Origin: Eubacteriales bacterium
Lineage (GTDB): Bacteria; Bacillota; Clostridia; Christensenellales; CAG-138
Direction: 5' to 3'
NCBI GenBank assembly: GCA_035446965.1
Contig: DAOTGE010000007.1
Span: forward strand, 1,270-65,269
Length of the DNA stretch: 64,000 nt
Positions 1 through 64,000 of the stretch are shown piece after piece. Positions within the stretch are counted from its first letter, which is position 1, and the number at the start of each line of letters is the position of its first letter. Under the pieces are notes generated by a model, which did no database searches, was not told where the DNA came from, and saw nothing but the letters and a program-made list of their open reading frames with translations. The translations under genes and the position numbers were made by a program.

Positions 1-1
1 G

Positions 2-460
2 CGCGCATGGCATGTCGGCGGCACGGGGCTCGGCGGCGGAGCGCTCAAAGGGCTCAGCGGCAGGATGTGCGGCACGGACGACATGGAGGAACTCCAGCGG
101 CTTGCGGCCGGGGGCGATCTGCACGAAATCGACCTGCAGCTCATGGACGTCTGCGAGGGCACAATTTCCAACCTCACGCCGGACACGACCGTGGCCAACA
201 TGGCCAAACTCACCGCGAATTCCGGGAAGGAAGACGCGGCGGCCGGGCTCTGCAACCTGATTTTCCAGACGATCGGGCTGATGGCAGCGTTTGCCGTCAA
301 GCGGCATTTTACAAAAACCATCGTGCTTGTCGGCACCATTACCGACTGGCCGATTGCAAGGCGCAGCCTCGACGAAGTGGCCGCGCTGCATAACGTTCGG
401 TTTATTATCCCCGACCATGCGGCGTTCGCAACGGCGATTGGCGCGGCACTGGCGGAGTAG
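2..460 (+). CDS. type II pantothenate kinase-like protein (CoaW/fumble family), C-terminal part; 5' end outside window
   Basis: ORF is open to the window edge in frame 2 (RAWHVGGTGLGGGALKGL...). The glycine-rich GGTGLGGG motif and the C-terminal ...AAFATAIGAALAE resemble ASKHA-fold type II PanK. It ends 8 nt before hom. Confidence 0.5.
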   Translation, partial: RAWHVGGTGLGGGALKGLSGRMCGTDDMEELQRLAAGGDLHEIDLQLMDVCEGTISNLTPDTTVANMAKLTANSGKEDAAAGLCNLIFQTIGLMAAFAVKRHFTKTIVLVGTITDWPIARRSLDEVAALHNVRFIIPDHAAFATAIGAALAE

Positions 461-468
461 GAGGAAGA

Positions 469-1758
469 GTGAAACAGTATCAGGCAGCCATTTTGGGCTT
501 TGGAACGGTCGGCAGCGGCGTATACCGCGTGCTGACGGAAAACGGGAAACAGATTACGCACCGCGAAGGCATCGAAATCGCGGTCAAGCGGATTCTTGTG
601 CGCGATTTTGAGCACGAGCCGAACCTCGGCCTTGCGCCGCGGGACGTGTTTACAACATCATTTGACGATATCGCCGCCGATAAGGATATCGGCATTGTGA
701 TCGAGTGCATGGGCGGCATCGAGCCGGCGCGCACGTTTATCCTCAAGGCGCTCGGAGCGGGCAAGACCGTCGTCACATCCAACAAGGAGGTCATGAGCAA
801 GCACTGGCCGGAATTCGAGCAGGCCGCCAAGGCCACCGGCGCGGGGCTGTATCTCGAGGCGACCGTCGGCGGCGGCATTCCGATTTTGCGAACGATCCTC
901 AACTCCATGCAGGCCAACAACATCTCCCGCGTGATGGGCATCATCAACGGGACGACGAATTATATCCTCACGCAGATGACCGAGTGCGGCCAGAGCTTCG
1001 AGGACGCGCTCAGAGACGCGCAGAGACTCGGTTACGCGGAGGCCAACCCCACGGCGGACGTGGAGGGCTACGACGCCATGTACAAGCTCTCCATCCTTTC
1101 CTCGATGGCGTTCCATGCGCATATGCCCATCGAGGTGATCTACCGCGAGGGCATCACAAAGCTGACCAAGGCGGATTTTGAAACCGCACAGCTGCTCGGC
1201 TACCAGATCAAGCTGCTGGCCATCGGCAAGAAGGAAGGCAACCGCATCGAGGTGCGCGTGCATCCGACGATGATCCCGGCGGAGCACCCGCTTGCGAGCG
1301 TGCGCGGCGTGTTCAACGCGATTTTCCTCACCGGCAACGCGGTGGACGACGTGATGCTCTACGGGCGCGGTGCGGGCTGTCTGCCGACGGCGAGCGCCGT
1401 CGTAAGCGACGTAATCTATGCCTGCCATGCCGAAAACAAGCATCAGTACATGACGTTCTTCAACAGCGCGAACATGAGCAGCGAAATTGAGCTGGTCAGG
1501 GATTTTGCCTGCACCTACTGCGTGCGGCTGCACGTTGCGGACCAACCCGGCACGATGGCTGCGATTGCGGGCGTTTTTGCCGAGCACGGCGTGTCGCTCA
1601 AAAGCGTCGTCCAGCTGGGTCAGTCGGACGGCGAGAGTTCGCATATTACGTTTTTAACGCATCTTGCGCACGAATTCGCCGTTCACGAAGCGCTGGAAGA
1701 GATTCGTTCGCTGGACTGCGTGGACGAAATCGAAAGCCTGATCCGCGTGGAGGATTAA
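469..1758 (+). CDS. hom: homoserine dehydrogenase
   Basis: 429-aa ORF with N-terminal Rossmann GFGTVGSG, a central catalytic region (GIINGTTNYIL, LGYAEANPTADVEG) and a C-terminal ACT-like domain. GTG start follows GAGGAAG. Confidence 0.9.
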   Translation: MKQYQAAILGFGTVGSGVYRVLTENGKQITHREGIEIAVKRILVRDFEHEPNLGLAPRDVFTTSFDDIAADKDIGIVIECMGGIEPARTFILKALGAGKTVVTSNKEVMSKHWPEFEQAAKATGAGLYLEATVGGGIPILRTILNSMQANNISRVMGIINGTTNYILTQMTECGQSFEDALRDAQRLGYAEANPTADVEGYDAMYKLSILSSMAFHAHMPIEVIYREGITKLTKADFETAQLLGYQIKLLAIGKKEGNRIEVRVHPTMIPAEHPLASVRGVFNAIFLTGNAVDDVMLYGRGAGCLPTASAVVSDVIYACHAENKHQYMTFFNSANMSSEIELVRDFACTYCVRLHVADQPGTMAAIAGVFAEHGVSLKSVVQLGQSDGESSHITFLTHLAHEFAVHEALEEIRSLDCVDEIESLIRVED

Positions 1759-1780
1759 CGCGCCAAAAGCGAAATAACAC

Positions 1781-1809
1781 TTGCAATGAACCTTCAGCTT
1801 CGCTATAAT
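1781..1809 (+). promoter_or_regulatory. sigma-A type promoter for tRNA-Thr
   Basis: TTGCAA, 17-nt spacer, TATAAT. It lies 14 nt upstream of the mature tRNA 5' end. Confidence 0.7.
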
Positions 1810-1822
1810 GTTCGTTGCGAGC

Positions 1823-1899
1823 GCTGGTGTAGCTCAGTCGGTAGAGCGCGTCATTGGTAATGACGAGGTTCATGGGTCCGATTCCCATCACCAGCTCCA
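1823..1899 (+). tRNA. tRNA-Thr (anticodon GGU), CCA encoded
   Basis: Acceptor GCTGGTG/CACCAGC, D arm GCTC-AGTCGGTA-GAGC, anticodon arm CGTCA-TTGGTAA-TGACG, T arm ATGGG-TCCGATT-CCCAT, then T-CCA. The variable region is 6 nt and the T loop reads UCCGAUU, which is slightly atypical. Confidence 0.85.
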
Positions 1900-1907
1900 T
1901 GAAACGG

Positions 1908-1938
1908 AAAACGCACCCCGATTTGGGGTGCGTTTTAC
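1908..1938 (+). terminator. intrinsic terminator after tRNA-Thr
   Basis: Hairpin acgcacccc-gattt-ggggtgcgt followed by TTTT. Confidence 0.8.
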
Positions 1939-2045
1939 TGTGAAAATCCGATGAAATATCGCAGGAACCGACAAACTCCGTCATTTGCGGCATCGAGGGA
2001 AATGATATAATTTTACTAAAGCTGAACGTAAAGGAGGTTCTCCAT

Positions 2046-2258
2046 ATGTCCCGGACACCAGCACCCGATGAAAACACGCGATATGAGAACTGGAACGGCG
2101 TTGTGCGTGAAGCCGAAAGCCTGTATCAAAAAGCGGTAGATGCCGAAGGCGAGCGACGCGAATATTTTCTCCGGCAGGCGATGAACGTTCTCGATGGAGT
2201 TCCCGATGCGCATCCGGACAAAGCAGGTCTGGCAAAGCGAATCCGATATATGCTTTAA
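2046..2258 (+). CDS. hypothetical small protein (70 aa)
   Basis: ATG is preceded by AAGGAGG at good spacing and a terminator hairpin follows. I recognise no family. Confidence 0.5.
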   Translation: MSRTPAPDENTRYENWNGVVREAESLYQKAVDAEGERREYFLRQAMNVLDGVPDAHPDKAGLAKRIRYML

Positions 2259-2281
2259 AAATTGCGCAGGACGTTAGCAAG

Positions 2282-2316
2282 GACCCCGACCACAAAACAG
2301 GGCCGGGGTCTTTTGT
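2282..2316 (+). terminator. intrinsic terminator (hairpin shared by convergent genes)
   Basis: gaccccg...cggggtc stem followed by TTTTGTTG. Confidence 0.6.
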
Positions 2317-2343
2317 TGTCCGACAATGAAATTTTGCCGGCGC

Positions 2344-3402
2344 TCAGTTTTCCTGTGTTTCGTCGTCTCGATCATCGCCGGGCTCGTTCGCGGAGGGTGC
2401 GCCGCCGTCCAGCAGCCGTTCGCATTCTGTTTCTTCCGCCGCGGCGCCGCCGTGCGGCTTCCTGCGGACCAGTTTCAAAACGGCGTATGTCAGCGCCGCG
2501 AACAGCGTTATAATGCCGATATACTGCGCAACCAGCAGCAGTGCGCCGGACAGGGAACCGCTCTCGCCGCCGTTTCCATTGCCGTTGCCGTTGCCGTTGC
2601 CGTCGCCAAGACCCTCCCCGCGTCCGTTGCCATGCCCGCCGGAGCCGGCGTAGTCGTCGCCGGACGGTGCACTCGGCGTGCTGCCGTCCTGCTGCGCGTC
2701 GTTATCGGCAGGCGAAGGGACCGGCAGGTTGGATTCCGTGCCGGCGTCCGGCAGTTCGCTCAAGTCCATCGGCCGCTGTTCGTCGGCGCCGTCCAGCGCG
2801 ATGTCCCCGCTCGGCGAAAACGTCGCGTGCGAGATGCTTGCGGCCTGAATCGGCGCGGTCAGGAACGAAACAAAGCTGGAGGAATACAGGCTGTATCCGC
2901 CGAAGAGGACGGCCGCGGTCAGCACGGCGGCCAGGGTGATTTTTGCCGCTTTGCCCGCGCTCTTTTTCAGCAGTTTGCCGAAGATATAGTCCGCGTGGAG
3001 GCCGAGATGAACGCCCATCAGGATTACGCTCAGCGCGGCGGAGAAATAGTGCAGCGTTTTAAAATTGCCCGTCACATGGAAGGAGAAAACAACCTTGCTG
3101 ATCAGAACGCCGGTGATGCCGACGGTTAACAGCGCAAGCAACAGCAACGCGTCCACGATATAGCATGCGCGCGCGTGAATTCCGGTCGATTTGGAAAACA
3201 GGCGCTTCGTGACCGCGCCGATCCACCTGGCGTTAAAGAGCAGGTGGATCACGACAAGGCCGACCAGCGCCAGCCCGCCGACCTCGTGGAACGTCAGGCT
3301 GATTACCTGTTTGCGATACATCAATATTAACAAGACGAGCATGACCGCATCGAAAATCAGTTTCCAACTGCGTTTCTGTTTCGCGGTGAGGCCGGATTTC
3401 AT
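2344..3402 (-). CDS. DUF4405-like (cytochrome b-type 4-TM) membrane protein with a long acidic and Gly/Asn-rich C-terminal extension and a terminal TM helix
   Basis: Start chosen at MKSGLTAKQKRSW (AAGGGGG RBS). The TM block has conserved His (FHEVGG, VIHLLFNARW, HLGLHADY). The C-terminal part holds GNGNGNGNGNG and a final TM. The upstream part of the 385-aa track ORF has no RBS. Confidence 0.6.
   Translation of the reverse strand: MKSGLTAKQKRSWKLIFDAVMLVLLILMYRKQVISLTFHEVGGLALVGLVVIHLLFNARWIGAVTKRLFSKSTGIHARACYIVDALLLLALLTVGITGVLISKVVFSFHVTGNFKTLHYFSAALSVILMGVHLGLHADYIFGKLLKKSAGKAAKITLAAVLTAAVLFGGYSLYSSSFVSFLTAPIQAASISHATFSPSGDIALDGADEQRPMDLSELPDAGTESNLPVPSPADNDAQQDGSTPSAPSGDDYAGSGGHGNGRGEGLGDGNGNGNGNGNGGESGSLSGALLLVAQYIGIITLFAALTYAVLKLVRRKPHGGAAAEETECERLLDGGAPSANEPGDDRDDETQEN
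2569..2607. repeat. in-frame tandem hexanucleotide repeat (GCCGTT)n encoding (Gly-Asn)n on the minus strand
   Basis: gccgttgccgttgccgttgcc plus degenerate flanking units, inside the DUF4405-like CDS. Confidence 0.8.
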
Positions 3403-3508
3403 AGGTTGAAGAACCCCCTTCTTACTTATGATCTCAGCATACCGTGCAATCGTGCGGCGGCGGTGGACGGATTGCGACATTCGTTTGTCAAATTGTAGCA
3501 AACCGCGC

Positions 3509-3533
3509 GAAAAAACCGCCCGGAAAGGGCGGC
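3509..3533 (-). terminator. intrinsic terminator of the MarR/Spt-like/SDR operon
   Basis: Minus strand reads gccgccc-tttcc-gggcgg followed by TTTTTT. Confidence 0.75.
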
Positions 3534-3613
3534 ATTAGGCCGTAAATCAAGGGAATGCGCTGAGCCTCCGCCTCCAAGCCACCGCTTGTGGCCGATACGA
3601 CCCCAAGACCCCA
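3534..3613 (-). repeat. intergenic repeat family B, copy B1
   Basis: Minus strand reads ggggtcttggggtcgtatcggccacaagcggtggcttggaggcggaggctcagc.... This matches 51441-51518 and 58413-58490 (core cggtgg[ct]ttggag[ga]cgg[ag]g). It directly abuts the terminator. Confidence 0.7.
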
Positions 3614-3644
3614 ATTTTAAGCGTTCCGGCGGGTTGCGGCGCCC

Positions 3645-4433
3645 TCAGCGATAAATCAGCCCGACCAGCGCGTTGGTCCAGGTTGCGGGCAATACCTTCG
3701 CGAGGAAAACGAAAAGCCGGTAGGAAGCGCCAACCGTGCGAAACGCGCGCGGGCTGCGCTCGGTCGCCGCGTGCAGAATCGCCCTTGCGACCTTTTCCGG
3801 CGGCATGCCGGTTTGCTCGTCGTGCTCCATAACGGCAACGGCGTGTTCGAGCGCTTTGCCGTAAACGTTCTCGCCGGCCGCGCTTTTTCTCCGCGCGGCG
3901 GTGAAGCCGGTCTTCACATCCCCGGGAAGCACGGCGCAGACCTTGACGCCGAAAGGCTTTACTTCGTTTCGCAGCGCCAGCGTCAGCGAATTGACCGCCG
4001 CCTTGGTTGCGGAGTAGAACGACTGAAACGGAATGGCGATCGGCGCGGCGACGGAACTGACGTTCACGATATGCCCGCTTTTCGCCGCCCGCATGGACGG
4101 CAGCACGGCCTGGATGCAGTTGAGCGCGCCGAAGAAATTGACCTCAAGCTGCGCGTGCGCGTCGGCGGGGTCTGTGAACTCCGCCGCGCCGGAAATGCCG
4201 AAACCCGCGTTGTTGACGAGCAGGTCTATTTGCCCCTCTTTCTGCAGGATGTGCTCCACGGCGGCCTGCACCTGCGCAGGGATCGTCACGTCAGCCGTGA
4301 TATGCAGAATCGCGCCGTCGTCCGCTTCCCTGCGGGAAAGCTCGTATACGGTGTAACCGTTTTGCAGCAACAGGTCTGCCGTGGCTTTGCCGATGCCGCT
4401 GCTGCCGCCCGTGATCATGCATACGCGCTTCAC
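3645..4433 (-). CDS. classical short-chain dehydrogenase/reductase (candidate 3-ketosphinganine-type reductase)
   Basis: GTG start after GGGGAGG, overlapping the upstream stop (GTGA). Motifs TGGSSGIGKA, NNAG and YSATKAA (YxxxK). The extra N-terminus of the track ORF overlaps the upstream gene. Confidence 0.85.
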   Translation of the reverse strand: MKRVCMITGGSSGIGKATADLLLQNGYTVYELSRREADDGAILHITADVTIPAQVQAAVEHILQKEGQIDLLVNNAGFGISGAAEFTDPADAHAQLEVNFFGALNCIQAVLPSMRAAKSGHIVNVSSVAAPIAIPFQSFYSATKAAVNSLTLALRNEVKPFGVKVCAVLPGDVKTGFTAARRKSAAGENVYGKALEHAVAVMEHDEQTGMPPEKVARAILHAATERSPRAFRTVGASYRLFVFLAKVLPATWTNALVGLIYR

Positions 4434-5608
4434 AGCGTTTCCTCCCCGAGCACGCCCGCCATGATGTCCATCGCCTCGTCGAGCAGCGGTTCGGTGAGCG
4501 TCGCCATATAGCTCGTGCGCAGCAGGCATTCTGTTGCGGGCGTTGCCGGCGGCAGGACGGGGTTGACGTACACGCCCGCTTCGTAAAGTTTCTTGGCGAT
4601 GACCAGCGTCCGCGTGGCTTCGTACGTATAGATCGGGATGATCGGCACCTCGGTGTACTTATGCGGGATTTCGCGTTCGCTCAGCCCGGACTGCGTATAC
4701 ATGCAGATATCGTGCAGGCGCTTCACGCGCTGGGGTTCCTTTTCAAGCACACGCAGCGCGGCCAGCGCACAGGCGCAGTTGGCCGGCGTCATGGAAGCCG
4801 AGAAAATGAAAGGACGCGAAGTATGCCGCACATATTCGGCCACGACTTCGCTGGAGGCCATATAGCCGCCCAGGCTGGCGAGCGATTTGCTGAACGTGCC
4901 CATGTAGATGTCGACCTCGTCGGCGAGGCCGAAATAGTCCGCCGTGCCGCGGCCGCCGTTGCCGACCACGCCGAGACCGTGCGCGTCGTCCACCATGACC
5001 CGCGCGCCGAACTCCTTTGCCAGCGCGACGATTTCCGGCAGTTTGGCGATGTCGCCGCCCATGCTGAACACGCCGTCGGTGACGATGAGCCGCCCGGCGC
5101 TCTCCGGGATTTTTTCAAGCGTGCGGCGCAGGTCGTCCATGTCGCTGTGCCGGTAGCGCACCATGGTCCCGTAGGAGAGTTTGCAGCCGTCGTAGATGCT
5201 CGCGTGGTTTTCCTTGTCGCAGACCACATAGTCGCTGCGGCCGACCAGCGCGCTGATGATGCCGAGGTTGCTCTGAAAGCCGGTGGAAAACGTCACGACC
5301 GCCTCCTTGTTCAGGAAACGCGCCAACTCGTCTTCAAGCTCCAGGTGCATGCGCAGCGTGCCGTTGAGGAAGCGTGAACCGGAGCAGCCGCTGCCGTAGC
5401 GTTCCAGCGCACGGATGCCGGCCTCGATTACCTCCGGATGGATGGTCAGCCCGAGATAGTTGTTGGAGCCGAGCATGATGCGGCGCTTGCCTTCCATCAT
5501 GACCTCGACGTCCTGTCGGGATTCAAGCGCGTGAAAATACGGATAAAGCCCCGCTTCACGCGCTTCTTTTACCGCGGTGTTCCGATAACATTTTTCAAAC
5601 AGGTCCAT
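4430..5608 (-). CDS. alpha-oxoamine synthase family PLP enzyme, serine palmitoyltransferase-like
   Basis: Start at MDLFEKCY (GGGGGG RBS). Motifs GLYPYF, GSNNYLGL, GSGCSGSRFLNGT, DGVFSMGGD, DDAHGLG, GTFSKSLASLGG (PLP lysine) and NPVLPPATP. The GTFSKS and YPYF signatures fit Spt better than BioF or KBL. Confidence 0.8.
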   Translation of the reverse strand: MDLFEKCYRNTAVKEAREAGLYPYFHALESRQDVEVMMEGKRRIMLGSNNYLGLTIHPEVIEAGIRALERYGSGCSGSRFLNGTLRMHLELEDELARFLNKEAVVTFSTGFQSNLGIISALVGRSDYVVCDKENHASIYDGCKLSYGTMVRYRHSDMDDLRRTLEKIPESAGRLIVTDGVFSMGGDIAKLPEIVALAKEFGARVMVDDAHGLGVVGNGGRGTADYFGLADEVDIYMGTFSKSLASLGGYMASSEVVAEYVRHTSRPFIFSASMTPANCACALAALRVLEKEPQRVKRLHDICMYTQSGLSEREIPHKYTEVPIIPIYTYEATRTLVIAKKLYEAGVYVNPVLPPATPATECLLRTSYMATLTEPLLDEAMDIMAGVLGEETL

Positions 5609-5674
5609 GAAAAACCCCCCAGGTTCTGTCTGCCGCGGAAGCAATGCCGCGGCGGGTCGTTGTGTTCCCGGCCG

Positions 5675-6127
5675 TTATGCGTTTGCGGCGAGGCAGCGGT
5701 TCAGCTTTTGAAAGAGCCGCAGAAACAGGGCGGCCTCCGCTTCTGAAAACGAAGAGAGCGCGGAAGAAACCGCGCCGTCCACGTCCGGAAGCTGCCGTCC
5801 GTAGTAGTCCATGAATTTTTCGGTTACGCAGAGATGCGCTTCCCGGCGGTCGCTGTCGCTGCCGACGCGCTCAAGATATCCTTTTTGCACGAGAGCGGCA
5901 ACCTTGTAGGATGCGTTCGGCTGCGAAATGCCCAGGAAGCCGGCAAACTCGCCAACCGTCGGATGATCGAGCAGATAGATTACCTCTACGGAAAACGCCT
6001 CCGTTGCGCTCAGGCTGCCGGCCTTTTCCTTCAGCTGATTGAAGAGGTTGCGATAGTGCCGCAGGCGGAGGTTTCGGTACAATTCGGACACCGAATCGCC
6101 AAGCAGATTGGATGAAATAAAAACCAC
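5675..6127 (-). CDS. MarR family transcriptional regulator
   Basis: 150-aa winged-helix pattern (GEFAGFLGISQPNASYKVAALVQKGYLER...DRREAHL). GTG start after GGAAAGGG. Confidence 0.85.
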   Translation of the reverse strand: MVFISSNLLGDSVSELYRNLRLRHYRNLFNQLKEKAGSLSATEAFSVEVIYLLDHPTVGEFAGFLGISQPNASYKVAALVQKGYLERVGSDSDRREAHLCVTEKFMDYYGRQLPDVDGAVSSALSSFSEAEAALFLRLFQKLNRCLAANA

Positions 6128-6141
6128 GCCCTTTCCAACGG

Positions 6142-6167
6142 AAATACATAAATATTTTTATGTATTT
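6142..6167. promoter_or_regulatory. inverted repeat, candidate MarR operator
   Basis: aaatacataa-atattt-ttatgtattt: perfect 10-bp arms, 15-40 nt upstream of the marR start. Confidence 0.5.
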
Positions 6168-6239
6168 TAGCAGAAAAAGACGTGGTTTGTCAATATAATT
6201 TGAACGTAGCGTTCAGATTTTACAGGCGTTTTACAATCG

Positions 6240-6791
6240 TTATTCGGGGATTTTCTCCGGTTCGCCAAAGTCCTCGCCAAAGGTTTCCACGCGGAGCTTT
6301 TTAATCTTTTGTTCGACGATCGGCTTGCTGCCGATGCCGGTCGCACAGGATGCGATGGCGTCCACAACGTCCATGCCCTCGACGACCATGCCGAACGCGG
6401 CATAATCCTTGTCGAGATATTCCGCGTCCGCATGCAGGATGAAAAACTGACTGCCAGCGGTGTCGTATGCGCTCGCGGGGTTATAAGGGTTGCCCTGCCG
6501 CGCCATGCTGACCACGCCGCGCTCGTGCGACAGGGGATTATGGAAATTGTTATTGGAAAATTCGCCCTTGATGCGATACCCCGGGCCGCCGGTGCCGGTG
6601 CCGGTCGGGTCGCCGCCCTGAATGACGAAGTTTTTTACCACGCGGTGAAAGACCGTGCCGTCGTAAAAGCCGCTGTTGGCAAGGGAAACGAAGTTTTTGA
6701 CCGTGTTGGGGGCGACGTCCTGATATAATTCCATTTTGATGACGCCGCCGTTGAGCATTTCGATGGTCGCTACGGGTACTTTGGTAACCAA
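6240..6791 (-). CDS. peptidylprolyl isomerase, cyclophilin type
   Basis: Motifs NFVSLANSGFYDGTVFHRV, GGDPTGTGTGGPGY, SMARQG, SQFFI. TTG start chosen because AGGAGG sits 8 nt upstream. An internal ATG (MLNGG) is an alternative start. Confidence 0.85.
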   Translation of the reverse strand: MVTKVPVATIEMLNGGVIKMELYQDVAPNTVKNFVSLANSGFYDGTVFHRVVKNFVIQGGDPTGTGTGGPGYRIKGEFSNNNFHNPLSHERGVVSMARQGNPYNPASAYDTAGSQFFILHADAEYLDKDYAAFGMVVEGMDVVDAIASCATGIGSKPIVEQKIKKLRVETFGEDFGEPEKIPE

Positions 6792-7153
6792 AAAACTGTC
6801 CTCCTGATAAAAATTTTCGGCGCGCCGGTTCGGGGGACAGAATCCACCGTGCCCGCGTGCCGGAACATGCGCTGCCGCACGGACGAAACAGACCGCCATA
6901 CATGCGCTGTTTTTGCCCGGCAGTACCTATTCTCGGCCAAATACGCGCGCTTGTCAATGGACGAAACCTGATTTTTCTATGAATGTTTTTGGAAGGAATT
7001 ACGCACTGTGGCGATATCCATGCTTTCGCTGGCCCGGCACACAGCAAGACGGCGTAATTTTGTGGAATTCCCAAGCGGGGAACGCGGACGGTGTGATACA
7101 ATATTCGATAAAGACGGCCTGTTACGGCAAAACAAAAATTTCGGAGGCTTACA

Positions 7154-8155
7154 ATGGCATACACGGCAAACGACGGGCGTTACGCGGCGATGACCTATCG
7201 CCGCTGCGGGAAGAGCGGGCTGAAGCTCCCGCTGCTTTCACTTGGCCTTTGGCATAATTTCGGCAGCGGCGACGACTACGCGAACATGAAGCGGATGTGC
7301 TTCTGCGCGTTCGATCAGGGCGTGACGCATTTTGACCTTGCGAACAACTACGGTCCGGTGCCCGGCAGCGCCGAAAGCAATTTCGGGCGGATCCTCCGAG
7401 AGGAGCTTTCCGCTTACCGGGACGAGCTTGTCGTCAGCACCAAAGCGGGGTATTACATGTGGCCGGGGCCGTACGGCGACCGCGGCAGCCGCAAATATCT
7501 GCTTTCCAGTCTCGACCAAAGTCTTAAAAGGCTCGGCCTTCCATATGTGGACGTCTTTTATCACCATCGCATGGACCCGGAAACGCCGCTGGAGGAAAGC
7601 ATGCTCGCGCTCGACACGGCGGTCAAGAGTGGGCGCGCGCTGTACGCGGGTATCTCAAATTACGACGCGCAGACCGCTCTGCGCGCGGTATCGATCCTGC
7701 AGGAACTGCACTGCCCGTTTGTGCTCAATCAGGTGCGCTATTCCATTTTCGACCGGCATATCGAGCCGGATGGGCTGCTGGAAGCGGCAAAGGAAGCGGG
7801 ATTCGGGATTATCACGTTCAGCCCGCTTGCGCAGGGACTTCTGACCGGGCGCTATCTCGACGGGATACCGGCGGACAGCCGCATCGGCAAGGGCGGACCA
7901 TTTTTAAAGCGCGAACAGCTGACACAGGCCAGGCTTATGCAGATCCACACGCTCAACGATATCGCCGCCGCGCGCGGACAGACGCTTTCGCAGATGGCGC
8001 TGAGCTGGGTCGTCCGCAGTGACGCCGTTACGAGCGTGCTCATCGGCGCGTCGTCGCCGGCGCAGATCACCGAAAATCTCGGCGTGCTGAACGCGCCGCC
8101 GTTTTCCGAAGAAGAGCTGGCGCAGATCGATGCAATTTCCCGTGAAAACGGATAA
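7154..8155 (+). CDS. aldo/keto reductase (YghZ / glyceraldehyde-3-phosphate reductase-like)
   Basis: 333 aa. Motifs YRRCGKSGLKLPLLSLGLWHNFG, FDLANNYG, HRMDPETP, ISNY. RBS is GGAGG. Confidence 0.85.
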   Translation: MAYTANDGRYAAMTYRRCGKSGLKLPLLSLGLWHNFGSGDDYANMKRMCFCAFDQGVTHFDLANNYGPVPGSAESNFGRILREELSAYRDELVVSTKAGYYMWPGPYGDRGSRKYLLSSLDQSLKRLGLPYVDVFYHHRMDPETPLEESMLALDTAVKSGRALYAGISNYDAQTALRAVSILQELHCPFVLNQVRYSIFDRHIEPDGLLEAAKEAGFGIITFSPLAQGLLTGRYLDGIPADSRIGKGGPFLKREQLTQARLMQIHTLNDIAAARGQTLSQMALSWVVRSDAVTSVLIGASSPAQITENLGVLNAPPFSEEELAQIDAISRENG

Positions 8156-8190
8156 ACGCCGCTTTTGCTGAGCGCGGAGGACGGGTGGCC

Positions 8191-9180
8191 ATGACGAATC
8201 CGCGTGCAAGACTTCTGCTGGTTAAAGCGTTTCTGGAGGAGCGTACGGACGAACTGCATCCCGCCGCCGTGCCGGAACTGATTGCGTATCTGGAGCGCAG
8301 GGGGATGGCGGCCGACCGACGCGCGGTCTACCGGGACCTTGCGCTGCTGCGCGAAAGCGGCATGCAGATTGCGGTGCGCCGCGGGCGGGGCGGGGGCTTT
8401 TTTCTGAAAGAGCGGCTCTTTGAGTCCGCCGAACTGCGGCTGCTGGCCGACATGGTGCGGCGGAGCCGCATCCTGACGCAGGCGAGGACGGATGCGATAC
8501 TGAACAAACTGGGGTCTCTGACCAGCGGGTCCGCGGCGGCGGCGCTGACGGCGAAAAACCGCGCCTTTAGGAAGCGAAAAGCGAACAGCGAGGATGTGCT
8601 TGTCAACGTCGGACGCATATTCGAGGCGCTGGAGAGCGGCAGACAGCTCTCGTTCGTTTACCGGCAGGGCGGAATGCAGCGCCCGGGCGTATGCCGCGGC
8701 GCACAAACGTATACGGTGAATCCGATGTTGGTGCTCTGTGCGGACGGAATGTATTATCTCGCCGCCGATTGCCCGCTGCAGGAAGGGCTGATGCATTACC
8801 GCGCGGACCGCATGCAAAAGGTGCGCGTGCTGGCGGAGCCGTCCGCCGCGGCCGCCCCTGCGGCGAACCCGGAGGCATACGAGCGGTCCGTTTTTTCGGC
8901 GGAGCAGGGCGAGCGCAGATGGGTCCGCCTTGCGTTTGAAAAAACACTGCTCGATGAAATGAAAGACCGCTTCGGCGCGGATGCGCCGCTGGCCGAAATC
9001 GACGAAAAAACCGGTTCGGTCTGCGCGGGCGTTTGCGTTTCCCCGGCGTTCTTCGGCTGGGTGTTTCAGTTCGACGGCCGGGTGCGCATCCTTGCGCCGG
9101 ACGACGTGCGCGAGACGATGTCGCTGATGGCCGAAAACTGCAGACAGCTTTGCAGGCATGAAGCGGTCCGCGAAAGATAA
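8191..9180 (+). CDS. HTH plus WYL domain transcriptional regulator
   Basis: N-terminal HTH (RRAVYRDLALLRESGMQI) and a central/C-terminal WYL-like region. ATG at 8191 has better RBS spacing than the GTG at 8185. Confidence 0.7.
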   Translation: MTNPRARLLLVKAFLEERTDELHPAAVPELIAYLERRGMAADRRAVYRDLALLRESGMQIAVRRGRGGGFFLKERLFESAELRLLADMVRRSRILTQARTDAILNKLGSLTSGSAAAALTAKNRAFRKRKANSEDVLVNVGRIFEALESGRQLSFVYRQGGMQRPGVCRGAQTYTVNPMLVLCADGMYYLAADCPLQEGLMHYRADRMQKVRVLAEPSAAAAPAANPEAYERSVFSAEQGERRWVRLAFEKTLLDEMKDRFGADAPLAEIDEKTGSVCAGVCVSPAFFGWVFQFDGRVRILAPDDVRETMSLMAENCRQLCRHEAVRER

Positions 9181-9195
9181 CGAGGAGAAAAGGAA

Positions 9196-9660
9196 TTGTT
9201 TCATATTGTTTTGGTGGAGCCGGAAATCCCGCAGAACACGGGCAACATTGCACGCACGTGTGCGGTGACCGGGGCCGTGCTGCATCTGGTGCGTCCGCTG
9301 GGCTTTTCGGTGGACGAAAAGCAGCTTAAACGCGCCGGACTGGACTACTGGGACAAGCTGGACGTCCGCTATTACGACAGCTTCGAGGAAGTGGAGCGCA
9401 CTTATCCTGCCGCGCGCTTTTTCCTTCTGTCCACGCATGCAAAAAAGTGCTATGCCGACGCACGGTATCAGGACGGGGATTTTCTGGTGTTCGGCAAGGA
9501 GACGGCGGGGCTTGGGCCGGAACTTCTGCGGCGGCGCAGCGCCGACGCGGTCCGCATCCCGATGCGCAGCGGCCTCCGCTCGCTCAACCTCAGCAACGCC
9601 GTTGCGCTGGTGCTCTATGAGGCGCTGCGCCAGACCGGATTTGACGGTCTTGCGTTCTGA
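9196..9660 (+). CDS. trmL: tRNA (cytidine/uridine-2'-O-)-methyltransferase TrmL (SpoU family)
   Basis: 154 aa. Motifs HIVLVEPEIPQNTGNIARTC, FGKETAGL and SLNLSNAVALVLYEA (trefoil knot). Confidence 0.85.
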   Translation: MFHIVLVEPEIPQNTGNIARTCAVTGAVLHLVRPLGFSVDEKQLKRAGLDYWDKLDVRYYDSFEEVERTYPAARFFLLSTHAKKCYADARYQDGDFLVFGKETAGLGPELLRRRSADAVRIPMRSGLRSLNLSNAVALVLYEALRQTGFDGLAF

Positions 9661-9715
9661 TGCGGCGTATTGGGCGGAAAACGTGAAAAAACGCGCGTTT
9701 GCGGGAAAATAACGC

Positions 9716-9744
9716 TTGCATACCCTCCGGGCGCGTGGTAATAT
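9716..9744 (+). promoter_or_regulatory. sigma-A type promoter for rpmB
   Basis: TTGCAT, 17 nt, TAATAT, with an upstream TG (TGgTAATAT). Confidence 0.65.
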
Positions 9745-9783
9745 AGTTCTGTTCGATTTTTAACAAGGAGGTGGACTACTCGC

Positions 9784-9975
9784 ATGGGAAAATATTGTGA
9801 AGTCTGCAACAAGGGTGTCATGTCCGGCAATCTGGTCAGCCACTCCCACCGCAAGACCAAGCGTGGCTGGGCGCCGAACATCCAAAGCGTGCACGTTGTC
9901 GTCGACGGCAAGCCGACTAAAATGAACGTTTGCACGCGGTGCCTCCGTTCCGGCAAGGTAACCCGCAGCAAGTAA
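9784..9975 (+). CDS. rpmB: 50S ribosomal protein L28
   Basis: 63 aa, MGKYCEVCNKGVMSGNLVSHSHRKTKRGWAPNIQ.... RBS is AGGAGG. Confidence 0.95.
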   Translation: MGKYCEVCNKGVMSGNLVSHSHRKTKRGWAPNIQSVHVVVDGKPTKMNVCTRCLRSGKVTRSK

Positions 9976-9998
9976 TGCAGCGCATCGATTTGTTTTGA

Positions 9999-10031
9999 AA
10001 ACGCCGTGTGAAGATTCGCACGGCGTTTTTC
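9999..10031 (+). terminator. intrinsic terminator after rpmB
   Basis: acgccgtg...cacggcgt stem followed by TTTT. Confidence 0.8.
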
Positions 10032-10054
10032 GTATGCCGGCGGGTCCTCGCAGG

Positions 10055-10083
10055 TTGCCAAGAACAGGACGAGTCGATATAAT
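10055..10083 (+). promoter_or_regulatory. sigma-A type promoter for the membrane glycosyltransferase gene
   Basis: TTGCCA, 17 nt, TATAAT. Confidence 0.65.
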
Positions 10084-10135
10084 AATATGGAATTCGCCGG
10101 AGTGACGGCGCGTGTTTTGAATGGAGGGAACGTTT

Positions 10136-11647
10136 ATGGAGTTTGGGACGGTCCGCCGGAAAAAGCGGTGGGTGTTTCCGCTGTGTCTCGGCCTTTCCGC
10201 GCTGTTTCTTTTGATCTGTACGAAATCTTCTTTTTTTTATCCACTCAACGACTGGGTGGACGTCGACATCTATTTTACCATCGGCAAGGGTATGATGCAC
10301 GGCCATGTGCCGTATACCGACCTTTACGACCAGAAGGGCCCGACGGCGTTTCTGCTCTACGGGCTGGCCTCGCTCGTTTCCGGCGAGTCGTTTTTGGGCG
10401 TGTATCTGCTTGAGACCATTTCGTTCGCGTTTTTCCTGTTTGCAATTTACAAGATCGCTTCGCTGTACGTTAAAGACGGCGCGCTGATTATCCTGCCCGT
10501 CGTTTCTGCGGCCGTGCTCGGCAGTTTGAGTTTTTCACACGGCGGCAGCTTTGAAGAACTCATGATGCCGTTTTTTGCCTGGTCGCTCTACGATTCGCTT
10601 CGATATTTTAAGGAAATTTATCCAAAGCGCGTGCCGCTTTCCATGATTGCACGCAGCGCGTTCTTTGCCGGGCTGATGCTTTTCGGCAAGTTCGTCCTGC
10701 TTGCGTTTTACATTGCTTGGATGGGCGTGATTGCGATTGCGCAGTTCCCTGCAAAACACTGGAAACGCGCGATTTCGGCGAGTCTCCTGTTTCTGGCCGT
10801 CATGTTTGCCGTCGGGATTCCCTGGGTGATCTATTTCTCTGCAAACGGCTCACTGGGCGATTTCTGGAACTACTATTTCTATCAGAATATCTTTGGCTAT
10901 TCCTATCTGGACTCGCCGCTGATCGTTACCATGCCGGTTGCGATCATAAAGAGCGTCGGCGCGTTTTCGTTTCGCAATCCGCAGATCGCGCTGTTTATCG
11001 CGCTCGGGCTCTTCTGGCTGACCTTCAGCAAGCGGGACAAAACGAAAACGGTCGAAAAGATCAATTACTGGCTGCTTGCCGCGTTCCTTGCGGCGGGCAT
11101 CTACTGCGGCGGTCAGGGATACCGCTACTACGGGCTGGTGCTCACACCGTTTATGGCGCTTGGGTTCGTCCCGCTGCTCCGCCTCTGGAACGAGCGCGTT
11201 GCGCCGAAACTGCGGCGGCGCGCGCCGAAAGCCGCTTTGTATGCGGGGCTTTGCGTCGTGACGTTTGCGCTCGCGCTGCTGACGACGGACAATCGCTATA
11301 TGCTTTTTACAAAGAAGGAAGACACGCCGCAGTACCGTTTTGCCGAAACGATGGCAAAAGTCGATTCGCAGAGCGCCGATTCGCTGTTTTGCTATGGGTT
11401 CCCGGATTCCGGGTTCTATTTGGCCGCGGACGTGATTCCGCAGTATCAGTTTTTTGCAACGTCGAACGCGGCGAAGGAAGAAGTAGCGGCGGCGCAGGAA
11501 AGCTATGTGAGCCAAAAACTCCCGGCGTTTATCGTAACGCGGAACAAGGAACTGACACAGAGCGGATACGAATTGATCGATTCGGCGGAATTCCGGTACG
11601 AGGAGTCCGTGCGCACCTACCGGCTGTATGTACGCACCGCGGAATAA
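10136..11647 (+). CDS. polytopic membrane glycosyltransferase (GT39/GT83 ArnT/PMT-like fold)
   Basis: About 12 predicted TM helices. The N-terminal loop has D..D..Y and YTDLYDQKGP, typical of lipid-linked sugar transferases. Start at the second ATG, after GGAGGG. Confidence 0.6.
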   Translation: MEFGTVRRKKRWVFPLCLGLSALFLLICTKSSFFYPLNDWVDVDIYFTIGKGMMHGHVPYTDLYDQKGPTAFLLYGLASLVSGESFLGVYLLETISFAFFLFAIYKIASLYVKDGALIILPVVSAAVLGSLSFSHGGSFEELMMPFFAWSLYDSLRYFKEIYPKRVPLSMIARSAFFAGLMLFGKFVLLAFYIAWMGVIAIAQFPAKHWKRAISASLLFLAVMFAVGIPWVIYFSANGSLGDFWNYYFYQNIFGYSYLDSPLIVTMPVAIIKSVGAFSFRNPQIALFIALGLFWLTFSKRDKTKTVEKINYWLLAAFLAAGIYCGGQGYRYYGLVLTPFMALGFVPLLRLWNERVAPKLRRRAPKAALYAGLCVVTFALALLTTDNRYMLFTKKEDTPQYRFAETMAKVDSQSADSLFCYGFPDSGFYLAADVIPQYQFFATSNAAKEEVAAAQESYVSQKLPAFIVTRNKELTQSGYELIDSAEFRYEESVRTYRLYVRTAE

Positions 11648-11743
11648 ACCGTGCCGGAGGCTTGATTTAAACTGGTCCGGCGAAAGGCGCCGAACGGACG
11701 AAAACGGAGGGAAACGGTTCCCGAAGGAAAGGTAGATTGGTCT

Positions 11744-14257
11744 ATGCGATTGAAACCGCGTGCGCTGACGCTGCTGCTTGCGCTGTTTTTGTTTTTCACG
11801 GCGCTCCCTGCCGCGTCGCGTGCGGAAGAAGGGGAAACGGCGGCGGATTTGACGGCGGCGTGCGTTTTCACGCTGCCGGAAGCGGACGCGGACAAAGAAT
11901 ACCGGCTGACGGACGGATATGTGGAGAGTTATCTCGTGATTCCGGACGAAGAGACGTTGGAAATCGCCCTGCCGGCGGGAGAAACCGTGCAGGGGATCTA
12001 TCTGGAATGGTACACGCTGTCCAAAGCGTACACGATTGAGCAATACGGCGCTTCCGGAGAACTGATCGGCAGCATTGCGCGGCAGGACTTTGTCAACTGT
12101 TATTATCCGCTGGACGCATCCGCCGCGACGGTTAAAATTGTTTGCGATTCGGAAGCGGCGCTTTCCTCCGTCACCGTGTACGGGGAAGGGACGCTGCCGG
12201 ACGGCGTTGAGCAATGGGAACCGACGCTTTCGGAGGCCGACCTGCTCTTTGTTGCGTCCACGCCGGAAGCGGCGGTCACGGACTTTTACGCGCTTCTTGC
12301 GCTTTATACGGTTGAACATCAGGTTCCGACGGTGCTCACGGTGATTGAGCGCGAGAGCCGGACGGAGCAGGGGGAACTGCTCGCCGGACTTTGGCGGATG
12401 GGGATCAGGACCTATCCTGTATTCGGCGATTTTTACTGCGTCAACAACGAGGCGTATAAGCGCGTGCGTTCTTCCTGGGGCGTCGGCGCGACGGATTCGT
12501 TCGTGGAGGACGAGCTTTCCGCTTACGGCGAGAAAATTATCATAACGCACGAACCGGAGGAAATGGCTTTCGACGGCGCGTCGCAGTTCACCGCGGAAGT
12601 CGTGCTGGACGTGGTGGACGACGGGGACGATTTTGAAGCCCTGCAAAAGGTTTACTGCGTGTCCTCGGAAGACGGTACACAGCCGGACTTTTCGCAGGCG
12701 TTGATTGCGTTTGACGGCATGAGCGTGCTGGAAGCGGCGAACGACGCATATTTGGAAAATGCGGACATGCGGCGCTTCCACAAAACGCTGGTTCCATCCT
12801 CCGTATTCCAACTGGCCTACACGACGGTGGGCGAGGATGCGGCCGGAGACGATCTGCTTGAAAATATCGACACAGCGTCGCTGGCGGGTTATATCGACCC
12901 GACGCCGTCGCCCACGCCCACGCTGGAACCGACGGCAACGCCCGAACCTACGCCGACGCCGGAACCGACCGCAACGCCGCAGCCGACGCTGTCCGCGGCG
13001 GATCTCGATTCCGCCGCGGACGAAATCGAGATGTATATGGTGCTCGGCATGTTTGTTGCGCTGCTGCTGGGTATCGGAGGGAGCCTTTGGATCGTCGCCG
13101 CGTCGTACCGGTATATGAACGCCCGGTATGGTGCGGGGCGGGCGCTGATTACGGCGCTGCTGCCGATTCTGACGGCCGTGCTGCTTGTGGCCGTTTTCTA
13201 CTTCGCGGTGCGGCCAGTCCTCATAAAATCGATTGCCGAGCAGGCGTTTGCCGAGCGGATAGCCGCAATAACGCCGGAGCCGACCGCGTCGCCGACCCCG
13301 GAACCGACCGCGACACCCGAACCCACGCCGGAAGCGACGGAAGATGAGACCGAGACGGCGGAAGCGGGCGGCGTGGACGACGACCAATATTATCGTTCGG
13401 CGGACGACCCGGAGGAAGTGATCCTCGTTGATACGGACGCGGGACACTGGGAATACCGCACGGACACGCTTTCCATCATCATCGACCGGTATACCGTGGA
13501 AGAACCGAAACTGAACTGCTACTTTGTCGCGCACATCCGCATGCGCGACGAAAACGGCTTCCGCACCGTGCAGGCGGCGGAGAACCGCAACGGCATGGGC
13601 GCGGTGCGCCCGTGGATTCTTGCGCGTGAGACGAAGTCCGTGCTGCTTATTACGGGCGATAACCTGATTGAGAGCGACGCGGGATATAAGGGAATCCTGA
13701 TCCGGGACGGAATCGTGTTTCAGTATACTTCCGCGTTCGGCTGTATGGCGATGTACCCGGACATGACCATGCGCCTGTTCGAAAAGAAGACCGTCAGCGT
13801 GGACGATCTGCTCGAAGACGGCGTGCGGGACGTTTTCTCGTTCGGTCCGGTGCTGGTGCAGGACGGCGTTGTCAACGAGGCTTCCGGCGAACATCGCCTG
13901 AGCCGCAGAAACAATCCGCGCACCGGAATCGGCATGGTCGAACCCGGACATTTTGTGGCGATCGTCGTGGACGGCCGCCAGTCGGATTACAGCGTCGGCA
14001 TGCTGCTCCCGGAATTTGCCGAGCTGTTTGTAGACGAGGGCTGCAGCGTTGCATACAACCTCGACGGCGGCGTTTCCGCCTGCATGGTGTTTATGGGCGA
14101 ACAGCTCAACCGGCACGGCAACAAACGCGTCGGAACCTATCAGGATACATATCAGCGGCGCGTGCCGGACGGCCTCGTCTGGGGCTACTCAGATCAGGTG
14201 CCGTCCGAGGACGATCCCGTTTATAACACGGGTACGAGCGAGACCGCAACGCCCTGA
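11744..14257 (+). CDS. secreted/membrane protein with a C-terminal phosphodiester glycosidase (DUF2233/NAGPA-like) domain
   Basis: Signal peptide (LLLALFLFFTALPAASRA), N-terminal domain, PT-rich linker, two TM helices, second PT-rich linker, then the C-terminal domain ending ...RTGIGMVEPGHFVAIVVDGRQ...AYNLDGGVSA. Confidence 0.65.
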   Translation: MRLKPRALTLLLALFLFFTALPAASRAEEGETAADLTAACVFTLPEADADKEYRLTDGYVESYLVIPDEETLEIALPAGETVQGIYLEWYTLSKAYTIEQYGASGELIGSIARQDFVNCYYPLDASAATVKIVCDSEAALSSVTVYGEGTLPDGVEQWEPTLSEADLLFVASTPEAAVTDFYALLALYTVEHQVPTVLTVIERESRTEQGELLAGLWRMGIRTYPVFGDFYCVNNEAYKRVRSSWGVGATDSFVEDELSAYGEKIIITHEPEEMAFDGASQFTAEVVLDVVDDGDDFEALQKVYCVSSEDGTQPDFSQALIAFDGMSVLEAANDAYLENADMRRFHKTLVPSSVFQLAYTTVGEDAAGDDLLENIDTASLAGYIDPTPSPTPTLEPTATPEPTPTPEPTATPQPTLSAADLDSAADEIEMYMVLGMFVALLLGIGGSLWIVAASYRYMNARYGAGRALITALLPILTAVLLVAVFYFAVRPVLIKSIAEQAFAERIAAITPEPTASPTPEPTATPEPTPEATEDETETAEAGGVDDDQYYRSADDPEEVILVDTDAGHWEYRTDTLSIIIDRYTVEEPKLNCYFVAHIRMRDENGFRTVQAAENRNGMGAVRPWILARETKSVLLITGDNLIESDAGYKGILIRDGIVFQYTSAFGCMAMYPDMTMRLFEKKTVSVDDLLEDGVRDVFSFGPVLVQDGVVNEASGEHRLSRRNNPRTGIGMVEPGHFVAIVVDGRQSDYSVGMLLPEFAELFVDEGCSVAYNLDGGVSACMVFMGEQLNRHGNKRVGTYQDTYQRRVPDGLVWGYSDQVPSEDDPVYNTGTSETATP
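12899..12988 (+). repeat. Pro/Thr-rich linker-coding tandem repeat 1
   Basis: Encodes PTPSPTPTLEPTATPEPTPTPEPTATPQPT. Reiterated gaaccgac[cg]gc[ag]acgcc units. Confidence 0.8.
13271..13339 (+). repeat. Pro/Thr-rich linker-coding tandem repeat 2
   Basis: Encodes TPEPTASPTPEPTATPEPTPEAT, the same unit as 12899-12988. Confidence 0.8.
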
Positions 14258-14465
14258 GAGCGTTGCGGCTTGCCCGCCCGCGAATGCAGGAAGGCAGAAA
14301 GTTTATTCCTGCATGTGGCGAAGGCTTTGCGGACATTTCTGGGAGGGTGGCTTGAACTGCGCCCGGCACTTCAGACCTGCGCCGGACTTACCGGCGTAAT
14401 AAGGCGGTAAAACGATTTCAGACTCCTATTATAATGGCGGCACTGCAAAAGGTGATTTCCAGACA

Positions 14466-14497
14466 ACAAAAAAGAAAGCGGAGCTGAAGCTCCGCTT
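14466..14497 (-). terminator. intrinsic terminator of the repeat-protein gene
   Basis: Minus strand reads agcggagc-ttca-gctccgct followed by TTCTTTTTTGTT. Confidence 0.75.
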
Positions 14498-14510
14498 TGC
14501 GATCATTTTC

Positions 14511-16598
14511 TTACCGGTAATTCCTGCGGCGCCTGCGCCCGCCGGCGCGGAACTGCAGCATAAGCAGCACGACGGCAAACAGCAGCACGATCCCGCCGCA
14601 GATGTAGACCCAGGCGTACGTGCCGGTGGAAACCGGTTCGAGCAGCGTCTGCGAGGCGGTGGACTCAAAAGGCTTCACACTGCCGGTGTACTGCACAGAG
14701 GTTTGCAGATAATTGTCGTCCGCGGCACGGCTGACTTTCAGCGAATAATCCTCGTTTTCGCGTGCGGTCACCGTCACCGTGTATGTGCCCAGCGCAGAGG
14801 CGTTGGCGGGCTCAATCTTGCAGCCGGCGGTTTCGACGCTGATTGCGCCGCTTCCGCTGCCGCCCGAAAGGTTGATTTCAAACGAATCGCCGGAGAAGAC
14901 GTTTTCGCTCCATCCGGACACGAGCAGAGCCGCCTGGTTTGCACCGGCGGTCGTGCCGGAAACCGTTTGTTCCGCCGCCGCTTCATAGCTTGCGTCGCCC
15001 GCTTTGGCGACGGTGAGGGAATATCCGGTTTTTGCAAACGAGTAGACGGAGACGACATACACGTTCGTTTCGCCGGACTTCAGGCGCGCGGTGCAGCCTT
15101 CGTCCGTTGTAACGGAGATTGCGCCGTTGCCGCTGCCGCCCGCCACGGTGATTTCAAACGAGCTCCCCGCGGGCGCACAGTCGATCCAGTCTTCCACATG
15201 CAGTGCACTCTGAACGCCTTTGCAGGACTGCCCGTGATAGGTGCGCGTGCTGGAAGACTCATAGCTCTCGGTCCCGTCCATCACGGCGCTGAGCGAATAC
15301 CCTTCTGCAGATGTGACGGTTACGGTATAGTTGGTTTCATTTGTACCGGTCGCAGGCGAAACGGTGCAGCCGCTGGCCAGAAAACTGATTGCCGCGCCGC
15401 CGACCCCGCCGCTGATGCGGATCGGGAACGAATCGTTGCAGCTTCTGCTTTCGCTCCAGCCGGAAACCGCAAGCGAAGGCGCGCTCGCCTTGCAGGAAAC
15501 GCCGCTGACCGACGCGCTTTCGGAGAAATAACCATAGTTGCCTGCGCGGCTCGCGGTAACGGCATACGGCCCGACCGTGCCGACGCAGACTTCATATTCG
15601 TTGCCGGACACGTTTTCCACGGTGCAGCCGATGGCTTCCAAAACCAGCGATTCGCTCGTGGTCCCGCCATAGATGCTCACGCTGAACGTTTCGTTGCAGC
15701 AGGCGGTGTCCTGCCAGCCGTCGATGTGAATCGGCGCCTGCGCGGATTTGCTGGAGCATCCGCTCATCGTTGCGGAATATCCGGTGCTGTAGTTGCGGTC
15801 CCCGTCCATCAGCGCTGTAAGCTCATAGCTGCCGACGCGCGTGACCGTCACCTCGAAGACGGTGTTCGCATTGCCGGTTTCGGGTGTAACGGTGCAGCCG
15901 TCCGTCTGGAAGGTAATTGCGCCGCCGGTGCTCCCGCCGGAAACCGCAATGCTGAAAGAGCCGTAATAATCCTGCGCGCCGCCCCAGCCGCTGACGTTCA
16001 GCGGGACCTGGTCCGCTTTTCCGGCTACGCCGTTACGGGTGTCGCAAATAGCGTCGGACGTTTCGCCGTCCGTCACGGCGGTCAATGAATAAGCGCCCGC
16101 TCCGGTCACGGTGACGGTATAGGTGCCGTCGGCGGAACCGGTCTGCGGGAAGACGGTGCAGTTGCTGGAAATAAAGCGGACGGACTGGTCTTCTTCGATA
16201 CCATGCAGGGTAACATCAAAACTTTCGCCGCAGTTCTTTGCGCCCTGCCAGGAAACGATGGAGAGAGCGCCGATGTTCTGCAGTGCGCTGTCGGCGCCGC
16301 TTTCGATGAGAGCGTCCTCGGCGGGCTGCAACTGGACGATGCCTTCGGAAACCGGTTCCTCGGCGGGAGCGCTTTGCGCTTCCTCGGCAACGCGGAAGGA
16401 CTGGAGCAGGGTTTTGGTTGCGGCACTGGCCGGCTCCAGGGCGAAAATGGCGACAAAGGAAAGCACGAGTATGCATGCAACCAGCGTGAGCGCTTTCTTG
16501 CGCCGTTTCTGCTTTGCATACCGACTAGACCGGTCGCTTTTCGCGAAACGGTTGGGCTGAACGGTATCATTATTTATGCGTTTACCCGCCTGACCCAT
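14511..16598 (-). CDS. cell-surface protein with six tandem ~90-aa Ig-like repeats, an N-terminal signal anchor and a C-terminal TM plus Arg-rich tail
   Basis: 695 aa. The repeat consensus is xxVSGWxxxxxxxxSFxIxxSGGxGxGAISFxxxGCTVxPxxGxxxxYTVTVTxxGxYSLxAxxxGDxxY. The C-terminus reads YAWVYICGGIVLLFAVVLLMLQFRAGGRRRRRNYR. Confidence 0.7.
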   Translation of the reverse strand: MGQAGKRINNDTVQPNRFAKSDRSSRYAKQKRRKKALTLVACILVLSFVAIFALEPASAATKTLLQSFRVAEEAQSAPAEEPVSEGIVQLQPAEDALIESGADSALQNIGALSIVSWQGAKNCGESFDVTLHGIEEDQSVRFISSNCTVFPQTGSADGTYTVTVTGAGAYSLTAVTDGETSDAICDTRNGVAGKADQVPLNVSGWGGAQDYYGSFSIAVSGGSTGGAITFQTDGCTVTPETGNANTVFEVTVTRVGSYELTALMDGDRNYSTGYSATMSGCSSKSAQAPIHIDGWQDTACCNETFSVSIYGGTTSESLVLEAIGCTVENVSGNEYEVCVGTVGPYAVTASRAGNYGYFSESASVSGVSCKASAPSLAVSGWSESRSCNDSFPIRISGGVGGAAISFLASGCTVSPATGTNETNYTVTVTSAEGYSLSAVMDGTESYESSSTRTYHGQSCKGVQSALHVEDWIDCAPAGSSFEITVAGGSGNGAISVTTDEGCTARLKSGETNVYVVSVYSFAKTGYSLTVAKAGDASYEAAAEQTVSGTTAGANQAALLVSGWSENVFSGDSFEINLSGGSGSGAISVETAGCKIEPANASALGTYTVTVTARENEDYSLKVSRAADDNYLQTSVQYTGSVKPFESTASQTLLEPVSTGTYAWVYICGGIVLLFAVVLLMLQFRAGGRRRRRNYR
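14670..16268 (-). repeat. six tandem coding repeats (~267 nt each) inside the surface-protein CDS
   Basis: Repeat boundaries were read from the translation (units begin ALSIVSWQG, LNVSGWGG, IHIDGWQD, LAVSGWSE, LHVEDWID, LLVSGWSE). Confidence 0.75.
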
Positions 16599-16709
16599 GC
16601 GTCTTCCCCCGGTTATGAATATTCAGCAACATCCTCAAAACATGTGAGGATACGAAGATGAAAAACGTGTAACAGATTCGTTACGGTATATTCATGGAAA
16701 TTTAATATT

Positions 16710-16738
16710 ATACTATCCTTTAAAGTATCTTCTGTCAA
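16710..16738 (-). promoter_or_regulatory. candidate promoter of the surface-protein gene
   Basis: Minus strand reads TTGACA, 17 nt, TAGTAT, in an AT-rich divergent region. Confidence 0.45.
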
Positions 16739-16885
16739 GAGGCAACTATCAAACTCTTGTGTTTTTTCCTATCATACAACACAATTTGTTGGGGTTGTCG
16801 AAAAATGTTTAAAAAAATTTTTTTAGGACGTTTATACGGCGATCTGCATAAAGGAGAGCAATATGCATTACAGGTGGGGAAGCGG

Positions 16886-16914
16886 TTCTGTTTTTTAGTA
16901 AAATTTGGTATAAT
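16886..16914 (+). promoter_or_regulatory. candidate extended -10 promoter of the Moco operon
   Basis: TGgTATAAT at 16906-16914 with a weak -35 (TTCTGT), 90 nt upstream of moeA. Confidence 0.4.
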
Positions 16915-17002
16915 AAGAACGGATTTCGTATTAAAATGCATTGATTATGGCGCAATGCGTGGCCTGGCCATGCGTGAACGCCCATTTTTACGGAGGAAGC
17001 CT

Positions 17003-18205
17003 ATGCTCAATGTCCTTTCGCTCGAAAAAGCATGTGATATTCTGAATAAAATCTGCCTTATGCAGCCGCTTGAAACGGAGATGGTCCCGCTTGCGCGCTC
17101 TCTTGGGCGTGTGCTCGCAAAATCCGCCGCCGCAGCGGAGGACGTCCCCGGGTTTCACCGCAGCACGGTGGACGGGTACGCAGTAGCGGCCGCGGACACG
17201 TTCGGCGCTTCGGTGGCGATGCCGGCGCTGCTGCGGCTGGCGGTGGAGGTAAAGATGGGGCAAAAAGCGGACGTCCTGCTTCGTTCGGGCGAATGCGCCG
17301 CGGTGCCGACGGGCGGGGAGCTACCACACAGCACAGATGCGATGGTCATGCTGGAAGACGCACAGGCGTTTGCGGGCGGGATGATCGCCATCGAAAAACC
17401 CGCCGCGCCGGGAAACCACATCATTTTTGCGGGCGACGACGCGAAAAAAGGGAGTATTGTGATTGCGGCGGGCAAAAAGCTGCTGCCGCAGGATATCGGC
17501 GCGCTGGCCGCGCTCGGGTACGCCGAAGTACCGGTTGCGCGCAGGCCGCGTGTCTGCGTGCTCTCCACGGGCGACGAACTCGTCGACCCGTCGCAGACGC
17601 CGAAAGACGGCGAGGTGCGCGACGTCAACGGCGGCATGCTGACCGCGGCGGCGGAAGCGGCGGGTGCGGAGGCGGTCTTCTGCGGCCGCGTGCCGGACGA
17701 AAAGGCGCTGCTGGCCGAACGGATTCGCGGCTGTGCCGGGAAATGCGAGATGCTGCTGCTTTCCGGCGGCAGCTCGGTCGGCGCAAAGGACGCGGCGGCG
17801 GAATGCGTCTCCGAACAGGGAGAATTGCTCTTTCACGGGCTTGCCGTCAAACCGGGTAAGCCGACGTTCGCCGGGCGGATCGGCAAAACACTGGTGATCG
17901 GTCTGCCGGGGCACCCTGCGGCGGCGTTTTTTATCTTTCAGCTGCTCGTGCGCCCGGCGCTGGAGGCGATGATGCGGCAAGCGAGCCTTGTGCGCATGGT
18001 CCCGGCGCGGCTGCGTGCGGCGGTCCCTTCCAACACCGGCCGGGAGGAGTACGTGGCCGTGCGGCTCGACGGCGGGGAGGCGGAACCGCTGATGAGCAAG
18101 TCCGGCCTGATCTCCGTGCTTGCGCGCGCGGACGGCTACATCCGGATTCCGCGCGACACGGAAGGATTTTCCAGCGGCGCGCAGGTGGACGTGCGTTTAT
18201 TCTGA
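17003..18205 (+). CDS. moeA: molybdopterin molybdotransferase MoeA
   Basis: Start at MLNVLSLEKA (GGAGGAAG RBS). Motifs FHRSTVDGYAV, VPTGGELP, LSTGDELV, GGSSVGAKD, VKPGKP. The upstream part of the track ORF is AT-rich and non-coding. Confidence 0.9.
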   Translation: MLNVLSLEKACDILNKICLMQPLETEMVPLARSLGRVLAKSAAAAEDVPGFHRSTVDGYAVAAADTFGASVAMPALLRLAVEVKMGQKADVLLRSGECAAVPTGGELPHSTDAMVMLEDAQAFAGGMIAIEKPAAPGNHIIFAGDDAKKGSIVIAAGKKLLPQDIGALAALGYAEVPVARRPRVCVLSTGDELVDPSQTPKDGEVRDVNGGMLTAAAEAAGAEAVFCGRVPDEKALLAERIRGCAGKCEMLLLSGGSSVGAKDAAAECVSEQGELLFHGLAVKPGKPTFAGRIGKTLVIGLPGHPAAAFFIFQLLVRPALEAMMRQASLVRMVPARLRAAVPSNTGREEYVAVRLDGGEAEPLMSKSGLISVLARADGYIRIPRDTEGFSSGAQVDVRLF

Positions 18206-18261
18206 GAATTTCTGTTATAATCAAGGAGAGACGAAAACCGAACGAACGGGGACCGGATAAA

Positions 18262-20190
18262 ATGAAATATGAGTTTTTGAGCAATACGCCGCTGACGGAA
18301 GCGGTGCGCGGGTATCTGACGTTTTTAAAGGAAAACGGGATGGCGGGCCGGACGGAGCGGATTTCCGTACCCGATGCGTTCGACCGCGTGACGGCAAGTG
18401 CGGTGTATGCCGTTCTTTGCGCGCCGCACTATACCGCCTGCGCAATGGACGGCATTGCGCTGAAAGCCGAGCGTACCTTCGGCGTGACGGAGACCACGCC
18501 GGTACTGCTTTCGGAGAACGATTTTGTCCGCGTCGACACCGGCGACCCGCTGCCGGACGGGTGCGACGCGGTGGTGATGATTGAGGACTGCGTGGAGCAA
18601 GCGGACGGAATCCGGCTGTTTTCCGCCGCCGCGCCCTGGCAGCACGTGCGGCAGATCGGCGAAGACATCGCCGCCGGGGATATGATCCTGCCGTCGTATC
18701 TGCCGGTCGAACCGGCGATGATCGGCGCGATGCTGGCGGGCGGCGTTTCCGAAATCGAGGTGCTGGCAAAACCGCGTGTCGGGATTATTCCGACGGGCGA
18801 CGAAATCGTGCCGCCGAGCGCGCATCCAAACGCGGGCGATGTGATGGAGTTCAATTCCGCTATCTTTTCCGGCATGCTGCGCCGCTGGGGCGCGGAACCG
18901 GAAGTTTATCCGATCGTGCCGGACGACCCGGCGAAGATTTCGGACGCGGTGAAACGCGCCGCGGACGAATGCGACGCGGTGCTGCTCTGCGCGGGCACGT
19001 CCGCCGGACGCGACGACGACACGACGTCGGTGATTGCGGCGGAAGGGGAACTCTATCTGCATGGCGTTGCGATCCGCCCGGGCAAGCCCGCCGCGCTCGG
19101 CCGGATCGGCAAAAAGCCGATCCTTGGCGTGCCGGGGTATCCCGTTTCCGGCATCGTCGTGCTCGAAGAGATTTTTAAGCCCGTCATCGATGCGCTGCTT
19201 ATGCGCGAGCCGCAGGGAGCGGAGTCGGTCTGCGTGCGCATGGGAAGAAAACTGACGTCCTCGCTGAAATACCGCGAATTCGTCCGTGCGACGCTTGGCT
19301 ACGGTGCGGACGGCCAGCTTTCCGCCGTGCCGCTGGAGCGCGGCGCGGGCGTTGTGAGTTCGTTCACCAAGGCGGACTGTCTTTTGGACGTTCCGCAGAA
19401 CTGCGAAGGGTACGAGGCGGGCGGGCGCGCGTTTGCGCGGCTGCTCAAGCCGGTCGACCAAATCGGGCGCACGGTGCGCATCCTCGGCAGTCACGACCCG
19501 CTGATCGACGAGGCGGCGGACGAACTGCGCCGCACGGACGTGAAAGCGCATGTCTCCAGCACGCATGTCGGCAGCATGGGCGCAATCCTCGCCGTTTCGC
19601 GCGGCGAAGCACAGCTTGGCGGCGTGCACCTGCTGGACGAAACGGACGGCAGCTACAACGTTTCCTATGTGGAGCGGTTTTTCCCGGAAGGCGGCGTTGC
19701 GCTGATTGAATGTGTGCGCCGCACGCAGGGATTTATGGTCAAAAAAGGCAATCCGAAAGGAATTCGCGACGTGCGCGACCTTGCACGGGAGGACGTTTCC
19801 TATGCCAACCGGCAGAAAGGCGCGGGTACGCGCGTGCTGCTCGACTATCTGATGAAGCAGAGCGGCATTTCGCTCGCGCAGGTGCGCGGGTATACGCGCG
19901 AGGAACTGACGCATACCGCCGTCGCGGCGCAGGTATCCTCCGGCGGCGTGGACTGCGGGCTTGGCATTTTTGCGGCGGCAAGGATTTACGATTTGGACTT
20001 TATCCCGGTGTGCGAGGAGCAATACGACTTGCTCGCGCCGCTTGCCGCGCTGGAAAATCCGCAGGTGCGCGCGTTTCTGCGTGTGCTCGCCGGAGAAGAG
20101 TTCGCGGCGCGGCTGGCCCGGCTGGGCGGGTACCGGCTGGAGCATCCGGGCCGGATACGAAAAATCTGGCCGGAACAAAAGAGCGAATAA
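18262..20190 (+). CDS. MoeA-like molybdopterin molybdotransferase fused to a C-terminal periplasmic-binding-protein-like domain
   Basis: 642 aa. The N-terminal ~400 aa is MoeA-like ([38 protein letters not shown]). The C-terminal ~230 aa is PBP-like ([10 protein letters not shown]...[11 protein letters not shown]...GLGIFAAAR). Confidence 0.8.
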
Positions 20191-20240
20191 CGGCGGCCGC
20201 CGGCCGGGCGGCAGGACATTCGGAAAGGACGGTATGGTGC

Positions 20241-20741
20241 ATGAATGAAGCGCTGACTCATGTGGACGAGCACGGCGCGGCGCGCATGGTGGACGTTTCC
20301 GAAAAGGACGTGACCCATCGCGAGGCGATTGCCGAATGCGTTTTAACGATGAAACCGGAAACGCTGCAGATGATCGTTTCGGGTGGCGCGCCCAAGGGGG
20401 ACGTGTTTGCCGCGGCGCGCATCGCGGGCATTCTCGCGGCCAAGCGGACGGGCGAACTGATCCCGCTTTGCCATCCGCTGACGCTTACTTCGGTGCGGGT
20501 CGATCCGATCGCCTGCCCGCCGGAGAGCGTGCATATCGTTGCCGAGGTGCGCTGCGACGAGAAGACCGGCGTGGAGATGGAAGCGCTGACCGCCGCGAGC
20601 GTTGCTGCGCTGACCATCTACGACATGTGCAAGGCGGTCGACCGCGGCATGGAGATTAAGCACGTGCGGCTGCTCAAAAAAAGCGGCGGCAAGAGCGGCA
20701 CGTTTGAGCGGAAGGAAGAAACATGCGGGCCGAACGGCTGA
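20241..20741 (+). CDS. moaC: cyclic pyranopterin monophosphate synthase MoaC
   Basis: [22 protein letters not shown]..., with [36 protein letters not shown] and IYDMCKA. Confidence 0.9.
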
Positions 20742-21142
20742 CGATCTCCCCTGCAAAGGGGGAGCGCACCGCCGCGGACCGGCTGACGCTGGACCCGGCG
20801 CGCGGCGTGCTTGGCGACGTGCGCAGTCGGCGCGACGGCTCAATAAGCCTGCTTGCAGGTGAAGCGGAGCGGGGAATCCGGGAAGCGGGCGGGCTCTGCA
20901 CCGGGCGCTTTGCCGCCAACGTCGTTACGGCGGGGCTGGATTATGCGCGGCTGAAAAAGGGGACGCGTCTGCGCATCGGCGGCTGCGAAGCGGAAATCCT
21001 GCGCGTTGGGAAACCCTGCTATGAAGAATGCCCGCTGGCGAAGAACGTGCAAACCTGCCCGCTGCAGAAAAACTGCGCGTTTGCGCGCGTCGTTTCGGGC
21101 GGGGAACTCTTTAAGGGCGATGAAATCGTCTTCGTGAAATAA
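20723..21142 (+). CDS. MOSC domain-containing protein (short)
   Basis: 139 aa, overlaps the moaC end by 19 nt. RBS is GGAAGGAAG. Has the MOSC-like beta-barrel signature (GRFAANVVT..., [16 protein letters not shown]). Confidence 0.7.
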
Positions 21143-21179
21143 CGACAGCGTTTATGAACGCGGAAAGATTTATAAACGG

Positions 21180-22130
21180 ATGAACGATCATTTTGGCCGG
21201 ACGATCGAGTACCTGCGGCTCTCGCTGACTGAGCGCTGCACGCTCAAATGCGCGTACTGCCGCGCGGGCGAAGGGCTTTGCCCCAAGAAAAGCGAACTGC
21301 CTGCGGAGGCGTTTCTGCGCATCGTTCGCGTAATGGCCTCGCTCGGCGTAAAAAAAGTGCGGCTGACCGGCGGCGAGCCGATGCTGCGGCGTGATCTGCT
21401 TGAAATCGTCTCCGGTATCCGGGCGATCGAGGGGATTGAAGAGATCGACATGACGACCAACGGCCAGCATCTGCCCGGGCAGTCGCGTTTGCTGCGGGAA
21501 GCGGGGCTCGACCGGCTGAACGTCAGCCTGGATTCGCTCCGGGCGGAGCGCTTTACGGCGATGACCGGCGGCGGTTCGCTGGAAAAAACGCTGACGGGCA
21601 TTGAAGAGGCCCTTGAAGCGGGGTTTCGCCCGCTCAAGATCAACGTGGTGCTGCTGCGCGGGGAAAACGACGATGAAACGGACGATTTCATCGCGCTGAC
21701 GAAGGACAAACCCGTCTGGGTGCGGTTTATCGAATGGATGCCGCTCGGCGAGAGCGACTGCGCGGACAAGCGCGTTCCCGGCGGGGAACTGCGCGCGGCG
21801 CGGCCGTATCTGGAGCCTGCGCCGCCGGTTTACAAAGGTCAGCCTTCGCGGGATTATATGGTGCCGGGATATATGGGACGCGTGGGGTTCATCGACCCGG
21901 TGTCGCATCGGTTCTGCCAATACTGCAACCGGGTGCGGGTTACGAGCGACGGCATGCTGCGGCCCTGCCTCGGCAGCAATCTTGAAATTCCGCTGCGCGA
22001 GGCGCTGGACAACCCGGACGACGCGGCGCTGCGCGAGGCGATCCTGCGCGCGGTGCGGCAAAAGCCGGAAGCGCACGGATTCGACGGCGCGTTTTGCGCC
22101 AACCGGAACATGAGCCGCATCGGCGGCTGA
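21180..22130 (+). CDS. moaA: GTP 3',8-cyclase MoaA (radical SAM)
   Basis: CTLKCAYCR radical-SAM cluster motif, LTGGEPMLR, and a C-terminal CQYCNRVRVTSDG second-cluster motif. Confidence 0.92.
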   Translation: MNDHFGRTIEYLRLSLTERCTLKCAYCRAGEGLCPKKSELPAEAFLRIVRVMASLGVKKVRLTGGEPMLRRDLLEIVSGIRAIEGIEEIDMTTNGQHLPGQSRLLREAGLDRLNVSLDSLRAERFTAMTGGGSLEKTLTGIEEALEAGFRPLKINVVLLRGENDDETDDFIALTKDKPVWVRFIEWMPLGESDCADKRVPGGELRAARPYLEPAPPVYKGQPSRDYMVPGYMGRVGFIDPVSHRFCQYCNRVRVTSDGMLRPCLGSNLEIPLREALDNPDDAALREAILRAVRQKPEAHGFDGAFCANRNMSRIGG

Positions 22131-22143
22131 AGGAGAGCATCAG

Positions 22144-22587
22144 ATGGCACGAATCGTTTCTGTTAACATGAGCCCGAAAAAAGGCACGTTCAAGTATCCG
22201 GTCGAAAGCGCGGAAATGAAGGTCGATTTCGGAATCGACGGGGACGCGCACGCGGGCAAATGGCACCGGCAGGTCAGCCTGCTCGGGCAGGAGAGCATCG
22301 ACAAAATGACCGCGATGGGCGTCGACGGGCTGAAACCCGGGATGTTTGCCGAAAACATCACGACGGAGGGAATTGAGCTGTATTCGCTCCCGGTCGGCAC
22401 GCGGCTGCGCATGGGCGTATGCCTCGCGGAAGTGACGCAGATTGGGAAAAAGTGCCATAACGACTGCGAAATTTTCCGCAAGGTCGGCAAATGCGTCATG
22501 CCGCACGAAGGGATATTCGTGCGGATTCTGGAAGGCGGGGTGCTCCGCGCCGGGGACCCGATCAGCGTGGAACAAAAAGCGCAGTAG
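22144..22587 (+). CDS. MOSC domain-containing protein
   Basis: 147 aa. Motifs GDAHAG.WHRQVSLL and AEVTQIGKKCH. RBS is GAAGGAG. Confidence 0.75.
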   Translation: MARIVSVNMSPKKGTFKYPVESAEMKVDFGIDGDAHAGKWHRQVSLLGQESIDKMTAMGVDGLKPGMFAENITTEGIELYSLPVGTRLRMGVCLAEVTQIGKKCHNDCEIFRKVGKCVMPHEGIFVRILEGGVLRAGDPISVEQKAQ

Positions 22588-22604
22588 CGAAGGGGAAATA
22601 TCAA

Positions 22605-22798
22605 AGACCGCCCTAGAACTGGTTTTTTGACGGGTTAACCGTTCTTTGCCTCTCGTCCTTCGGACTCCCGGGCGGCAAAGAACACAGAGAAACCTCCCAT
22701 TCTGGGCGATCGTACTGTGCCGGATGAACCGGCACAGCCGGAAAAACGGGTTAAGGACTGTGGCTCTTAACAATCCCAAGGACTTTTTTGACAGGCTG
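22605..22798 (+). repeat. intergenic structured repeat family A, full copy A1
   Basis: Aligns end to end with 23679-23871. Five hairpins. Lies between the MOSC stop codon and the terminator at 22801. Confidence 0.85.
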
Positions 22799-22800
22799 AT

Positions 22801-22831
22801 ACCGCGGGGATTTACCCGCGGTCTTTTTTCA
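22801..22831 (+). terminator. intrinsic terminator
   Basis: accgcggg-gattt-acccgcggt followed by CTTTTTT. Confidence 0.8.
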
Positions 22832-22845
22832 GGCCGAAAAAAGCG

Positions 22846-22874
22846 TTGTTTTCAATCGAGAATAATGGTATCAT
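22846..22874 (+). promoter_or_regulatory. candidate extended -10 promoter of an orphan ~150-nt transcription unit
   Basis: TTGTTT, 17 nt, TGgTATCAT. Confidence 0.45.
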
Positions 22875-22996
22875 ATAGGCGGTGAATATCGATTGCCGTA
22901 TTCCTGTTTACTTTGCATTTTTGTTTACGAATTAAGCGACCCTCCGCAAAGTTCGTAATGCGTGTCCCGGCGGAAGACGACCGGCGGGGCGCAGGG

Positions 22997-23030
22997 TCCG
23001 CCGTCATGCGGTTTGGCGGCGGATTTTTTA
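22997..23030 (+). terminator. intrinsic terminator/attenuator upstream of mog
   Basis: Perfect 7-bp stem tccgccg...cggcgga followed by TTTTTT. Confidence 0.65.
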
Positions 23031-23126
23031 TTTGCGCAGGGAGGGAGCAAATAAAAACACCGGCACGTTTTGCACGCCGGTGTGGTATGATGAATTCAAA
23101 TCAGAATACAGCGGAGGGAAAATACG

Positions 23127-23630
23127 GTGTTTCAGGCTTCGGTCATTACGGTGAGCGATAAGGGGTTTTCCGGCGAGCGCGAGGATACCTCCGGCCCGCT
23201 TTGCGCGCAGATGCTGCATGAGGCGGGATATGAGGTGCTGACGGTTTCGATCGTGCCGGACGATCAGGCGCGAATCGAAGCCGAACTGCGCCGGCATGCG
23301 GACGAGCTTGGCGCCGCGCTGATTCTTACCAGCGGCGGAACGGGCTTTTCCAGGCGGGACGTGACGCCCGAGGCGACGATCGCCGTCTGTGAGCGGCTTG
23401 TGCCCGGCATTCCGGAGGCGATGCGCGCATACTGCCTGCCGATTACGAAAAGGGCGATGCTTTCGCGCGCGGCGGCGGGCATTTATCACGATTCGCTGAT
23501 TGTCAACCTGCCGGGCAGCCCGAAGGCGGTGCGGGAAAATCTTGCGCCCGTGCTGCCCGCGCTGGAACACGGGATTTGCATGCTGCTCGGCACGAAAAAC
23601 GAATGCGCCGCGGTGCCGGTTAACGATTAA
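23127..23630 (+). CDS. mog: MogA/MoaB family molybdenum cofactor biosynthesis protein
   Basis: GTG start after GGAGGG. Motifs ITVSDKG, LILTSGGTGFSRRDVTPEA, PGSPKA. Confidence 0.85.
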   Translation: MFQASVITVSDKGFSGEREDTSGPLCAQMLHEAGYEVLTVSIVPDDQARIEAELRRHADELGAALILTSGGTGFSRRDVTPEATIAVCERLVPGIPEAMRAYCLPITKRAMLSRAAAGIYHDSLIVNLPGSPKAVRENLAPVLPALEHGICMLLGTKNECAAVPVND

Positions 23631-23678
23631 AACTGCTAAAGCGGGCAAAAAACAAAAGCGCTCCGTTCAGAGCGCTTG

Positions 23679-23871
23679 AGACCGTCAAAAAACCAGTTTT
23701 TTGACGGGGTAACCACGTTTTGCCTTTCGCCCTTCGGGCTCCCGGGCGGCAAAACGCACAGGGAAACCGCCCTAAAGGGCGATCCGTTGCGCCGGATGAA
23801 CCGGCGCAGCCGGAAAAAACGAGTTAAGGGCGGCGGCCCTTAACAATCCCAAGGACTTTTTTGACAGACTG
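23679..23871 (+). repeat. intergenic structured repeat family A, full copy A2
   Basis: See A1. It is flanked on both sides by near-identical hairpins agcgctccgttc[ag]gagcgct. Confidence 0.85.
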
Positions 23872-23898
23872 CAGCGCTCCGTTCGGAGCGCTTTTTTG
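23872..23898 (+). terminator. intrinsic terminator (second copy of the hairpin, carrying the T-tract)
   Basis: agcgctcc-gttc-ggagcgct followed by TTTTTT. Confidence 0.8.
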
Positions 23899-23909
23899 CA
23901 TAATTCGCT

Positions 23910-24302
23910 TCAGGATTTTTCCGGAACGCCGAGATACGTCGAGGTGTCGAACGCAAGGATGCATTCAAAAATGATGGAGAGGAAGATCAAGCCGACCGCA
24001 AAACCACCGCTTTTGCCGAACGCCTTGGCCAGTTTGACCATGGTGATGATGCCGATGACGATATTCGCAATCGGAATCAGCATCAGCAGGAAGCTCCAGC
24101 CGTTCCCCCAGGTGATTTTGAAGAGCAGGTACGCGTTGTAGAACGGAATAATCGCACCCCAGCCCGGCTCGCCGGCCTTTTCAAAGATTTTCCAAAGCGC
24201 GATGATCGCCAGCACGGCGACCGCGAGGCTGATCAGCGTCGTGCCGGTGCTGAATTTTGGATAGTAATAGTACCCGTAGTCATAATTCCAAGCATTCATC
24301 AT
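23910..24302 (-). CDS. DUF5684-like small membrane protein
   Basis: Start at MMNAWNY (AGGAAGGGGG RBS). Has the IPFYNAYLLFKI signature and 3-4 TM helices. Confidence 0.6.
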   Translation of the reverse strand: MMNAWNYDYGYYYYPKFSTGTTLISLAVAVLAIIALWKIFEKAGEPGWGAIIPFYNAYLLFKITWGNGWSFLLMLIPIANIVIGIITMVKLAKAFGKSGGFAVGLIFLSIIFECILAFDTSTYLGVPEKS

Positions 24303-24554
24303 AAAACAAATCCCCCTTCCTAAAATATATTTTATTATAGCATGAATGCGGCAAATAGTGAACGACAGGTTCACTTTGCGTCAATCCGTATAATTATGAA
24401 ACAACCGCAGCAACCCGCGGTATGGCAAAGGAAAACCGCAGTGTCTGAATGCCGGGAACATCGTTGGAATATTCCCTTGTGAACGACGGTGCAGCGTTGA
24501 CATTTTCAGGGAGCCTTGATACCATTGAAGAAAATCACAAATGGGGGGCGTATT

Positions 24555-24809
24555 ATGGCTATAGCATCTTTAGTTTTAGGTATTGTTTCGCTGATTATCG
24601 GAGTTTTTATTTCGTCGATCGGATGGCTTGGTGCTCTGGTTGCGATCGTGGGTATCATTCTGGGCGCATATGTGCGCAAAAAGCATGACGATCAGTACAA
24701 AATCGCTACGGCCGGCATGGTCTGCTCGATCGTCGGCGTCGTAATTAATCTGATTTTCTACATCGCCTGTATTGCATGCGCCGGTGCTTTTGCGGCTGCC
24801 GCTCTATAA
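24555..24809 (+). CDS. DUF4190-like small membrane protein
   Basis: MAIASLVLGIVSLIIG...; two TM hairpins. GGGGGG RBS. Confidence 0.55.
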   Translation: MAIASLVLGIVSLIIGVFISSIGWLGALVAIVGIILGAYVRKKHDDQYKIATAGMVCSIVGVVINLIFYIACIACAGAFAAAAL

Positions 24810-24849
24810 TTACGAACCAAACGGGCGGCTCCTTTTTCGGGGCCGCCCG

Positions 24850-24945
24850 AGACCGTCAAAAAACTAGTTTTTTGACGGGTAAACCGTTCTTTGCCTGTTG
24901 TCCTTAATGACTCGTGGACGACAAAGAACACAAAGAAACCGCTCG
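24850..24945 (+). repeat. repeat family A, 5' half copy A3
   Basis: gagaccgtcaaaaaactagttttttgacgggtaaaccgttctttgcc...gacaaagaacacaaagaaaccgc matches the first ~96 nt of A1 and A2. It ends 12 nt before the lgt ATG. Confidence 0.75.
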
Positions 24946-24956
24946 TTTTTGAAAAC

Positions 24957-25745
24957 ATGTTTCCTTATATTACAATCGGCACGCTGACACTGCCGACATA
25001 CGGGGTTATGATTGCAAGCGGGATACTGATATCCGGTTTGCTTGCTTTTGTTCGCGTTAAAAAAGCCGGATTGTCGGTCGACGACTTTCTGATGATCGCC
25101 GCCTGCGCCATAGGCCTCGGTCTGTTTGGCGCATGGCTTACCTATGTGCTCGTGAGTTTTTCCGTTGCGGAAATCGTCGCGATCATCCGCGCCGGACAAA
25201 TCGGCCTGCTGCTGCAGGGCGGGATGGTGTTTTACGGCGGGTTTATTGGCGGCGTCCTTGGCGCGTTGCTTGGCGCGCGCATTGCCGGAGCGCCGCTGAC
25301 CGATTTTTTAAACCCGGTCGTGCCGGTGCTGCCGCTGGCGCATGCGATCGGCCGAATCGGCTGTTTCTGCGCGGGCTGCTGTTACGGCGTTCCGACGAAC
25401 AGCGCTCTGGGCGTGGTTTACACGCATCCTGTCGGCGGTGCGCCCGTCGGCGTCGCGTTGCTGCCGGTGCAGCTGTTCGAGACTGGATGCAACCTGCTGA
25501 TCTTTTTGTTTTTGATTGTTTTTACGAAAAAAACAAAGTCGAAAACGCTGGTGCTGCCGGCATATGTGATCTGTTATGGGTGCGTCCGCTTCTGCCTGGA
25601 ATATATCCGTTACGATTTCGTGCGGGGTGCGCTGCTTGGGCTGTCGACGTCCCAGTGGTTCAGCATTGGGGGCGTTCTGCTTTCGGTTGCGTATATCGTT
25701 TATCACCGGCGCCGGGAAAAGAAGCGGTCTTCAGCCTGCACGTAA
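24957..25745 (+). CDS. lgt: prolipoprotein diacylglyceryl transferase
   Basis: Start at MFPYITIGTLTLPTYG. Motifs HAIGRIGCFCAGCCYG, LPVQLFE, RYDFVRG. No obvious SD sequence. Confidence 0.85.
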   Translation: MFPYITIGTLTLPTYGVMIASGILISGLLAFVRVKKAGLSVDDFLMIAACAIGLGLFGAWLTYVLVSFSVAEIVAIIRAGQIGLLLQGGMVFYGGFIGGVLGALLGARIAGAPLTDFLNPVVPVLPLAHAIGRIGCFCAGCCYGVPTNSALGVVYTHPVGGAPVGVALLPVQLFETGCNLLIFLFLIVFTKKTKSKTLVLPAYVICYGCVRFCLEYIRYDFVRGALLGLSTSQWFSIGGVLLSVAYIVYHRRREKKRSSACT

Positions 25746-25831
25746 AACCGCAAATAACAAGAAAAAACAGCCGTCCGCGTCGAGCGGCCAACGGCTGTTT
25801 TTTTTCATGCAATCTATTGCAACGAAAGCCT

Positions 25832-27184
25832 TTACATCAGGTTGCTTAAAAGCGTCGTTGCAATGGTGAAAAAGACAAATATGGAGCAGGCGTCCGTAAT
25901 GGTGGTCAGCATCGGCGCGGCGACCACCGCCGGGTCCAGCTTGAGCTTTCTCGAGAGCATCGGCAGCAGACAGCCGAGCGATTTTGCGATGAACACCGTC
26001 GCAATCAGCGTCAGCGAAACCGCCGCCGCGATGAGCACGCAGTTGGGGTTCGAGTGATACTGTATGACGATGCGCGCAAAGTTGACGATCGAAAGCGTCA
26101 GCCCGACCATCCCGGCCACGCGGACTTCCTTCCACCAGACGCGGAATACGTCCTTGTTTTCAATTTCGTCCAGCGCCAGGCCGCGGATGACCATGGTCGA
26201 AGCCTGCGAGCCGCTGTTGCCGCCGGTGTCCATGAGCATCGGGATAAACGAGACCAGCAGCGGGATGGTTGCAATCGCCGCTTCGTAGTGTTCGAGCAGC
26301 GAGCCGTTGACCATGCCGCTGATCATGAGAATCAAAAGCCACAGGATGCGGTTTTTCGCGAGCTTCCACACCGGCGTTTTGAGATAGGTGTTTTCGCTTG
26401 GCGACATACCGGCCATGCGCTCGAAGTCTTCGGTGTTCTCTTCCTGAATGACGTCCACCGCGTCGTCGACCGTGATGATGCCGACAAGGCGTTCCTCCTT
26501 GTCCACGACCGGCAACGCGATCAGGTCGTAGTGCGAGAACATCTTTGCCACGTCCTCTTTGTCGTCGAGCGTGTGCACGAAGATGGGCGCGGTGGTCATG
26601 ATGTCGCCCACGAGTTTGTCCGGGTCGGCCAGCAGAAGTTCAAGCACGGAAACAACGCCCTCGAGCTTGCGCTCAGGGCTTGTGACATAACAGGTGTATA
26701 CCGTTTCCTTGTCGATGCCGGTGTTGCGGATGACTGTAAACGCGTTTTTGACGGTGAGCGTTTTTTTCAGGTAGACGTATTCGCAGGTCATCAGGCTTCC
26801 TGCGGAATCGTCCGGATAGTCCAGGTATTGGTTAATAAGCCTGCGGTTTTTCGTGGAGGAATTCCGCATGACCCGCTGCACGACGTTGGCGGGCATCTCT
26901 TCGACGAGATCGACATAGTCGTCGAGATACATGCCGTCCAGGATATATTTGAGTTCGGTGTCGGTGATGGCCTCGATGATGCGCTGCTGCACGTCCGCAT
27001 CGAGATAGGAAAACACCTCTGCGGCGTTATCCTTCGGAATTAAACGAAACAAACGAAGCGTCGTCTCAGGATCGGAAACTTCATCGAAAATTTCCGCGAT
27101 ATCCGCTTCGTGCATCGTCAAGAAGGTTTTTTTCACTTCCGGATAGCGTTTTTCTTCCAGAAGGGTGAGAACATGGTCGATCAT
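25832..27184 (-). CDS. mgtE: magnesium transporter MgtE
   Basis: 450 aa with an N-terminal MgtE-N domain, tandem CBS domains and a C-terminal 5-TM domain (PMLMDTGGNSGSQAS). Confidence 0.92.
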   Translation of the reverse strand: MIDHVLTLLEEKRYPEVKKTFLTMHEADIAEIFDEVSDPETTLRLFRLIPKDNAAEVFSYLDADVQQRIIEAITDTELKYILDGMYLDDYVDLVEEMPANVVQRVMRNSSTKNRRLINQYLDYPDDSAGSLMTCEYVYLKKTLTVKNAFTVIRNTGIDKETVYTCYVTSPERKLEGVVSVLELLLADPDKLVGDIMTTAPIFVHTLDDKEDVAKMFSHYDLIALPVVDKEERLVGIITVDDAVDVIQEENTEDFERMAGMSPSENTYLKTPVWKLAKNRILWLLILMISGMVNGSLLEHYEAAIATIPLLVSFIPMLMDTGGNSGSQASTMVIRGLALDEIENKDVFRVWWKEVRVAGMVGLTLSIVNFARIVIQYHSNPNCVLIAAAVSLTLIATVFIAKSLGCLLPMLSRKLKLDPAVVAAPMLTTITDACSIFVFFTIATTLLSNLM

Positions 27185-27342
27185 GCTGCACGTCCTTTCC
27201 CGGGAACGGCGGCCGATCTGCTAGCAAACGCTTACGAACGCCTTCCCGCTGTATGAAATTGTAACGGTATTGGTACTCGGGTAAGGCCCGGCGTCCATAT
27301 GTTTGGATCCCCTTTCGTTCAGAGTTTGCTTTTCGCATGCTT

Positions 27343-27371
27343 ATTGTACCAAACTGGTTTTAGGATGTAAA
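27343..27371 (-). promoter_or_regulatory. sigma-A type promoter of mgtE
   Basis: Minus strand reads TTTACA, 17 nt, TGgTACAAT. Confidence 0.6.
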
Positions 27372-27486
27372 CCTTAAAAAAAATCGGGGCAGCCGCCCGT
27401 TTGCGCCGCAGCGTTTGGGCATTGACAAAACTGCTCAAAGGCGTATTCTTTTAGTAGTCATATCAAATCCATTCAGGAGGCAAAAC

Positions 27487-28128
27487 ATGTCGGACTATTC
27501 TATTGCCGCGCTGGAAATTCTGCGCAATCCGCAACTTACGCTCAAATGGTATGTCGTGCCGCTGCTTTTGATTGTGATGTACGTTTATCACAAGGAAATC
27601 AGCGCGAAGAACTGGAACGTCGTGCTTGGCGGGGCCGCCCTGTGGGGAATGGACCTGTTCAACGAAATCTGGAACAGCATCGTCTTTCATGCGACGAACT
27701 TTGCGCCCGTGTGGGGCACGCCGGGCGGCGTTGGGGACACCGCGCTGCTGATCCTGATCGGCTACAACATTGAAATCTCGTTTATGTTCGCCATGATGGG
27801 CGTGGTCGTCTGCCTGACGCTGCCGCAGGACCCGAAAAAGAAAATCCTCGGCGTCAACAACCGCGTGTTCTACACGATTCTGTATACCACGCTCGCGGTG
27901 ATCATCGAGTGCTTCCTGAACTACTCCGGCGTGCTCACCTGGGAATATGCCTGGTGGAGCCGTTCCTGCCCGTACCTGATCTGGCTGCTCGGCTATCTGC
28001 CGTTCTTTGTGATGGCGTTTGTGGTGCACGACATGAAGAAGATGAAAAACAAGTTCATTACGCTCGGCATTATTTACGGCGTGGACGTCCTTTCGCTGGT
28101 GATATTTGGCCTGATAGGCTGGATGTAA
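27487..28128 (+). CDS. hypothetical polytopic membrane protein (213 aa)
   Basis: Start at MSDYSIAALE after AGGAGG. About 6 TM helices. I recognise no family. Confidence 0.6.
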   Translation: MSDYSIAALEILRNPQLTLKWYVVPLLLIVMYVYHKEISAKNWNVVLGGAALWGMDLFNEIWNSIVFHATNFAPVWGTPGGVGDTALLILIGYNIEISFMFAMMGVVVCLTLPQDPKKKILGVNNRVFYTILYTTLAVIIECFLNYSGVLTWEYAWWSRSCPYLIWLLGYLPFFVMAFVVHDMKKMKNKFITLGIIYGVDVLSLVIFGLIGWM

Positions 28129-28155
28129 ATGCAGCTCATAGGATTATGACCAACC

Positions 28156-28190
28156 AAAAGCTCCGCCGGATTTCCGGCGGAGCTTTTTTG
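28156..28190. terminator. bidirectional intrinsic terminator
   Basis: aaaagctccgccgg-attt-ccggcggagctttttt, with an A-tract and a T-tract on either side. Confidence 0.85.
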
Positions 28191-28275
28191 TCGATAAAAG
28201 GCGCTGCATTGGAAGATTCGCATTTAGGTCACCGTTTCGGGTTATACAGTCCTGAGGACCCATTTTCATAAGAAC

Positions 28276-28356
28276 GTTTGCGGAATTTGGAATTTCCCAA
28301 GGGACGTGTCCCTTGGGTGGGGCAGGGGTGAAATCCCTGCAAAAGGATCTTTTGCG
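28276..28356 (+). repeat. intergenic repeat family C, copy C1
   Basis: gcggaatttggaatttcccaagggacgtgtcccttgggtggggcaggggtgaaatccctgcaaaagg matches the reverse complements of 58345-58412 and 51361-51440. Confidence 0.65.
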
Positions 28357-28411
28357 TGCATGCGCAGGGATCTCCGGCGGTTTCCTTTCCAGCGGGCGGC
28401 CAGGGGAAAGA

Positions 28412-29182
28412 TCAGAGCGAAACGCCGTAGAGCCGCATCGCATTTTCGAACGTTGCGGCGGCGGCTTCCTCGCTGGAAATGCCGCGCACGCGCGCGAGGG
28501 TTTCCAGCGTGAGATGAATCAGGCCCGGGTCGTTGCGCTCGCCGCGGTGCGGCTCCGGCGTCATGTACGGGCAGTCCGTTTCGATCACGATGCGCTCGAG
28601 CGGCAGTTTTTCCGCAATCGCGCGCTGCTTGACCGCGTTTTTGAACGTGAGCGCGCCGCCGAAGGCGATGTAGAAGCCCATGTCGATATAGCGCACCGCG
28701 TCTTCGTAACTGCCGGAATAGCAGTGCAGCACGCCGCCGAGTTTGCCGCGGCGCGCGGAGAGCATCTCCATCGTGTCGCCGTGCGCCTCGCGGTCGTGGA
28801 TGATCACGGGCTTGTTCTGCGCAACCGCGATGTCCAGCTGTTCGCCGAACGCCGCTTTCTGCACGTCCCGCGGCGAAAAATCGTAGTGATAGTCAAGACC
28901 GATTTCGCCGACGGCGACGATTTTTTCGTTTTGAAGCGCACGTTCCACAAGAAGCAGGCTGTTCTTGTCCGCCGTGTCCGCGGAATGCGGGTGAATGCCC
29001 GCGCTGCCGAATACGTGGTCGTAGAGCATGACCAGCGCGGCGATTTTCGGGATGTCCGCCGCTTCGGTGCAGGCTTCGAGAAATCCCGCAACGCTCTTTT
29101 CCGGCAGGGCGGGAATCAGCGCGCCGCGGTCGTGATCGAACTGCGCGTCCAGCAGATGCGCATGTGTGTCGAATAGTTTCAT
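28412..29182 (-). CDS. TatD family metal-dependent hydrolase
   Basis: MKLFDTHAHL..., with GEIGLDYHY, VIIHDREAH, LHCYSG and ETDCPYM. Confidence 0.9.
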   Translation of the reverse strand: MKLFDTHAHLLDAQFDHDRGALIPALPEKSVAGFLEACTEAADIPKIAALVMLYDHVFGSAGIHPHSADTADKNSLLLVERALQNEKIVAVGEIGLDYHYDFSPRDVQKAAFGEQLDIAVAQNKPVIIHDREAHGDTMEMLSARRGKLGGVLHCYSGSYEDAVRYIDMGFYIAFGGALTFKNAVKQRAIAEKLPLERIVIETDCPYMTPEPHRGERNDPGLIHLTLETLARVRGISSEEAAAATFENAMRLYGVSL

Positions 29183-29204
29183 AATAAATGGTTCGTCCTT
29201 ACGT

Positions 29205-29756
29205 TCAGTTTTCGTCGACGGTCAGCGGCAAATCCATCAGGATTTCGTCGTAATACGTCCCGCGGACGTTGATGCGCCCCTTGTGCCGGCCGATCTCCCG
29301 AAAGCCGAAGCGCTTGTAGAGCGCGATGGCGCGCTCGTTGCCTTCGCGCACCTCGAGGCAGAGCGTGCGCAGATAATTCGTGCTTTTGGCAAAATCGATC
29401 ATTGCCTGCATGGCGATGCTCCCGATGCCGAGCCGCCAGTAGTCGCGCTTGACGGAGATGGCGACGCCGGCGCAATGCGAAATCCGCTTGCGCGCGGCGG
29501 CGCGCACGTCGCAGACGAGGACGATTTCGCCATCCACGACGCCGACGAACATCTTGGTGTTCGCGGCCTCCAGCGTAGCGGTAATCCATTCCCGTTCGCC
29601 TTCCAGCGTCAGCCCGTCGATGCCGTTTTCGTCGCAGAGCAGGAAGTCCGTTTCCGCGCCGACGACCTTGAGAAAGCCGAGCAGTTCCTGCGCGTCTTCC
29701 AGCGCCGGGTCGCGCAGAATCAGTTTGCGCCCGTCTTTGAGGATGTGTTCGCTCAT
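29205..29756 (-). CDS. GNAT family N-acetyltransferase
   Basis: 183 aa. Acetyl-CoA motif WRLGIGSIAM...NERAIALYKRFGF. Confidence 0.8.
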   Translation of the reverse strand: MSEHILKDGRKLILRDPALEDAQELLGFLKVVGAETDFLLCDENGIDGLTLEGEREWITATLEAANTKMFVGVVDGEIVLVCDVRAAARKRISHCAGVAISVKRDYWRLGIGSIAMQAMIDFAKSTNYLRTLCLEVREGNERAIALYKRFGFREIGRHKGRINVRGTYYDEILMDLPLTVDEN

Positions 29757-29853
29757 GCTGGGTGCGTCCCTTGCTTGTGAAAAGAAAGGACCGAAGAAAC
29801 GTCCTTTTCCGGGGCCGCGTTTTTTTGCGCGGCGTCCGGGGAGCGCTGCGAAG

Positions 29854-31839
29854 TTACCGGACTTTCAGCCCGCTGTCCATTTCGGAAAGCGTGGTCATCA
29901 CCGAGAGATGTTCGTCGCTTTCGTCCGACGCCGCAAGAATCATGCCGCGGCTTTCCACGCCGCAGAGCGTGACGGGCTTGAGGTTTGCCACCAGTACGAC
30001 CGTCTTTCCGACGAGGTCGTCCGGCGCGTACCATTTTTTGATGCCGGAAACGACCGTCCGCGTTTCGCCGCCGACGTCCAGCGTCACTTTCAGGAGCTTT
30101 TTGCTCCGCTTGATCTCCTCGCAGGCCGTTACCTTTGCCAATCGCAGGTCGAGCTTTGCAAAGTCGTCGTAGTCGATTTCCGGCAGCGGCGCGTCTTCGT
30201 CCTGTTCCGGTTCGGCCGTCGGTACGGTCTCTGCGGCGGCTTTCGCTTTTTCGGTCTGCTCGGCAAGGTAGGCGAGCTCTTTTTCCACGTCGATGCGCGG
30301 GAAGAGCGCTTCGCCCTTCTGCACGCGCGTGCCGGGGACGCTTCCGCCCCAGGCGACTGCCTCGTAGTCCGTCTTTTCGCCGGACACGCCGAGCTGATCG
30401 AACAGCTTCTGCGGCGTGGAGGTCAGAAACGGCTTGAGGAGCACGCCGATGATGCGCAGGCTCTCCGCGAGGTTGTAGAGGACGGTTTTCAGCCGTTCTT
30501 TGCCTTCTTCCGTCTTTGCGAGCAGCCAGGGCGCGGTTACGTCGATGTATTTATTGCATGCGCCGACGAGCTTCCAGATTTCGGCGAGCGCTTCGGGGAT
30601 ATGCAGTTCGTTCATCTGCGCGTCGACGCTGGCGGGCAACTCCTGCGCGAGCGCAAGCAGCGCCGCGTCCTCGTCCGCAATCGCGGCGGGTGCGGGCAGT
30701 TCGCCGCCAAAGTATTTCTCGATCATCGCGACCGTGCGGCTCAGCAGGTTGCCGAGGTCGTTTGCAAGGTCGGTGTTGATGCGGGCAATCAGCGCTTCGT
30801 TGGAGAAGTTGCCGTCCGAACCAAACGGGACTTCGCGCAGCAGGAAATAGCGGATCGCGTCCACGCCGTAACGCTCGCAGAGCGCGACGGGGTCGACCAC
30901 GTTGCCTTTGGATTTGCTCATCTTGCCGCCGTCGAGCACGAGCCAGCCGTGCCCGAACACCTGCTTGGGCAGCGGTTCGCCGAGCGCCATGAGCATGATC
31001 GGCCAGATGATGGTATGGAAGCGCACGATCTCCTTGCCGACGATGTGGATGTCCGCCGGCCAGTACCTGCGATAGAGTGAGTCGTCGTCGCTTCCCCACC
31101 CAAGCGCGGTAATATAGTTGGAAAGTGCGTCAAGCCACACATATACCACGTGTTTCTCGTCGAATGTGACGGGGATGCCCCACTTAAAGCTAGTGCGGCT
31201 GACGCAGAGGTCTTCGAGGCCGGGCAGGAGGAAATTCTGCAGCATCTCGTTCGTGCGGCTGACGGGCTGGATGAACGTCGGGTTGTCCTTGATATACTGG
31301 ATCAGCCGGTCGGCATATTTCGAGACGCGGAAGAAATAGCTTTCCTCTTCCACGAGTTCCACCGGGCCGCCGCAGTCCGGGCACACGCCGCCCGCTTCCT
31401 CAATCTGCCGGTCGAGCCAGAAACTTTCGCATGGCGTGCAGTAATGGCCGGTGTATTTCGACTTGTAGATGTCGCCCTGGTCGTAGAGCTTTTTAAAAAT
31501 CTTCTGCACGGCCTTAACGTGATATTCGTCCGTCGTGCGGATGAACTTGTCGTAGGAGATGTCCAGCAGTTTCCAGAGGCTCTTGAACCCGGAAACGATC
31601 TCGTCCACGTACTGCTGCGGGGTTACGCCCGCGGCCTTCGCCTTGCGCTCGATCTTCTGGCCGTGTTCGTCCGAACCCGTCAGGAAAAACACGTCGTAGC
31701 CGCGCTGGCGCTTATAGCGCGCAATCGCGTCTGTGGCGACGGTGCAGTACGCGTGCCCGATATGCAGGTTCGCGCTGGGGTAGTAGATGGGCGTCGTAAT
31801 ATAAAACGTCTCTTTTTCTCCGGTTTTTTTGGCTTCCAT
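29854..31839 (-). CDS. metG: methionine--tRNA ligase (with C-terminal tRNA-binding domain)
   Basis: Start at MEAKKTG after GGGAGG. Motifs PIYYPSANLHIGH (HIGH) and KMSKSKGN (KMSKS), zinc-knuckle cysteines, and a C-terminal EMAP/Trbp111-like domain. Confidence 0.93.
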   Translation of the reverse strand: MEAKKTGEKETFYITTPIYYPSANLHIGHAYCTVATDAIARYKRQRGYDVFFLTGSDEHGQKIERKAKAAGVTPQQYVDEIVSGFKSLWKLLDISYDKFIRTTDEYHVKAVQKIFKKLYDQGDIYKSKYTGHYCTPCESFWLDRQIEEAGGVCPDCGGPVELVEEESYFFRVSKYADRLIQYIKDNPTFIQPVSRTNEMLQNFLLPGLEDLCVSRTSFKWGIPVTFDEKHVVYVWLDALSNYITALGWGSDDDSLYRRYWPADIHIVGKEIVRFHTIIWPIMLMALGEPLPKQVFGHGWLVLDGGKMSKSKGNVVDPVALCERYGVDAIRYFLLREVPFGSDGNFSNEALIARINTDLANDLGNLLSRTVAMIEKYFGGELPAPAAIADEDAALLALAQELPASVDAQMNELHIPEALAEIWKLVGACNKYIDVTAPWLLAKTEEGKERLKTVLYNLAESLRIIGVLLKPFLTSTPQKLFDQLGVSGEKTDYEAVAWGGSVPGTRVQKGEALFPRIDVEKELAYLAEQTEKAKAAAETVPTAEPEQDEDAPLPEIDYDDFAKLDLRLAKVTACEEIKRSKKLLKVTLDVGGETRTVVSGIKKWYAPDDLVGKTVVLVANLKPVTLCGVESRGMILAASDESDEHLSVMTTLSEMDSGLKVR

Positions 31840-31892
31840 TTGTCGTTTCCTCCCAAAATCACAATTCGCCTGAATATTTTCCGCGTTTACTG

Positions 31893-32150
31893 GCAAATAA
31901 AACGCGCCGCCCTCTCGTAAGGACGGCGCGCACAAAACACGTCCGTTGAAAACCACCTTACTTCCCCAAAACCGCCGGGGGCATAAGTTCCCGCTGTATC
32001 GGTCGGGGTCCGCTGCGGTTCAGGCAAATGGAGCGTTCGCCGCGAGGAGCTCGGGAGCCATGTTCGGCTGCGTTGCGCCGCCGGGCTTTCACCAGTGCTC
32101 CGGCTCTCTGCATGCGCGCGTGCGGCTTACTCTTTCCGTCTTCGCTCATA
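31893..32150 (-). promoter_or_regulatory. T-box leader, Met (AUG) specifier, with terminator/antiterminator
   Basis: Minus strand has stem I elements CAGAGAGCC...CUGGUGAAAGCC, specifier loop GAACAUGGC (AUG at 32061-32059), the T-box-like AAGUAAGGUGGUUUUCAACGG, and then the terminator gcgcgccgtcc-ttacgaga-gggcggcgcg followed by UUUUAUUU (31893-31931). Confidence 0.75.
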
Positions 32151-32161
32151 TTCGTTTACTG

Positions 32162-32191
32162 AGCATATCACGCGCTCAAGCTTGTTGTCAA
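32162..32191 (-). promoter_or_regulatory. candidate promoter of the metG T-box leader
   Basis: Minus strand reads TTGACA, 18 nt, TATGCT. It overlaps a divergent plus-strand TTGTCA-17-TAAGAT that could serve pth. Confidence 0.45.
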
Positions 32192-32244
32192 GAGAGGCGA
32201 ATCATGCTAAGATAAACTGGATTTGTATTGGAGGACGGAACGAA

Positions 32245-32835
32245 ATGCACATTGTTGCCGGGCTTGGAAATCCGGGACTGACCTACCGGCGTTCGCGCCA
32301 CAACGCGGGGTTTCAGGCGCTGGACGCGCTGGCCGAGCGGCTCAACATCCGCGTTAAAAAGCGCGGATTTTCCGGCGTGTACGGCGAAGGATCGTTGCAT
32401 GGCGAACGGGTCGTATTGATTAAGCCGACGACGTATATGAACCTTTCGGGCGATTGCGTGCAGCAGGTGCTGCACTTTTTCAAGTGCCCGGTGGAAAACC
32501 TGATCGTCCTGTTCGACGACATCGAACTACCGGTCGGCGCGCTGCGCATCCGCGAAAGAGGGAGCGCCGGCACACATAACGGCATGCGCTCCGTGGTCGC
32601 CTGCGTGGGCAGCGAAAACTTCCCGCGCGTGCGCATCGGCGTGGGCGACCGCAGCGGCGGGGAACTCAAGGACTTTGTGCTCGGCAAACCCAGCAAGGCC
32701 GAACAGGCCGTTTTGAAGGAAACGTTTGAAAGCGCCGCGGACGCCTGCGTTTCGATTATAGAAGGAAAAATCTCCGACGCGCAGGCGAAATACAACAAAC
32801 GCCATATCGGCGGAACGTCGGGTGCGCGCGACTAG
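32245..32835 (+). CDS. pth: peptidyl-tRNA hydrolase
   Basis: MHIVAGLGNPG...RHNAGF...YMNLSG...GSAGTHNGMRS. RBS is GGAGGA. Confidence 0.93.
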   Translation: MHIVAGLGNPGLTYRRSRHNAGFQALDALAERLNIRVKKRGFSGVYGEGSLHGERVVLIKPTTYMNLSGDCVQQVLHFFKCPVENLIVLFDDIELPVGALRIRERGSAGTHNGMRSVVACVGSENFPRVRIGVGDRSGGELKDFVLGKPSKAEQAVLKETFESAADACVSIIEGKISDAQAKYNKRHIGGTSGARD

Positions 32836-32858
32836 TCCGCATAAATTGAGGGGGTAGT

Positions 32859-35800
32859 TTGACACAACAACCGAATAACAATCCGATACTGGATGTTTTG
32901 GATACCGCAGCGGACTTCAGGCGCTTTTCCGGCGCGCTGGAGGGGGGCAAAGGCCCGGCTGCGGCGTTCGGCGTTGCCGCAAACGCAAAGGCGCATCTGG
33001 CCGCCGCGCTTTCGCGCACGCGGCAGGTGCTGTTTGTAACCGCAACGGACGTGACCGCCGCGCAGCTGCACGAGGCGGCCGGCCTTTTCGGCGCGCAGGC
33101 CGAGCTGTTTTTGCCGCGCGAAACGCCGCTGGTCTATGTGCACGCCGTCTCCGGCGAACAGCGCTCCGAGCGGATATCCGCGCTCTGCGCGCTCGCAGCG
33201 GGCGAAACCTGCGTCGTCTGCGCAAGCGCGGCTTCGCTGATGCAGGTGCTCGCGCCGAAACAGGCGTTTTGCGAAAGCATCTTTTCGCTGTCCGTCGGCG
33301 ACTCGCTCGAACCGAGGACGCTGACCGAACGGCTCGTCGTCGCCGGATACGAACGTGTGGAGATGGTTGAAGGGCGCGGGCAGATTGCCGCGCGCGGCGA
33401 CCTCGTGGACGTGTACGTCCCCGGCGGGGAATACCCCGTGCGCATCGAGTTTTTCGGCGATGAGATCGACCAGATGCGCTTTTTCGATCCCGTGACGCAG
33501 CGCAGCGTGGAGCAGGCGCCTTCGGTGCAGCTTCGTCCCGCGCTGGAAACGCCGCAGCCGAAGGAGCGCACCGCAAAAGCGCTCAAAAAGATCGCCGGGC
33601 GGGTCGGGCTGATGGATCAGGAACAGGCCTGGTCGGAAGGCGTCGCCAGCGTCGGCGGGGACGTGCTGCTGCCGCTGCTGTATGAAAAATGTGAAACGGT
33701 GTTCGATTATCTTGCGCCGGACGCGGTCATCGTCGTCGACGAAGCGCTGCTTGTCGACGAGGCGCTGCGCACCGAGCAGATGCGCTTCCACGAAACCGTA
33801 CAGGCGATGCTCGAGCGCGAAGAGGGCGTTGCCGCGCAGGGCGCGCTGGAGCGCAGCGCGAACGAAACGCTCGATCGTCTGCATACGCCGCGCACGGCGC
33901 TGCTTTATGCGCTCTCGCGCACGCATCCGCAGTTTACGGCAAAGGAAGTCGTCACGCTGGAGTCGCGCGGTGCGCCGCAGTATATGGGAGCGATGGACGA
34001 ACTGGCGCGCGAACTGGCCCGCCTGAACGGCGCGGGCGAGCGCACGGTGATCTGCGCCGGCGAACAGGCGCGCGAACTGCAGGCAAACCTTGCCGAATAC
34101 GGCGCGCAAACGGCGCTGACGGAGCAAATGCCGCACGAATTTCCAGCAGGGAAAACGCTGATCGTTCCGGAGCGCCTTGCACGGGGATTTTCCTATCCTG
34201 CGCTGCGTTTCAACGTATTCACGGAGTACGAAGTCAGCGGCAGGACGGAGCGCACGGTCCGCCGCGCACGCTCCAAAAAACACCTGTCGTTTTCCGAACT
34301 GAACGTCGGCGATTACATCGTGCATGAAGCGCACGGCATCGGCCGGTTCGTTAAAGTCGAGGCGCTGACGGTGCAGGGCAACACCCGCGACTACCTTTTA
34401 ATTGAATACCGCGGCGCAGACCGGCTGTATATTCCGACCGATCAGCTCGACCGCGTGCAGAAATACGTCGGCGGCGGGGATGAAGACACAGCGCCTCCGC
34501 TGAGCAAGCTTGGCGGTGCGGACTGGGCGAACCGCGTCAGCCGCGCAAAGAGCGCGGCGAAAAAACTCGCGGTCGACCTCGCGGCGCTCTATGCAGAGCG
34601 CGCGGGCGCGAAGGGATTTGCGTTTTCCAAGGACACCGCATGGCAGCGGACGTTTGAGGAGCGCTTCCCGTACGAACTTACGCCCGACCAGAAGCAGAGC
34701 CTGGATGAAATCAAGGCGGACATGGAAAGCCTGCGGCCGATGGACCGTCTGCTCTGCGGAGACGTCGGGTACGGCAAGACCGAGGTGGCGCTGCGCGCAT
34801 GCTTTAAATGCGTGCAGGACGGCAAGCAGGCGGCCATCCTTGTGCCGACCACGATTCTGGCGCAGCAGCACTACAACACCATGCGTTCGCGCTTTGCGGA
34901 TTTCCCGGTCAAAGCCGCGTGCCTTTCCCGGTTTCAGTCCATGAAGGAGCGCAAGGAGATCAAGCGTGCGCTGGCGGAAGGGACCATCGACGTGATCGTC
35001 GGCACGCACGCACTGCTGGCAAAGGACGTAACGTTCAAGGCGCTCGGCCTGCTGATCATCGACGAGGAACACCGCTTCGGCGTGAATCACAAAGAGCAGA
35101 TCAAAGCGTATAAAAAGACCGTGGACGTGCTGACGCTCACCGCAACCCCGATTCCGCGCACGCTGAACATGTCCATGACGGGCGTGCGGGACATCAGCGT
35201 GATTGAAACGCCGCCGGAGGCGCGCTACCCCGTCCAAACCTACGTGCTCGAATACACGGACGCGCTGATCAAGGACGCGGCCGGGCGGGAACTCGCCCGC
35301 AAGGGGCAGGTGTTCGTCGTCTACAACCGCGTGCAGAACATGGAATCCATGGCGCGCAGGCTCGAAACGCTCCTGCCGGAGGCGCGCATTACGATTGCGC
35401 ACGGGCAGATGGGCGAAACGCAGCTGGAAGCGGCCATGCTGGAGTTTCTGGAGCACCGTTCGGACGTGCTGCTTTGCTCCACCATCGTCGAAAGCGGGCT
35501 GGACATCCCGAACGTCAACACGCTGATCGTCATCGACGCGGACCGAATGGGGCTTGCGCAGCTCTATCAGCTCCGCGGGCGCGTCGGCCGCTCCAGCCGG
35601 ATCGGATACGCATATTTCACCGTGCAGGCAGGCCGCACTATGAACGAAAAGGCGGCCAAACGCCTGATGGCGATCCGGGAATTCACGCAGTTCGGCGCGG
35701 GCTTTCAGCTCGCCATGCGGGACCTGGAAATCCGCGGGGCTGGCTCGCTGCTTGGCGCGGAGCAGCACGGGCATATCTCCGACGTCGGATACGAATATTA

Positions 35801-36323
35801 TGTCAAGCTCGTGCGCCGCGCGGTGGACGAACAGCAGGGCCGCGCGCTCGAGCCGGTCACGGAAACGAGCGTGGACATCCCGATCGACGCGCATATCCCG
35901 CATGACTATGTGCCGAGCGAACTGATGCGGCTCAAAGCCTACCGGCGCATTGCGGATATCGACGGCGCGGACGCGGTGCTGGACGTGACGGAAGAGTTCA
36001 TCGACCGCTATGGCGAACCGCCGCAGAGCGTGACGAACCTCATGCGAATTTCGCTCGTCAAGGCGTATGCGGCCCGCGCATACCTCGAAAGCGTGAGTGT
36101 GCGCGACGGCGAGGCGAAGATGAAGTTTTCCGAATATGCGCATATCGACGGCGGGAAGCTGATCGCCGCGGTCTCCGGTATGGAAGGTGCAAAACTGATT
36201 GCGAGCGATCCGCCGGCGATTGAAATACGGCGAAAAGATGCGGATGCTTTGGCAATCACGGAAAAACTGCCACAATTCCTTAACACAATTGTCCGTTGCG
36301 TTGATACGGACATGGGCATATAA
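32859..36323 (+). CDS. mfd: transcription-repair coupling factor Mfd
   Basis: 1154 aa with a UvrB-homology N-terminus, an RNAP-interacting domain ([12 protein letters not shown]), superfamily-2 helicase motifs ([19 protein letters not shown]), the TRG motif and the D7 domain. TTG start. Confidence 0.93.
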
Positions 36324-36390
36324 TGTCAAGTGATACTTACGCGTTCTTTGCGTTTGACGCGGAATATAAGAAAAAGGGAGAAATCGAAAC

Positions 36391-37842
36391 ATGAACAAAT
36401 TCCACTGGAAGCGGCTGCTTTGCGTGCTGCTTGCCTTGTCCCTCGTGCTGGGCGCAGCCGCCTGCTCGCTCAATGACGATGAGGAGGCAACGGCGTCGGA
36501 CGCCGAAACAGCCTATACGGACGAGGAGCTTGATCAGGTTGCTGTCCAGATCGGCGATTATACCATCACCAAAGGCGATATCGTCGACCAGTACGACTAT
36601 ATGGTGCAGCTGTATTCGTATTACGGCATGAGCACGCCCACCGAGGATTCCGAAATCGAATCGATGCAGGACAGCGTGATCTCAACGCTGGTTTCCGATA
36701 AAATTCAGCTTTATGAAGCGGACCTGATGGGCATTACGCTCACGGATGAGGAACTTGCGGACGTCGAAGCTCAGGTTGAGGAAGAGATGCAGTATTACAT
36801 CGACTCCTTCCGCGCAGACGCCGAGGATGAAGGCGCCGAAGACCCCGATGCACGTGCGCTGGAAATCTTTCAGGAACAGCTTGACGCCGCCGAGATGGAT
36901 ATGGACGTCGACGGATTCCGCGAATATATCCGTGAAGAATACATGAACGATGCGCTCAAAACCGCTCTGGAAGCAAAGGTAACGGCCGACGTGACCGCAA
37001 CCGACGACGAGATTCAGGATTATTACGACGAAAACCTTGCGTCCCAGATGGAAAGCTATACTTCCACACCGACCGATTATCTCTCCGATGCGGAATCGTT
37101 CCAGATGGACGGCGGTTCTCCGGTGCTCTATACCCCGGAAGGGTATGTGCGGATCCGCTCGATCTCCATCACGCCTGAAGAGGATATTTCGGACGACTAT
37201 ACCACGCTGAAGTCCGACCTGGACGCGCTTGCCGCGGAATACGGCGAAGCCGCGCTGGACGCGCTCGCTGCGAAGTACATTGCGCAGGGCGCCGACCCCG
37301 CGACCACGACGCTGAACGTCACCGCCGACGAGATCGAAGGCGGCGCGGAGATCATCAGCGAATACGTCGAGAAAAAAGCGCAGGCCGACGAGCTGTATGA
37401 AGAATACATCAAAGACGCGCGCGCCAAGGCCGAAGAAGCCTACGCAGCGCTCGAAGGCGGCGCCTCGTTCACCGATGTTCTGAGCGAATACGGTGAGGAC
37501 GACCTCTACACGACCTATCCTTCGTTTGTGGAAAGCGGCCTTCTGATGTACATGGCCGGCGATGATTCGACCTGGGATGAACAGCTTGTCAAGGCGGCCG
37601 GTCTGCTCAAGGCCGGCGAATACTCCGCAATCATCCAGATTGACGATGTATTCTACATCCTCCAGCTGGTTGGCGACGAAACGGCCGGCGCAAAAGAACT
37701 CAGCGACGTTTACGACGACATCAAGGCGGTCATCATTTCCCAGAATGCGGACACGCTTTGGAACGAAACGCTGGACGCCTGGGAGAACGACACCTCGATT
37801 GCGACCTACTATGAGGATGTTTACCGCGATATCGGTAAATAA
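36391..37842 (+). CDS. SurA/PrsA-like foldase lipoprotein (parvulin domain degenerate or absent)
   Basis: Lipobox LVLGAAAC. Acidic helical SurA-N-like region. The position after mfd is typical of clostridial PrsA-like genes. Confidence 0.6.
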   Translation: MNKFHWKRLLCVLLALSLVLGAAACSLNDDEEATASDAETAYTDEELDQVAVQIGDYTITKGDIVDQYDYMVQLYSYYGMSTPTEDSEIESMQDSVISTLVSDKIQLYEADLMGITLTDEELADVEAQVEEEMQYYIDSFRADAEDEGAEDPDARALEIFQEQLDAAEMDMDVDGFREYIREEYMNDALKTALEAKVTADVTATDDEIQDYYDENLASQMESYTSTPTDYLSDAESFQMDGGSPVLYTPEGYVRIRSISITPEEDISDDYTTLKSDLDALAAEYGEAALDALAAKYIAQGADPATTTLNVTADEIEGGAEIISEYVEKKAQADELYEEYIKDARAKAEEAYAALEGGASFTDVLSEYGEDDLYTTYPSFVESGLLMYMAGDDSTWDEQLVKAAGLLKAGEYSAIIQIDDVFYILQLVGDETAGAKELSDVYDDIKAVIISQNADTLWNETLDAWENDTSIATYYEDVYRDIGK

Positions 37843-37857
37843 GCTCTAAACGGACAA

Positions 37858-37887
37858 AAAGCGGGCGGTATTGATGCCGCCCGCTTC
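37858..37887 (+). terminator. terminator hairpin after the PrsA-like gene
   Basis: agcgggcgg-tattgat-gccgcccgct followed by TCAGTTT (weak T-tract). Confidence 0.55.
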
Positions 37888-37892
37888 AGTTT

Positions 37893-37970
37893 ACCCAAAA
37901 AGTCCTTGGGATTGTTAAGGGCCGCCGCCCTTAACTCGTTTTTTCCGGCTGCGCCGGAATGTCCGGCGCG
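37893..37970 (-). repeat. repeat family A, 3' half copy A4 (inverted orientation)
   Basis: The reverse complement reads gcgccggacattccggcgcagccggaaaaaacgagttaagggcggcggcccttaacaatcccaaggacttttt, nearly identical to the A2 3' half. Confidence 0.8.
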
Positions 37971-38148
37971 GCGGGCCGGCTTAAACGGGGGCACATACTG
38001 AAAAAGCTTGTTTTCCGGGGATTGTTTTGCTATATTGAGGGCAGGACGATGCGCGGACGGATTTTGACCGGACGCGTGCCGCCGCACCGCCGGGATACGG
38101 GCGATTCCGGCAGAATAATTGAAAAAAATATGCAGGAGGTTTTGCACA

Positions 38149-38304
38149 ATGAAGTACGAATGTGTCTGCGGCTATATTTATGATCCTGAATTAGGCGATC
38201 CGGACAACGGCGTTGCGCCGGGCACCGCGTTTGACGATCTCCCGGAAGATTGGGTCTGCCCGGTCTGCGGGCTGGACAAGAGCGCGTTTACCGCGATCGA
38301 ATAG
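38149..38304 (+). CDS. rubredoxin
   Basis: 51 aa, [13 protein letters not shown]...DWVCPVCG (two CxxC pairs). AGGAGG RBS. The upstream part of the track ORF has no RBS. Confidence 0.9.
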
Positions 38305-38321
38305 CGCAGTAAAACAAAAAA

Positions 38322-38356
38322 AGAGCGTTCCGGCTTTTGCCGGAACGCCTTTTTTG
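38322..38356. terminator. bidirectional intrinsic terminator
   Basis: gcgttccggc-tttt-gccggaacgc flanked by an A-tract and a T-tract. Confidence 0.85.
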
Positions 38357-38388
38357 TGCAGCGATTCTGAATTTGTTTGGAGAGACCG

Positions 38389-38796
38389 TCAGCGCTCCGC
38401 CGGTTTTTTGGACGCGGCTTTTTCCATAAAGCGCTCGTTTTCAACGATGAAGCGCTCCTGCGTGCCTTCGCCGATCAGCCCGGCGTCGTCGAACGCGCGG
38501 CAGAAGAACACGAGCCGTCTGCGGTCGGCTTCGGTCAGTTCCGTTTCACAGCGGACCGTCATGCCGACAGGGGTTGCGGAAAGGTGCTTTACATCCAGCC
38601 GTGTGCCGACGGTCGAGCATCCTTCCGGGAGTAAATCCGCGACGCTTTCCGCAGCGCAGAGTTCCATGAGCGCGAGCATCGCGGGTGTGGCGAACACCGG
38701 CAGGCATCCGCTGCCGAGCGCGGCGGCGGTGTTGTCCGGCGTGACCGCAACGCTCTTCTGCGCGGCGATTCCGGGTTCCAGCGAAGGGAACTGCAT
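38389..38796 (-). CDS. hotdog-fold thioesterase family protein
   Basis: 135 aa. The LPVFATPAMLALMELCA...VGTRLDVKHLSATPVG pattern resembles the FlK/YbgC-like thioesterase family. Confidence 0.65.
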   Translation of the reverse strand: MQFPSLEPGIAAQKSVAVTPDNTAAALGSGCLPVFATPAMLALMELCAAESVADLLPEGCSTVGTRLDVKHLSATPVGMTVRCETELTEADRRRLVFFCRAFDDAGLIGEGTQERFIVENERFMEKAASKKPAER

Positions 38797-38935
38797 AAGC
38801 GTACACTCCAGTCGTGATAAAAGATTGAAAAATTGAACCGGCCGGCCGCCGGTCGTTAAGTCGGATGCCAGCGCTCAAAGGAGGCGGCAGCCGATCGGTT
38901 CCGTAAGAAGGCGGCTTAAAGCCGCCGGAAAAATT

Positions 38936-39685
38936 CTACTCGTAGTCTACCACATCTACCCAGCGAAACAAAAGCTCTCTTTCTTCCGGTTTGCCTTTTA
39001 CGGACTGGGAGGCCGCGACGATCGGAATCCATTTTAGCACATATTCCCGCGCCGTGCCGCTTTCCCGGCAGAAAAGATCGAGGTATGCTTCCGCCGTTTC
39101 CGTTTCGCCGGCGAGCGAAAAGAGCAAATAGGTGCGCGCCGCGTCCGCGGAGGCGTTGCCCTGGGTCGCGTGCGACCAGTCCAGGATATACGGCGTTGTG
39201 TCGTCGCCGATGATGATGTTGGTGGGGTTGAAGTCGCCGTGGCAGAGTTTGTTGTGCCGCGGCATGGACTCCAGCCGCGTATGCAGGTCGTATTTGGTCG
39301 CCGTCGGCAGCTCGGTCTGGATGATCTTGCGGTCCATCTTGTCGCGCAGGCGCGGCAGCAGGGGACAGATCTGCTGATGCATGGTCAGCTGCAGGCCGAC
39401 GAACAGCGCGAGGTATTCGTCCATCTTTTCCGGATTCTCCGCCATCAGCGCGGCCAGCGTCTTGCCTGGGATGAATTCCGTCATGAGATACCATTGCTCG
39501 CCGATGGTGCCGACGCCGAGCAGCTTTGGCACATGCAGGCCGGTTTCCTCCACGCGCGCATGGTTGAGCGCCTCGTTGAGCACGTTTGCTTTGCTGTAGC
39601 CCTTTTCAAACACTTTGACGACCGTATCGCCGTCGCGGTAAATCGTTTTGTTTGCGCGCGCCGCAATCACATTCGTTAATTCCAT
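38936..39685 (-). CDS. aminoglycoside/choline kinase-like phosphotransferase (APH family)
   Basis: 249 aa. Catalytic loop LCHGDFNPTNIII and ILDWSHA (DxxxxN...D). Confidence 0.75.
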   Translation of the reverse strand: MELTNVIAARANKTIYRDGDTVVKVFEKGYSKANVLNEALNHARVEETGLHVPKLLGVGTIGEQWYLMTEFIPGKTLAALMAENPEKMDEYLALFVGLQLTMHQQICPLLPRLRDKMDRKIIQTELPTATKYDLHTRLESMPRHNKLCHGDFNPTNIIIGDDTTPYILDWSHATQGNASADAARTYLLFSLAGETETAEAYLDLFCRESGTAREYVLKWIPIVAASQSVKGKPEERELLFRWVDVVDYE

Positions 39686-39790
39686 GGCTGTTCCTTTCCG
39701 CCGGTGAAGCCCGGCCGCGGTTTTGCTTGCAGCGGTCCCGTACCGGATTTATGAGCCGGTACGGAACCGCGAAATCGTCTTTTGCGCCGC

Positions 39791-42421
39791 TCAGACGGGG
39801 ACGTGCGTGCCGTAATAGGCGTTGAGGTACATCTGCCTGATTTCGCGCATGAGCGGGTAGCGCGGGTTCGCGCCCGTGCACTGGTCGTCGAAGGCCTGTT
39901 CGGTCATCGCGTCCAGCCGGTCGAGGAAGTCCTTTTCGTCCACGCCGTAATCGCGGATGGTCTTTTTGACGCCCACGCGTTCTTTGAGCGCGTCGATTGC
40001 GGAAATCAGGTTCTCCAGTTTTTCTTCGTCCGTTTTGCCCTTTAAGCCGAGATAATCCGCAACCTCCGCGTAGCGCGCGAGCGTATGCGGGTGGTCGTAC
40101 TGCGGGAAGGTGCCCATCTTGACGGGGACTTCCGCGGCGTTGAAGCGCAGCACTTCGCCGATCATCAGCGCGTTGGCTATGCCGTGCGGCAGGTGGTGGA
40201 ACGCGCCGAGTTTATGCGCCATACTGTGGCAAACGCCGAGGAACGCGTTGGCGAATGCCATACCGGCCATGGTGGCGGCGTTGCCCATCTTTTCGCGTGC
40301 GACCGGGTCGTTCGGCCCGTTGTCGTAGGCGCGCGGCAGGTAAGCGAAGATCGTTTTCAGCGAACGCAGCGCCGTGCCGTCCGTGTAGTCCGTCGCCAGC
40401 ATGGAAGCATAGGCTTCCAGGTCGTGCGTGACCGCGTCGATGCCGCTCGCGGCGGTGAGGCCCTTCGGCGCGTTCATCATGAGGTCCGCGTCCACAATCG
40501 CCATATCGGGCATGAGTTCGTAGTCCGCCAGCGGGTACTTCACGCCCGTCGTTTCGTCCGTGATGACCGCAAAGGGCGTTACCTCGCTGCCCGTGCCCGC
40601 CGAGGTCGGCACGGCGATGAAATAGGCCTTTTCACCCATCTTCGGGAAGGTGTAAACGCGCTTACGGATATCGGAAAAGCGCATCGCCATATCCAGAAAG
40701 TCCGCTTCGGGGTGTTCGTAGAGCACCCACATAATTTTGCCCGCGTCCATTGCGGAGCCGCCGCCGAGTGCGATGATTACGTCCGGCTGGAAGGCGCGCA
40801 TCTGCTTTGCGCCTTCGCGCGCGCAGGCCAGCGTCGGATCGGGCGCGACGTTGAAGAAGGTTTCGTGGACGACGCCCATCTCGTCGAGCTTATCGGTCAC
40901 GGGTTTTGTGTAGCCGTTCTGATAGAGGAACGTGTCCGTCACGATGAACGCGCGGCGTTTGCCCATGACGGTTTTCAGCTCGTCCAGCGCCACCGGCAGG
41001 CTGCCTTTCTTGAAGTATACCTTTTCGGGTGCGCGGAACCAAAGCATGTTTTCTCTCCTTTCGGCGACGGTCTTGATGTTGAGCAGGTGCTTGACGCCGA
41101 CGTTTTCCGAGACGGAGTTGCCGCCCCAGCTGCCGCAGCCGAGCGTCATGGACGGTGTGAGCCTGAAGTTGTACAGGTCGCCGATGCCGCCGTGCGAGGA
41201 CGGGGTGTTGACGAGGATGCGGCAGGTTTTCATGCGCGCCGCGAATCTCTCCAGCTTTTCCGTTTCCGTCACGGCGTTAAGGTAGATGCTGGAGGTGTGG
41301 CCGTAGCCGCCGTCTGCAACGAGGCGCTCCGCTTTGCCGAGCGCTTCGCCGAAGCTCTTTGCGCGGTACATTGCCAGCACGGGGGAGAGTTTCTCGTGTG
41401 CGAATTCTTCCGAGAGTTCGACGCTTTCGACTTCGCCGATGAGGATTTTTGTCTGCTCGGGCACGGCAACGCCCGCGAGTTTTGCAATGGTGAACGCGCT
41501 CTGACCGACGATTTTTGCGTTGAGCGCGCCGTTGATCAGAATGGTTTTGCGCACCTTCTGGGTTTCTTCGGGATTAAGGAAATAGCAGCCGCGCGCGAGG
41601 AACTCTTGTTTCACGCGCTCGTAGACCGCGTCCAGCACGATGACGCTCTGTTCGGAAGCGCAGATCATGCCGTTGTCGAACGTTTTGCTGTGGATGATGG
41701 AGTTCACGGCCAGCAGGACGTCCGCCGAATCGTCTATGATGGCGGGCGTGTTGCCGCTGCCGACGCCGACGGCGGGCTTGCCGCTGCTGTAGGCGGCCTT
41801 GACCATCCCCGGGCCGCCGGTGGCCAGGATCAGGTCGGCTTCCTTCATGGCGAGGTTGGTCAGCGCGAGGCTCGGCGTGTCCACCCAGTCGATGATGCCT
41901 TCCGGCGCGCCTGCGGCGACCGCCGCTTCCAGCACGACCTTTGCCGCGGCGATCGTACAGGCCTTTGCGCGCGGGTGCGGGCTGATGAGGATGCCGTTGC
42001 GCGTTTTCAGCGCAATCAGCGTTTTAAAGATGGCGGTCGAGGTCGGGTTGGTCGTCGGGATGACCGCAGCGATCACGCCGACCGGCTCCGCAATGCGTAT
42101 CACGCCGAAAGCCTTGTCTTCTTCGATCACGCCGCAGGTCTTCGTGTGGCGGTACGCATTATAGATATATTCGCTTGCATAGTGGTTCTTGATGACCTTG
42201 TCTTCGGCGACGCCCATGCCGGTTTCTTCCACAGCCAGTTTGGCCAGTGGGATGCGCGCTTTGTCGGCCGCGCTCGCGGCGGCCAGAAAGATTGCGTCCA
42301 CCTGCTCCTGCGAATAGGTGGCGAAGGTCTTCTGCGCTTCCCGCAGGCGGGCGAGCGCCTGCTCCAGCGATTCGATGCTGTCGACCGGGATTCTTGCTTT
42401 TTCCTTTTTCATGCTCTTCAT
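39791..42421 (-). CDS. adhE: bifunctional acetaldehyde-CoA/alcohol dehydrogenase
   Basis: 876 aa. N-terminal ALDH domain (catalytic MICASEQS) plus a C-terminal iron-ADH domain (GGGSAMDAGK, HSMAHKLG). Confidence 0.95.
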   Translation of the reverse strand: MKSMKKEKARIPVDSIESLEQALARLREAQKTFATYSQEQVDAIFLAAASAADKARIPLAKLAVEETGMGVAEDKVIKNHYASEYIYNAYRHTKTCGVIEEDKAFGVIRIAEPVGVIAAVIPTTNPTSTAIFKTLIALKTRNGILISPHPRAKACTIAAAKVVLEAAVAAGAPEGIIDWVDTPSLALTNLAMKEADLILATGGPGMVKAAYSSGKPAVGVGSGNTPAIIDDSADVLLAVNSIIHSKTFDNGMICASEQSVIVLDAVYERVKQEFLARGCYFLNPEETQKVRKTILINGALNAKIVGQSAFTIAKLAGVAVPEQTKILIGEVESVELSEEFAHEKLSPVLAMYRAKSFGEALGKAERLVADGGYGHTSSIYLNAVTETEKLERFAARMKTCRILVNTPSSHGGIGDLYNFRLTPSMTLGCGSWGGNSVSENVGVKHLLNIKTVAERRENMLWFRAPEKVYFKKGSLPVALDELKTVMGKRRAFIVTDTFLYQNGYTKPVTDKLDEMGVVHETFFNVAPDPTLACAREGAKQMRAFQPDVIIALGGGSAMDAGKIMWVLYEHPEADFLDMAMRFSDIRKRVYTFPKMGEKAYFIAVPTSAGTGSEVTPFAVITDETTGVKYPLADYELMPDMAIVDADLMMNAPKGLTAASGIDAVTHDLEAYASMLATDYTDGTALRSLKTIFAYLPRAYDNGPNDPVAREKMGNAATMAGMAFANAFLGVCHSMAHKLGAFHHLPHGIANALMIGEVLRFNAAEVPVKMGTFPQYDHPHTLARYAEVADYLGLKGKTDEEKLENLISAIDALKERVGVKKTIRDYGVDEKDFLDRLDAMTEQAFDDQCTGANPRYPLMREIRQMYLNAYYGTHVPV

Positions 42422-42709
42422 ACGCTCCCTTGCCTCGATTTCACTCCGGGGTGCCCGGAATTGTGCTTACGGTGCCGGCAGATTGACGGTCTGATTCGGT
42501 ATTGAAAAACCGATTCGGTGCTGCTGCCGGTTGTCCAGATTTGCCTGTTCTTGCGAAAATGGGCCGTTTGATACGCTTTCCCTTTCTGCAATCCTAGCGT
42601 AGAAGATTTTTGGCAAAAAAAGAAGACATCAAAACGGAATACCGATATATTAATATCGATATAACAATACTGATATGACGAATTAGCAAAGGACGGAGTA
42701 TGGTTCGCG

Positions 42710-43642
42710 TTACAAAATATCGTTGGCCGCCGCGGATTCCTTCAGCTTTTCGAGGAAGAGGCGGTCCTGTTTCGTTTTGCGGTATCCCGCACGGAAAATG
42801 AGCACGTCCCGGCACTCGTTCTGCGGAAGGTCGCAGGGTTTTTGGAGCAGGTTGAAGCAATTCCAAACGCTCTGTGGCTCCGGCGGGACGAGCGAGTATG
42901 CGCCGGGGATGCTGGCGAGCAGTTCCATCTGGCTCGCCCGTTCGAAAACGGAAACAGTCTTTTTGTTTTCCTGCGTCTGCGCCAGCTGCCGCGCCTCCGA
43001 GACGGGCAGGGAAGGCACGGACCAGTCGCCATAGAGGATTTCCGTGAACGGCTCCAGGTCGGCGGCGGCAATCTTCTCTATTCCCGCGAGCGGGTGGCCG
43101 CGGCCGATCAGCACGGCGCGCGGGAACGTCCGGACGACCTCGTAGGTCAGCGAGCGTTCGGCGAATTCACCCAGGAAGTACGGTTCGTACGCGAGCGGGT
43201 ACCGCACGACGCCGAAGCGTGTGATTTCGTTGGAAACGCTCTTGATGGCGCGCATCGGCCCGCTCTCGCGGTAGGAAAAGCAGATGTCTGCATCCGGGCC
43301 GAGCGACGCGGTGAACGCGGCGAACGCGCGGCTGATATAGCCCGCGCGCGGCGCGCAGAGATCGAATTTGAGCCGGTGGTCGTCGGCGGGGCGGTAAAGC
43401 GCCTCCATCTCGGCTACCTGGGAAAGGATGCTGCGCGCATAGCCCAAAAACTCCCGGCCTTTTTCGGTCGGCACGACGCCGCGCGCGGTGCGGTCGAAGA
43501 TTGCGATGCCGACGTCGTCTTCCAGCTCGCGGATGGCCTTGCTCAGGTTCGGCTGATTCATAAAAAGATTTTCGGCGGCTTTGCTGATGGAGCCGGTTTT
43601 CTCCACCTCGACCGCGTATTTTAGCTGCAGCAGGCTGTTCAT
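42710..43642 (-). CDS. LysR family transcriptional regulator
   Basis: N-terminal HTH (LKYAVEVEKTGSISKAAENLFMNQPNLSKAIRELE) plus a substrate-binding domain. Confidence 0.88.
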   Translation of the reverse strand: MNSLLQLKYAVEVEKTGSISKAAENLFMNQPNLSKAIRELEDDVGIAIFDRTARGVVPTEKGREFLGYARSILSQVAEMEALYRPADDHRLKFDLCAPRAGYISRAFAAFTASLGPDADICFSYRESGPMRAIKSVSNEITRFGVVRYPLAYEPYFLGEFAERSLTYEVVRTFPRAVLIGRGHPLAGIEKIAAADLEPFTEILYGDWSVPSLPVSEARQLAQTQENKKTVSVFERASQMELLASIPGAYSLVPPEPQSVWNCFNLLQKPCDLPQNECRDVLIFRAGYRKTKQDRLFLEKLKESAAANDIL

Positions 43643-43820
43643 ATGTGTGTCCTTTCCTGATGAGAGGCCGCCGGCGATGCGGGTTTGCGATCTCGTGTGC
43701 CGTTATAAAAGAAAACCGCCGTTTGTTTCGATATGCACATGGTACCATACCCGGGCGCAAAATTGAAGCGTACCCGGCGGGCGCAAACAGGAAGCGGACG
43801 GCTTTTTCCGATTTGCTCGA

Positions 43821-43849
43821 TTGACCGGGCCGGTTTGCTCGGCTATAAT
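43821..43849 (+). promoter_or_regulatory. sigma-A type promoter of the B12 riboswitch operon
   Basis: TTGACC, 17 nt, TATAAT. Confidence 0.7.
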
Positions 43850-43859
43850 ATCGTTAAAT

Positions 43860-44060
43860 GAATAGCGTGTGCATCTGCGCCTGAAAGAGGCGCCGGCGGA
43901 CAAGCGCCGCCGAGGGAATACGGATGAAATTTCCGGGCTATCCCAGTAACCGTGAAGCCGACGAACGGACAGCGTGCCACTGCTTTAAAAAGCGGGAAGG
44001 CGTCCAAGTAGGATGAAGCCAAGCCGGGAGACCTGTTTGCACATGGACGCTTCTGGGGTG
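43860..44060 (+). promoter_or_regulatory. cobalamin riboswitch
   Basis: GAGGGAAUACGGAUGAAAUUUCCGGGCUAUCCCAGUAACCGUGAAGC, GCCACUGC...GCGGGAAGGC, and the B12 box AAGCCGGGAGACCUG (44021-44035). It lies upstream of a B12-type ABC importer and cobTUSC. Confidence 0.9.
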
Positions 44061-44103
44061 GAGTAAAGCTATGCGGCAAAGGCATGACGCGCGATATGAT
44101 TCG

Positions 44104-44141
44104 TTGCTCCTCTCGATTATGAGTGGAGCAATTTTATTTTC
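44104..44141 (+). terminator. riboswitch expression-platform terminator
   Basis: ttgctcc...ggagcaa stem followed by TTTTATTTT. Confidence 0.6.
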
Positions 44142-44191
44142 GCTCCTTTTCACTATTCATTTGAATATTTTTGAAAGGGGTATTTCATAAA

Positions 44192-45214
44192 ATGAAACAC
44201 CAGAAACTACTTGCAATTCTGCTTGCGCTCGTGCTTGCGTTCGGCGCGCTGTCCGGCTGCGCGGCGGGCACCGAATCCGCCGTGACCGGCGGCGAAGCGC
44301 AGGTCACGGCCGCGGACGCGGCTGAAGAAGCCGCCCAGCCTGCGGAGACGGCTGAAGAAACGGCTGCAGAAGCCGTCAGCTTTACGGACATGGCGGGCCG
44401 CGAAGTCACGCTGGATGCGCCCGCGACCCGCGTGGTCGCGCTCACGGCGGCGGACTGCGAAATCCTGTACGCCATCGGCGCGGGGGACACGCTGGTCGGC
44501 CGCGGCGAATATTGCGACTATCCCGCCGAAGTGGCGGACGTTGCGTCCGTTGAATCCGGCGCGGAAACCAACCTTGAGCAGATTATCGCGCTTCAGCCGC
44601 AGGTGCTGATTATGAGCACTATGGCACAGACCGAAGAGCAGGTCGCCTCTCTTGAGGCGGCGGGCGTGACGGTCGTCGTTTCCGACGCGCAGGACATCGA
44701 GGGCGTATACACCGCCATCGAAATGATCGGTACGCTCACCGGCAAAACCGAAGCCGCCGCCGAAGTGATCGCCTCGATGCAGCAGACGTTTGCCGATCTT
44801 GCGGCGCGTGCTTCCGAACTGGACGGCAAGACGGTCTATTTTGAAGTGTCCCCGCTGGCATACGGCCTCTGGACGGCCGGCAGCGATACGTTTATGGACG
44901 AAGTCGCCGACATGCTGGGCCTGATCAATGTGTTCGGCAATGCGTGCGGCTGGTGTGAAGTGTCCGAAGAACAGGTCATCAGCCTGAACCCGGATATCAT
45001 TGTGACCATCTCCATGTATTACGGCGAAGGCCCGACGCCGGAAGAGGAAATCCTTTCGCGCGCAGGCTGGCAGGACGTTACCGCCGTGAAGGAAGGCGCG
45101 ATCCTGAACCTGCCGGACAACGAGCTCTCCCGCCCCGGCCCGCGTCTTGCGGACGGCGCGCAGGCGCTGTTCGACTTCGTGCTGTCTGTTGTGGAAACGG
45201 AAAATGCCGCGTAA
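44192..45214 (+). CDS. ABC transporter substrate-binding lipoprotein (BtuF/FecB cluster-A type)
   Basis: Lipobox LSGC. Has a RVVALTAADCEILYAIGAGDTLVG-type N-lobe and PGPRLADG near the C-terminus. Confidence 0.8.
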   Translation: MKHQKLLAILLALVLAFGALSGCAAGTESAVTGGEAQVTAADAAEEAAQPAETAEETAAEAVSFTDMAGREVTLDAPATRVVALTAADCEILYAIGAGDTLVGRGEYCDYPAEVADVASVESGAETNLEQIIALQPQVLIMSTMAQTEEQVASLEAAGVTVVVSDAQDIEGVYTAIEMIGTLTGKTEAAAEVIASMQQTFADLAARASELDGKTVYFEVSPLAYGLWTAGSDTFMDEVADMLGLINVFGNACGWCEVSEEQVISLNPDIIVTISMYYGEGPTPEEEILSRAGWQDVTAVKEGAILNLPDNELSRPGPRLADGAQALFDFVLSVVETENAA

Positions 45215-46301
45215 GCGCAAGGAACATAAGGGGGACGGCGTTCCGTCCCCCTCGCTTAAAAGCGCGCCCATAAAAACGCGGGAAGGGTTCCGCGCGGGCG
45301 AGCTTCTTTTTTTCGCGCTCGCAGCGCTGTTTACGGCACTGGTCTGCGTTTCCGCCGGGAGCGTAAACGTGCCGCTCAAAGAAACCTTCGGCGTGATCTG
45401 GAATGCAATTTTCTCCCTGCCGCAGCCGGATACCACGAGCGTGCCCATCATCCTTTCCGTCCGGCTGCCGCGCGTGCTCTGCGTTGCGCTCACCGGCGCG
45501 GCGCTTTCGGTCTGCGGAGGCGCGATGCAGGGGCTTTTGCGCAATCCGCTTGCCGACGGCAGCACGCTTGGCGTTTCGAGCGGCGCGTCGCTCGGCGCGG
45601 TGATCGCCATCGCGTTCGGCGTCACGTTCCCGGGGCTCCCGCTTGCGGGCACGATGGTGCTGGCGATGGCGTTTGCGTTTCTTTCGCTGGTGATTATTTT
45701 AGGGCTTGCGTATAAAATCGATTATTCGCTTTCCACCAACACGATCATCCTCATCGGCGTGATCTATTCCATGTTCGTTTCAAGCATCCTTTCGCTCGTG
45801 ATCACGTTTGCTTCCGATCACATCAAGAGCATCACGTTCTGGACGATGGGGTCGCTGCTCGGTGCGAGCTATCAAAACGCGCTGGTGCTGCTCTGCGCGC
45901 TGGTCGTCTGCGGCACGGTGATCCTGCGCTATGCGCGCGAGCTCAACGCGTTCGCCATCGGCGAAGAAAACGCGCGGCACATCGGCGTGCCGGTCAAGCG
46001 CGTCAAGCTGATCCTGATGATCGCCGTGTCCGCGCTGATCGGCGTTTGTGTGTCCATCGGCGGCAGCATCGGCTTTGTCGGGCTTGTCACGCCGCATATG
46101 GTGCGCATGATCGTCGGCCCGAACCATAAGCGCCTGCTGCCTGCGTCGCTGTTCGGCGGGGCGATTTTCCTGATGCTGGCGGACCTTGTTTCGCGCGTGA
46201 TCCTCAGCCCGCTGGAACTGCCGATCGGCGTGGTCACCTCGTTTGTCGGCGCAATTCTGTTTGTGGTAATCTTTTACCGGGCGAGGAGGGTGCGCGCATG
46301 A
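45204..46301 (+). CDS. FecCD/BtuC family ABC transporter permease
   Basis: About 9-10 TM helices with RNPLADGSTLGVSSGASLGA and GGSIGFVGLVTPHMVR. Start taken at the ATG overlapping the upstream gene end; the exact start is uncertain. Confidence 0.8.
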   Translation: MPRKRKEHKGDGVPSPSLKSAPIKTREGFRAGELLFFALAALFTALVCVSAGSVNVPLKETFGVIWNAIFSLPQPDTTSVPIILSVRLPRVLCVALTGAALSVCGGAMQGLLRNPLADGSTLGVSSGASLGAVIAIAFGVTFPGLPLAGTMVLAMAFAFLSLVIILGLAYKIDYSLSTNTIILIGVIYSMFVSSILSLVITFASDHIKSITFWTMGSLLGASYQNALVLLCALVVCGTVILRYARELNAFAIGEENARHIGVPVKRVKLILMIAVSALIGVCVSIGGSIGFVGLVTPHMVRMIVGPNHKRLLPASLFGGAIFLMLADLVSRVILSPLELPIGVVTSFVGAILFVVIFYRARRVRA

Positions 46302-47065
46302 GACTGCTGGATGTAAAAAACCTTTGTGTGCGCTACGGCGAACTGACCATCCTCGACCGGGTGAGTTTTTCGCTGGAGGAAGGGCAGTGGCTCATGCTCG
46401 TCGGGCCGAACGGAGCGGGTAAAAGCACGCTCGTCAACGCAATTTCGCAGGGCGCGCCCTACACCGGCGAAATCCGCTTTGACGGAACGGACGTAAAGAA
46501 AATGCGACCGCAGGAGCTTGCGCAGAAGATCGGCGTACTCTCGCAAACGCATTTTGTCGGGTATGCGTTCACCGTCGGGTCGGTCGTCCGGCTCGGGCGG
46601 TATGCGTATTCGCCGGGCATATTCGGAGGCAGGCGCGAAGAGGACGAGGAGATGGTGCGGCGCGCGCTGGCGACGACCGGAATGGAGGAACTGGAACAGC
46701 AGTCTGTTCTGACGCTGTCCGGCGGCGAACTGCAGCGCACGTTCCTTGCGCAGATCTTTGCGCAGGACCCGCGGGTGCTGATCCTCGACGAGCCGACGAA
46801 CCACCTCGACCTCGTGTACCAAAAACAGGTATTTGCGCTGATCGGCTCCTGGCTGAAACAGCCGGGGCGGGCGGTGGTTTCCGTCGTGCACGATCTGAGC
46901 CTGGCAAAGGCATACGGCACGCATGCGCTGCTGCTTGAGCGCGGCAGAACGATTGCGCAGGGAGAAGCAAAAGAAGTTTTTTCGCCGGAGTATTTGGACG
47001 CGGCATACGGCATGGACGTTTCCGGATGGATGCGGAGCATGCTGGAGCAATGGAAAGAGGAATAG
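46298..47065 (+). CDS. ABC transporter ATP-binding protein (FecE/BtuD-like)
   Basis: Walker A GPNGAGKST, signature LSGGELQR, Walker B LILDEPTNHLD. ATGA overlap with the permease gene. Confidence 0.9.
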   Translation: MRLLDVKNLCVRYGELTILDRVSFSLEEGQWLMLVGPNGAGKSTLVNAISQGAPYTGEIRFDGTDVKKMRPQELAQKIGVLSQTHFVGYAFTVGSVVRLGRYAYSPGIFGGRREEDEEMVRRALATTGMEELEQQSVLTLSGGELQRTFLAQIFAQDPRVLILDEPTNHLDLVYQKQVFALIGSWLKQPGRAVVSVVHDLSLAKAYGTHALLLERGRTIAQGEAKEVFSPEYLDAAYGMDVSGWMRSMLEQWKEE

Positions 47066-47068
47066 CGA

Positions 47069-48106
47069 ATGGATTTTTTGGGACTGAACCGGCGGATGAC
47101 GGCGCCGGACGAAGCCGCCGTCAAGGCGGCGAAGGTGCACTGGGACGGAATTGCAAAGCCCGTCGGCAGTCTCGGCAGACTGGAAGAACTGGTGGTCAAA
47201 ATTGCCGGGATTCAGGGCACGGCCGCACCGGACATTGCAAAGCGGGCGGTGCTGGTGCTCTGCGCGGACAACGGCGTGCTCAAGCAGGGCGTTGCCTCCA
47301 CGCCGGGCGAGATTACCGCCGTGATGGCGGACTTTATTGCAAGAAAGCGTTCGGCGGTCGGCATTATGGCGGGAAAAGCGCATGCGGACGTGATTACGGT
47401 GGACATGGGCATGTTTCGCGCCGTCGATACGCCGGGCGTGCTTATGCGGCGCATCGCGCCGGGCACGGCGGACATGACGCAAGGGCCCGCCATGACGCGC
47501 GCGCAGGCGGAACAGGCGATTGCAGCCGGAATCGCGCTGGTGAAAGACTGCTGCGAACAGGGTTATAAAATCATCGCTACGGGCGAGATGGGCATCGGCA
47601 ACACGACGACTTCAAGCGCGATTGCCGCCGTGCTGACGGCGCGCGATCCTGCGGAAACGACCGGGCGCGGCGCGGGGCTGACCGACGACGGGCTGGTGCG
47701 CAAGCTCACTGCAATCCGCCGTGCAATCGAGGTCAGCAAGCCCGATCCCGAAGACGCTCTGGACGTATTGAGCAAACTCGGCGGATTCGACATCGCCGGA
47801 CTCTGCGGCGTTTTCCTCGGCGGCGCGCTGTACCGCATACCGGTGATTATCGATGGGTTTATCAGCGCGGTGTCGGCGCTCTGCGCGGCGCGCCTCTGCC
47901 CGAACGCCGCGAACTGCATGCTGCCGAGCCATACTTCGGCGGAGCGGGCGGCAAAGCCCGTCCTCGACGAACTGCGACTGCTTCCGATTTTGCATGCGGA
48001 CATGCGCCTCGGCGAGGGGACGGGCGCGGTCGCGCTGCTGCCGCTGCTGGACATGGCGCTGGCGGTCTACGACTCGCTTATGACGTTTTCGGATATCGGG
48101 ATGTGA
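47069..48106 (+). CDS. cobT: nicotinate-nucleotide--dimethylbenzimidazole phosphoribosyltransferase
   Basis: 345 aa. Motifs KPVGSLGRLEEL, GEMGIGNTT, GGFDIAGL, LGEGTGA. Confidence 0.92.
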   Translation: MDFLGLNRRMTAPDEAAVKAAKVHWDGIAKPVGSLGRLEELVVKIAGIQGTAAPDIAKRAVLVLCADNGVLKQGVASTPGEITAVMADFIARKRSAVGIMAGKAHADVITVDMGMFRAVDTPGVLMRRIAPGTADMTQGPAMTRAQAEQAIAAGIALVKDCCEQGYKIIATGEMGIGNTTTSSAIAAVLTARDPAETTGRGAGLTDDGLVRKLTAIRRAIEVSKPDPEDALDVLSKLGGFDIAGLCGVFLGGALYRIPVIIDGFISAVSALCAARLCPNAANCMLPSHTSAERAAKPVLDELRLLPILHADMRLGEGTGAVALLPLLDMALAVYDSLMTFSDIGM

Positions 48107-48639
48107 TGCGGATGGCAAACCGGATTCTGGTCACCGGCGGTTCCGGCTCGGGAAAGAGCACGTTTGCCGAAGCGCTTGCGCTGCGGCTGCCCGCGCCGCG
48201 CGTCTATCTTGCGACCATGCGCGTGTTCGGAACGGAGGAAAAAGCGAAAGTCGGGCGGCATAAAGCGCTCCGTGCTGGAAAGGGGTTCGTCACGATCGAG
48301 CGGGAGACCGATCTTCCCGGCGTCAGCCTGCCGGGCCGCGGGACGGTGTTGCTGGAGTGCATGTGCAACCTCGCCGCGAACGAGATGTTCGATTCCTGCG
48401 GGCAAATCCGGGACGCATACGAGACGATCCTTACCGGCGTGCTTTCACTGGAAAAACGGTGCGGCTCGCTGATCGTCGTGACCAACGACGTCGGCGGCGA
48501 CGGCGGGGAATACGCCGAAAGCACGATGAAATATGTGGAATTGCTCGGAAGGCTGAATGCTGCGCTCGCGGCGCGCTTTGAGTGCGTCTGCGAGATGGTA
48601 TGCGGCATTCCGCTCGTTTTGAAAGGAGATTTGCCATGA
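48103..48639 (+). CDS. cobU: adenosylcobinamide kinase/adenosylcobinamide-phosphate guanylyltransferase
   Basis: P-loop GGSGSGKS, a His-containing RHKALR segment, and C-terminal VTNDVG...GIPLVLKG. The start may be the GTG at 48103 or the ATG at 48106 or 48112. Confidence 0.88.
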   Translation: MMRMANRILVTGGSGSGKSTFAEALALRLPAPRVYLATMRVFGTEEKAKVGRHKALRAGKGFVTIERETDLPGVSLPGRGTVLLECMCNLAANEMFDSCGQIRDAYETILTGVLSLEKRCGSLIVVTNDVGGDGGEYAESTMKYVELLGRLNAALAARFECVCEMVCGIPLVLKGDLP

Positions 48640-49406
48640 GGGTGCTTCGCTCGATTGCGCTTGCGTTTTCCATGTTCTCGCGCGTGCCGGTGCCGCGCGT
48701 GGAGTGGAAGCCGGAGAACATGCGCTATGCGCTTGCCGCGCTGCCGCTGGTCGGCTGCTTCGTCGGCCTGGCGCTCTGGGGCTGGGCGTGGCTGAGCGGC
48801 GCGTTATCGTTTGGCAGGCAGCTGTTTGCGGCGGGCATGGCGCTGCTGCCCGTGCTGATTTCCGGCGGAATCCATCTGGACGGTTTCTGCGACACGGCGG
48901 ACGCGCTGGCAAGCTGCACCGCGCCGGAACGGAAACGTGAAATTCTGAAGGACCCGCACACCGGCGCGTTTGCGGTGATTGCGTTTTGCTGCTATCTGCT
49001 GGCGGACTTTGCGCTGTTTACCGAGGTGGCCGTTACGCCGCGCTCCATCCTTGCCGCCTGCCTGATTCCCGTAACGAGCCGAACGGCAGGCGCGCTGACG
49101 AGCGTATGCGCCAATCTGGCCGGAACGGGCCTGCTGCACGCGCTGCGCGGCGCGGCGGGGCACACGACGGCGACCATCGCGCTGAGCGTGTGGCTTGCGC
49201 TTTGCGCGGCGGGGCTGATCGTGCTTTCGCCGCTTTCCGGCGTTGTCATGACGGTGATTGCGGGGCTTTGCGCGTTTCTCGTTTTTCGGATGGGAGAAAA
49301 GCAGTTTGGCGGTATGAGCGGCGACCTTGTGGGATTTTTGATTCAGACGACGGAACTGATGATGCTTCTCGGGCTGGTACTGGCGCAAAAGGCGGCGGCG
49401 TTATGA
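48636..49406 (+). CDS. cobS: adenosylcobinamide-GDP ribazoletransferase (cobalamin synthase)
   Basis: Start at MRVLRSIALAFSMFSRVPVP after AGGAG. Polytopic, with HLDGFCDTADAL. Confidence 0.9.
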   Translation: MRVLRSIALAFSMFSRVPVPRVEWKPENMRYALAALPLVGCFVGLALWGWAWLSGALSFGRQLFAAGMALLPVLISGGIHLDGFCDTADALASCTAPERKREILKDPHTGAFAVIAFCCYLLADFALFTEVAVTPRSILAACLIPVTSRTAGALTSVCANLAGTGLLHALRGAAGHTTATIALSVWLALCAAGLIVLSPLSGVVMTVIAGLCAFLVFRMGEKQFGGMSGDLVGFLIQTTELMMLLGLVLAQKAAAL

Positions 49407-49747
49407 TTTTGGTAATTGGAAGCGCATCGTCCGGAAAACGCGAATATGTGAAATCCTTGGGATATTCCGACGCGGATATGGCAAACGGCGTGCTCGACGG
49501 GCGAAAAGTGGTGTATAATCTACAGAATATCGTGTTTCGTGCGCCCGAAGCCGCGCCGCAGTTGCTTGAAGCGCTGCTTCAAAAAGAAGTGGTTGTCTGC
49601 AACGAGGTCGGCAGCGGGATCGTGCCGATGACGCGGGAGGCCCGCGAAGCGCGCGAGGCCACGGGCAGGCTCTGCATCAATCTCGCGCAGCGCGCCGGGC
49701 GCGTCGTGCGGCTTGTCTGCGGAATCCCGGTGGTGATCAAGGAATGA
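49403..49747 (+). CDS. truncated CobU-like P-loop protein (114 aa)
   Basis: ATGA overlap with cobS. The N-terminus MILVIGSASSGKREY and the C-terminus VVCNEVGSGIVPM...RLVCGIPVVIKE align with the two ends of CobU, but the central ~60 aa are absent. Confidence 0.7.
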   Translation: MILVIGSASSGKREYVKSLGYSDADMANGVLDGRKVVYNLQNIVFRAPEAAPQLLEALLQKEVVVCNEVGSGIVPMTREAREAREATGRLCINLAQRAGRVVRLVCGIPVVIKE

Positions 49748-49757
49748 GGACGAATCG

Positions 49758-50393
49758 ATGGAATTGATTTTACTGCGGCATGGAAAGACGGCCGCAAATC
49801 TGGAAGGCCGCTATAACGGTCGCACGGACGACCCCCTCTGTGAAGAAGGAGCCGCCGAAGCGCGCGCGGCGAAAGCGTATCCCGATATCGGGGTCGTTTA
49901 CGTCAGCCCGCTTCTGCGGGCGCGGCAGACGGCTGAAATTTGCTTCCCGAACGCGGAGCAGATCGTGATTGACGATCTGCGCGAAATGGACTTCGGCGAT
50001 TTTGAAGGCCGCACGGCGGAGGAGATGCAGGAGGATCCGGCTTACCGGACGTGGGTTGCGGGTAACTGCACCGGCGTTTGCCCCAACGGCGAAAGCATCC
50101 CGATCTTTGCCGCGCGCGCGGCAAAAGCGTTTGGCCGGGTGGTGGACGACGCGGCGCGGCGCGGGCTGAAGCGCGCGGGCGTTGCGGTGCACGGCGGCGT
50201 GATCATGGCCGTGATGGACGCGTTTGCGCATGAAAACGTTCCGTATTTCGACTGGTATGTGCTTAACTGCGGCGGCTTTCGGGTTGAACTCGACGAAGCG
50301 AACTGGGCAAAGCAGCCGGGGTTTACTTCCTACGAGCGTTTCGGCGAGGCGGGGGACAGCCAGACGATGATTGAAGGGACAAACGAAAAGTGA
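49758..50393 (+). CDS. cobC: histidine phosphatase family protein, alpha-ribazole phosphatase-like
   Basis: LLRHGKT (RHG motif), a second His in VHGGVI, and the operon context. Confidence 0.8.
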   Translation: MELILLRHGKTAANLEGRYNGRTDDPLCEEGAAEARAAKAYPDIGVVYVSPLLRARQTAEICFPNAEQIVIDDLREMDFGDFEGRTAEEMQEDPAYRTWVAGNCTGVCPNGESIPIFAARAAKAFGRVVDDAARRGLKRAGVAVHGGVIMAVMDAFAHENVPYFDWYVLNCGGFRVELDEANWAKQPGFTSYERFGEAGDSQTMIEGTNEK

Positions 50394-51346
50394 AAACGCT
50401 TTTCAACCTCACGACCAGCGCGCCCGATCTGGAACGATTTGAAGACCGGCGCTCGCTGGTCGATTTTATGCGCGGTTTCGACGGCGTGGAACTGCTCGTC
50501 TGCGAAGAGGACAAAAAACAGATCGTGCCCGAAGAGTGCGTATTCGGCATCCACATGAGCTATTTTCCGTACTGGCTGGACTTCTGGCGCGGAGACGAAG
50601 CGGCGCTGCAAAAGGAGTTCGGTACGCTCGAAGACTGCGAGCGTTATTACGGCGGGACGGACAGAAGCGCGCTGCTGAAGCGGTTCCGCGCGGATTTGGC
50701 CGCCGCCGAGCGCTATCGGGCACAATACGTCGTGTTTCACGTTTCGGACGCGAGCATCGAAGAATCGTTTACCGGGCGGTACCGGCACACGAGCGGGGAA
50801 GTGATCGCCGCGGTCTGCGAACTGCTTGACGAGCTGTTTTCCGGCGCGGCTTACCGGCCTGCGCTGCTGCTCGAAAATCTTTGGCAGCCGGGACTGACGT
50901 TTACCGACCCCGCCGTCACGCGCGGACTTCTGGAAGGCGTTGCATACGAAAACACGGGTTTCATGCTTGACACGGGGCACCTTTTCCACACGAACGAATC
51001 GATCCGCACGCAGGAGGAGGGTCTTGCCTATATCAACGCGATGCTGGACGCGCACGGCGCGCTCTGCGAGCGAATCCGCGGCGTGCACCTGCATCAGTCG
51101 ATCACGGGTGAATACTGCCGCGCCGTGCGTGCAGACCCGCCCGTGCTGAAACCGACCTACGAAGAGCGCGCATGGCAGATGTTCGAGCATGCGTTCCGCG
51201 TCGATCTGCATCGTCCGTTCACCTGCCCGGGCGTGCGGGAGCTGATCGGGCGCATTTCGCCGGAATATCTGGTTTATGAATTCATCACGCAAAACCGCGG
51301 TCAGCACCGCGCGTTTTTGCAGGAACAAAAAGAAGCGCTGCGCTAG
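50390..51346 (+). CDS. xylose isomerase-like TIM-barrel protein (sugar phosphate isomerase/epimerase superfamily), function unknown
   Basis: GTG start overlapping the cobC stop (GTGA). Motifs YVVFHVSD, LLLENL, MLDTGH, HLHQS. Confidence 0.65.
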   Translation: MKTLFNLTTSAPDLERFEDRRSLVDFMRGFDGVELLVCEEDKKQIVPEECVFGIHMSYFPYWLDFWRGDEAALQKEFGTLEDCERYYGGTDRSALLKRFRADLAAAERYRAQYVVFHVSDASIEESFTGRYRHTSGEVIAAVCELLDELFSGAAYRPALLLENLWQPGLTFTDPAVTRGLLEGVAYENTGFMLDTGHLFHTNESIRTQEEGLAYINAMLDAHGALCERIRGVHLHQSITGEYCRAVRADPPVLKPTYEERAWQMFEHAFRVDLHRPFTCPGVRELIGRISPEYLVYEFITQNRGQHRAFLQEQKEALR

Positions 51347-51360
51347 GGCGTTTTTTTAGC

Positions 51361-51440
51361 CTGCAGGATGCGGTTTTGCCGCCCCCCGCTCAAGCGGCGC
51401 GTCCCCTGAAAATTTCCGAATTCCGCGCAGGAGTGCTGTA
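51361..51440 (-). repeat. repeat family C, copy C3 (inverted)
   Basis: The reverse complement gcgcggaattcggaaattttcaggggacgcgccgcttgagcgggggg aligns with the C1 5' part. Confidence 0.55.
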
Positions 51441-51518
51441 AAAAAGCGGGTTCTTAGGGCTCGGCCCTAAGCGGTGGTTTGGAGACGGGGCCTCCAACCA
51501 ACTTCCTTATCGGCAAGC
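51441..51518 (+). repeat. repeat family B, copy B2
   Basis: gggttcttagggctcggccctaagcggtggtttggagacggggcctccaaccaacttcctt. It abuts the terminator at 51519. Confidence 0.7.
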
Positions 51519-51552
51519 AAAACGCCGGCAGAATTCTGCCGGCGTTTTTTTG
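51519..51552. terminator. bidirectional intrinsic terminator
   Basis: cgccggcag-aatt-ctgccggcg followed by TTTTTTT, with an A-rich 5' flank. It lies between convergent genes. Confidence 0.85.
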
Positions 51553-51567
51553 CGTCACTGGATTGGG

Positions 51568-52101
51568 TTACGCTTCGATAATCTTTGCTTTCTGCAGTGC
51601 GAGCACCAGAATCGGGATGATGATAATCTGGATGATGATGCCGGGCAGCGCGGTGACGAACGCGGCGGTCGTCCAGACGGCAAGCGAGTATTCGCCCGCT
51701 TTGAAGATCAGCGCGTTGAGCACGCCGAAGGTGATGCGGCCGAGCAGCATGGCGGAAATCAGCGCGATGTAGATGTCCAGCAGCGGTTTGCCCGTCTTGA
51801 CGAACTGCTTGATCAGGCCGGATGCAAAGCCGTACACGGCGAGTTCGCAGACCATGCTCGGCACATACGCCATCGGCGGCATGCCGGTGAGCAGACTGGA
51901 GAGAATCGGCGCGAGCACGCCGCAGGCCAGGCCGTATGGCCAGCCGCAGATGATGCCGCAGAGCAGGACCGGGATATGCATCGGCAGAAAGATGCTTCCG
52001 GCGTTGGCGACGGAATGGAACGCAATCGGCAGTACGACGCCGAGCGCGAGGCAGAGTGCGGCGAGTACGAGCCGCTTGGTTTTGGTCATCGACTGAGACA
52101 T
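51568..52101 (-). CDS. ECF transporter S component (substrate unknown)
   Basis: Start at MSQSMTKTKR after GGGAGGA. About 6 TM helices with FLPMHIPVLLCGIICGWPYG.... Confidence 0.7.
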   Translation of the reverse strand: MSQSMTKTKRLVLAALCLALGVVLPIAFHSVANAGSIFLPMHIPVLLCGIICGWPYGLACGVLAPILSSLLTGMPPMAYVPSMVCELAVYGFASGLIKQFVKTGKPLLDIYIALISAMLLGRITFGVLNALIFKAGEYSLAVWTTAAFVTALPGIIIQIIIIPILVLALQKAKIIEA

Positions 52102-52270
52102 AATAAAAAATCCTCCCTGTACTATAAAAAAATCAGCCGCAAAGGCGCGGCCCGAATGCATCGGACCAGCAGCCTTCATGGCTGTATTCATCGTTTTTGA
52201 GAAATTGAAACCTGTTTGCTTACCTTCATGATAAGCGCTGCCGTTATTTTACGAAAGTATAGCGGCCCTG

Positions 52271-52708
52271 TCAAGAAAAAGCGCGGTTTTCGTCCGAACA
52301 GAATTTCACCGCTTCCTCGACCGCCTGGCAAAGCAGTTCCCTGATCGGCAGGTTTGCGGTGCCGACTATCGCGGTGCCGCAGAGGTTCATCGGAATCAGC
52401 AGCCGCTCCGCCGGGCTCTGCCCGACCGCCGCTGCCATTGCCGGGGAAATTTCACCCATCATAGAATCCGCAATTGCAATGCCGAGCGGGCCGACGATCA
52501 AACCCGCGGTGCGGCAGTTGACGACGACGGCGTTTTCGCCCGTGCCGCCGCGGTCTGCGCCCGCTTTCATCATTGTGCTGGTGGCGATGCTGTTGGTGCC
52601 GACGGCGACGATGTCCGCGCCCGGCATCCGCGCTTTGATGCCTTCGATGATCTGACGGCCGACGCCTCCGCCCTGGCCGTCGATTACGAGGATGATGCTT
52701 TGCTTCAT
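52271..52708 (-). CDS. DUF3842 family protein
   Basis: 145 aa. The VIDGQGGGVGRQIIE...VAVGTNSIATSTMMKAGA pattern is as I recall for DUF3842. Confidence 0.6.
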   Translation of the reverse strand: MKQSIILVIDGQGGGVGRQIIEGIKARMPGADIVAVGTNSIATSTMMKAGADRGGTGENAVVVNCRTAGLIVGPLGIAIADSMMGEISPAMAAAVGQSPAERLLIPMNLCGTAIVGTANLPIRELLCQAVEEAVKFCSDENRAFS

Positions 52709-52740
52709 GTTCCGGAGTTCCTTTCGGTTGCGCTGGAGAG

Positions 52741-52775
52741 ATCATACCATATTTTACAGGCCTGCGGACGTGCTT
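52741..52775 (-). promoter_or_regulatory. candidate extended -10 promoter for DUF3842/ECF-S genes
   Basis: Minus strand reads TGgTATGAT; the -35 is poor. Confidence 0.35.
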
Positions 52776-52820
52776 TTTTATGAGTCTGCACGAACGGACA
52801 CAAGCGCCGGGCTGCGGCGG

Positions 52821-53009
52821 CTACTGCGCGGCCAGCTTGCCGACCAGCCACAGAAAGAGCAGCACGCTCAATACGGTCACAATGATTTTCAGCCAGCCGC
52901 CGTCCTTTTTTCCGCCGCCGTTTCCGCCGCCGGAGCCGCGTTTCTGCGCCTCCATATACTGGATGTACCCTTCGAGCTTTTTGCCGAAGTAGCCATAGTC
53001 GTCGTTCAT
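52821..53009 (-). CDS. hypothetical small membrane-anchored protein (62 aa)
   Basis: Start at MNDDYGYFGKK after GGGAGG. A Gly-rich segment is followed by one C-terminal TM helix. Confidence 0.5.
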   Translation of the reverse strand: MNDDYGYFGKKLEGYIQYMEAQKRGSGGGNGGGKKDGGWLKIIVTVLSVLLFLWLVGKLAAQ

Positions 53010-53290
53010 GCGAAACCTCCCGGCAGGTGTTGGTAAAGGCGTGCTGAAGACAGGATTTTCAGTCAAGGTCATTATAACATGCAAAAACACCGGTTCACCG
53101 CCGGATTTGCACGGCAAAAGATCGATTTGTCGGCAAACAGCACACCACAGTGTTTAAACAGCGGTTTATTATAGAATAAACGGTGGGGGAAGACACCCTG
53201 CCGAAGCAAATCTCCGCGCTGTGCCGCTTTAATCGGTACGTCGCATTTTAAATCAAGCGGAAATTATAAATAAAACAGGAGGAAACCCAA

Positions 53291-55339
53291 ATGAAAAGAC
53301 TATTATGTGTTTTACTTGCGGTGCTGATGGTGTTCGGCGCGACCGCCTGCGCTTCCCCGGAAGCGGAGTCCGCCGCCGCACAGGCAACGGCCGAACCGGC
53401 CGCCGAAGCGACCGCCGAACCGGTTTCCGAATCGGTCGTCGTGTTCACCGACCCGGTGCTGGAGGAAATGGTGCGTGCCGCGATGGAGAAGCCCGAAGGC
53501 GACATCACACTCGCCGAGGCGGCGGAAGTGACCGAGCTCGATTTGCAGATGGAATCTGTCGACTGGTCGGAACCGCGGATTTCCGATATTTCCGCGCTGC
53601 AGTACTTTACGGGGCTGACGTATCTCAACCTCGGCTGGGCGCTGCAAAACGACGGCCTCGGCGTCGACCTCAGCCCGCTTTCGGGGCTGGACAAGCTGGA
53701 CACTCTTTTCCTCTGCTGCGACGACATCCGGGACGTCACGCCGCTTTCATCGCTGACACAGCTCGGCAGTCTCTGGCTGTTCGGCTGCGACGGGGTCAGC
53801 GATCTTTCGGCAATCTCCGGCCTGACCAACCTTTGGGACATCTGGCTGCAGGATTGCTCCATTACGGACGTTTCCCCGCTTTCCGGCATGACGGAGCTCA
53901 CGCGGCTGTACCTCGGTAACAACATGATTACGGATATCTCCGCGCTTTCCGGCATGACGAAGCTGACCGAGCTGACCCTTGCGGGGAATCCCATCCTGGA
54001 CTATTCGCCGGTCGAGGGGATATTCGCCAATTTGACCGAGCCGGATTTCGACCTCGACCCGGACAACGACGTACTCGTGTTTGACGATTCCGTTCTGGAG
54101 GCAAGAGTGCGCGAAGCGCTCGGCCTGCCGGACGGCGAGATCACGTTTGCCGACGTGATGGACGTTACGGACCTTTCGATCGACAACGACTGGCAGGAAA
54201 ATTTCCCCGAAGGTTCTCAGATTTCGGACATCACGCCGCTGAAGTATTTCGTAAACATGAAATATCTTGGCATACAGTTCCACGCGATACGCGACATCAC
54301 GCCGCTTTGCGGGCTGACAAAGCTGGATTCACTCTGCCTTGGCGGCAATCCGGTGCAGAATGTCGACGCGCTGAAAAACCTGACGAACCTTGCGAACCTC
54401 ACGCTCTGGAACTGCGAGGCGCAGGATTATTCCGCGCTGGCGGGGCTGACGCAAATGCGTACGCTTAACATTGCGTATTCCACGTTCAGCGATCTGAGCC
54501 TGCTTTCCGGCATGACGGAACTGAGCGAGCTGGACGTCGTAAAATCGAACGTTATCGATCTTTCCCCGCTGGCCGGCATGACGCAGCTGAAAAAACTCTG
54601 GGTCGAAGGATGCCCGATTTACGACTATGCGCCGCTGAACGAAATCTATCCGAATCTGGTGGAAACGGACTACGACCCGACGTCCGTCGATATCGAGGCG
54701 CTTTCGCGCTATCCGGAAGACGAAGTGATCGTGTTCAGCGATCCGGTGCTCGAAGAAAAAGTGCGTAACCAGACGGGACTGCTGGACGGCGACATCACGT
54801 TTGCGGACGCAAAGAAGGTAACGGAACTGGAGCTTGGAATCGATTATCAGCAGGAATACCCGGCGGGCACGCAGATTACGAATATCGACGCGCTGAAGTA
54901 TTTTGTGAATCTCAAGAGCCTGGGGCTCGGCTTCCACGCGGTGACCGACATTTCACCGCTTGCGGGTCTGACGAATCTGGAAAGCCTCAGCCTCGGCGGA
55001 AACCCGGTGGAGGATATTTCCGCGCTGTCGAATCTGACCAAAATCGGGTTTTTAACGCTTTTCAGCTGCTGCGCGGAGGATTATTCTCCGCTGGCGAACC
55101 TGACCGAGCTTTGGACGCTCTACATCAGCTGGAGCACGCTGAGCGATCTTTCGGTGCTTTCGGGGCTGACCAATCTTGAAACGCTCGACGTTTCGCACAC
55201 GCTCGTAACGGACGTTTCGCCGCTGGCGAATCTGGTAAATCTCAAAAAGCTGATACTGGAAGGCGATGAAATCTCCGATTATTCCCCGCTGCAGGACATC
55301 TATCCGAATCTTAAGGAAAAGGACTTTGAAATGCCGTAA
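53291..55339 (+). CDS. leucine-rich repeat (internalin-like) lipoprotein
   Basis: Lipobox VFGATAC. Many 22-aa LRRs (LxxLxxLxLxxNxIxDISPLxG) are arranged in three similar modules. Confidence 0.8.
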   Translation: MKRLLCVLLAVLMVFGATACASPEAESAAAQATAEPAAEATAEPVSESVVVFTDPVLEEMVRAAMEKPEGDITLAEAAEVTELDLQMESVDWSEPRISDISALQYFTGLTYLNLGWALQNDGLGVDLSPLSGLDKLDTLFLCCDDIRDVTPLSSLTQLGSLWLFGCDGVSDLSAISGLTNLWDIWLQDCSITDVSPLSGMTELTRLYLGNNMITDISALSGMTKLTELTLAGNPILDYSPVEGIFANLTEPDFDLDPDNDVLVFDDSVLEARVREALGLPDGEITFADVMDVTDLSIDNDWQENFPEGSQISDITPLKYFVNMKYLGIQFHAIRDITPLCGLTKLDSLCLGGNPVQNVDALKNLTNLANLTLWNCEAQDYSALAGLTQMRTLNIAYSTFSDLSLLSGMTELSELDVVKSNVIDLSPLAGMTQLKKLWVEGCPIYDYAPLNEIYPNLVETDYDPTSVDIEALSRYPEDEVIVFSDPVLEEKVRNQTGLLDGDITFADAKKVTELELGIDYQQEYPAGTQITNIDALKYFVNLKSLGLGFHAVTDISPLAGLTNLESLSLGGNPVEDISALSNLTKIGFLTLFSCCAEDYSPLANLTELWTLYISWSTLSDLSVLSGLTNLETLDVSHTLVTDVSPLANLVNLKKLILEGDEISDYSPLQDIYPNLKEKDFEMP

Positions 55340-55366
55340 AAGCAAGGCGGCGCAGTCGGAAGGCAT

Positions 55367-55416
55367 GGGTTAAGGGGCGCAACCCTTAACAATCCCAAGG
55401 GCTTTTTAACAGACTC
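55367..55416 (+). repeat. repeat family A, 3' terminal stub A5
   Basis: gggttaaggggcgcaacccttaacaatcccaagggctttttaacagactc matches the last ~50 nt of A1 and A2. It abuts the terminator. Confidence 0.7.
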
Positions 55417-55417
55417 A

Positions 55418-55446
55418 AATCCCCCGCAGGTATGCGGGGGATTTGC
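55418..55446. terminator. bidirectional intrinsic terminator
   Basis: aaatcccccgca-ggta-tgcgggggattt between convergent genes. Confidence 0.8.
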
Positions 55447-55482
55447 TGTTTCATGCGTTGCGTGGGGTGCAATAGACCCGGC

Positions 55483-56652
55483 TTACCGGTACGACGCGCG
55501 GTAGATTTCGAGCACGTCCTTTTTGGTGAGCGTGCAGGGGTCGACCCGGAACAGCCCGCCCATGGTGTCGAACGCGTTGTCCACATAAGCCGGCAGTTCG
55601 TCGTAAACGATGCCGTAGTCGCTCATCTTTAGTTTGTCCACGCCGCAGGCGGCCTGCAGCTGCGTCAGCGCGGAAACGAAGTCCATTGCGGTTGCCGCGT
55701 CCGCTTTGCCGAGCGCTCTTGCCATGTCGGTCATGCGCGCGTCGCAGCAGCCTGCGTTTGCAAAGTGCGTGTAATAGGCTGCGCTGATCATAATCAGCGC
55801 CGCGCCGTGCGGGATTTCCGGGTTGAGTGCGCCCATCGCGTGCGCAAGCGAATGCTCGGAAATGCAGCCGGAGGTGGATTCGACAAGGCCGGAAAGCGTG
55901 TTTGCCAGCGCAATGTCCGTGCGCGCTTCCAAATCGTCCCCGTGCGCGACCGCGCGGGCGAGCGATTTGCCGACGAGGCCGATGGCGCGGAGGCTGAACG
56001 CGTCGCTGACGGGATAGGCCGTGGTGTTGAGGTAGCCTTCCGTGCTGTGGAACAGCGCGTCGAAGCCCTGGTAGGCGGTCAGTTTCGGCGGCACGGTCAG
56101 CATGAGCACTGGATCGACCACGGCGAGCACCGGGAACGTTTTTTCGTACCCGAAGCCGATCTTTTCGTTCGTTTCTTCCTTGGTGACGACCATCCAGGGG
56201 TCGGCTTCCGTTCCCGTGCCCGCGGTGGTCGTGACCGCGACCACGGGCAGCGGATCGTTCGGCACGCTTTGCCCCTTGCCGCTGCCGCCGGAGATATAGT
56301 CCCAGTAGTCGCCGGGGTTGGCCGCCATCACGGCGATGGCCTTGCCCGCGTCGATACTGCTGCCGCCGCCGAAGCCAACGATGAAGTCGCAGCCGTTTTC
56401 TTTTGCGATCCGCGCGCCTTCCATCACCTGCGTTTTGGCGGGGTTGGGGGTGATTTTGTCGTAAATCAGACTCTGCACGCCCGCAAGCGCAAGTTCGTCC
56501 TCCAGCATCTTGAGGCAGCCGTTTTTTCGCAGGCTTTTGCCGCCGGTCATGACGATCAGCGCTTTTTTACCGGGCAGGTTTTGTTTATGCAGTTCTTTGA
56601 GCGTTCCCGCGCCGAAGAGCAGGCGGGTCGGCATGTAATAATCGAAATTCAT
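55483..56652 (-). CDS. iron-containing alcohol dehydrogenase (group III)
   Basis: 389 aa. GGGSSIDAGKA and the His-rich metal-site motifs (HSTEGY..., EHSLAHAMG). Confidence 0.88.
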   Translation of the reverse strand: MNFDYYMPTRLLFGAGTLKELHKQNLPGKKALIVMTGGKSLRKNGCLKMLEDELALAGVQSLIYDKITPNPAKTQVMEGARIAKENGCDFIVGFGGGSSIDAGKAIAVMAANPGDYWDYISGGSGKGQSVPNDPLPVVAVTTTAGTGTEADPWMVVTKEETNEKIGFGYEKTFPVLAVVDPVLMLTVPPKLTAYQGFDALFHSTEGYLNTTAYPVSDAFSLRAIGLVGKSLARAVAHGDDLEARTDIALANTLSGLVESTSGCISEHSLAHAMGALNPEIPHGAALIMISAAYYTHFANAGCCDARMTDMARALGKADAATAMDFVSALTQLQAACGVDKLKMSDYGIVYDELPAYVDNAFDTMGGLFRVDPCTLTKKDVLEIYRASYR

Positions 56653-56710
56653 GGGGTGGCCTCCTTGCGTTCAGCATTTTTTGAGTTGCTATCGTATTGC
56701 ATGTGCTGCG

Positions 56711-58204
56711 TTATCTGTCCCAAAGCCAGCCGAACAGCACATACCGCACGATCTTTTGCTTTGTGGTGTAATAGACCTCCACGGAGCACGCCGACGACGC
56801 GAAGCCGTCGTTCGAGCGGCAGGTGATCACCGCGCTGCCGATGCCCTCGGCGGTCACGAGCCCCGTTTGGCTCACGCTCGCCACGCTCTCGTCGGAGGAC
56901 GACCAGGTTACGCTTCCGTCTTCCGCATCTGCCGGGAGCACCTCCGCCGTCAGCTGCACGGCGGACGCATATGGCAGGCTTAGCGAGTCGCGGTCGATTT
57001 TGCAGGAAGAGACGGCGACGAGTTTCGGGATCGTCTCCTCGGCCAGCAGTGCGCCGCATTCCTCGCAGTACTGCCGCTTCACGCCTTCGCTTTCGTAGGT
57101 TGGTTCCACTTCGGTGATCCATTCGCCGGGAGTGTGCGCGGGCGCGGTGTAATCGTCCGTATAGCTGTAGCCGCTGTTCGGGTTTATGTAGGTCGTGTAG
57201 CCGAACGCCGTGTCGCGCGGCGCTGTGACTACGGCCTCGTAGACGGGGTTTTCGTCCATGTCCGGCAGGATCGGGCGGCTGTAATCCGTCGATTCATTGC
57301 TGATAAAGCGGATGGTTTCGTTACCGGAGACGATTGCGGACTTATTTTGCTTTTCGCCGATGTACGCCTTGCAGTACGCGCGCCGGTCGTCGGTTTCTTC
57401 GTAAAACGAGATGCTCGCGTCGAGCGTGCAGTTTTTTACATACCCGCTGTGTTCGCGGTTTTTGGGGTTGATGTCGTCCAGCCCGACGAGCCCGCCGTTA
57501 TGCGCGTAGCCGTGCACGGAGGCGTATCCGGCCAGCACGACGCTGCAGCCGTCGATATCCGCATATCCGTTTGCGAGCACGCCGCCGAGGTATTGTTCGC
57601 ATTTGAAGTCACTGGGCGTGGCGACGACGGTCAGCTCAACGTTGAGGTCGCAGTTTTGAATCAGCCCGTTGCCGAATCCCGCGATTCCGCCGACGCCGCA
57701 CTGGCGGCTTTCCGCCTGCACGAAAATCCGTCCGCTGACGGTGCAGCCTGAAATTTCGCTGTATTCCATGTGGCCGGCAATACTTGCGGCAAAGCAGGGC
57801 TGGTCGGTCGTAACGTTTACTTTTACGTTCAGGAGGGTCAGGTTCTCAATCAGCGCGTTTTCCACATAGGAAAACAGGGAGGCATAAACTGTGTGATAGC
57901 CGCGGTGACAACCGTCGTAGGTGATGGAGGTGTCCTCGCTCACGCGCGTAATCGAAAGGTTGTAGAGCACGTGCCCGCCGCCGTCGAACGTGCCGGAAAA
58001 CGGGATCGGCAGCCAGTCCACGCCGGACATGTCGATATCCGCCGCGAGCAAATAATGCCCGGCGGGGTCGTCCGCAATGGCGAGCATGCCCGCCGCGTCC
58101 GTGATTTCGATCGGTGCGGTTTCTCCTTCGGCGAGCGCGTATGCCGGAAAAAGCGCGGCGAACAGCAACAGGCTCAGCGCCAGCGCGAAAATTCGTTTCT
58201 TCAT
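56711..58204 (-). CDS. secreted protein with GLUG-motif repeats and a C-terminal Big_2 (bacterial Ig-like) domain
   Basis: Signal peptide MKKRIFALALSLLLFAALFPAYA. GLUG-like GGIAGFG, GGVLANG and GGLVGLD. C-terminal Big_2 pattern VQLTAEVLPADAEDGSVTWSSSDESVASVSQTGLVTAEGIGSAVIT. Confidence 0.65.
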   Translation of the reverse strand: MKKRIFALALSLLLFAALFPAYALAEGETAPIEITDAAGMLAIADDPAGHYLLAADIDMSGVDWLPIPFSGTFDGGGHVLYNLSITRVSEDTSITYDGCHRGYHTVYASLFSYVENALIENLTLLNVKVNVTTDQPCFAASIAGHMEYSEISGCTVSGRIFVQAESRQCGVGGIAGFGNGLIQNCDLNVELTVVATPSDFKCEQYLGGVLANGYADIDGCSVVLAGYASVHGYAHNGGLVGLDDINPKNREHSGYVKNCTLDASISFYEETDDRRAYCKAYIGEKQNKSAIVSGNETIRFISNESTDYSRPILPDMDENPVYEAVVTAPRDTAFGYTTYINPNSGYSYTDDYTAPAHTPGEWITEVEPTYESEGVKRQYCEECGALLAEETIPKLVAVSSCKIDRDSLSLPYASAVQLTAEVLPADAEDGSVTWSSSDESVASVSQTGLVTAEGIGSAVITCRSNDGFASSACSVEVYYTTKQKIVRYVLFGWLWDR

Positions 58205-58312
58205 GAGCGGTACCCTCTTTTGCATTCGATCGGTTGCGGTATCAGTTCATTGTAGTCTTGCGCACGCCGCCGCGTCAACTTCGACGGGGGTATCTTCCGC
58301 ACCGGCCTGTAT

Positions 58313-58341
58313 AAAAAAGCCGGGCGGCTGCGCCCGGCTGA
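58313..58341 (-). terminator. intrinsic terminator of the PadR/4Fe-4S operon
   Basis: Minus strand reads agccgggc-gcagcc-gcccggct followed by TTTTTTAT. Confidence 0.75.
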
Positions 58342-58344
58342 CTG

Positions 58345-58412
58345 CTGAAAAAGTCTTTTTTTTTGCAGGGGATTCTCCCCTGCACCCACCCAAGAGGGGA
58401 TCCCGACCCCGC
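58345..58412 (-). repeat. repeat family C, copy C2 (inverted)
   Basis: The reverse complement cccctcttgggtgggtgcaggggagaatcccctgcaaaaaaaaagacttttt aligns with C1. Confidence 0.7.
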
Positions 58413-58490
58413 AAAAAAAACCGGTTCTTAGGGTCGTTCGGATTCTGAACGGTGGTTTGGAGGCGGAGCCTCCGACGTATCCTTCATCAT
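58413..58490 (+). repeat. repeat family B, copy B3
   Basis: ccggttcttagggtcgttcggattctgaacggtggtttggaggcggagcctccgacgtatcctt. Confidence 0.7.
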
Positions 58491-58497
58491 CGCAGAT

Positions 58498-59220
58498 TCA
58501 CTTCTTTTTCCGGTAGGAAAGCACGCCTTTCGGGCAGGCGTCGACGCACTCGCCGCAGAGGATGCAGTCGTAGGCGCGCACGCCGCCGCGCTTAGCCTGC
58601 GCGCAAACGTCGATGCTCATGGGGCATTTTTGATTGCAGCGTCTGCACTCGATGCAGCTTTCCGCGTCCGCGTGGATTTGCATCTGCGGCAGACGGAGTT
58701 TGCGTCCCAGCCACATGCCCGCGGTCAGAAACGGGGACATCCAGCAGACCGCGTGGCACGCGCCGCGCCTGCCGATTGCAATGGACAGCACGAAGAACAG
58801 CCCCACGACAAAATAGTACACGATGTATTTTGCGGGTTCGTCCACAGAAATGCCGGTTTCGGTCAACCGCAGCGGGTCGATTCCTTTTATGCCGCCCGCC
58901 AGCACGAATCCGGCGACCAGCACCGCAAACCACACGCCGAAGATGGAATACCGCACGATGCGCAGTTTCTTTATGCTGACCGGCCTGGAATTGACGAGCA
59001 TGCAAAGCTCGCTCAGGCCGGAGGCGGGGCAGACCCAGCCGCACCATGCGCGCCCGAAAAACAGGCCGGAGAGGAACAGCAGGAGAAACATCAGCACGCT
59101 GCCGGAAAGCACGCCCGCCATTGCGCCGTCGATGGAAACATACGGCGAGAGAAAGTTCATTGTGACGGGGAAGAGGAACAGCGAGATAAAGATAATGGAT
59201 TTACGGATTTTCTGACGCAT
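58498..59220 (-). CDS. membrane-bound 4Fe-4S ferredoxin-type protein (NapH/MauN-like)
   Basis: Several TM helices, WCGWVCP and ACHAVCWMSP motifs, and two C-terminal CxxCxxCxxxCP clusters (CIECRRCNQKCP, CILCGECVDACP). Confidence 0.8.
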   Translation of the reverse strand: MRQKIRKSIIFISLFLFPVTMNFLSPYVSIDGAMAGVLSGSVLMFLLLFLSGLFFGRAWCGWVCPASGLSELCMLVNSRPVSIKKLRIVRYSIFGVWFAVLVAGFVLAGGIKGIDPLRLTETGISVDEPAKYIVYYFVVGLFFVLSIAIGRRGACHAVCWMSPFLTAGMWLGRKLRLPQMQIHADAESCIECRRCNQKCPMSIDVCAQAKRGGVRAYDCILCGECVDACPKGVLSYRKKK

Positions 59221-59761
59221 CGGCCTGTTTCCTTTCTAAATATGCAATCGTTTCCCGGCTCCAGTCGAGATACGCGCGGTTGAGTTTCTGCCCGCAGTCG
59301 ATCACGCGGAGGACGTCCCGGTGGTTTTCGTCCCGGTCGATGATGCCCTCCAGTTCCTGCTGAAATCGGCTTAGTATTTCGAGCTGCTGCATGTGCGCGG
59401 CCTCGAAGCGCCGCAGATGCGAGAGCATGACGGCGGGCTCGGTGTAATTGGAGAAATACATCTTAAGCAGGATTTCCAGCCGGTAGCTCTCCTTCCCGAC
59501 GGGCAGGGAAAGCCAGTTTTTCAGCGCAGCGCTCCCCTGCGGCGTAATGCGGTAGGTTTTGCGGGTCCGCCCGTCCTGCACCGCGGGTTCCGCTTCCTCG
59601 ATCAGCCCGTTTGCGGCGAGCGACTTGAGCGCGGGAAAAATCTGCCCGAAACTTTCGCTCCAGAAGAAGCGGAAGCGAATGTCCACGATCCGCTTGATCT
59701 GGTATCCGCTCAGCGGTGCTTCGCTTAGCAGGCCGAGGATGACATAGTCCGTCTGCCGCAT
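59201..59761 (-). CDS. PadR family transcriptional regulator
   Basis: Start at MRQTDYVILGLLSEAPLSGYQI after GGAGGA. Winged helix plus a C-terminal dimerisation domain. It overlaps the downstream gene by 20 nt. Confidence 0.85.
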   Translation of the reverse strand: MRQTDYVILGLLSEAPLSGYQIKRIVDIRFRFFWSESFGQIFPALKSLAANGLIEEAEPAVQDGRTRKTYRITPQGSAALKNWLSLPVGKESYRLEILLKMYFSNYTEPAVMLSHLRRFEAAHMQQLEILSRFQQELEGIIDRDENHRDVLRVIDCGQKLNRAYLDWSRETIAYLERKQADASENP

Positions 59762-59773
59762 GCATTTCCTCCA

Positions 59774-59794
59774 AATATATCTAATAGATATATT
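59774..59794. promoter_or_regulatory. 21-bp perfect palindrome, candidate PadR operator
   Basis: aatatatcta-a-tagatatatt, 13 nt upstream of the padR start. Confidence 0.5.
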
Positions 59795-59955
59795 ATAACG
59801 CGATGCGGACGGATTGCAACCCGAAAAGGAAATTCTTCCGGATGGATTTTCCAATACGGTTCAAGACCGATTCGCGTTCCTCGCCGGCGGTTTTGTGCTA
59901 GAATGAACAGCAGAAGTATTTTGCCGCGCTGCGGCATCGATCAGGAGGCGGAATT

Positions 59956-60378
59956 ATGACGGCAAAGGAATTTCAAAACGGCGATATGCTCGTCGTGCGG
60001 CTCGAACGCGGCGAGGACGTCGTGCAGGGCGTTCTTGCGGCGGCAAAGGAGCATCATATTCAGGCGGGCGTGGTCAGCGGCATCGGCGCGGTCGCCGGCG
60101 CGACGCTCGGCTTTTTTGAACTCGCGACAAAGCAGTATCACGAAAACAAATACGACGAGCCGATGGAGGTTGCGCATCTTTCGGGCAATCTTTCGATCAA
60201 GGACGGGGAGCCGTATGCGCATCTGCACGCCACGCTCGGCCGGAAAAACGGCGAAGCGCTCGCCGGGCATCTCGTCGCGGCGCCCGTTGGCGTAACGGCG
60301 GAAATCTTCATTCAGACGCTCCGCGGGACGCTGGGACGGCGTACGTCCGACATTGGCATCAACCTGCTTGAATTCTAG
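59956..60378 (+). CDS. PPC (DUF296) domain-containing protein
   Basis: 140 aa. The VVRLERGEDV...GIGAV...HLHATLG pattern matches PCC/DUF296. AGGAGG RBS. Confidence 0.7.
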   Translation: MTAKEFQNGDMLVVRLERGEDVVQGVLAAAKEHHIQAGVVSGIGAVAGATLGFFELATKQYHENKYDEPMEVAHLSGNLSIKDGEPYAHLHATLGRKNGEALAGHLVAAPVGVTAEIFIQTLRGTLGRRTSDIGINLLEF

Positions 60379-60525
60379 TGTCCGGCCCGCCGGATCAAGC
60401 GGGCGGTGAATGCGATTCCGACCAGTCTCAACAAACAAGCATCCCCGGCGGCTAGTTAGCCGCAGGGGATGCTTTATCGTTTATGTGGTTTGCCGTTTTT
60501 AGCCGACGGCGGCGACGCAAAACCG

Positions 60526-60972
60526 CTATTCCGGTTTGCGCGTTTCGAGCCGGTAGACGACCTCGCCGTATTCGATCCGCCCGTCCGGCACGAAACCGAG
60601 ACTTTCGTAAAGCGCTTTGGCCGCATCATTTTCCGGCTCGAAACTGATGTAGATTATGCGGTGGTCCTCGTCCGCGCGGATGCGGTCGATCAAAAGCCGC
60701 ATCGCTTCGCGCCCGTATCCGCGGCGCTGGAACTTTTTGTCGATCATGAGCCGGTAAATCCAGTATTCATGGTCGTTTTCGTCCAGCGCGTACATTGCAA
60801 ACCCGACGGGCTTGTTTTCGGCGTACAGCGCGAGCGGGACGCACTCCGGCTGAACATAGGCCTGCGCGAGCGAGTACATGTTGCTTGCGACAAAGCGCTT
60901 TTGCTCGTCGGAAACGCTCAGTTCGATCACCGGGAGGTAGTTATGCCGGTCGATGTCAACAAAACGCACCAT
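60526..60972 (-). CDS. GNAT family N-acetyltransferase
   Basis: 148 aa. QRRGYGREAM...AKALYESLGF. Confidence 0.8.
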   Translation of the reverse strand: MVRFVDIDRHNYLPVIELSVSDEQKRFVASNMYSLAQAYVQPECVPLALYAENKPVGFAMYALDENDHEYWIYRLMIDKKFQRRGYGREAMRLLIDRIRADEDHRIIYISFEPENDAAKALYESLGFVPDGRIEYGEVVYRLETRKPE

Positions 60973-61018
60973 GGGAAAGCCTCCTTTTTATGGGCGGGTG
61001 CATTGGATGAAAGTACGC

Positions 61019-62836
61019 CTACTGCTGCTTGCGGTTGGACGCTTTGACGCGCTGGTCCTTGGTGAGCAGTTTTTTGCGCATGCGGATGCTCTTTGGCGTG
61101 ATTTCGACGAGCTCGTCTTCCGCGATAAACTCGAGGCACTGTTCCAGCGTGAGCTGTACGGGCGGCGTGAGACGGAGCGCCTCGTCCGAACCGGAAGCGC
61201 GCATGTTGGTGACGTGCTTCTTTTTGCAGACGTTGACGACGATGTCCTCGGCGCGCGCGTTTTCACCGACGATTTGCCCTTCGTAAACGGGTACGCCCGC
61301 GCCGATAAAAAGCTTGCCGCGCTCCTGCGTGTTGAACAGGCCGTAGCTGGAGGTTTCGCCCGTTTCGTGTGCGACCAGCGAACCGGTCGCGCGCTCTTCG
61401 ATGGGTCCTTTATACGGTTCGTAATCGTGGAAAATATGGCTCATCACGCCGTTGCCGCGCGTGTCGGTCAAAAGCTCCGAGCGGTAACCCATCAGCCCGC
61501 GCGCCGGGATGAGGAACTGCAGCCGGACGCTGTTGTCGCCCTGATTGGCCATGTTCGTCAGTTCCGCTTTGCGGCGGCCGAGCTTGTCCATCACCGCGCC
61601 GACGTATTCGGTGGGCACGTCGATGGTCAGTTCTTCGACCGGCTCGGTGGTCTCGCCGGACGCATTGGTATGCAGGATGACGCGCGGGCGGGAGACGGCG
61701 AATTCGTATCCCTGGCGGCGCATGGTCTCGATCAGGATCGAGAGATGCAGTTCGCCGCGGCCGCTGACGCGGAAGGTGTCGGTCGAGCCGGTTTCCTCAA
61801 CGCGCATGGAGATGTTGGTCTTGACTTCGTTGAACAGGCGGTCGCGCAGGTTGCGTCCCGTGACGTATTTGCCCTCGCGCCCGGCGAACGGACTGTCGTT
61901 GAGCATGAACATCATACTCACGGTCGGCTCGTCGATGCGAACGAACGGCAGCGCTTCCACACGGGACGGATCGCAGACGGTTTCGCCAACGTTCAGGCCT
62001 TCCACGCCCGCGACGCAGACGATGTCCCCGCAGGGCGCTTCGTCCACCTCCACGCGCTTGAGCCCTTCAAAGCGGTACAGGCGCGTGATCTTTGCGTCCA
62101 GGCGGCGGTCGTTTTCGCCGCCGCAGATGACGATCGGCATGCCTTTCTTGGCGGTGCCGCGCTCGATGCGGCCAACGCCGATGCGGCCGACGTACTCGTC
62201 GTAGTCGATGGTGGAAAACAGGATCTGCAGCGGTTCGTCCGGCTGAAAGTCAGGTGCGGGGATCGACGAAAGGATCGTGTCGAACAGCGGGCGCATCCCG
62301 TCGGTCATTTCGTCCGGTTCCATGCCGGATTTGTTGTCGCGCGCGGACGCATACACGACGGGGAAGTCCAGCTGCTCCGCCGATGCGCCGAGCTCGATGA
62401 AGAGTTCGAGTGTTTCATCCACGACTTCCAGCGGGCGCGCGTTCGGACGGTCGACCTTGTTGACGACCACGATCGGGACTTTGTTGAGTTCGAGCGCCTT
62501 GCGCAGCACGAAACGCGTCTGCGGCATACAGCCTTCAAACGCGTCGACCAGCAGCAGCACGCCGTCCACCATCTGCAGGATGCGTTCGACTTCGCCGCCG
62601 AAGTCCGCGTGGCCCGGCGTGTCGACGATGTTGATGCGCGTGCCGCCGTAGACGACCGCGGTGTTTTTTGAAAGGATCGTGATGCCGCGCTCCCGTTCGA
62701 GCTCGTTGGAATCCATAATGCGCTCGACGTCCTGTTCGCCTCTGCGCAGCACGCCCGCGTCGCGCAGCATTTGATCGACCAGCGTTGTCTTGCCGTGGTC
62801 GACATGCGCGATGATGGCGACGTTTCTAATGTTCAT
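61019..62836 (-). CDS. typA: translational GTPase TypA/BipA
   Basis: 605 aa. G motifs AHVDHGKTT, DTPGH and NKVD, with EF-G-like domains II, III and V and the BipA C-terminal domain. Confidence 0.95.
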   Translation of the reverse strand: MNIRNVAIIAHVDHGKTTLVDQMLRDAGVLRRGEQDVERIMDSNELERERGITILSKNTAVVYGGTRINIVDTPGHADFGGEVERILQMVDGVLLLVDAFEGCMPQTRFVLRKALELNKVPIVVVNKVDRPNARPLEVVDETLELFIELGASAEQLDFPVVYASARDNKSGMEPDEMTDGMRPLFDTILSSIPAPDFQPDEPLQILFSTIDYDEYVGRIGVGRIERGTAKKGMPIVICGGENDRRLDAKITRLYRFEGLKRVEVDEAPCGDIVCVAGVEGLNVGETVCDPSRVEALPFVRIDEPTVSMMFMLNDSPFAGREGKYVTGRNLRDRLFNEVKTNISMRVEETGSTDTFRVSGRGELHLSILIETMRRQGYEFAVSRPRVILHTNASGETTEPVEELTIDVPTEYVGAVMDKLGRRKAELTNMANQGDNSVRLQFLIPARGLMGYRSELLTDTRGNGVMSHIFHDYEPYKGPIEERATGSLVAHETGETSSYGLFNTQERGKLFIGAGVPVYEGQIVGENARAEDIVVNVCKKKHVTNMRASGSDEALRLTPPVQLTLEQCLEFIAEDELVEITPKSIRMRKKLLTKDQRVKASNRKQQ

Positions 62837-62965
62837 GCTTTCTTTTCCCTCTTTCTTCTATACAAAAACAAGTCATTATACAACCGTTTCCGGCGAAACA
62901 CAAGGATTTCCGGCGGCGGGCCGCGGCGGTAAACGCGCATTTTTAAAAAAAGCACGGAGCGGGTA

Positions 62966-62994
62966 TTGACAAAATGAAGGCATGTGTGTATAAC
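62966..62994 (+). promoter_or_regulatory. sigma-A type promoter of the GntR/ABC operon
   Basis: TTGACA, 17 nt, TATAAC. Confidence 0.65.
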
Positions 62995-63023
62995 TGTATT
63001 AAGCAAGTAGAACATTAATACAG
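62994..63023. promoter_or_regulatory. inverted repeat, candidate YtrA-type operator
   Basis: ctgtattaa-N12-ttaatacag: perfect 9-bp arms starting at the last base of the -10 hexamer. Confidence 0.5.
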
Positions 63024-63048
63024 CAACACACGAAAGGAGGAGAACCGA

Positions 63049-63435
63049 TTGGCTTGGCAATTTACGTCCAACCGTCCGATCTACAGTCAGATTGTAGACG
63101 AGATCGAACTGAGGATTTTGAACGGTACCTATGAAATGGGGATGCGCCTGCCGAGCGTGCGGGACCTCGCCATGATGGCGGCGGTCAACCCGAACACCAT
63201 GCAGCGCGCGCTTTCCGAGCTGGAAAGCATGGGGCTGGTCAACACGCAGCGCAACGCCGGCAGGACCGTTACGACGGACGAAGAGGCCGTGCGGCGTGCG
63301 CGGAGCGCGAAAGCGCACACGCTTACGCAGACATATTTACTGCAGATGAAAGCGCTTGGGCTCGACCGGGAGGAAGTGCTCGAACGGCTGGCCAAAGGGG
63401 AAACGAAGGAGGAAGAAAATGGACGCAATTCTTGA
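63049..63435 (+). CDS. GntR family transcriptional regulator (YtrA subfamily, short effector domain)
   Basis: 128 aa. RPIYSQIVDEIELRILNG...LPSVRDLAMMAAVNPNTMQRALSELE. TTG start after AGGAGGAG. Confidence 0.85.
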   Translation: MAWQFTSNRPIYSQIVDEIELRILNGTYEMGMRLPSVRDLAMMAAVNPNTMQRALSELESMGLVNTQRNAGRTVTTDEEAVRRARSAKAHTLTQTYLLQMKALGLDREEVLERLAKGETKEEENGRNS

Positions 63436-64000
63436 AGCGAGGGCGCTCACGAAGCGTTATGGCGCGACATTGGCGCTCAATAACGTCGATCTGACGCTGC
63501 CCAGGGGGAAAATTATCGGGCTGCTCGGCCCGAACGGCAGCGGAAAGACAACGCTGCTGAAAATTGCGGCGGGGCTTTTGACCCCGACGAGCGGCGTGAT
63601 TCTGGCGGACAACCGCCCGATCGGCGAGCAGACGAAATCCGTGATTTCGTTTTTGCCGGAGCGCACCTACCTGCCGGACTGGATGACCGTGAACGACTGC
63701 CTCGATTATTTTGAGGATTTCTATTCGGATTTCGACCGCAAACGCGCGGTGGAGATGCTCACACGGCTCGCGGTGCCGGCAAACAAAAGGATGCGCACGC
63801 TTTCAAAAGGCACGCGCGAAAAGATGCAGCTGGTGCTCGTAATGAGCCGCCGCGCGAAACTTTATCTGCTGGATGAACCGATCGGCGGCGTTGACCCCGC
63901 CACGCGGGATTATATCCTCGACACAATCATCGGCAATTACGACAGCGAAGCGACAATCCTGATTTCCACGCACCTGATTTCGGATGTGGAAAAGGTGCTC
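63419..64000 (+). CDS. ABC transporter ATP-binding protein, 3' end outside window
   Basis: ATG overlaps the GntR gene end. MDAILEARALTKRYG..., Walker A GPNGSGKTT, and Walker B-like LYLLDEPIGGVD. The ORF is open to the window edge and is not in the supplied ORF track. Confidence 0.85.
   Translation, partial: MDAILEARALTKRYGATLALNNVDLTLPRGKIIGLLGPNGSGKTTLLKIAAGLLTPTSGVILADNRPIGEQTKSVISFLPERTYLPDWMTVNDCLDYFEDFYSDFDRKRAVEMLTRLAVPANKRMRTLSKGTREKMQLVLVMSRRAKLYLLDEPIGGVDPATRDYILDTIIGNYDSEATILISTHLISDVEKVL

Follow-up and report, generated by a model that had tools for sequence, protein, structure and literature searches.

A candidate MarR-regulated operon for sphingoid-base synthesis, with spt-like and kdsR-like genes, in a monoderm Clostridia bacterium

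The literature ascribes bacterial sphingolipids for the most part to Bacteroidota, a number of Proteobacteria and further diderms, often as components of the outer membrane, and Bacteroides and Prevotella are taken in the gut-microbiome literature as the microbial source of these lipids. No report of serine palmitoyltransferase (Spt) or of sphingolipids in Clostridia was found in the literature. In the Bacteroidota route, represented by S. multivorum SPT (SmSPT; PDB 3A2B/8GUH) and by the Spt BT_0870 and the 3-ketosphinganine reductase KdsR BT_0972 (PMC9278070), the two genes are apart from each other, the locus tags differing by about 100 genes. The bacterial ceramide pathway employs Spt, the ceramide synthase bCerS (CC_1154/YghO) and the epimerase-type reductase CerR, often together with AcpR and an acyl-ACP synthetase (PMC9386255, PMC11087976). 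A third system, consisting of the cysteate acyltransferase CFAT (SulA/CapB) and 3-ketocapnine reductase, leads to sulfonolipids (PMC13692747, PMC11211663). The locus described below would share with it the logic of condensation by an alpha-oxoamine synthase (AOS), followed by reduction by a short-chain dehydrogenase/reductase (SDR) to give a long-chain base.

The locus lies within a 64,000-nucleotide stretch of DNA (the window) from a Gram-positive anaerobe of Clostridia. The genome, derived from wastewater sludge, is 2.73 Mb in size with 91% completeness; unlike Bacteroidota, the host is a monoderm, and neither BamA nor LpxC was found in its genome. Three genes, marR, AOS and SDR, are all located on the minus strand and lie between a promoter close to the consensus and an intrinsic terminator. 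The sigma-70-type promoter (6164-6193, minus strand) is composed of TTGACA, an 18-nt spacing and the extended -10 element TG-TAAAAT, and agrees with the consensus at 11 of 12 positions. The first gene (5675-6127) encodes a MarR-family winged-helix regulator of 150 aa with a GTG start, and is followed, after a spacer of 66 nt, by the gene for a PLP-dependent, Spt-like AOS of 392 aa (4430-5608). The spacer carries a GC-rich hairpin (5628-5657, minus strand; stem-loop called on the plus strand), which was not taken as a terminator because a T run is absent after it on the gene strand. The third gene (3645-4433) encodes a classical SDR of 262 aa, a candidate 3-ketosphinganine reductase, and its GTG start overlaps the AOS stop within the sequence GTGA, an arrangement of translational coupling that differs from the separated pair of Bacteroidota. 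The terminator (3509-3533, minus strand; stem-loop at 3533-3515) has a 7-bp GC-rich stem, a 5-nt loop and a T run. The three co-directional genes, a palindrome and the terminator had been noted in a preliminary description of this DNA, and all were recovered at or near the same positions, as was the GTGA overlap. The operon is flanked by genes for a cyclophilin and a DUF4405 membrane protein. Inspection of the neighbour genes revealed no gene for an ACP, an N-acyltransferase, biotin synthesis or an acyl-activating ligase adjoining the operon, in agreement with the earlier account for the first three; in this respect the locus also differs from ceramide-pathway loci, where a dedicated ACP and ligase may stand beside spt. 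The diacylglycerol-kinase-family gene that adjoins spt in the Bacteroides and Parabacteroides records compared is absent as well. With moderate confidence, we consider the three genes to be an autoregulated operon, marR-spt-kdsR, by which a long-chain (sphingoid) base is made.

For both enzyme genes the best-matching families are those of the Bacteroidota route. The top NCBIfam model for the AOS was SerpalmtaseCFB (NF047600; CFB-type serine palmitoyltransferase), with 526.5 bits against an equivalog cut-off of 640 bits. This score exceeds that of the next Spt model by 140 bits, and those of BioF, Kbl and a related BioF/Kbl-family model by more than 145 bits. Among solved structures the closest was SmSPT with 422 bits, followed at a distance by Kbl structures (about 245 bits) and CFAT structures (about 220 bits). 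A cysteate-using enzyme for sulfonolipids is unlikely, because the CFAT structures score about half of SPT; in addition, Asn117, which makes a contact named as SPT-specific and absent from CFAT (PMC13692747), is kept here. As in the Bacteroidota route, the AOS is a soluble, stand-alone protein that has the GTFSKS motif and active-site residues of the Spt type. It differs in being 47-50% identical to Bacteroidales Spt and belonging to a separate Clostridia clade, and, like its partner, in scoring below the equivalog cut-off. The motifs that had led to its initial assignment as Spt, namely GLYPYF, GSGCSGSRFLNGT, GTFSKSLASLGG and NPVLPPATP, were all found in the translation.

The active site was then compared with the tabulated SPT residues that hold PLP and L-serine, the roles of which have been described (PMC10196870, PMC13692747). 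The AOS keeps 15 of these 16 residues, and its catalytic lysine is Lys241 within GTFSKS. In SmSPT numbering, N52, G80, S81, N117, H138, S185, D210, A212, H213, T241, S243 and K244 are kept in all 24 members of the Clostridia clade. At the tabulated positions Kbl differs at four and BioF at three. M271 is replaced by Ile in the Clostridia clade, as in Bacteroidales Spt, and the substrate contact of this residue is made by the main chain. The sole change among the side-chain-relevant residues is at position 79, where SmSPT and Bacteroidales Spt have Ala and all 24 Clostridia sequences have Ser. This position corresponds to Cys133 of human SPTLC1 and touches the side chain of the substrate by way of a water molecule (PMC10196870); in human SPT it influences the choice of amino acid. 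The substitution points to an alternative, which we regard as unlikely, that the amino acid joined by the AOS to a long acyl chain is alanine, glycine or some other one; reduction, and perhaps N-acylation, would then lead to 1-deoxy-sphingoid or other non-canonical amino-lipids. SPTs take Ala and Gly, though inefficiently (PMC10196870), anoxic waters are rich in 1-deoxysphingolipids (PMC11334938), and the sub-cut-off Spt score would fit such an enzyme. However, the remaining residues around the PLP-serine adduct are all kept, and Ser or Thr at position 79 is also present in the Spt-like sequences of Aureispira and Rubrobacter, near bCerS/CerR-like genes, and in a validated E. coli SPT. L-Serine is retained here as the probable amino-acid substrate.

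Close homologues of the AOS are often named '8-amino-7-oxononanoate synthase' in public annotations, and with 370 and 365 bits, respectively, BioF and Kbl also score substantially as models, as would be expected if the enzyme were a housekeeping paralogue of Kbl (threonine catabolism) or BioF (biotin synthesis) with the SDR as an unrelated neighbour. Both scores are, however, below the respective cut-offs of 426 and 460 bits. A phylogenetic tree was constructed with care from 51 rows, including five Kbl and two BioF references; ALAS, CqsA and CFAT were compared with the AOS through scores only, outside the tree. The Clostridia AOS formed a clade with support of 100/99, nested within an Spt-like clade (93/92). 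Other members of the latter are Bacteroidales Spt, the E. coli SPT that has been validated by experiment, and Spt genes with bCerS- and CerR-like genes at their sides. Kbl formed a clade (100/99) outside it; the branching order inside the Spt-like clade is without resolution in this tree. By the AU test on the same tree, grouping of the AOS with Kbl was rejected at p 0.0031 and with BioF at p 0.0004. A first AU test, based on a quick, under-searched tree of 99 rows with two Kbl, gave a constrained tree scoring above the free tree (p 0.60). Furthermore, the genome carries a true tdh-kbl pair elsewhere (contig C104), the Kbl of which scores 656 bits, above the cut-off. In this 91% complete genome bioB was not found, and neither was a true bioA, the best bioA-like match giving 206 bits against a cut-off of 405 bits. 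As judged from scores, tree and genome content, the AOS is neither Kbl nor BioF, and it is by placement a member of the Spt-like clade. The housekeeping reading is rejected on these grounds as very improbable, the differences at diagnostic active-site positions and the conserved coupling with the SDR (see below) also standing against it. The separation from BioF and KBL expected in the preliminary description was thereby borne out in the tree; the AOS does not cluster with BioF or Kbl, in a genome that has its own Kbl and in which a biotin pathway was not found.

The SDR matched PF00106 with 165.6 bits and carries, as noted before, TGGSSGIGKA, NNAG and YSATKAA. With the TGGSSGIG cofactor motif, NNAG, the catalytic Ser and YSATK, it is a classical SDR of about 260 aa as in the Bacteroidota route, and not an epimerase-type enzyme. 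An Arg-Arg pair after strand beta-2 points to NADPH as the probable cofactor. The top model was Bacteroides KdsR (NF049977), with 248 bits over model positions 3-264 of 267 against a cut-off of 400 bits, in line with the proposal that this protein is a 3-keto reductase. The score is 33 bits over that of PRK06179. KdsR was also the best model for all six diverse partner SDRs (184-255 bits), and when these and the present SDR are taken together the margin over generic PRK06179-type oxidoreductases is 12-34 bits. In tblastn against plasmid records, unrelated SDRs reached 38-40% identity with this protein, and the matches included generic oxidoreductases only, with no annotated KdsR among them. 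No close CerR was found, the best matches within the genome giving 32-51 bits, and this differs from the ceramide pathway. The reductase being KdsR-like and not CerR, reduction is suggested to precede N-acylation.

Beyond the preliminary description, a full-length GNAT of the bacterial ceramide synthase family was found in the same genome. It is encoded on contig C5 of this genome (G000) at 43092-44210 (373 aa), and is 27% identical to E. coli YghO over residues 1-372 (E 4e-47), a full-length match; members of this family are about 380 aa long and end in a C-terminal GNAT domain. Identity with the Spt-adjacent GNAT of Aureispira is 26%, and the Spt-adjacent GNAT of Rubrobacter was matched with E 9e-43. 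The family link to CC_1154 is drawn through YghO: yghO is listed as the homologue of Caulobacter CC_1154, needed for dihydroceramide synthesis, in PMC9386255, from which the equivalence is taken. NCBIfam holds no model for ceramide-synthase-like GNATs. Genome searches for other acyltransferases gave no match to PF13444 (OlsB-type), and the route through PF13480 yielded only a small generic GNAT of 146 aa. The combination of an Spt-like AOS with a YghO/CC_1154-family GNAT resembles the proteobacterial or general ceramide pathway. Unlike in that pathway, the GNAT gene is not clustered with spt; in the present genome the two are on different contigs, and in relatives they are separated by 25-50 kb. 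It is present in 39 of 40 genomes of the genus. In the class sample the GNAT was detected in 26 of 41 AOS-positive and 17 of about 259 AOS-negative genomes, a co-occurrence far above chance, counted over related genomes that are not independent of each other. The association is imperfect: in some families the pair is present and the GNAT absent, and in others the opposite holds.

The predicted pathway is as follows. The PLP enzyme would join L-serine with a long-chain acyl thioester, either acyl-CoA or acyl-ACP, to form 3-ketosphinganine, and the coupled SDR would reduce the 3-keto group, probably with NADPH, to give sphinganine. The GNAT of the other contig probably N-acylates this base to dihydroceramide. 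Sphinganine, and then dihydroceramide, is the product that we favour, again with fair but not high confidence. The cautious initial reading of the locus, a MarR-controlled Spt-like synthase with a 3-keto reductase that would form a sphingoid base or some related amino-lipid, is supported by the comparisons above, with both enzymes below their equivalog cut-offs. More tentatively, at slightly less than an even judgement, monoderm Clostridia of wastewater digesters, guts and rumens may make dihydroceramide-type sphingolipids by combining a Bacteroidota-like Spt and a translationally coupled KdsR-type reductase with a proteobacterial-type bCerS/YghO-family N-acyltransferase, under a MarR switch in this genus that perhaps senses a lipid. 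If true, sphingolipids would not be tied to outer membranes, and ideas on their role in a single-membrane cell would need revision. Anaerobic communities would then have in Clostridia a source of sphingoid lipids that has been overlooked, and the origin assigned to microbial sphingolipids in lipidomes of gut, rumen and digester would also have to be revised. The hypothesis is directly testable with a cultured carrier, the isolate 'Oscillospiraceae bacterium WX1' (locus L047), and a published E. coli co-expression assay (PMC9278070).

Conservation of the gene pair was examined in 80 related loci, and the SDR gene was directly downstream of the AOS gene in 74 of them, so that the neighbourhood pointed out earlier for this locus is kept across Clostridia. 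The AOS is present in roughly one of every seven Clostridia genomes sampled, and vertical conservation of the pair extends over many families of the class. Clustering of the ORFs around the 80 loci, in which simple ORF picking gave spurious antisense ORFs in GC-rich loci, identified POR, ABC ATPase, ProC, FocA, ThiF, DedA/VTT and PpiC as other recurrent neighbours; these were rejected as pathway partners, being unrelated housekeeping genes only. The vertical conservation is unlike that of typical secondary-metabolite clusters, and it bears on a further alternative, that the product of the pair is a small, diffusible signal or secondary metabolite, an amino-ketone or amino-alcohol built from short or medium acyl chains in the manner of CqsA, the GNAT being unrelated. 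For this view, a dedicated MarR repressor with a single site goes more typically with inducible or accessory functions than with the synthesis of bulk membrane lipids, the gene for the GNAT lies elsewhere and is absent from some carrier families, and acyl-activation genes do not adjoin the operon. Against these points, the CqsA model gives 195 bits and CqsA structures about 108 bits, far below the Spt score, and long acyl chains are the substrates of all the closest relatives that have been characterised; a CqsA-like role is therefore considered quite improbable, and long-chain base synthesis is kept as the preferred function.

The regulator showed matches over the cut-offs to both PF12802 (35.7 bits) and PF01047 (33.8 bits). 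Matches to named regulators were weak, 33 bits for MprA and 28 bits for FabT. It resembles MarR autorepressors such as MprA and FabT-like proteins in having the winged-helix MarR domain, in being encoded by the first gene of its presumed target operon, and in the presence of a 9-4-9 palindrome overlapping the -10 hexamer. It differs from the named regulators in that its linkage is mostly genus-specific: the marR gene is directly upstream of the AOS gene in all genus-level loci, and such linkage is restricted to this genus plus a few other lineages. The proposed MarR control also sets the operon apart from the Bacteroidota route. The palindrome, the predicted MarR operator, has a 22-bp core at 6144-6165, ATACATAAA-N4-TTTATGTAT, within a wider palindrome at 6142-6167, and overlaps both the -10 hexamer and the point at which transcription is expected to begin. 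A MarR dimer bound at this site would repress the whole operon, including its own gene, and a ligand, perhaps a lipid, would release it; the regulator is probably autoregulated. The genus gives a simple regulatory handle of one repressor and one operator. The operator candidate of the preliminary description proved to be kept throughout the genus, with 0-2 mismatches in the core in all 29 genus-level loci, and, also new here, the core has a single match in the whole genome when up to two mismatches are allowed. At locus L031 both arms carry a symmetric change, which gives the natural variant ATACTTAAA...TTTAAGTAT.

The three co-directional minus-strand genes claimed in the preliminary description were all present in the window: a MarR-family regulator gene at 5675-6127 (150 aa, GTG start), an alpha-oxoamine synthase (AOS) gene at 4430-5608 (392 aa) and a classical SDR gene at 3645-4433 (262 aa). 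A near-consensus promoter (TTGACA, 18 nt, TG-TAAAAT; 11 of 12 positions matched) is located on the minus strand at 6193-6164, and an intrinsic terminator, a stem-loop with a T run, was identified on the same strand at 3533-3515. The AOS stop and the SDR GTG start share a GTGA, preceded at a distance of 6 nt by a GGAGG-like ribosome-binding site. The 66 nt that separate the MarR and AOS genes contain a GC-rich hairpin of 11 pairs (5628-5657). As no T run follows its stem on the gene strand, MarR, AOS and SDR most likely form one transcript, and the hairpin may have a role in processing, stability or attenuation. The operon is flanked by genes for a cyclophilin and a DUF4405 membrane protein, and, as already stated from the sequence, no ACP, acyltransferase or biotin gene adjoins it. 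The motifs quoted earlier were all found in the AOS and SDR translations. The proposal of an operon for sphingoid base, with an Spt-like AOS and a 3-keto reductase, was supported as a hypothesis by the comparisons of sequence described here. We consider it fairly probable that this is an autoregulated marR-spt-kdsR operon making sphinganine: the Spt-like AOS would perform the condensation step, the KdsR-like SDR would reduce the condensation product to sphinganine, an unlinked GNAT of the bCerS family would probably N-acylate sphinganine to dihydroceramide, and MarR, at an operator over the -10 hexamer, would repress its own operon.

The top model for AOS was the Bacteroidota-type serine palmitoyltransferase (NF047600; 526 bits); since the curated cut-off is 640 bits, AOS is not an NF047600 equivalog. 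Lower scores were obtained with the models for Betaproteobacterial Spt (386 bits), the BioF/Kbl family (TIGR01825; 381 bits), BioF (370 bits), Kbl (365 bits), ALAS (239 bits) and CqsA (195 bits). Among solved structures, the best was Sphingobacterium multivorum SPT (SmSPT; 3A2B/8GUH), with a gapless end-to-end alignment at 422 bits; sphingomonad SPTs gave about 285-291 bits, Kbl enzymes about 245 bits, and two cysteate-C-fatty acyltransferases (CFAT) of sulfonolipid synthesis about 220 bits. The identity to Spt of Bacteroides finegoldii, Parabacteroides distasonis and Prevotella was 47-50%. With residue roles taken from the SmSPT structures (PMC10196870) and an SPT/CFAT comparison (PMC13692747), N52, Y54, G80, S81, N117, H138, S185, D210, A212, H213, T241, S243, K244 and the C-terminal Arg were found to be kept in all 24 Clostridia sequences. 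The sole side-chain change among the tabulated SPT active-site residues in these 24 is A79 to Ser, and Ser or Thr is also present at position 79 in Spt-like genes adjoining ceramide-synthase-like genes. Kbl departs from the SPT active site at G80S, S81V, A212S and S243G, and BioF at A79G, F83H and S243G. The main rival to serine palmitoyltransferase activity is the use of another amino acid in the same chemistry, which we regard as unlikely; synthesis of a small product for signalling or secondary metabolism has a still lower probability, and is in our judgement improbable.

A housekeeping role as Kbl or BioF is effectively excluded. Against the Kbl role, contig C104 of the same genome (G000) carries a canonical tdh-kbl pair (C104:1-1832; locus L002), in which a second AOS gene, its product scoring 656 bits against the Kbl equivalog and above its cut-off, lies directly 3' of the L-threonine 3-dehydrogenase gene; this pair is conserved across the genus, beside the Spt-like gene. 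Against the BioF role, no bioB was found in the own genome (91% complete), and the best match there to bioA reached 206 bits versus a 405-bit cut-off. A careful maximum-likelihood tree was built from 51 sequences, that is, ten from Clostridia (including the query), named references and 50%-identity representatives; ALAS, CqsA and CFAT were absent from the tree and were set aside by scores alone. The Clostridia AOS sequences formed one clade (support 100/99), nested in a 40-row Spt-like clade (93/92) that also holds Bacteroidales Spt, the E. coli SPT of demonstrated activity (PMC9386255), and the Rubrobacter and Aureispira genes, which are flanked by genes for a GNAT of about 380 aa and an epimerase-type reductase. 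Internal branching of the Spt-like clade was not supported. The five Kbl formed a separate clade (100/99), and neither this clade nor the BioF sequences fell inside the Spt-like clade. When the Clostridia clade was forced together with Kbl, the cost was 92 log-likelihood units (AU test, p 0.0031), and with BioF 148 units (p 0.0004). The 392-aa protein was thus placed among Spt and apart from BioF and Kbl, as the preliminary description had anticipated.

The SDR carries TGGSSGIG, NNAG and YSATK, and its top NCBIfam model was the Bacteroides 3-ketodihydrosphingosine reductase KdsR (NF049977), covered over its whole length at 248 bits, below the 400-bit cut-off; the second-best model was PRK06179 (215 bits). 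KdsR was also the top model for 6/6 diverse SDRs encoded 3' of AOS orthologues in other Clostridia (184-255 bits). Because the KdsR margins are modest and unrelated plasmid-borne SDRs share 38-40% identity with this SDR, the functional assignment leans mainly on the conserved coupling to AOS. Among the best 80 of 199 related loci, an SDR homologue starts a few to about 100 nt past the AOS stop in 74, and no other conserved AOS neighbour was found. The suggested pairing of condensation with 3-keto reduction is consistent with both the top model and this gene neighbourhood. An Arg-Arg pair is located past strand beta-2, which we take, from general knowledge of SDRs, to fit NADPH use. The other six loci (L050, L060, L064, L088, L093 and L096) had AOS with no SDR homologue within the retrieved locus; in L050, the genes next to AOS encode 2-oxoacid:ferredoxin oxidoreductase.

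Using as query the Rubrobacter GNAT encoded between Spt-like and reductase genes, we detected a 373-aa protein in the own genome, outside the window (E 9e-43, full length). Its gene, of the YghO/CC_1154 (bacterial ceramide synthase) family, is on the plus strand of contig C5 (43092-44210; L105:1516-2637), flanked by genes for a DUF4349 protein and a DUF2232 membrane protein. The product shares 26% identity with the Spt-adjacent Aureispira protein, and 27% over 372 residues with E. coli YghO (E 4e-47). E. coli yghO is the counterpart of Caulobacter CC_1154, an N-acyltransferase required for dihydroceramide synthesis (PMC9386255) and also named bCerS (e.g. PMC11087976). The GNAT gene is unlinked to the operon, being 25-50 kb off in relatives with long contigs. 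It was present in 39/40 genus genomes and, in an even draw of 300 genomes of the class, in which kin are not independent, in 26/41 AOS-positive and 17/about 259 AOS-negative genomes, or in 14 of 24 AOS-positive and 9 of 154 other genera. This co-occurrence, with exceptions both ways, counts as support, not as proof. No close CerR-type reductase was found in the own genome (best matches, 32-51 bits), leaving the KdsR-like SDR as the only candidate reductase, which suggests the order of condensation, then reduction, then N-acylation. A second GNAT paralogue (about 27% identity) was observed in some genus genomes, and two tandem GNAT copies in G031, a genome that belongs to the same order but to another family.

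The palindrome claimed as a candidate operator was also found, its core ATACATAAA-N4-TTTATGTAT at 6144-6165 overlapping the -10 hexamer. In each of the 29 genus-level loci the MarR gene is located 5' of AOS, as it is in four loci at greater distance, and the 9-4-9 palindrome is conserved in every one of the 29, differing at 0-2 positions. One genus-level locus has a symmetric change in both arms (ATACTTAAA...TTTAAGTAT), as expected of a dimer-read site. Since the palindrome is the sole match in the whole genome at up to 2 mismatches, the regulator appears to be dedicated to this operon. From the overlap of the candidate operator with the -10 hexamer, we infer that MarR is an autoregulated repressor of the operon. 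Its similarity to named regulators is weak (MprA, 33 bits; FabT, 28 bits).

The operon resembles steps one and two of the Bacteroidota route, in which Spt is followed by a BT_0972-type KDSR (PMC9278070), here combined with an N-acyltransferase of the same family as in the Caulobacter / E. coli route. It differs from the known routes in the distinct clade of the Clostridia AOS, the position of both AOS and SDR below equivalog cut-offs, the translational coupling of spt and reductase, the lack of a CerR-type reductase and of a dedicated ACP or ligase, the MarR control and the single-membrane host. No description of Spt or sphingolipids in Clostridia was found in the literature, and a recent preprint about the lipids of gut Clostridia names E. 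coli and B. thetaiotaomicron as the only organisms in which SPT was detected. Spt-like genes were inferred in 38 phyla in the Black Sea (PMC11334938), so that a wide bacterial distribution was already suspected; the text and the supplements consulted make no mention of Firmicutes. The marR-spt-kdsR hypothesis is open to direct test, and chemical confirmation, if obtained, would surprise specialists.

AOS orthologues were detected in each of the 24 genus genomes searched, with 79-94% identity for complete genes, and in 42/300 evenly sampled class genomes (E <= 1e-100), concentrated in a few families. Among species-representative genomes, 199 stretches were confirmed to encode an AOS relative; the best 80 of these, 70-93% identical, are all from Clostridia but for one mislabelled record, and comprise Christensenellaceae- or Oscillospiraceae-labelled MAGs, Oscillibacter, Faecousia, Papillibacter, rumen and gut bins, and one isolate, 'Oscillospiraceae bacterium WX1'. 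DNA near-identical to the operon was found in activated-sludge, wastewater and anaerobic-digester metagenomes (13 studies). Neither BamA nor LpxC was found in the host genome, which fits a monoderm. An AOS-SDR pair is also present in locus L074 (CAVDXW010000006.1), from a record with the title 'Bacteroidaceae bacterium'; the two genes are 71% and 52% identical to those of Clostridia, and the bin has probably been mislabelled or contaminated. In five Oscillospiraceae-type loci (L056, L087 and three more), a gene for a DedA/VTT-domain membrane protein occupies the opposite strand about 200 nt upstream of AOS, in divergent orientation; given the implication of DedA proteins in lipid flipping, this neighbour could be a lead for transport. 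A Bacillus-group plasmid (Priestia megaterium CP109762.1; L098, 4723-7215) encodes an AOS of the Spt-like clade with 49% identity to the query, divergent from methyltransferase, membrane acyltransferase and YvaD genes and with no SDR present. In the metagenome proteins P0131, P0146, P0150, P0157 and P0171, Spt-like AOS domains are fused to DUF1571, N-terminal FemAB/Acetyltransf_6 (with PilZ in one case), STAS or thioesterase-ACP-luciferase-like modules, and the GNAT-AOS fusions look like an N-acyltransferase and an Spt in one polypeptide.

Follow-up and report, generated by a model that had tools for sequence, protein, structure and literature searches.

The window analysed here, a continuous stretch of 64,000 nucleotides, contains five copies of a non-coding repeat of about 195 bp, which we call family A. 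All five copies listed in an earlier note on this DNA are present, two of them at full length (A1 and A2) and three as fragments (A3, A4 and A5); they were mapped by nhmmer with a profile built from 78 copies, and the same search of the whole window revealed no sixth copy (Table 1). A1 and A2 are 82% identical, in agreement with the four fifths estimated earlier. A4, placed earlier at 37893-37970, is longer than first described, its profile match covering 37888-37989 (model positions 93-194); A5, placed earlier at 55367-55416, gave a profile match at 55348-55414 (model positions 126-193). A3 has lost its 3′ half together with the downstream hairpin, leaving TTTTTG ahead of the lgt start codon. 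The idea that A3 and A4 are a single copy split by an inversion was rejected because their flanking hairpins are unlike each other.

Table 1. Family A copies and adjoining hairpins in the window.
Feature	Position	Strand	Remarks
A1, full length	22604..22798	+	profile match E = 1.5e-57
Terminator hairpin and T-tract adjoining A1 right end	22801..22830	+
A2 upstream target-hairpin copy, AAGCGCTCCGTTCAGAGCGCTT	23656..23677	+	A-tract before, no T-tract after
A2, full length	23678..23871	+	profile match E = 6e-65
A2 left inverted repeat	23678-23693	+
A2 left-end palindrome	23682-23707	+
A2 right inverted repeat	23856-23871	+
A2 downstream target-hairpin copy, AGCGCTCCGTTCGGAGCGCTT, with T-tract	23872..23898	+	hairpin itself 23873-23892
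A3 upstream target copy (terminator hairpin adjoining A3 left end)	24823..24848	+	after DUF4190 gene
A3, 5′ half only	24849..24947	+	model positions 1-98
Terminator hairpin and T-tract adjoining A4 right end, AAGCGGGCGGCATCAATACCGCCCGCTTTTT	37856..37886	-
A4, 3′ half	37887..37989	-	model positions 93-195; downstream of FlK-type thioesterase gene
A5, 3′ stub	55348..55416	+	model positions 126-195; directly 3′ of LRR protein gene stop codon
Bidirectional terminator-like hairpin adjoining A5 right end	55417..55444	+	between LRR gene (+) and Fe-ADH gene (-)

Family A is bounded by imperfect terminal inverted repeats of 15-16 nt, the left one being 5′-GAGACCGTCAAAAAAC and the right one CTTTTTTGACAGGCTG-3′ (in short form, ends of the CAGGCCGTCAAAAAAC and SAGRCCGTCAAAAAAC types), and GAGACCGTCAAAAAAC is identical at 12 of 15 positions to CAGCCTGTCAAAAAAG, the reverse complement of the right end. 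The 9-nt inverted termini recognised in the earlier note are real and form the core of these repeats. At both ends the outermost 4-5 nt are less conserved than this core, which is unusual for transposon tips. The left end bears a second, inverted repeat core, resulting in a 26-bp palindrome, CCGTCAAAAAAC-NN-GTTTTTTGACGG; in A1 the left end is degenerate and reads AAGACCGCCCTAGAAC. As had been proposed, no open reading frame is conserved, with single-base insertions and deletions between copies breaking every reading frame. No Rfam family matches any copy, either at the gathering score or at E ≤ 10.

The family is not restricted to the window. More than 100 further full copies are present in public data: blastn returned 100 full and about 50 partial copies, element-bearing metagenome contigs number more than 116 among the matches listed, and 14 loci lie in three genomes, namely an uncultured Oscillospiraceae MAG (with at least 15 copies), a Christensenellaceae genome and a Huintestinicola MAG. 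The hosts of the element are Christensenellaceae/Oscillospiraceae-like anaerobes with a G+C content of about 55-60%. Scanning IMG/VR with the left palindrome yielded one further copy (L015) and scanning it with the right end yielded none; a scan with the 16-nt repeat gave 112 matches, all of which were chance hits or phage coding sequence. A blastn search of plasmids with the element found no match.

Of 85 distinct full copies, 64 lie between direct repeats that abut the element and measure 16-40 bp (median 24). These repeats differ at every site and each is a terminator-like palindrome, with a median perfect outer stem of 9 bp; their median score is 37, against a maximum of 29 in a control in which the flanks of different copies were paired. 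The length of the duplication follows the size of the hairpin and not a fixed stagger. At A2, the two hairpin copies are one loop base apart, and at locus L086 a tandem arrangement of hairpin-element-hairpin-element-hairpin is found. The consensus target derived from more than 100 insertions comprises an A-tract, a hairpin and a T-tract; the duplication begins with A (82%) and finishes with T (89%), the T-tract follows, and the cuts fall 1-4 nt outside the G+C stem. Family A inserts at intrinsic-terminator-like palindromes, in which a G+C-rich hairpin typically stands between an A-tract and a T-tract, and the product is hairpin-element-hairpin. The earlier description of copies placed between stop codons and terminators needs correcting: simple insertion between the two is not what is found, and the duplicated terminator hairpin stands on both sides of the element. 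The 21 of 85 copies without a recognisable duplication are old, rearranged or recombinant (for example A1, L087 and L004b); no recognisable upstream hairpin copy is left between A1 and the stop codon of the MOSC gene (22585-22587).

Orthologous sites are polymorphic for the insertion. Loci L013 and L079 carry reciprocally occupied and empty sites, and the empty ones have a single hairpin; likewise, the sites of A2 and A3 are empty in three related genomes (L251, L253 and L255), where each has one hairpin and Mog is 79-86% identical. Because empty orthologous sites carry one hairpin, the element is a MITE whose targets are terminators and whose insertion duplicates the hairpin in full. Its inverted repeats, site-specific duplications, many copies and empty sites bear out the non-autonomous mobile element aimed at terminators that had been put forward as one of two readings. 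Insertion with a copy of the hairpin on each side is a rare mode. Overall, it is highly probable that family A is best explained as a MITE of about 195 bp that duplicates the entire terminator palindrome on insertion.

Family A has relatives. A second family, B2, has an unrelated interior together with the ends and the hairpin duplication of family A, its inverted repeats matching at 13 of 16 positions, and a 70-bp mini-element also has its ends and hairpin duplication in common with family A. A search for an autonomous element with these ends found none, whether in the window, in element-bearing contigs totalling about 0.9 Mb or in IMG/VR. Pairs of ends lying 0.45-6 kb apart at any of the loci enclose no transposase, and only ordinary genes lie beside 3′-only or 5′-only fragments (L014, L006, L002, L112, L072 and L124).

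The interior of family A folds into hairpins. RNAalifold applied to 16 copies missed hairpin 4; the structure was set by hand and tested by pair counts. Across 78 distinct copies pairing holds in 95.4% of cells, and both sides have changed at 16 pairs in 160 cells, whereas the corresponding count is 57 in shuffles and no more than 30 with the partners slid. The hairpins and the compensatory differences noticed between A1 and A2 are real and general, and compensatory changes, acting at the DNA or the RNA level, appear to preserve the internal hairpins. Since the hairpin copy on the upstream side is left without a T-tract, the element is probably transcribed together with the gene before it, and some effect at the RNA level is therefore possible.

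These hairpins raise the question of whether the element functions primarily as a structured RNA, in the form of a 3′-UTR module or small RNA whose copies are kept by selection with mobility being secondary; this was the other reading of the earlier note. In its favour, compensatory changes keep the hairpins, all five window copies are sense to the upstream gene, read-through into the element is expected from an upstream hairpin copy without a T-tract, and hairpin 5 and the AATCCC after it show more sequence conservation than pairing requires. Against this, copies may face either way with respect to the T-tract (19 versus 9, p = 0.09, scored from A-tract and T-tract counts, as gene-orientation counts from raw open reading frames are uninformative in this G+C-rich DNA), and wobble cells (56 G-U versus 111 A-C) show no strand asymmetry and hence no sense-strand signal; the 3′-UTR RNA reading is therefore unsupported. 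Furthermore, mobility explains the copy number, polymorphism between close relatives fits selfish insertion, and B2 combines the same ends with an unrelated interior. In addition, the duplicated host hairpins (L064, L114 and L036) themselves show loop inversions and changes that look compensatory, which points to DNA-level palindrome dynamics. We thus consider a primarily RNA-based function improbable. Far less probable still is a PATE of the IS200/IS605 type, also suggested earlier, or a REP/RAYT-type element (REPIN), which a Y1 HUH transposase would move in single-stranded form. The subterminal hairpins, above all the left-end palindrome, and the intergenic position next to hairpins would suit such an element. 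IS200/IS605 PATEs do not duplicate their target, lack terminal inverted repeats and insert on the 3′ side of a fixed tetra- or pentanucleotide. This reading fails because all three features are absent here: family A has terminal inverted repeats and long site-specific target duplications, and its left junction has no conserved tetra- or pentanucleotide. Nor did a tnpA, tnpB or RAYT gene turn up at any junction that was examined or inside any pair of element ends.

As to the mobilising enzyme of the MITE, two partners have been weighed. One is an IS630/Tc1-mariner-family transposase, for which a 2-bp stagger across the base of a cruciform would yield a duplication of 2 bp plus the palindrome; this sub-hypothesis is compatible with the MITE explanation and is possible, though we regard it as doubtful. 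An IS630-family IS of about 0.95 kb, encoding OrfA (HTH_Tnp_IS630) and OrfB (DDE_3), shares contigs with B2 copies (L048, and L068 with a related ORF). The probe used in the IS630 search was a chimera of 15 N-terminal residues of the L048 ORF and the rest of an Oscillatoria IS630 OrfA; it served only to find P0087, whose N-terminus is identical to the L048 ORF and whose loci were then read directly. A match on a Paraclostridium plasmid (H2), to a protein without a Pfam family, was discarded as noise. The ends of the IS (TAGTCAAAGAACTT... and ...AAGGTTGTTGACTA) and those of the MITEs (family A left, CCGTCAAAAAACTTG; B2 right, AGGTTCTTTGAC, reverse complement GTCAAAGAACCT) have in common an end-specific core of 10-13 nt, GTCAAA(G/A)AAC(TT). 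On plasmids, the best relatives carry the annotation IS630 family transposase, and both the MITE architecture and the CAG...CTG tips, which resemble those of Tc1/mariner elements, recall IS630-family IS and their MITEs (such as RUP with IS630-Spn1). Several observations speak against this partner. The matching core is short and A-rich, and the MITE has six extra terminal nucleotides outside it that are not shared. The IS630 family duplicates TA, and the co-occurring IS has TA/TA, and no hairpin, on its flanks at five different sites, whereas family A duplicates palindromes of 16-40 bp and its empty sites, for example AAAAAAGCGCAGCGAGAAGCTGCGCTTTGG, contain no TA. No IS630 homologue was found in the window or in family A contigs, and the IS sits in contigs of 42-47% G+C, well below the values of the family A hosts.

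The other candidate partner, which we put forward tentatively and would call somewhat unlikely, belongs either to the IS30 family, as an element of the IS1630 type, or to the IS1182 family, these being the two groups of IS known for choosing hairpins or palindromes as targets. For the IS1182 family, ISfinder gives direct repeats of 0-60 bp. IS1630 of Mycoplasma fermentans (IS30 family) is reported to target terminator-like inverted repeats of variable sequence and length and, as does family A, to duplicate the whole target inverted repeat, with duplications of 16-26 bp, also given as 19-26 bp (Calcutt, Lavrrar and Wise 1999, J Bacteriol 181:7597). Within the IS1182 family, palindrome targeting has been reported for some members (PMC5678879), and staphylococcal IS1272/TnSha1 are directed by structure at terminator hairpins, without primary-sequence specificity and in both orientations (PMC4923244, PMC5678879). 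A model by Wan et al. (2017; PMC5678879, Fig. 13) includes attack at the 5′ feet of a cruciform, which duplicates the stem-loop, and the duplication seen in family A corresponds to this branch. IS1630 and this model proposed for IS1272 are the only precedents for hairpin duplication that we know of. The differences are equally clear. IS1272 itself removes or replaces part of the hairpin without target duplication, and IS1630 is an autonomous IS of 1.2-1.4 kb with 27-bp inverted repeats from a low-G+C mollicute, whereas family A is a 195-bp non-coding MITE of G+C-rich Clostridia with duplications of up to 40 bp. Neither an IS30-type gene nor an IS1182-type transposase was seen near any copy, and the likeness, drawn from published descriptions, is one of behaviour.

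Since no autonomous element was found, we infer the transposase family, and hence the chemistry. In the mechanism that we propose for the MITE, a DDE-type transposase supplied in trans would join the 3′ ends of the element to both strands of the target, at the 5′ foot of each stem-loop, as presented by an extruded cruciform or a replication-fork hairpin. A short fixed stagger across the junction would then give, after gap repair, a duplication of stagger plus palindrome. The upstream hairpin copy would keep the A-tract side and the downstream copy the T-tract side, and termination of both flanking genes would therefore be retained, at the far side of the element in each case. Insertion would consequently be nearly harmless, with every 3′ UTR becoming longer by about 220 nt.

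Bacterial class C group II introns prefer intrinsic terminator stem-loops, which they recognise by structure; they rely on a ribozyme and a reverse transcriptase, lack inverted repeats and target duplication, and lie downstream of the hairpin, and no intron domains were identified by Rfam in family A copies. Correia, ERIC, BOX, SPRITE and REP/BIME elements are likewise short, hairpin-rich, multi-copy, intergenic and often co-transcribed. Where known, the target duplications of such small repeats are 2-9 bp long, and REP elements are not known to have any. SPRITE is terminator-like, and in a review of MITEs no element is reported to duplicate a whole host terminator (PMC10969869).

Very few transposons are known to recognise the shape of DNA instead of its sequence and to copy a whole terminator, IS1630 being one and IS1272 doing the opposite by deleting the hairpin. 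Family A and B2 provide an abundant natural data set, in which over 100 insertions from two families stand beside matched empty sites, and they open a direct route to testing cruciform- or hairpin-directed integration. For Christensenellaceae/Oscillospiraceae-like genomes, the findings explain a class of 'double terminators' and of 3′ UTRs that are long and structured, and they caution annotators that repeats of this kind can show covariation without being RNA genes. Should the connection with IS630 prove right, the target repertoire of the Tc1/mariner superfamily would be widened. A broader concept, which at present seems unlikely to us, would unite family A, B2, the 70-bp mini-element and 34-bp solo palindromes in one superfamily, whose IS630/Tc1-mariner-type transposase would cross the base of extruded terminator cruciforms in place of TA, with a 2-bp stagger leading to duplication of the whole terminator. 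Should it be correct, these elements would have found a structure-guided 'safe haven' in which termination remains intact on both strands, and their maintained internal hairpins would constitute a reusable 3′-UTR module for many genes.

The insertion mode of family A, a multi-copy, hairpin-rich repeat of about 195 bp, is rare and structure-directed, duplicating whole terminators. Reading of the flanks shows that the hairpin adjoining the element occurs twice, once on each side of it, with a sequence that is different at every site; at the site of copy A2 in the window the arrangement is AAGCGCTCCGTTCAGAGCGCTT / element / (C)AGCGCTCCGTTCGGAGCGCTT TTTT. Among 85 distinct full copies with flanks, 64 have an abutting direct repeat at both ends, with gaps of 0-2 nt. 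The repeat is 16-40 bp long (median 24) and palindromic, with a perfect outer stem of median 9 bp, and when the flanks of different copies were paired, upstream with downstream, no score exceeded 29, whereas the true pairs had a median of 37. In the target as reconstructed, a G+C-rich hairpin stands between an A-tract and a T-tract. The first base of the duplication is A in 82% of cases and the last is T in 89%, which puts the cuts 1-4 nt outside the G+C stem; the length of the duplication tracks hairpin size, with no fixed stagger.

Comparison of occupied and empty sites, proposed in the earlier note, comes out in favour of the mobile element envisaged there. Orthologous regions L013 and L079, both outside the window, are reciprocally occupied and empty, each empty allele carrying a single hairpin. 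Three relatives (L251, L253 and L255), with Mog 79-86% identical to that of the window, have a mog-DUF5684 spacer of 53-91 nt with one bidirectional terminator; the spacer in the window measures 279 nt and is arranged hairpin-A2-hairpin. Between the DUF4190 gene and lgt, the window reads hairpin-A3 and L255 a single hairpin; A3 is thus an inserted copy from which the 3′ half and the downstream hairpin were subsequently lost. A tandem hairpin-element-hairpin-element-hairpin at L086:7908-8378 implies that a duplicated hairpin was targeted again.

Within the window, the sequence between 22605 and 23871 reads as first described, and a MAFFT alignment with a repeat search again recovered two full copies and three fragments. 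Exactly five places in the whole window match a family A profile made from 78 copies. A1 (after the MOSC gene) and A2 (after mog) are 82% identical and fold well beyond shuffled sequence (z = -3.9 and -5.8), as does the reverse strand (z = -5.2). The suggested check against Rfam (release 15) matched no family to any copy, whether gathering scores were applied or a cut-off of E <= 10.

Coordinates of family A copies, related elements and neighbouring features (A1-A5 and mog leader hairpins, window positions; others, loci outside the window)
Feature	Location	Strand	Extent	E value
A1	22604-22798	+	full model	1.5e-57
A2	23678-23871	+	full model	6e-65
A3	24849-24947	+	model positions 1-98	1.4e-22
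A4	37888-37989	-	model positions 93-194	2.5e-21
A5	55348-55414	+	model positions 126-193	9.9e-14
mog leader hairpin	22993-23027	+		
mog leader hairpin	23057-23083	-		
B2 copy	L024:1255-1571			
B2 copy	L016:1964-2163	-		
B2 copy	L053:3670-3869	-		
B2 copy	L131:1142-1341	-		
B2 copy	L130:206-401			
Mini-element	L109:about 4285-4353	-	70 bp	
Solo palindrome	L120:3760-3793			
Solo palindrome	L078:1093-1126			
Solo palindrome	L123:about 10435-10470			
IS630-family IS	L134:2405-3303			
IS630-family IS	L135:255-1153			
IS630-family IS	L136:349-1247			
IS630-family IS	L137:34-931			
IS630-family IS	L048:1-90	-	partial	
IS630-family IS	L068:10093-10176		partial	

The sole Rfam matches in the window are a cobalamin riboswitch (43856-44054, 82 bits) and a tRNA gene (1823-1896). 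The mog leader (22900-23126) has two strong terminator-like hairpins with no Rfam match; it may represent an attenuator or a riboswitch, so far not recognised, that belongs to the molybdenum-cofactor gene region. In relatives, an ABC transporter takes the place of MOSC at this position. Internal coding repeats occur at 12915-13341 (18/24-nt period, Pro/Thr-rich type) and at 53677-55325, the latter being the leucine-rich repeats of a 682-aa LRR protein (53291-55339).

An exact hairpin 5 pattern matched 14 loci among GTDB species representatives, which do not include the window's own genome: 11 in one uncultured Oscillospiraceae MAG, two in OY762278, a complete Christensenellaceae chromosome, and the last, a remnant reduced to hairpin 5, in a Huintestinicola MAG. 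The nearest named relative of the window's Mog is from a Christensenella sp. MAG (86% identity). At least 116 metagenome contigs and one IMG/VR contig matched the left-end palindrome, and blastn with the consensus found 100 full copies and about 50 partial ones. Family A is a real, abundant family of MITEs (non-autonomous elements with terminal inverted repeats), previously unnamed as far as could be checked. One copy, at the terminator directly 3′ of a tRNA gene (L055:100-260, minus strand), is longer by an additional stretch of about 60 nt in its interior.

The element ends in imperfect inverted repeats, GAGACCGTCAAAAAAC and CTTTTTTGACAGGCTG. The core GTCAAAAAAC occurs twice at the left end, inverted and two to three bases apart, and once at the right end, and is better conserved than the outermost four to five nucleotides. 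These inverted repeats, together with the target duplication, contradict the suggestion of a PATE, a small element derived from IS200/IS605, and are equally at odds with a REP/RAYT element. Closer parallels exist. IS1630 (IS30 family) is described as targeting inverted repeats that vary in length (19-26 bp) and as duplicating them, and family A behaves like it. IS1272/TnSha1 (IS1182 family) share with family A the targeting of terminator hairpins, but delete them without duplication (PMC4923244, PMC5678879), whereas family A duplicates them. In the model of Wan et al. (PMC5678879), the attack falls on the 5′ feet of a cruciform and the stem-loop is duplicated, by implication also the geometry of family A insertions. 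Nothing comparable appears in a recent review of prokaryotic MITEs (PMC10969869). The class of element is not new, and for its mode of insertion there is one clear precedent.

The other proposal of the earlier note, a structured 3′-UTR RNA family, concerns the internal hairpins. An unbiased MAFFT alignment covering 78 copies has 95.4% of internal hairpin cells paired, and two-sided changes occur at 16 pairs, in 160 cells; shuffles gave 57 ± 10 such cells and slid partners no more than 30. Compensatory changes cluster in hairpins 2 (with its inner stem) and 4 and in the apical pair of hairpin 5. The wobble pairs carry no strand signal (56 G-U versus 111 A-C cells, one doubtful pair excluded), so the structure could work at the DNA level or in an RNA from either strand. 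The loop of hairpin 3 has two forms, GTTCC and GAAAC, which are nearly mutual reverse complements. Sequence conservation of hairpin 5 (GTTAAGG...CCTTAAC) and of the AATCCC after it suggests a protein-binding site. As for the duplicated terminator hairpins, the two copies differ about ten times more often in loops (43/459 positions) than in stems (9/928); those flanking the L064 and L114 elements show compensatory stem changes, and those at L036:3356-3379 and 3575-3598 differ by an inverted loop. These patterns, the two forms of the hairpin 3 loop included, fit either of two origins, selection acting on both hairpins or mutation templated inside palindromes, and they caution against taking covariation as proof of RNA function. 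The internal hairpins of the MITE may have been kept for DNA transposition or for an RNA role.

The mobile system is defined by its ends, not its interior. On contigs from other samples lies a second miniature family, B2, with copies of about 200 or about 315 bp. It has the left palindrome of family A (CAGGCCGTCAAAAAACTTGTTTTTTGACGG), a similar right end (GTTCTTTGACAGGCTG) and a short central motif in common with it (CACAGRGAAMCCGC); the interior beyond this motif is unrelated, likewise hairpin-rich, and duplicated terminator hairpins of 9-38 bp flank the element. The mini-element has the same ends and little besides, and solo palindromes of 30-34 bp (L120, L078, L090, L123) consist of two abutted inverted-repeat cores; at the site of the one in L123, L052 has a full copy.

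A transposase gene with the same ends, as the earlier note had suggested, was not found: none lies beside any fragment or between any end pair in the window and the loci. At one end of L068, a promoter and the beginning of an ORF (MSYDKKYRLRAISY) come after the left palindrome and a B2-like stretch; they are homologous to those of L048 (MAYSEDFRMRVMEYL), where the ORF start matches an 'IS630 transposase-related protein' at the DNA level. A chimeric probe, consisting of 15 N-terminal residues of the L048 ORF and the rest of an Oscillatoria IS630 OrfA, retrieved a protein (P0087) with an N-terminus identical to that of the L048 ORF. The five P0087 loci read carry an IS630-family IS of roughly 0.95 kb, with ends TAGTCAAAGAACTT... 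and ...AAGGTTGTTGACTA and TA/TA flanks at five different sites; its OrfA (HTH_Tnp_IS630) and OrfB (DDE_3) are apparently joined by frameshift. Its repeat core, GTCAAAGAAC, equals the MITE core in an end-specific manner, but the MITE has six further terminal nucleotides. TA duplication was never seen at MITE copies, and the window and family-A contigs hold no homologue of this IS. Judged by these sequences, the IS is a candidate source of the transposase, a lead and not an identification.

Insertion also bears on transcription. After the upstream hairpin copy comes GAGACC instead of the T-tract, so transcripts should continue past this copy and through the element, to end at the downstream one. 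Relative to unidirectional terminators, orientation shows no more than a weak bias (in 19 cases the T-tract lies towards the right end, in 9 it is the reverse; p = 0.09). On the minus strand, hairpin 5 of A2 (window 23823-23844) is followed by a T-run (TCGTTTTTTC) and looks like an antisense-facing intrinsic terminator; this run is broken in many other copies. For a convergent gene the mirror image is expected, because the A-tract remains with the upstream copy. With termination at the far hairpin copy in each direction, both neighbouring genes would keep their termination despite the insertion.
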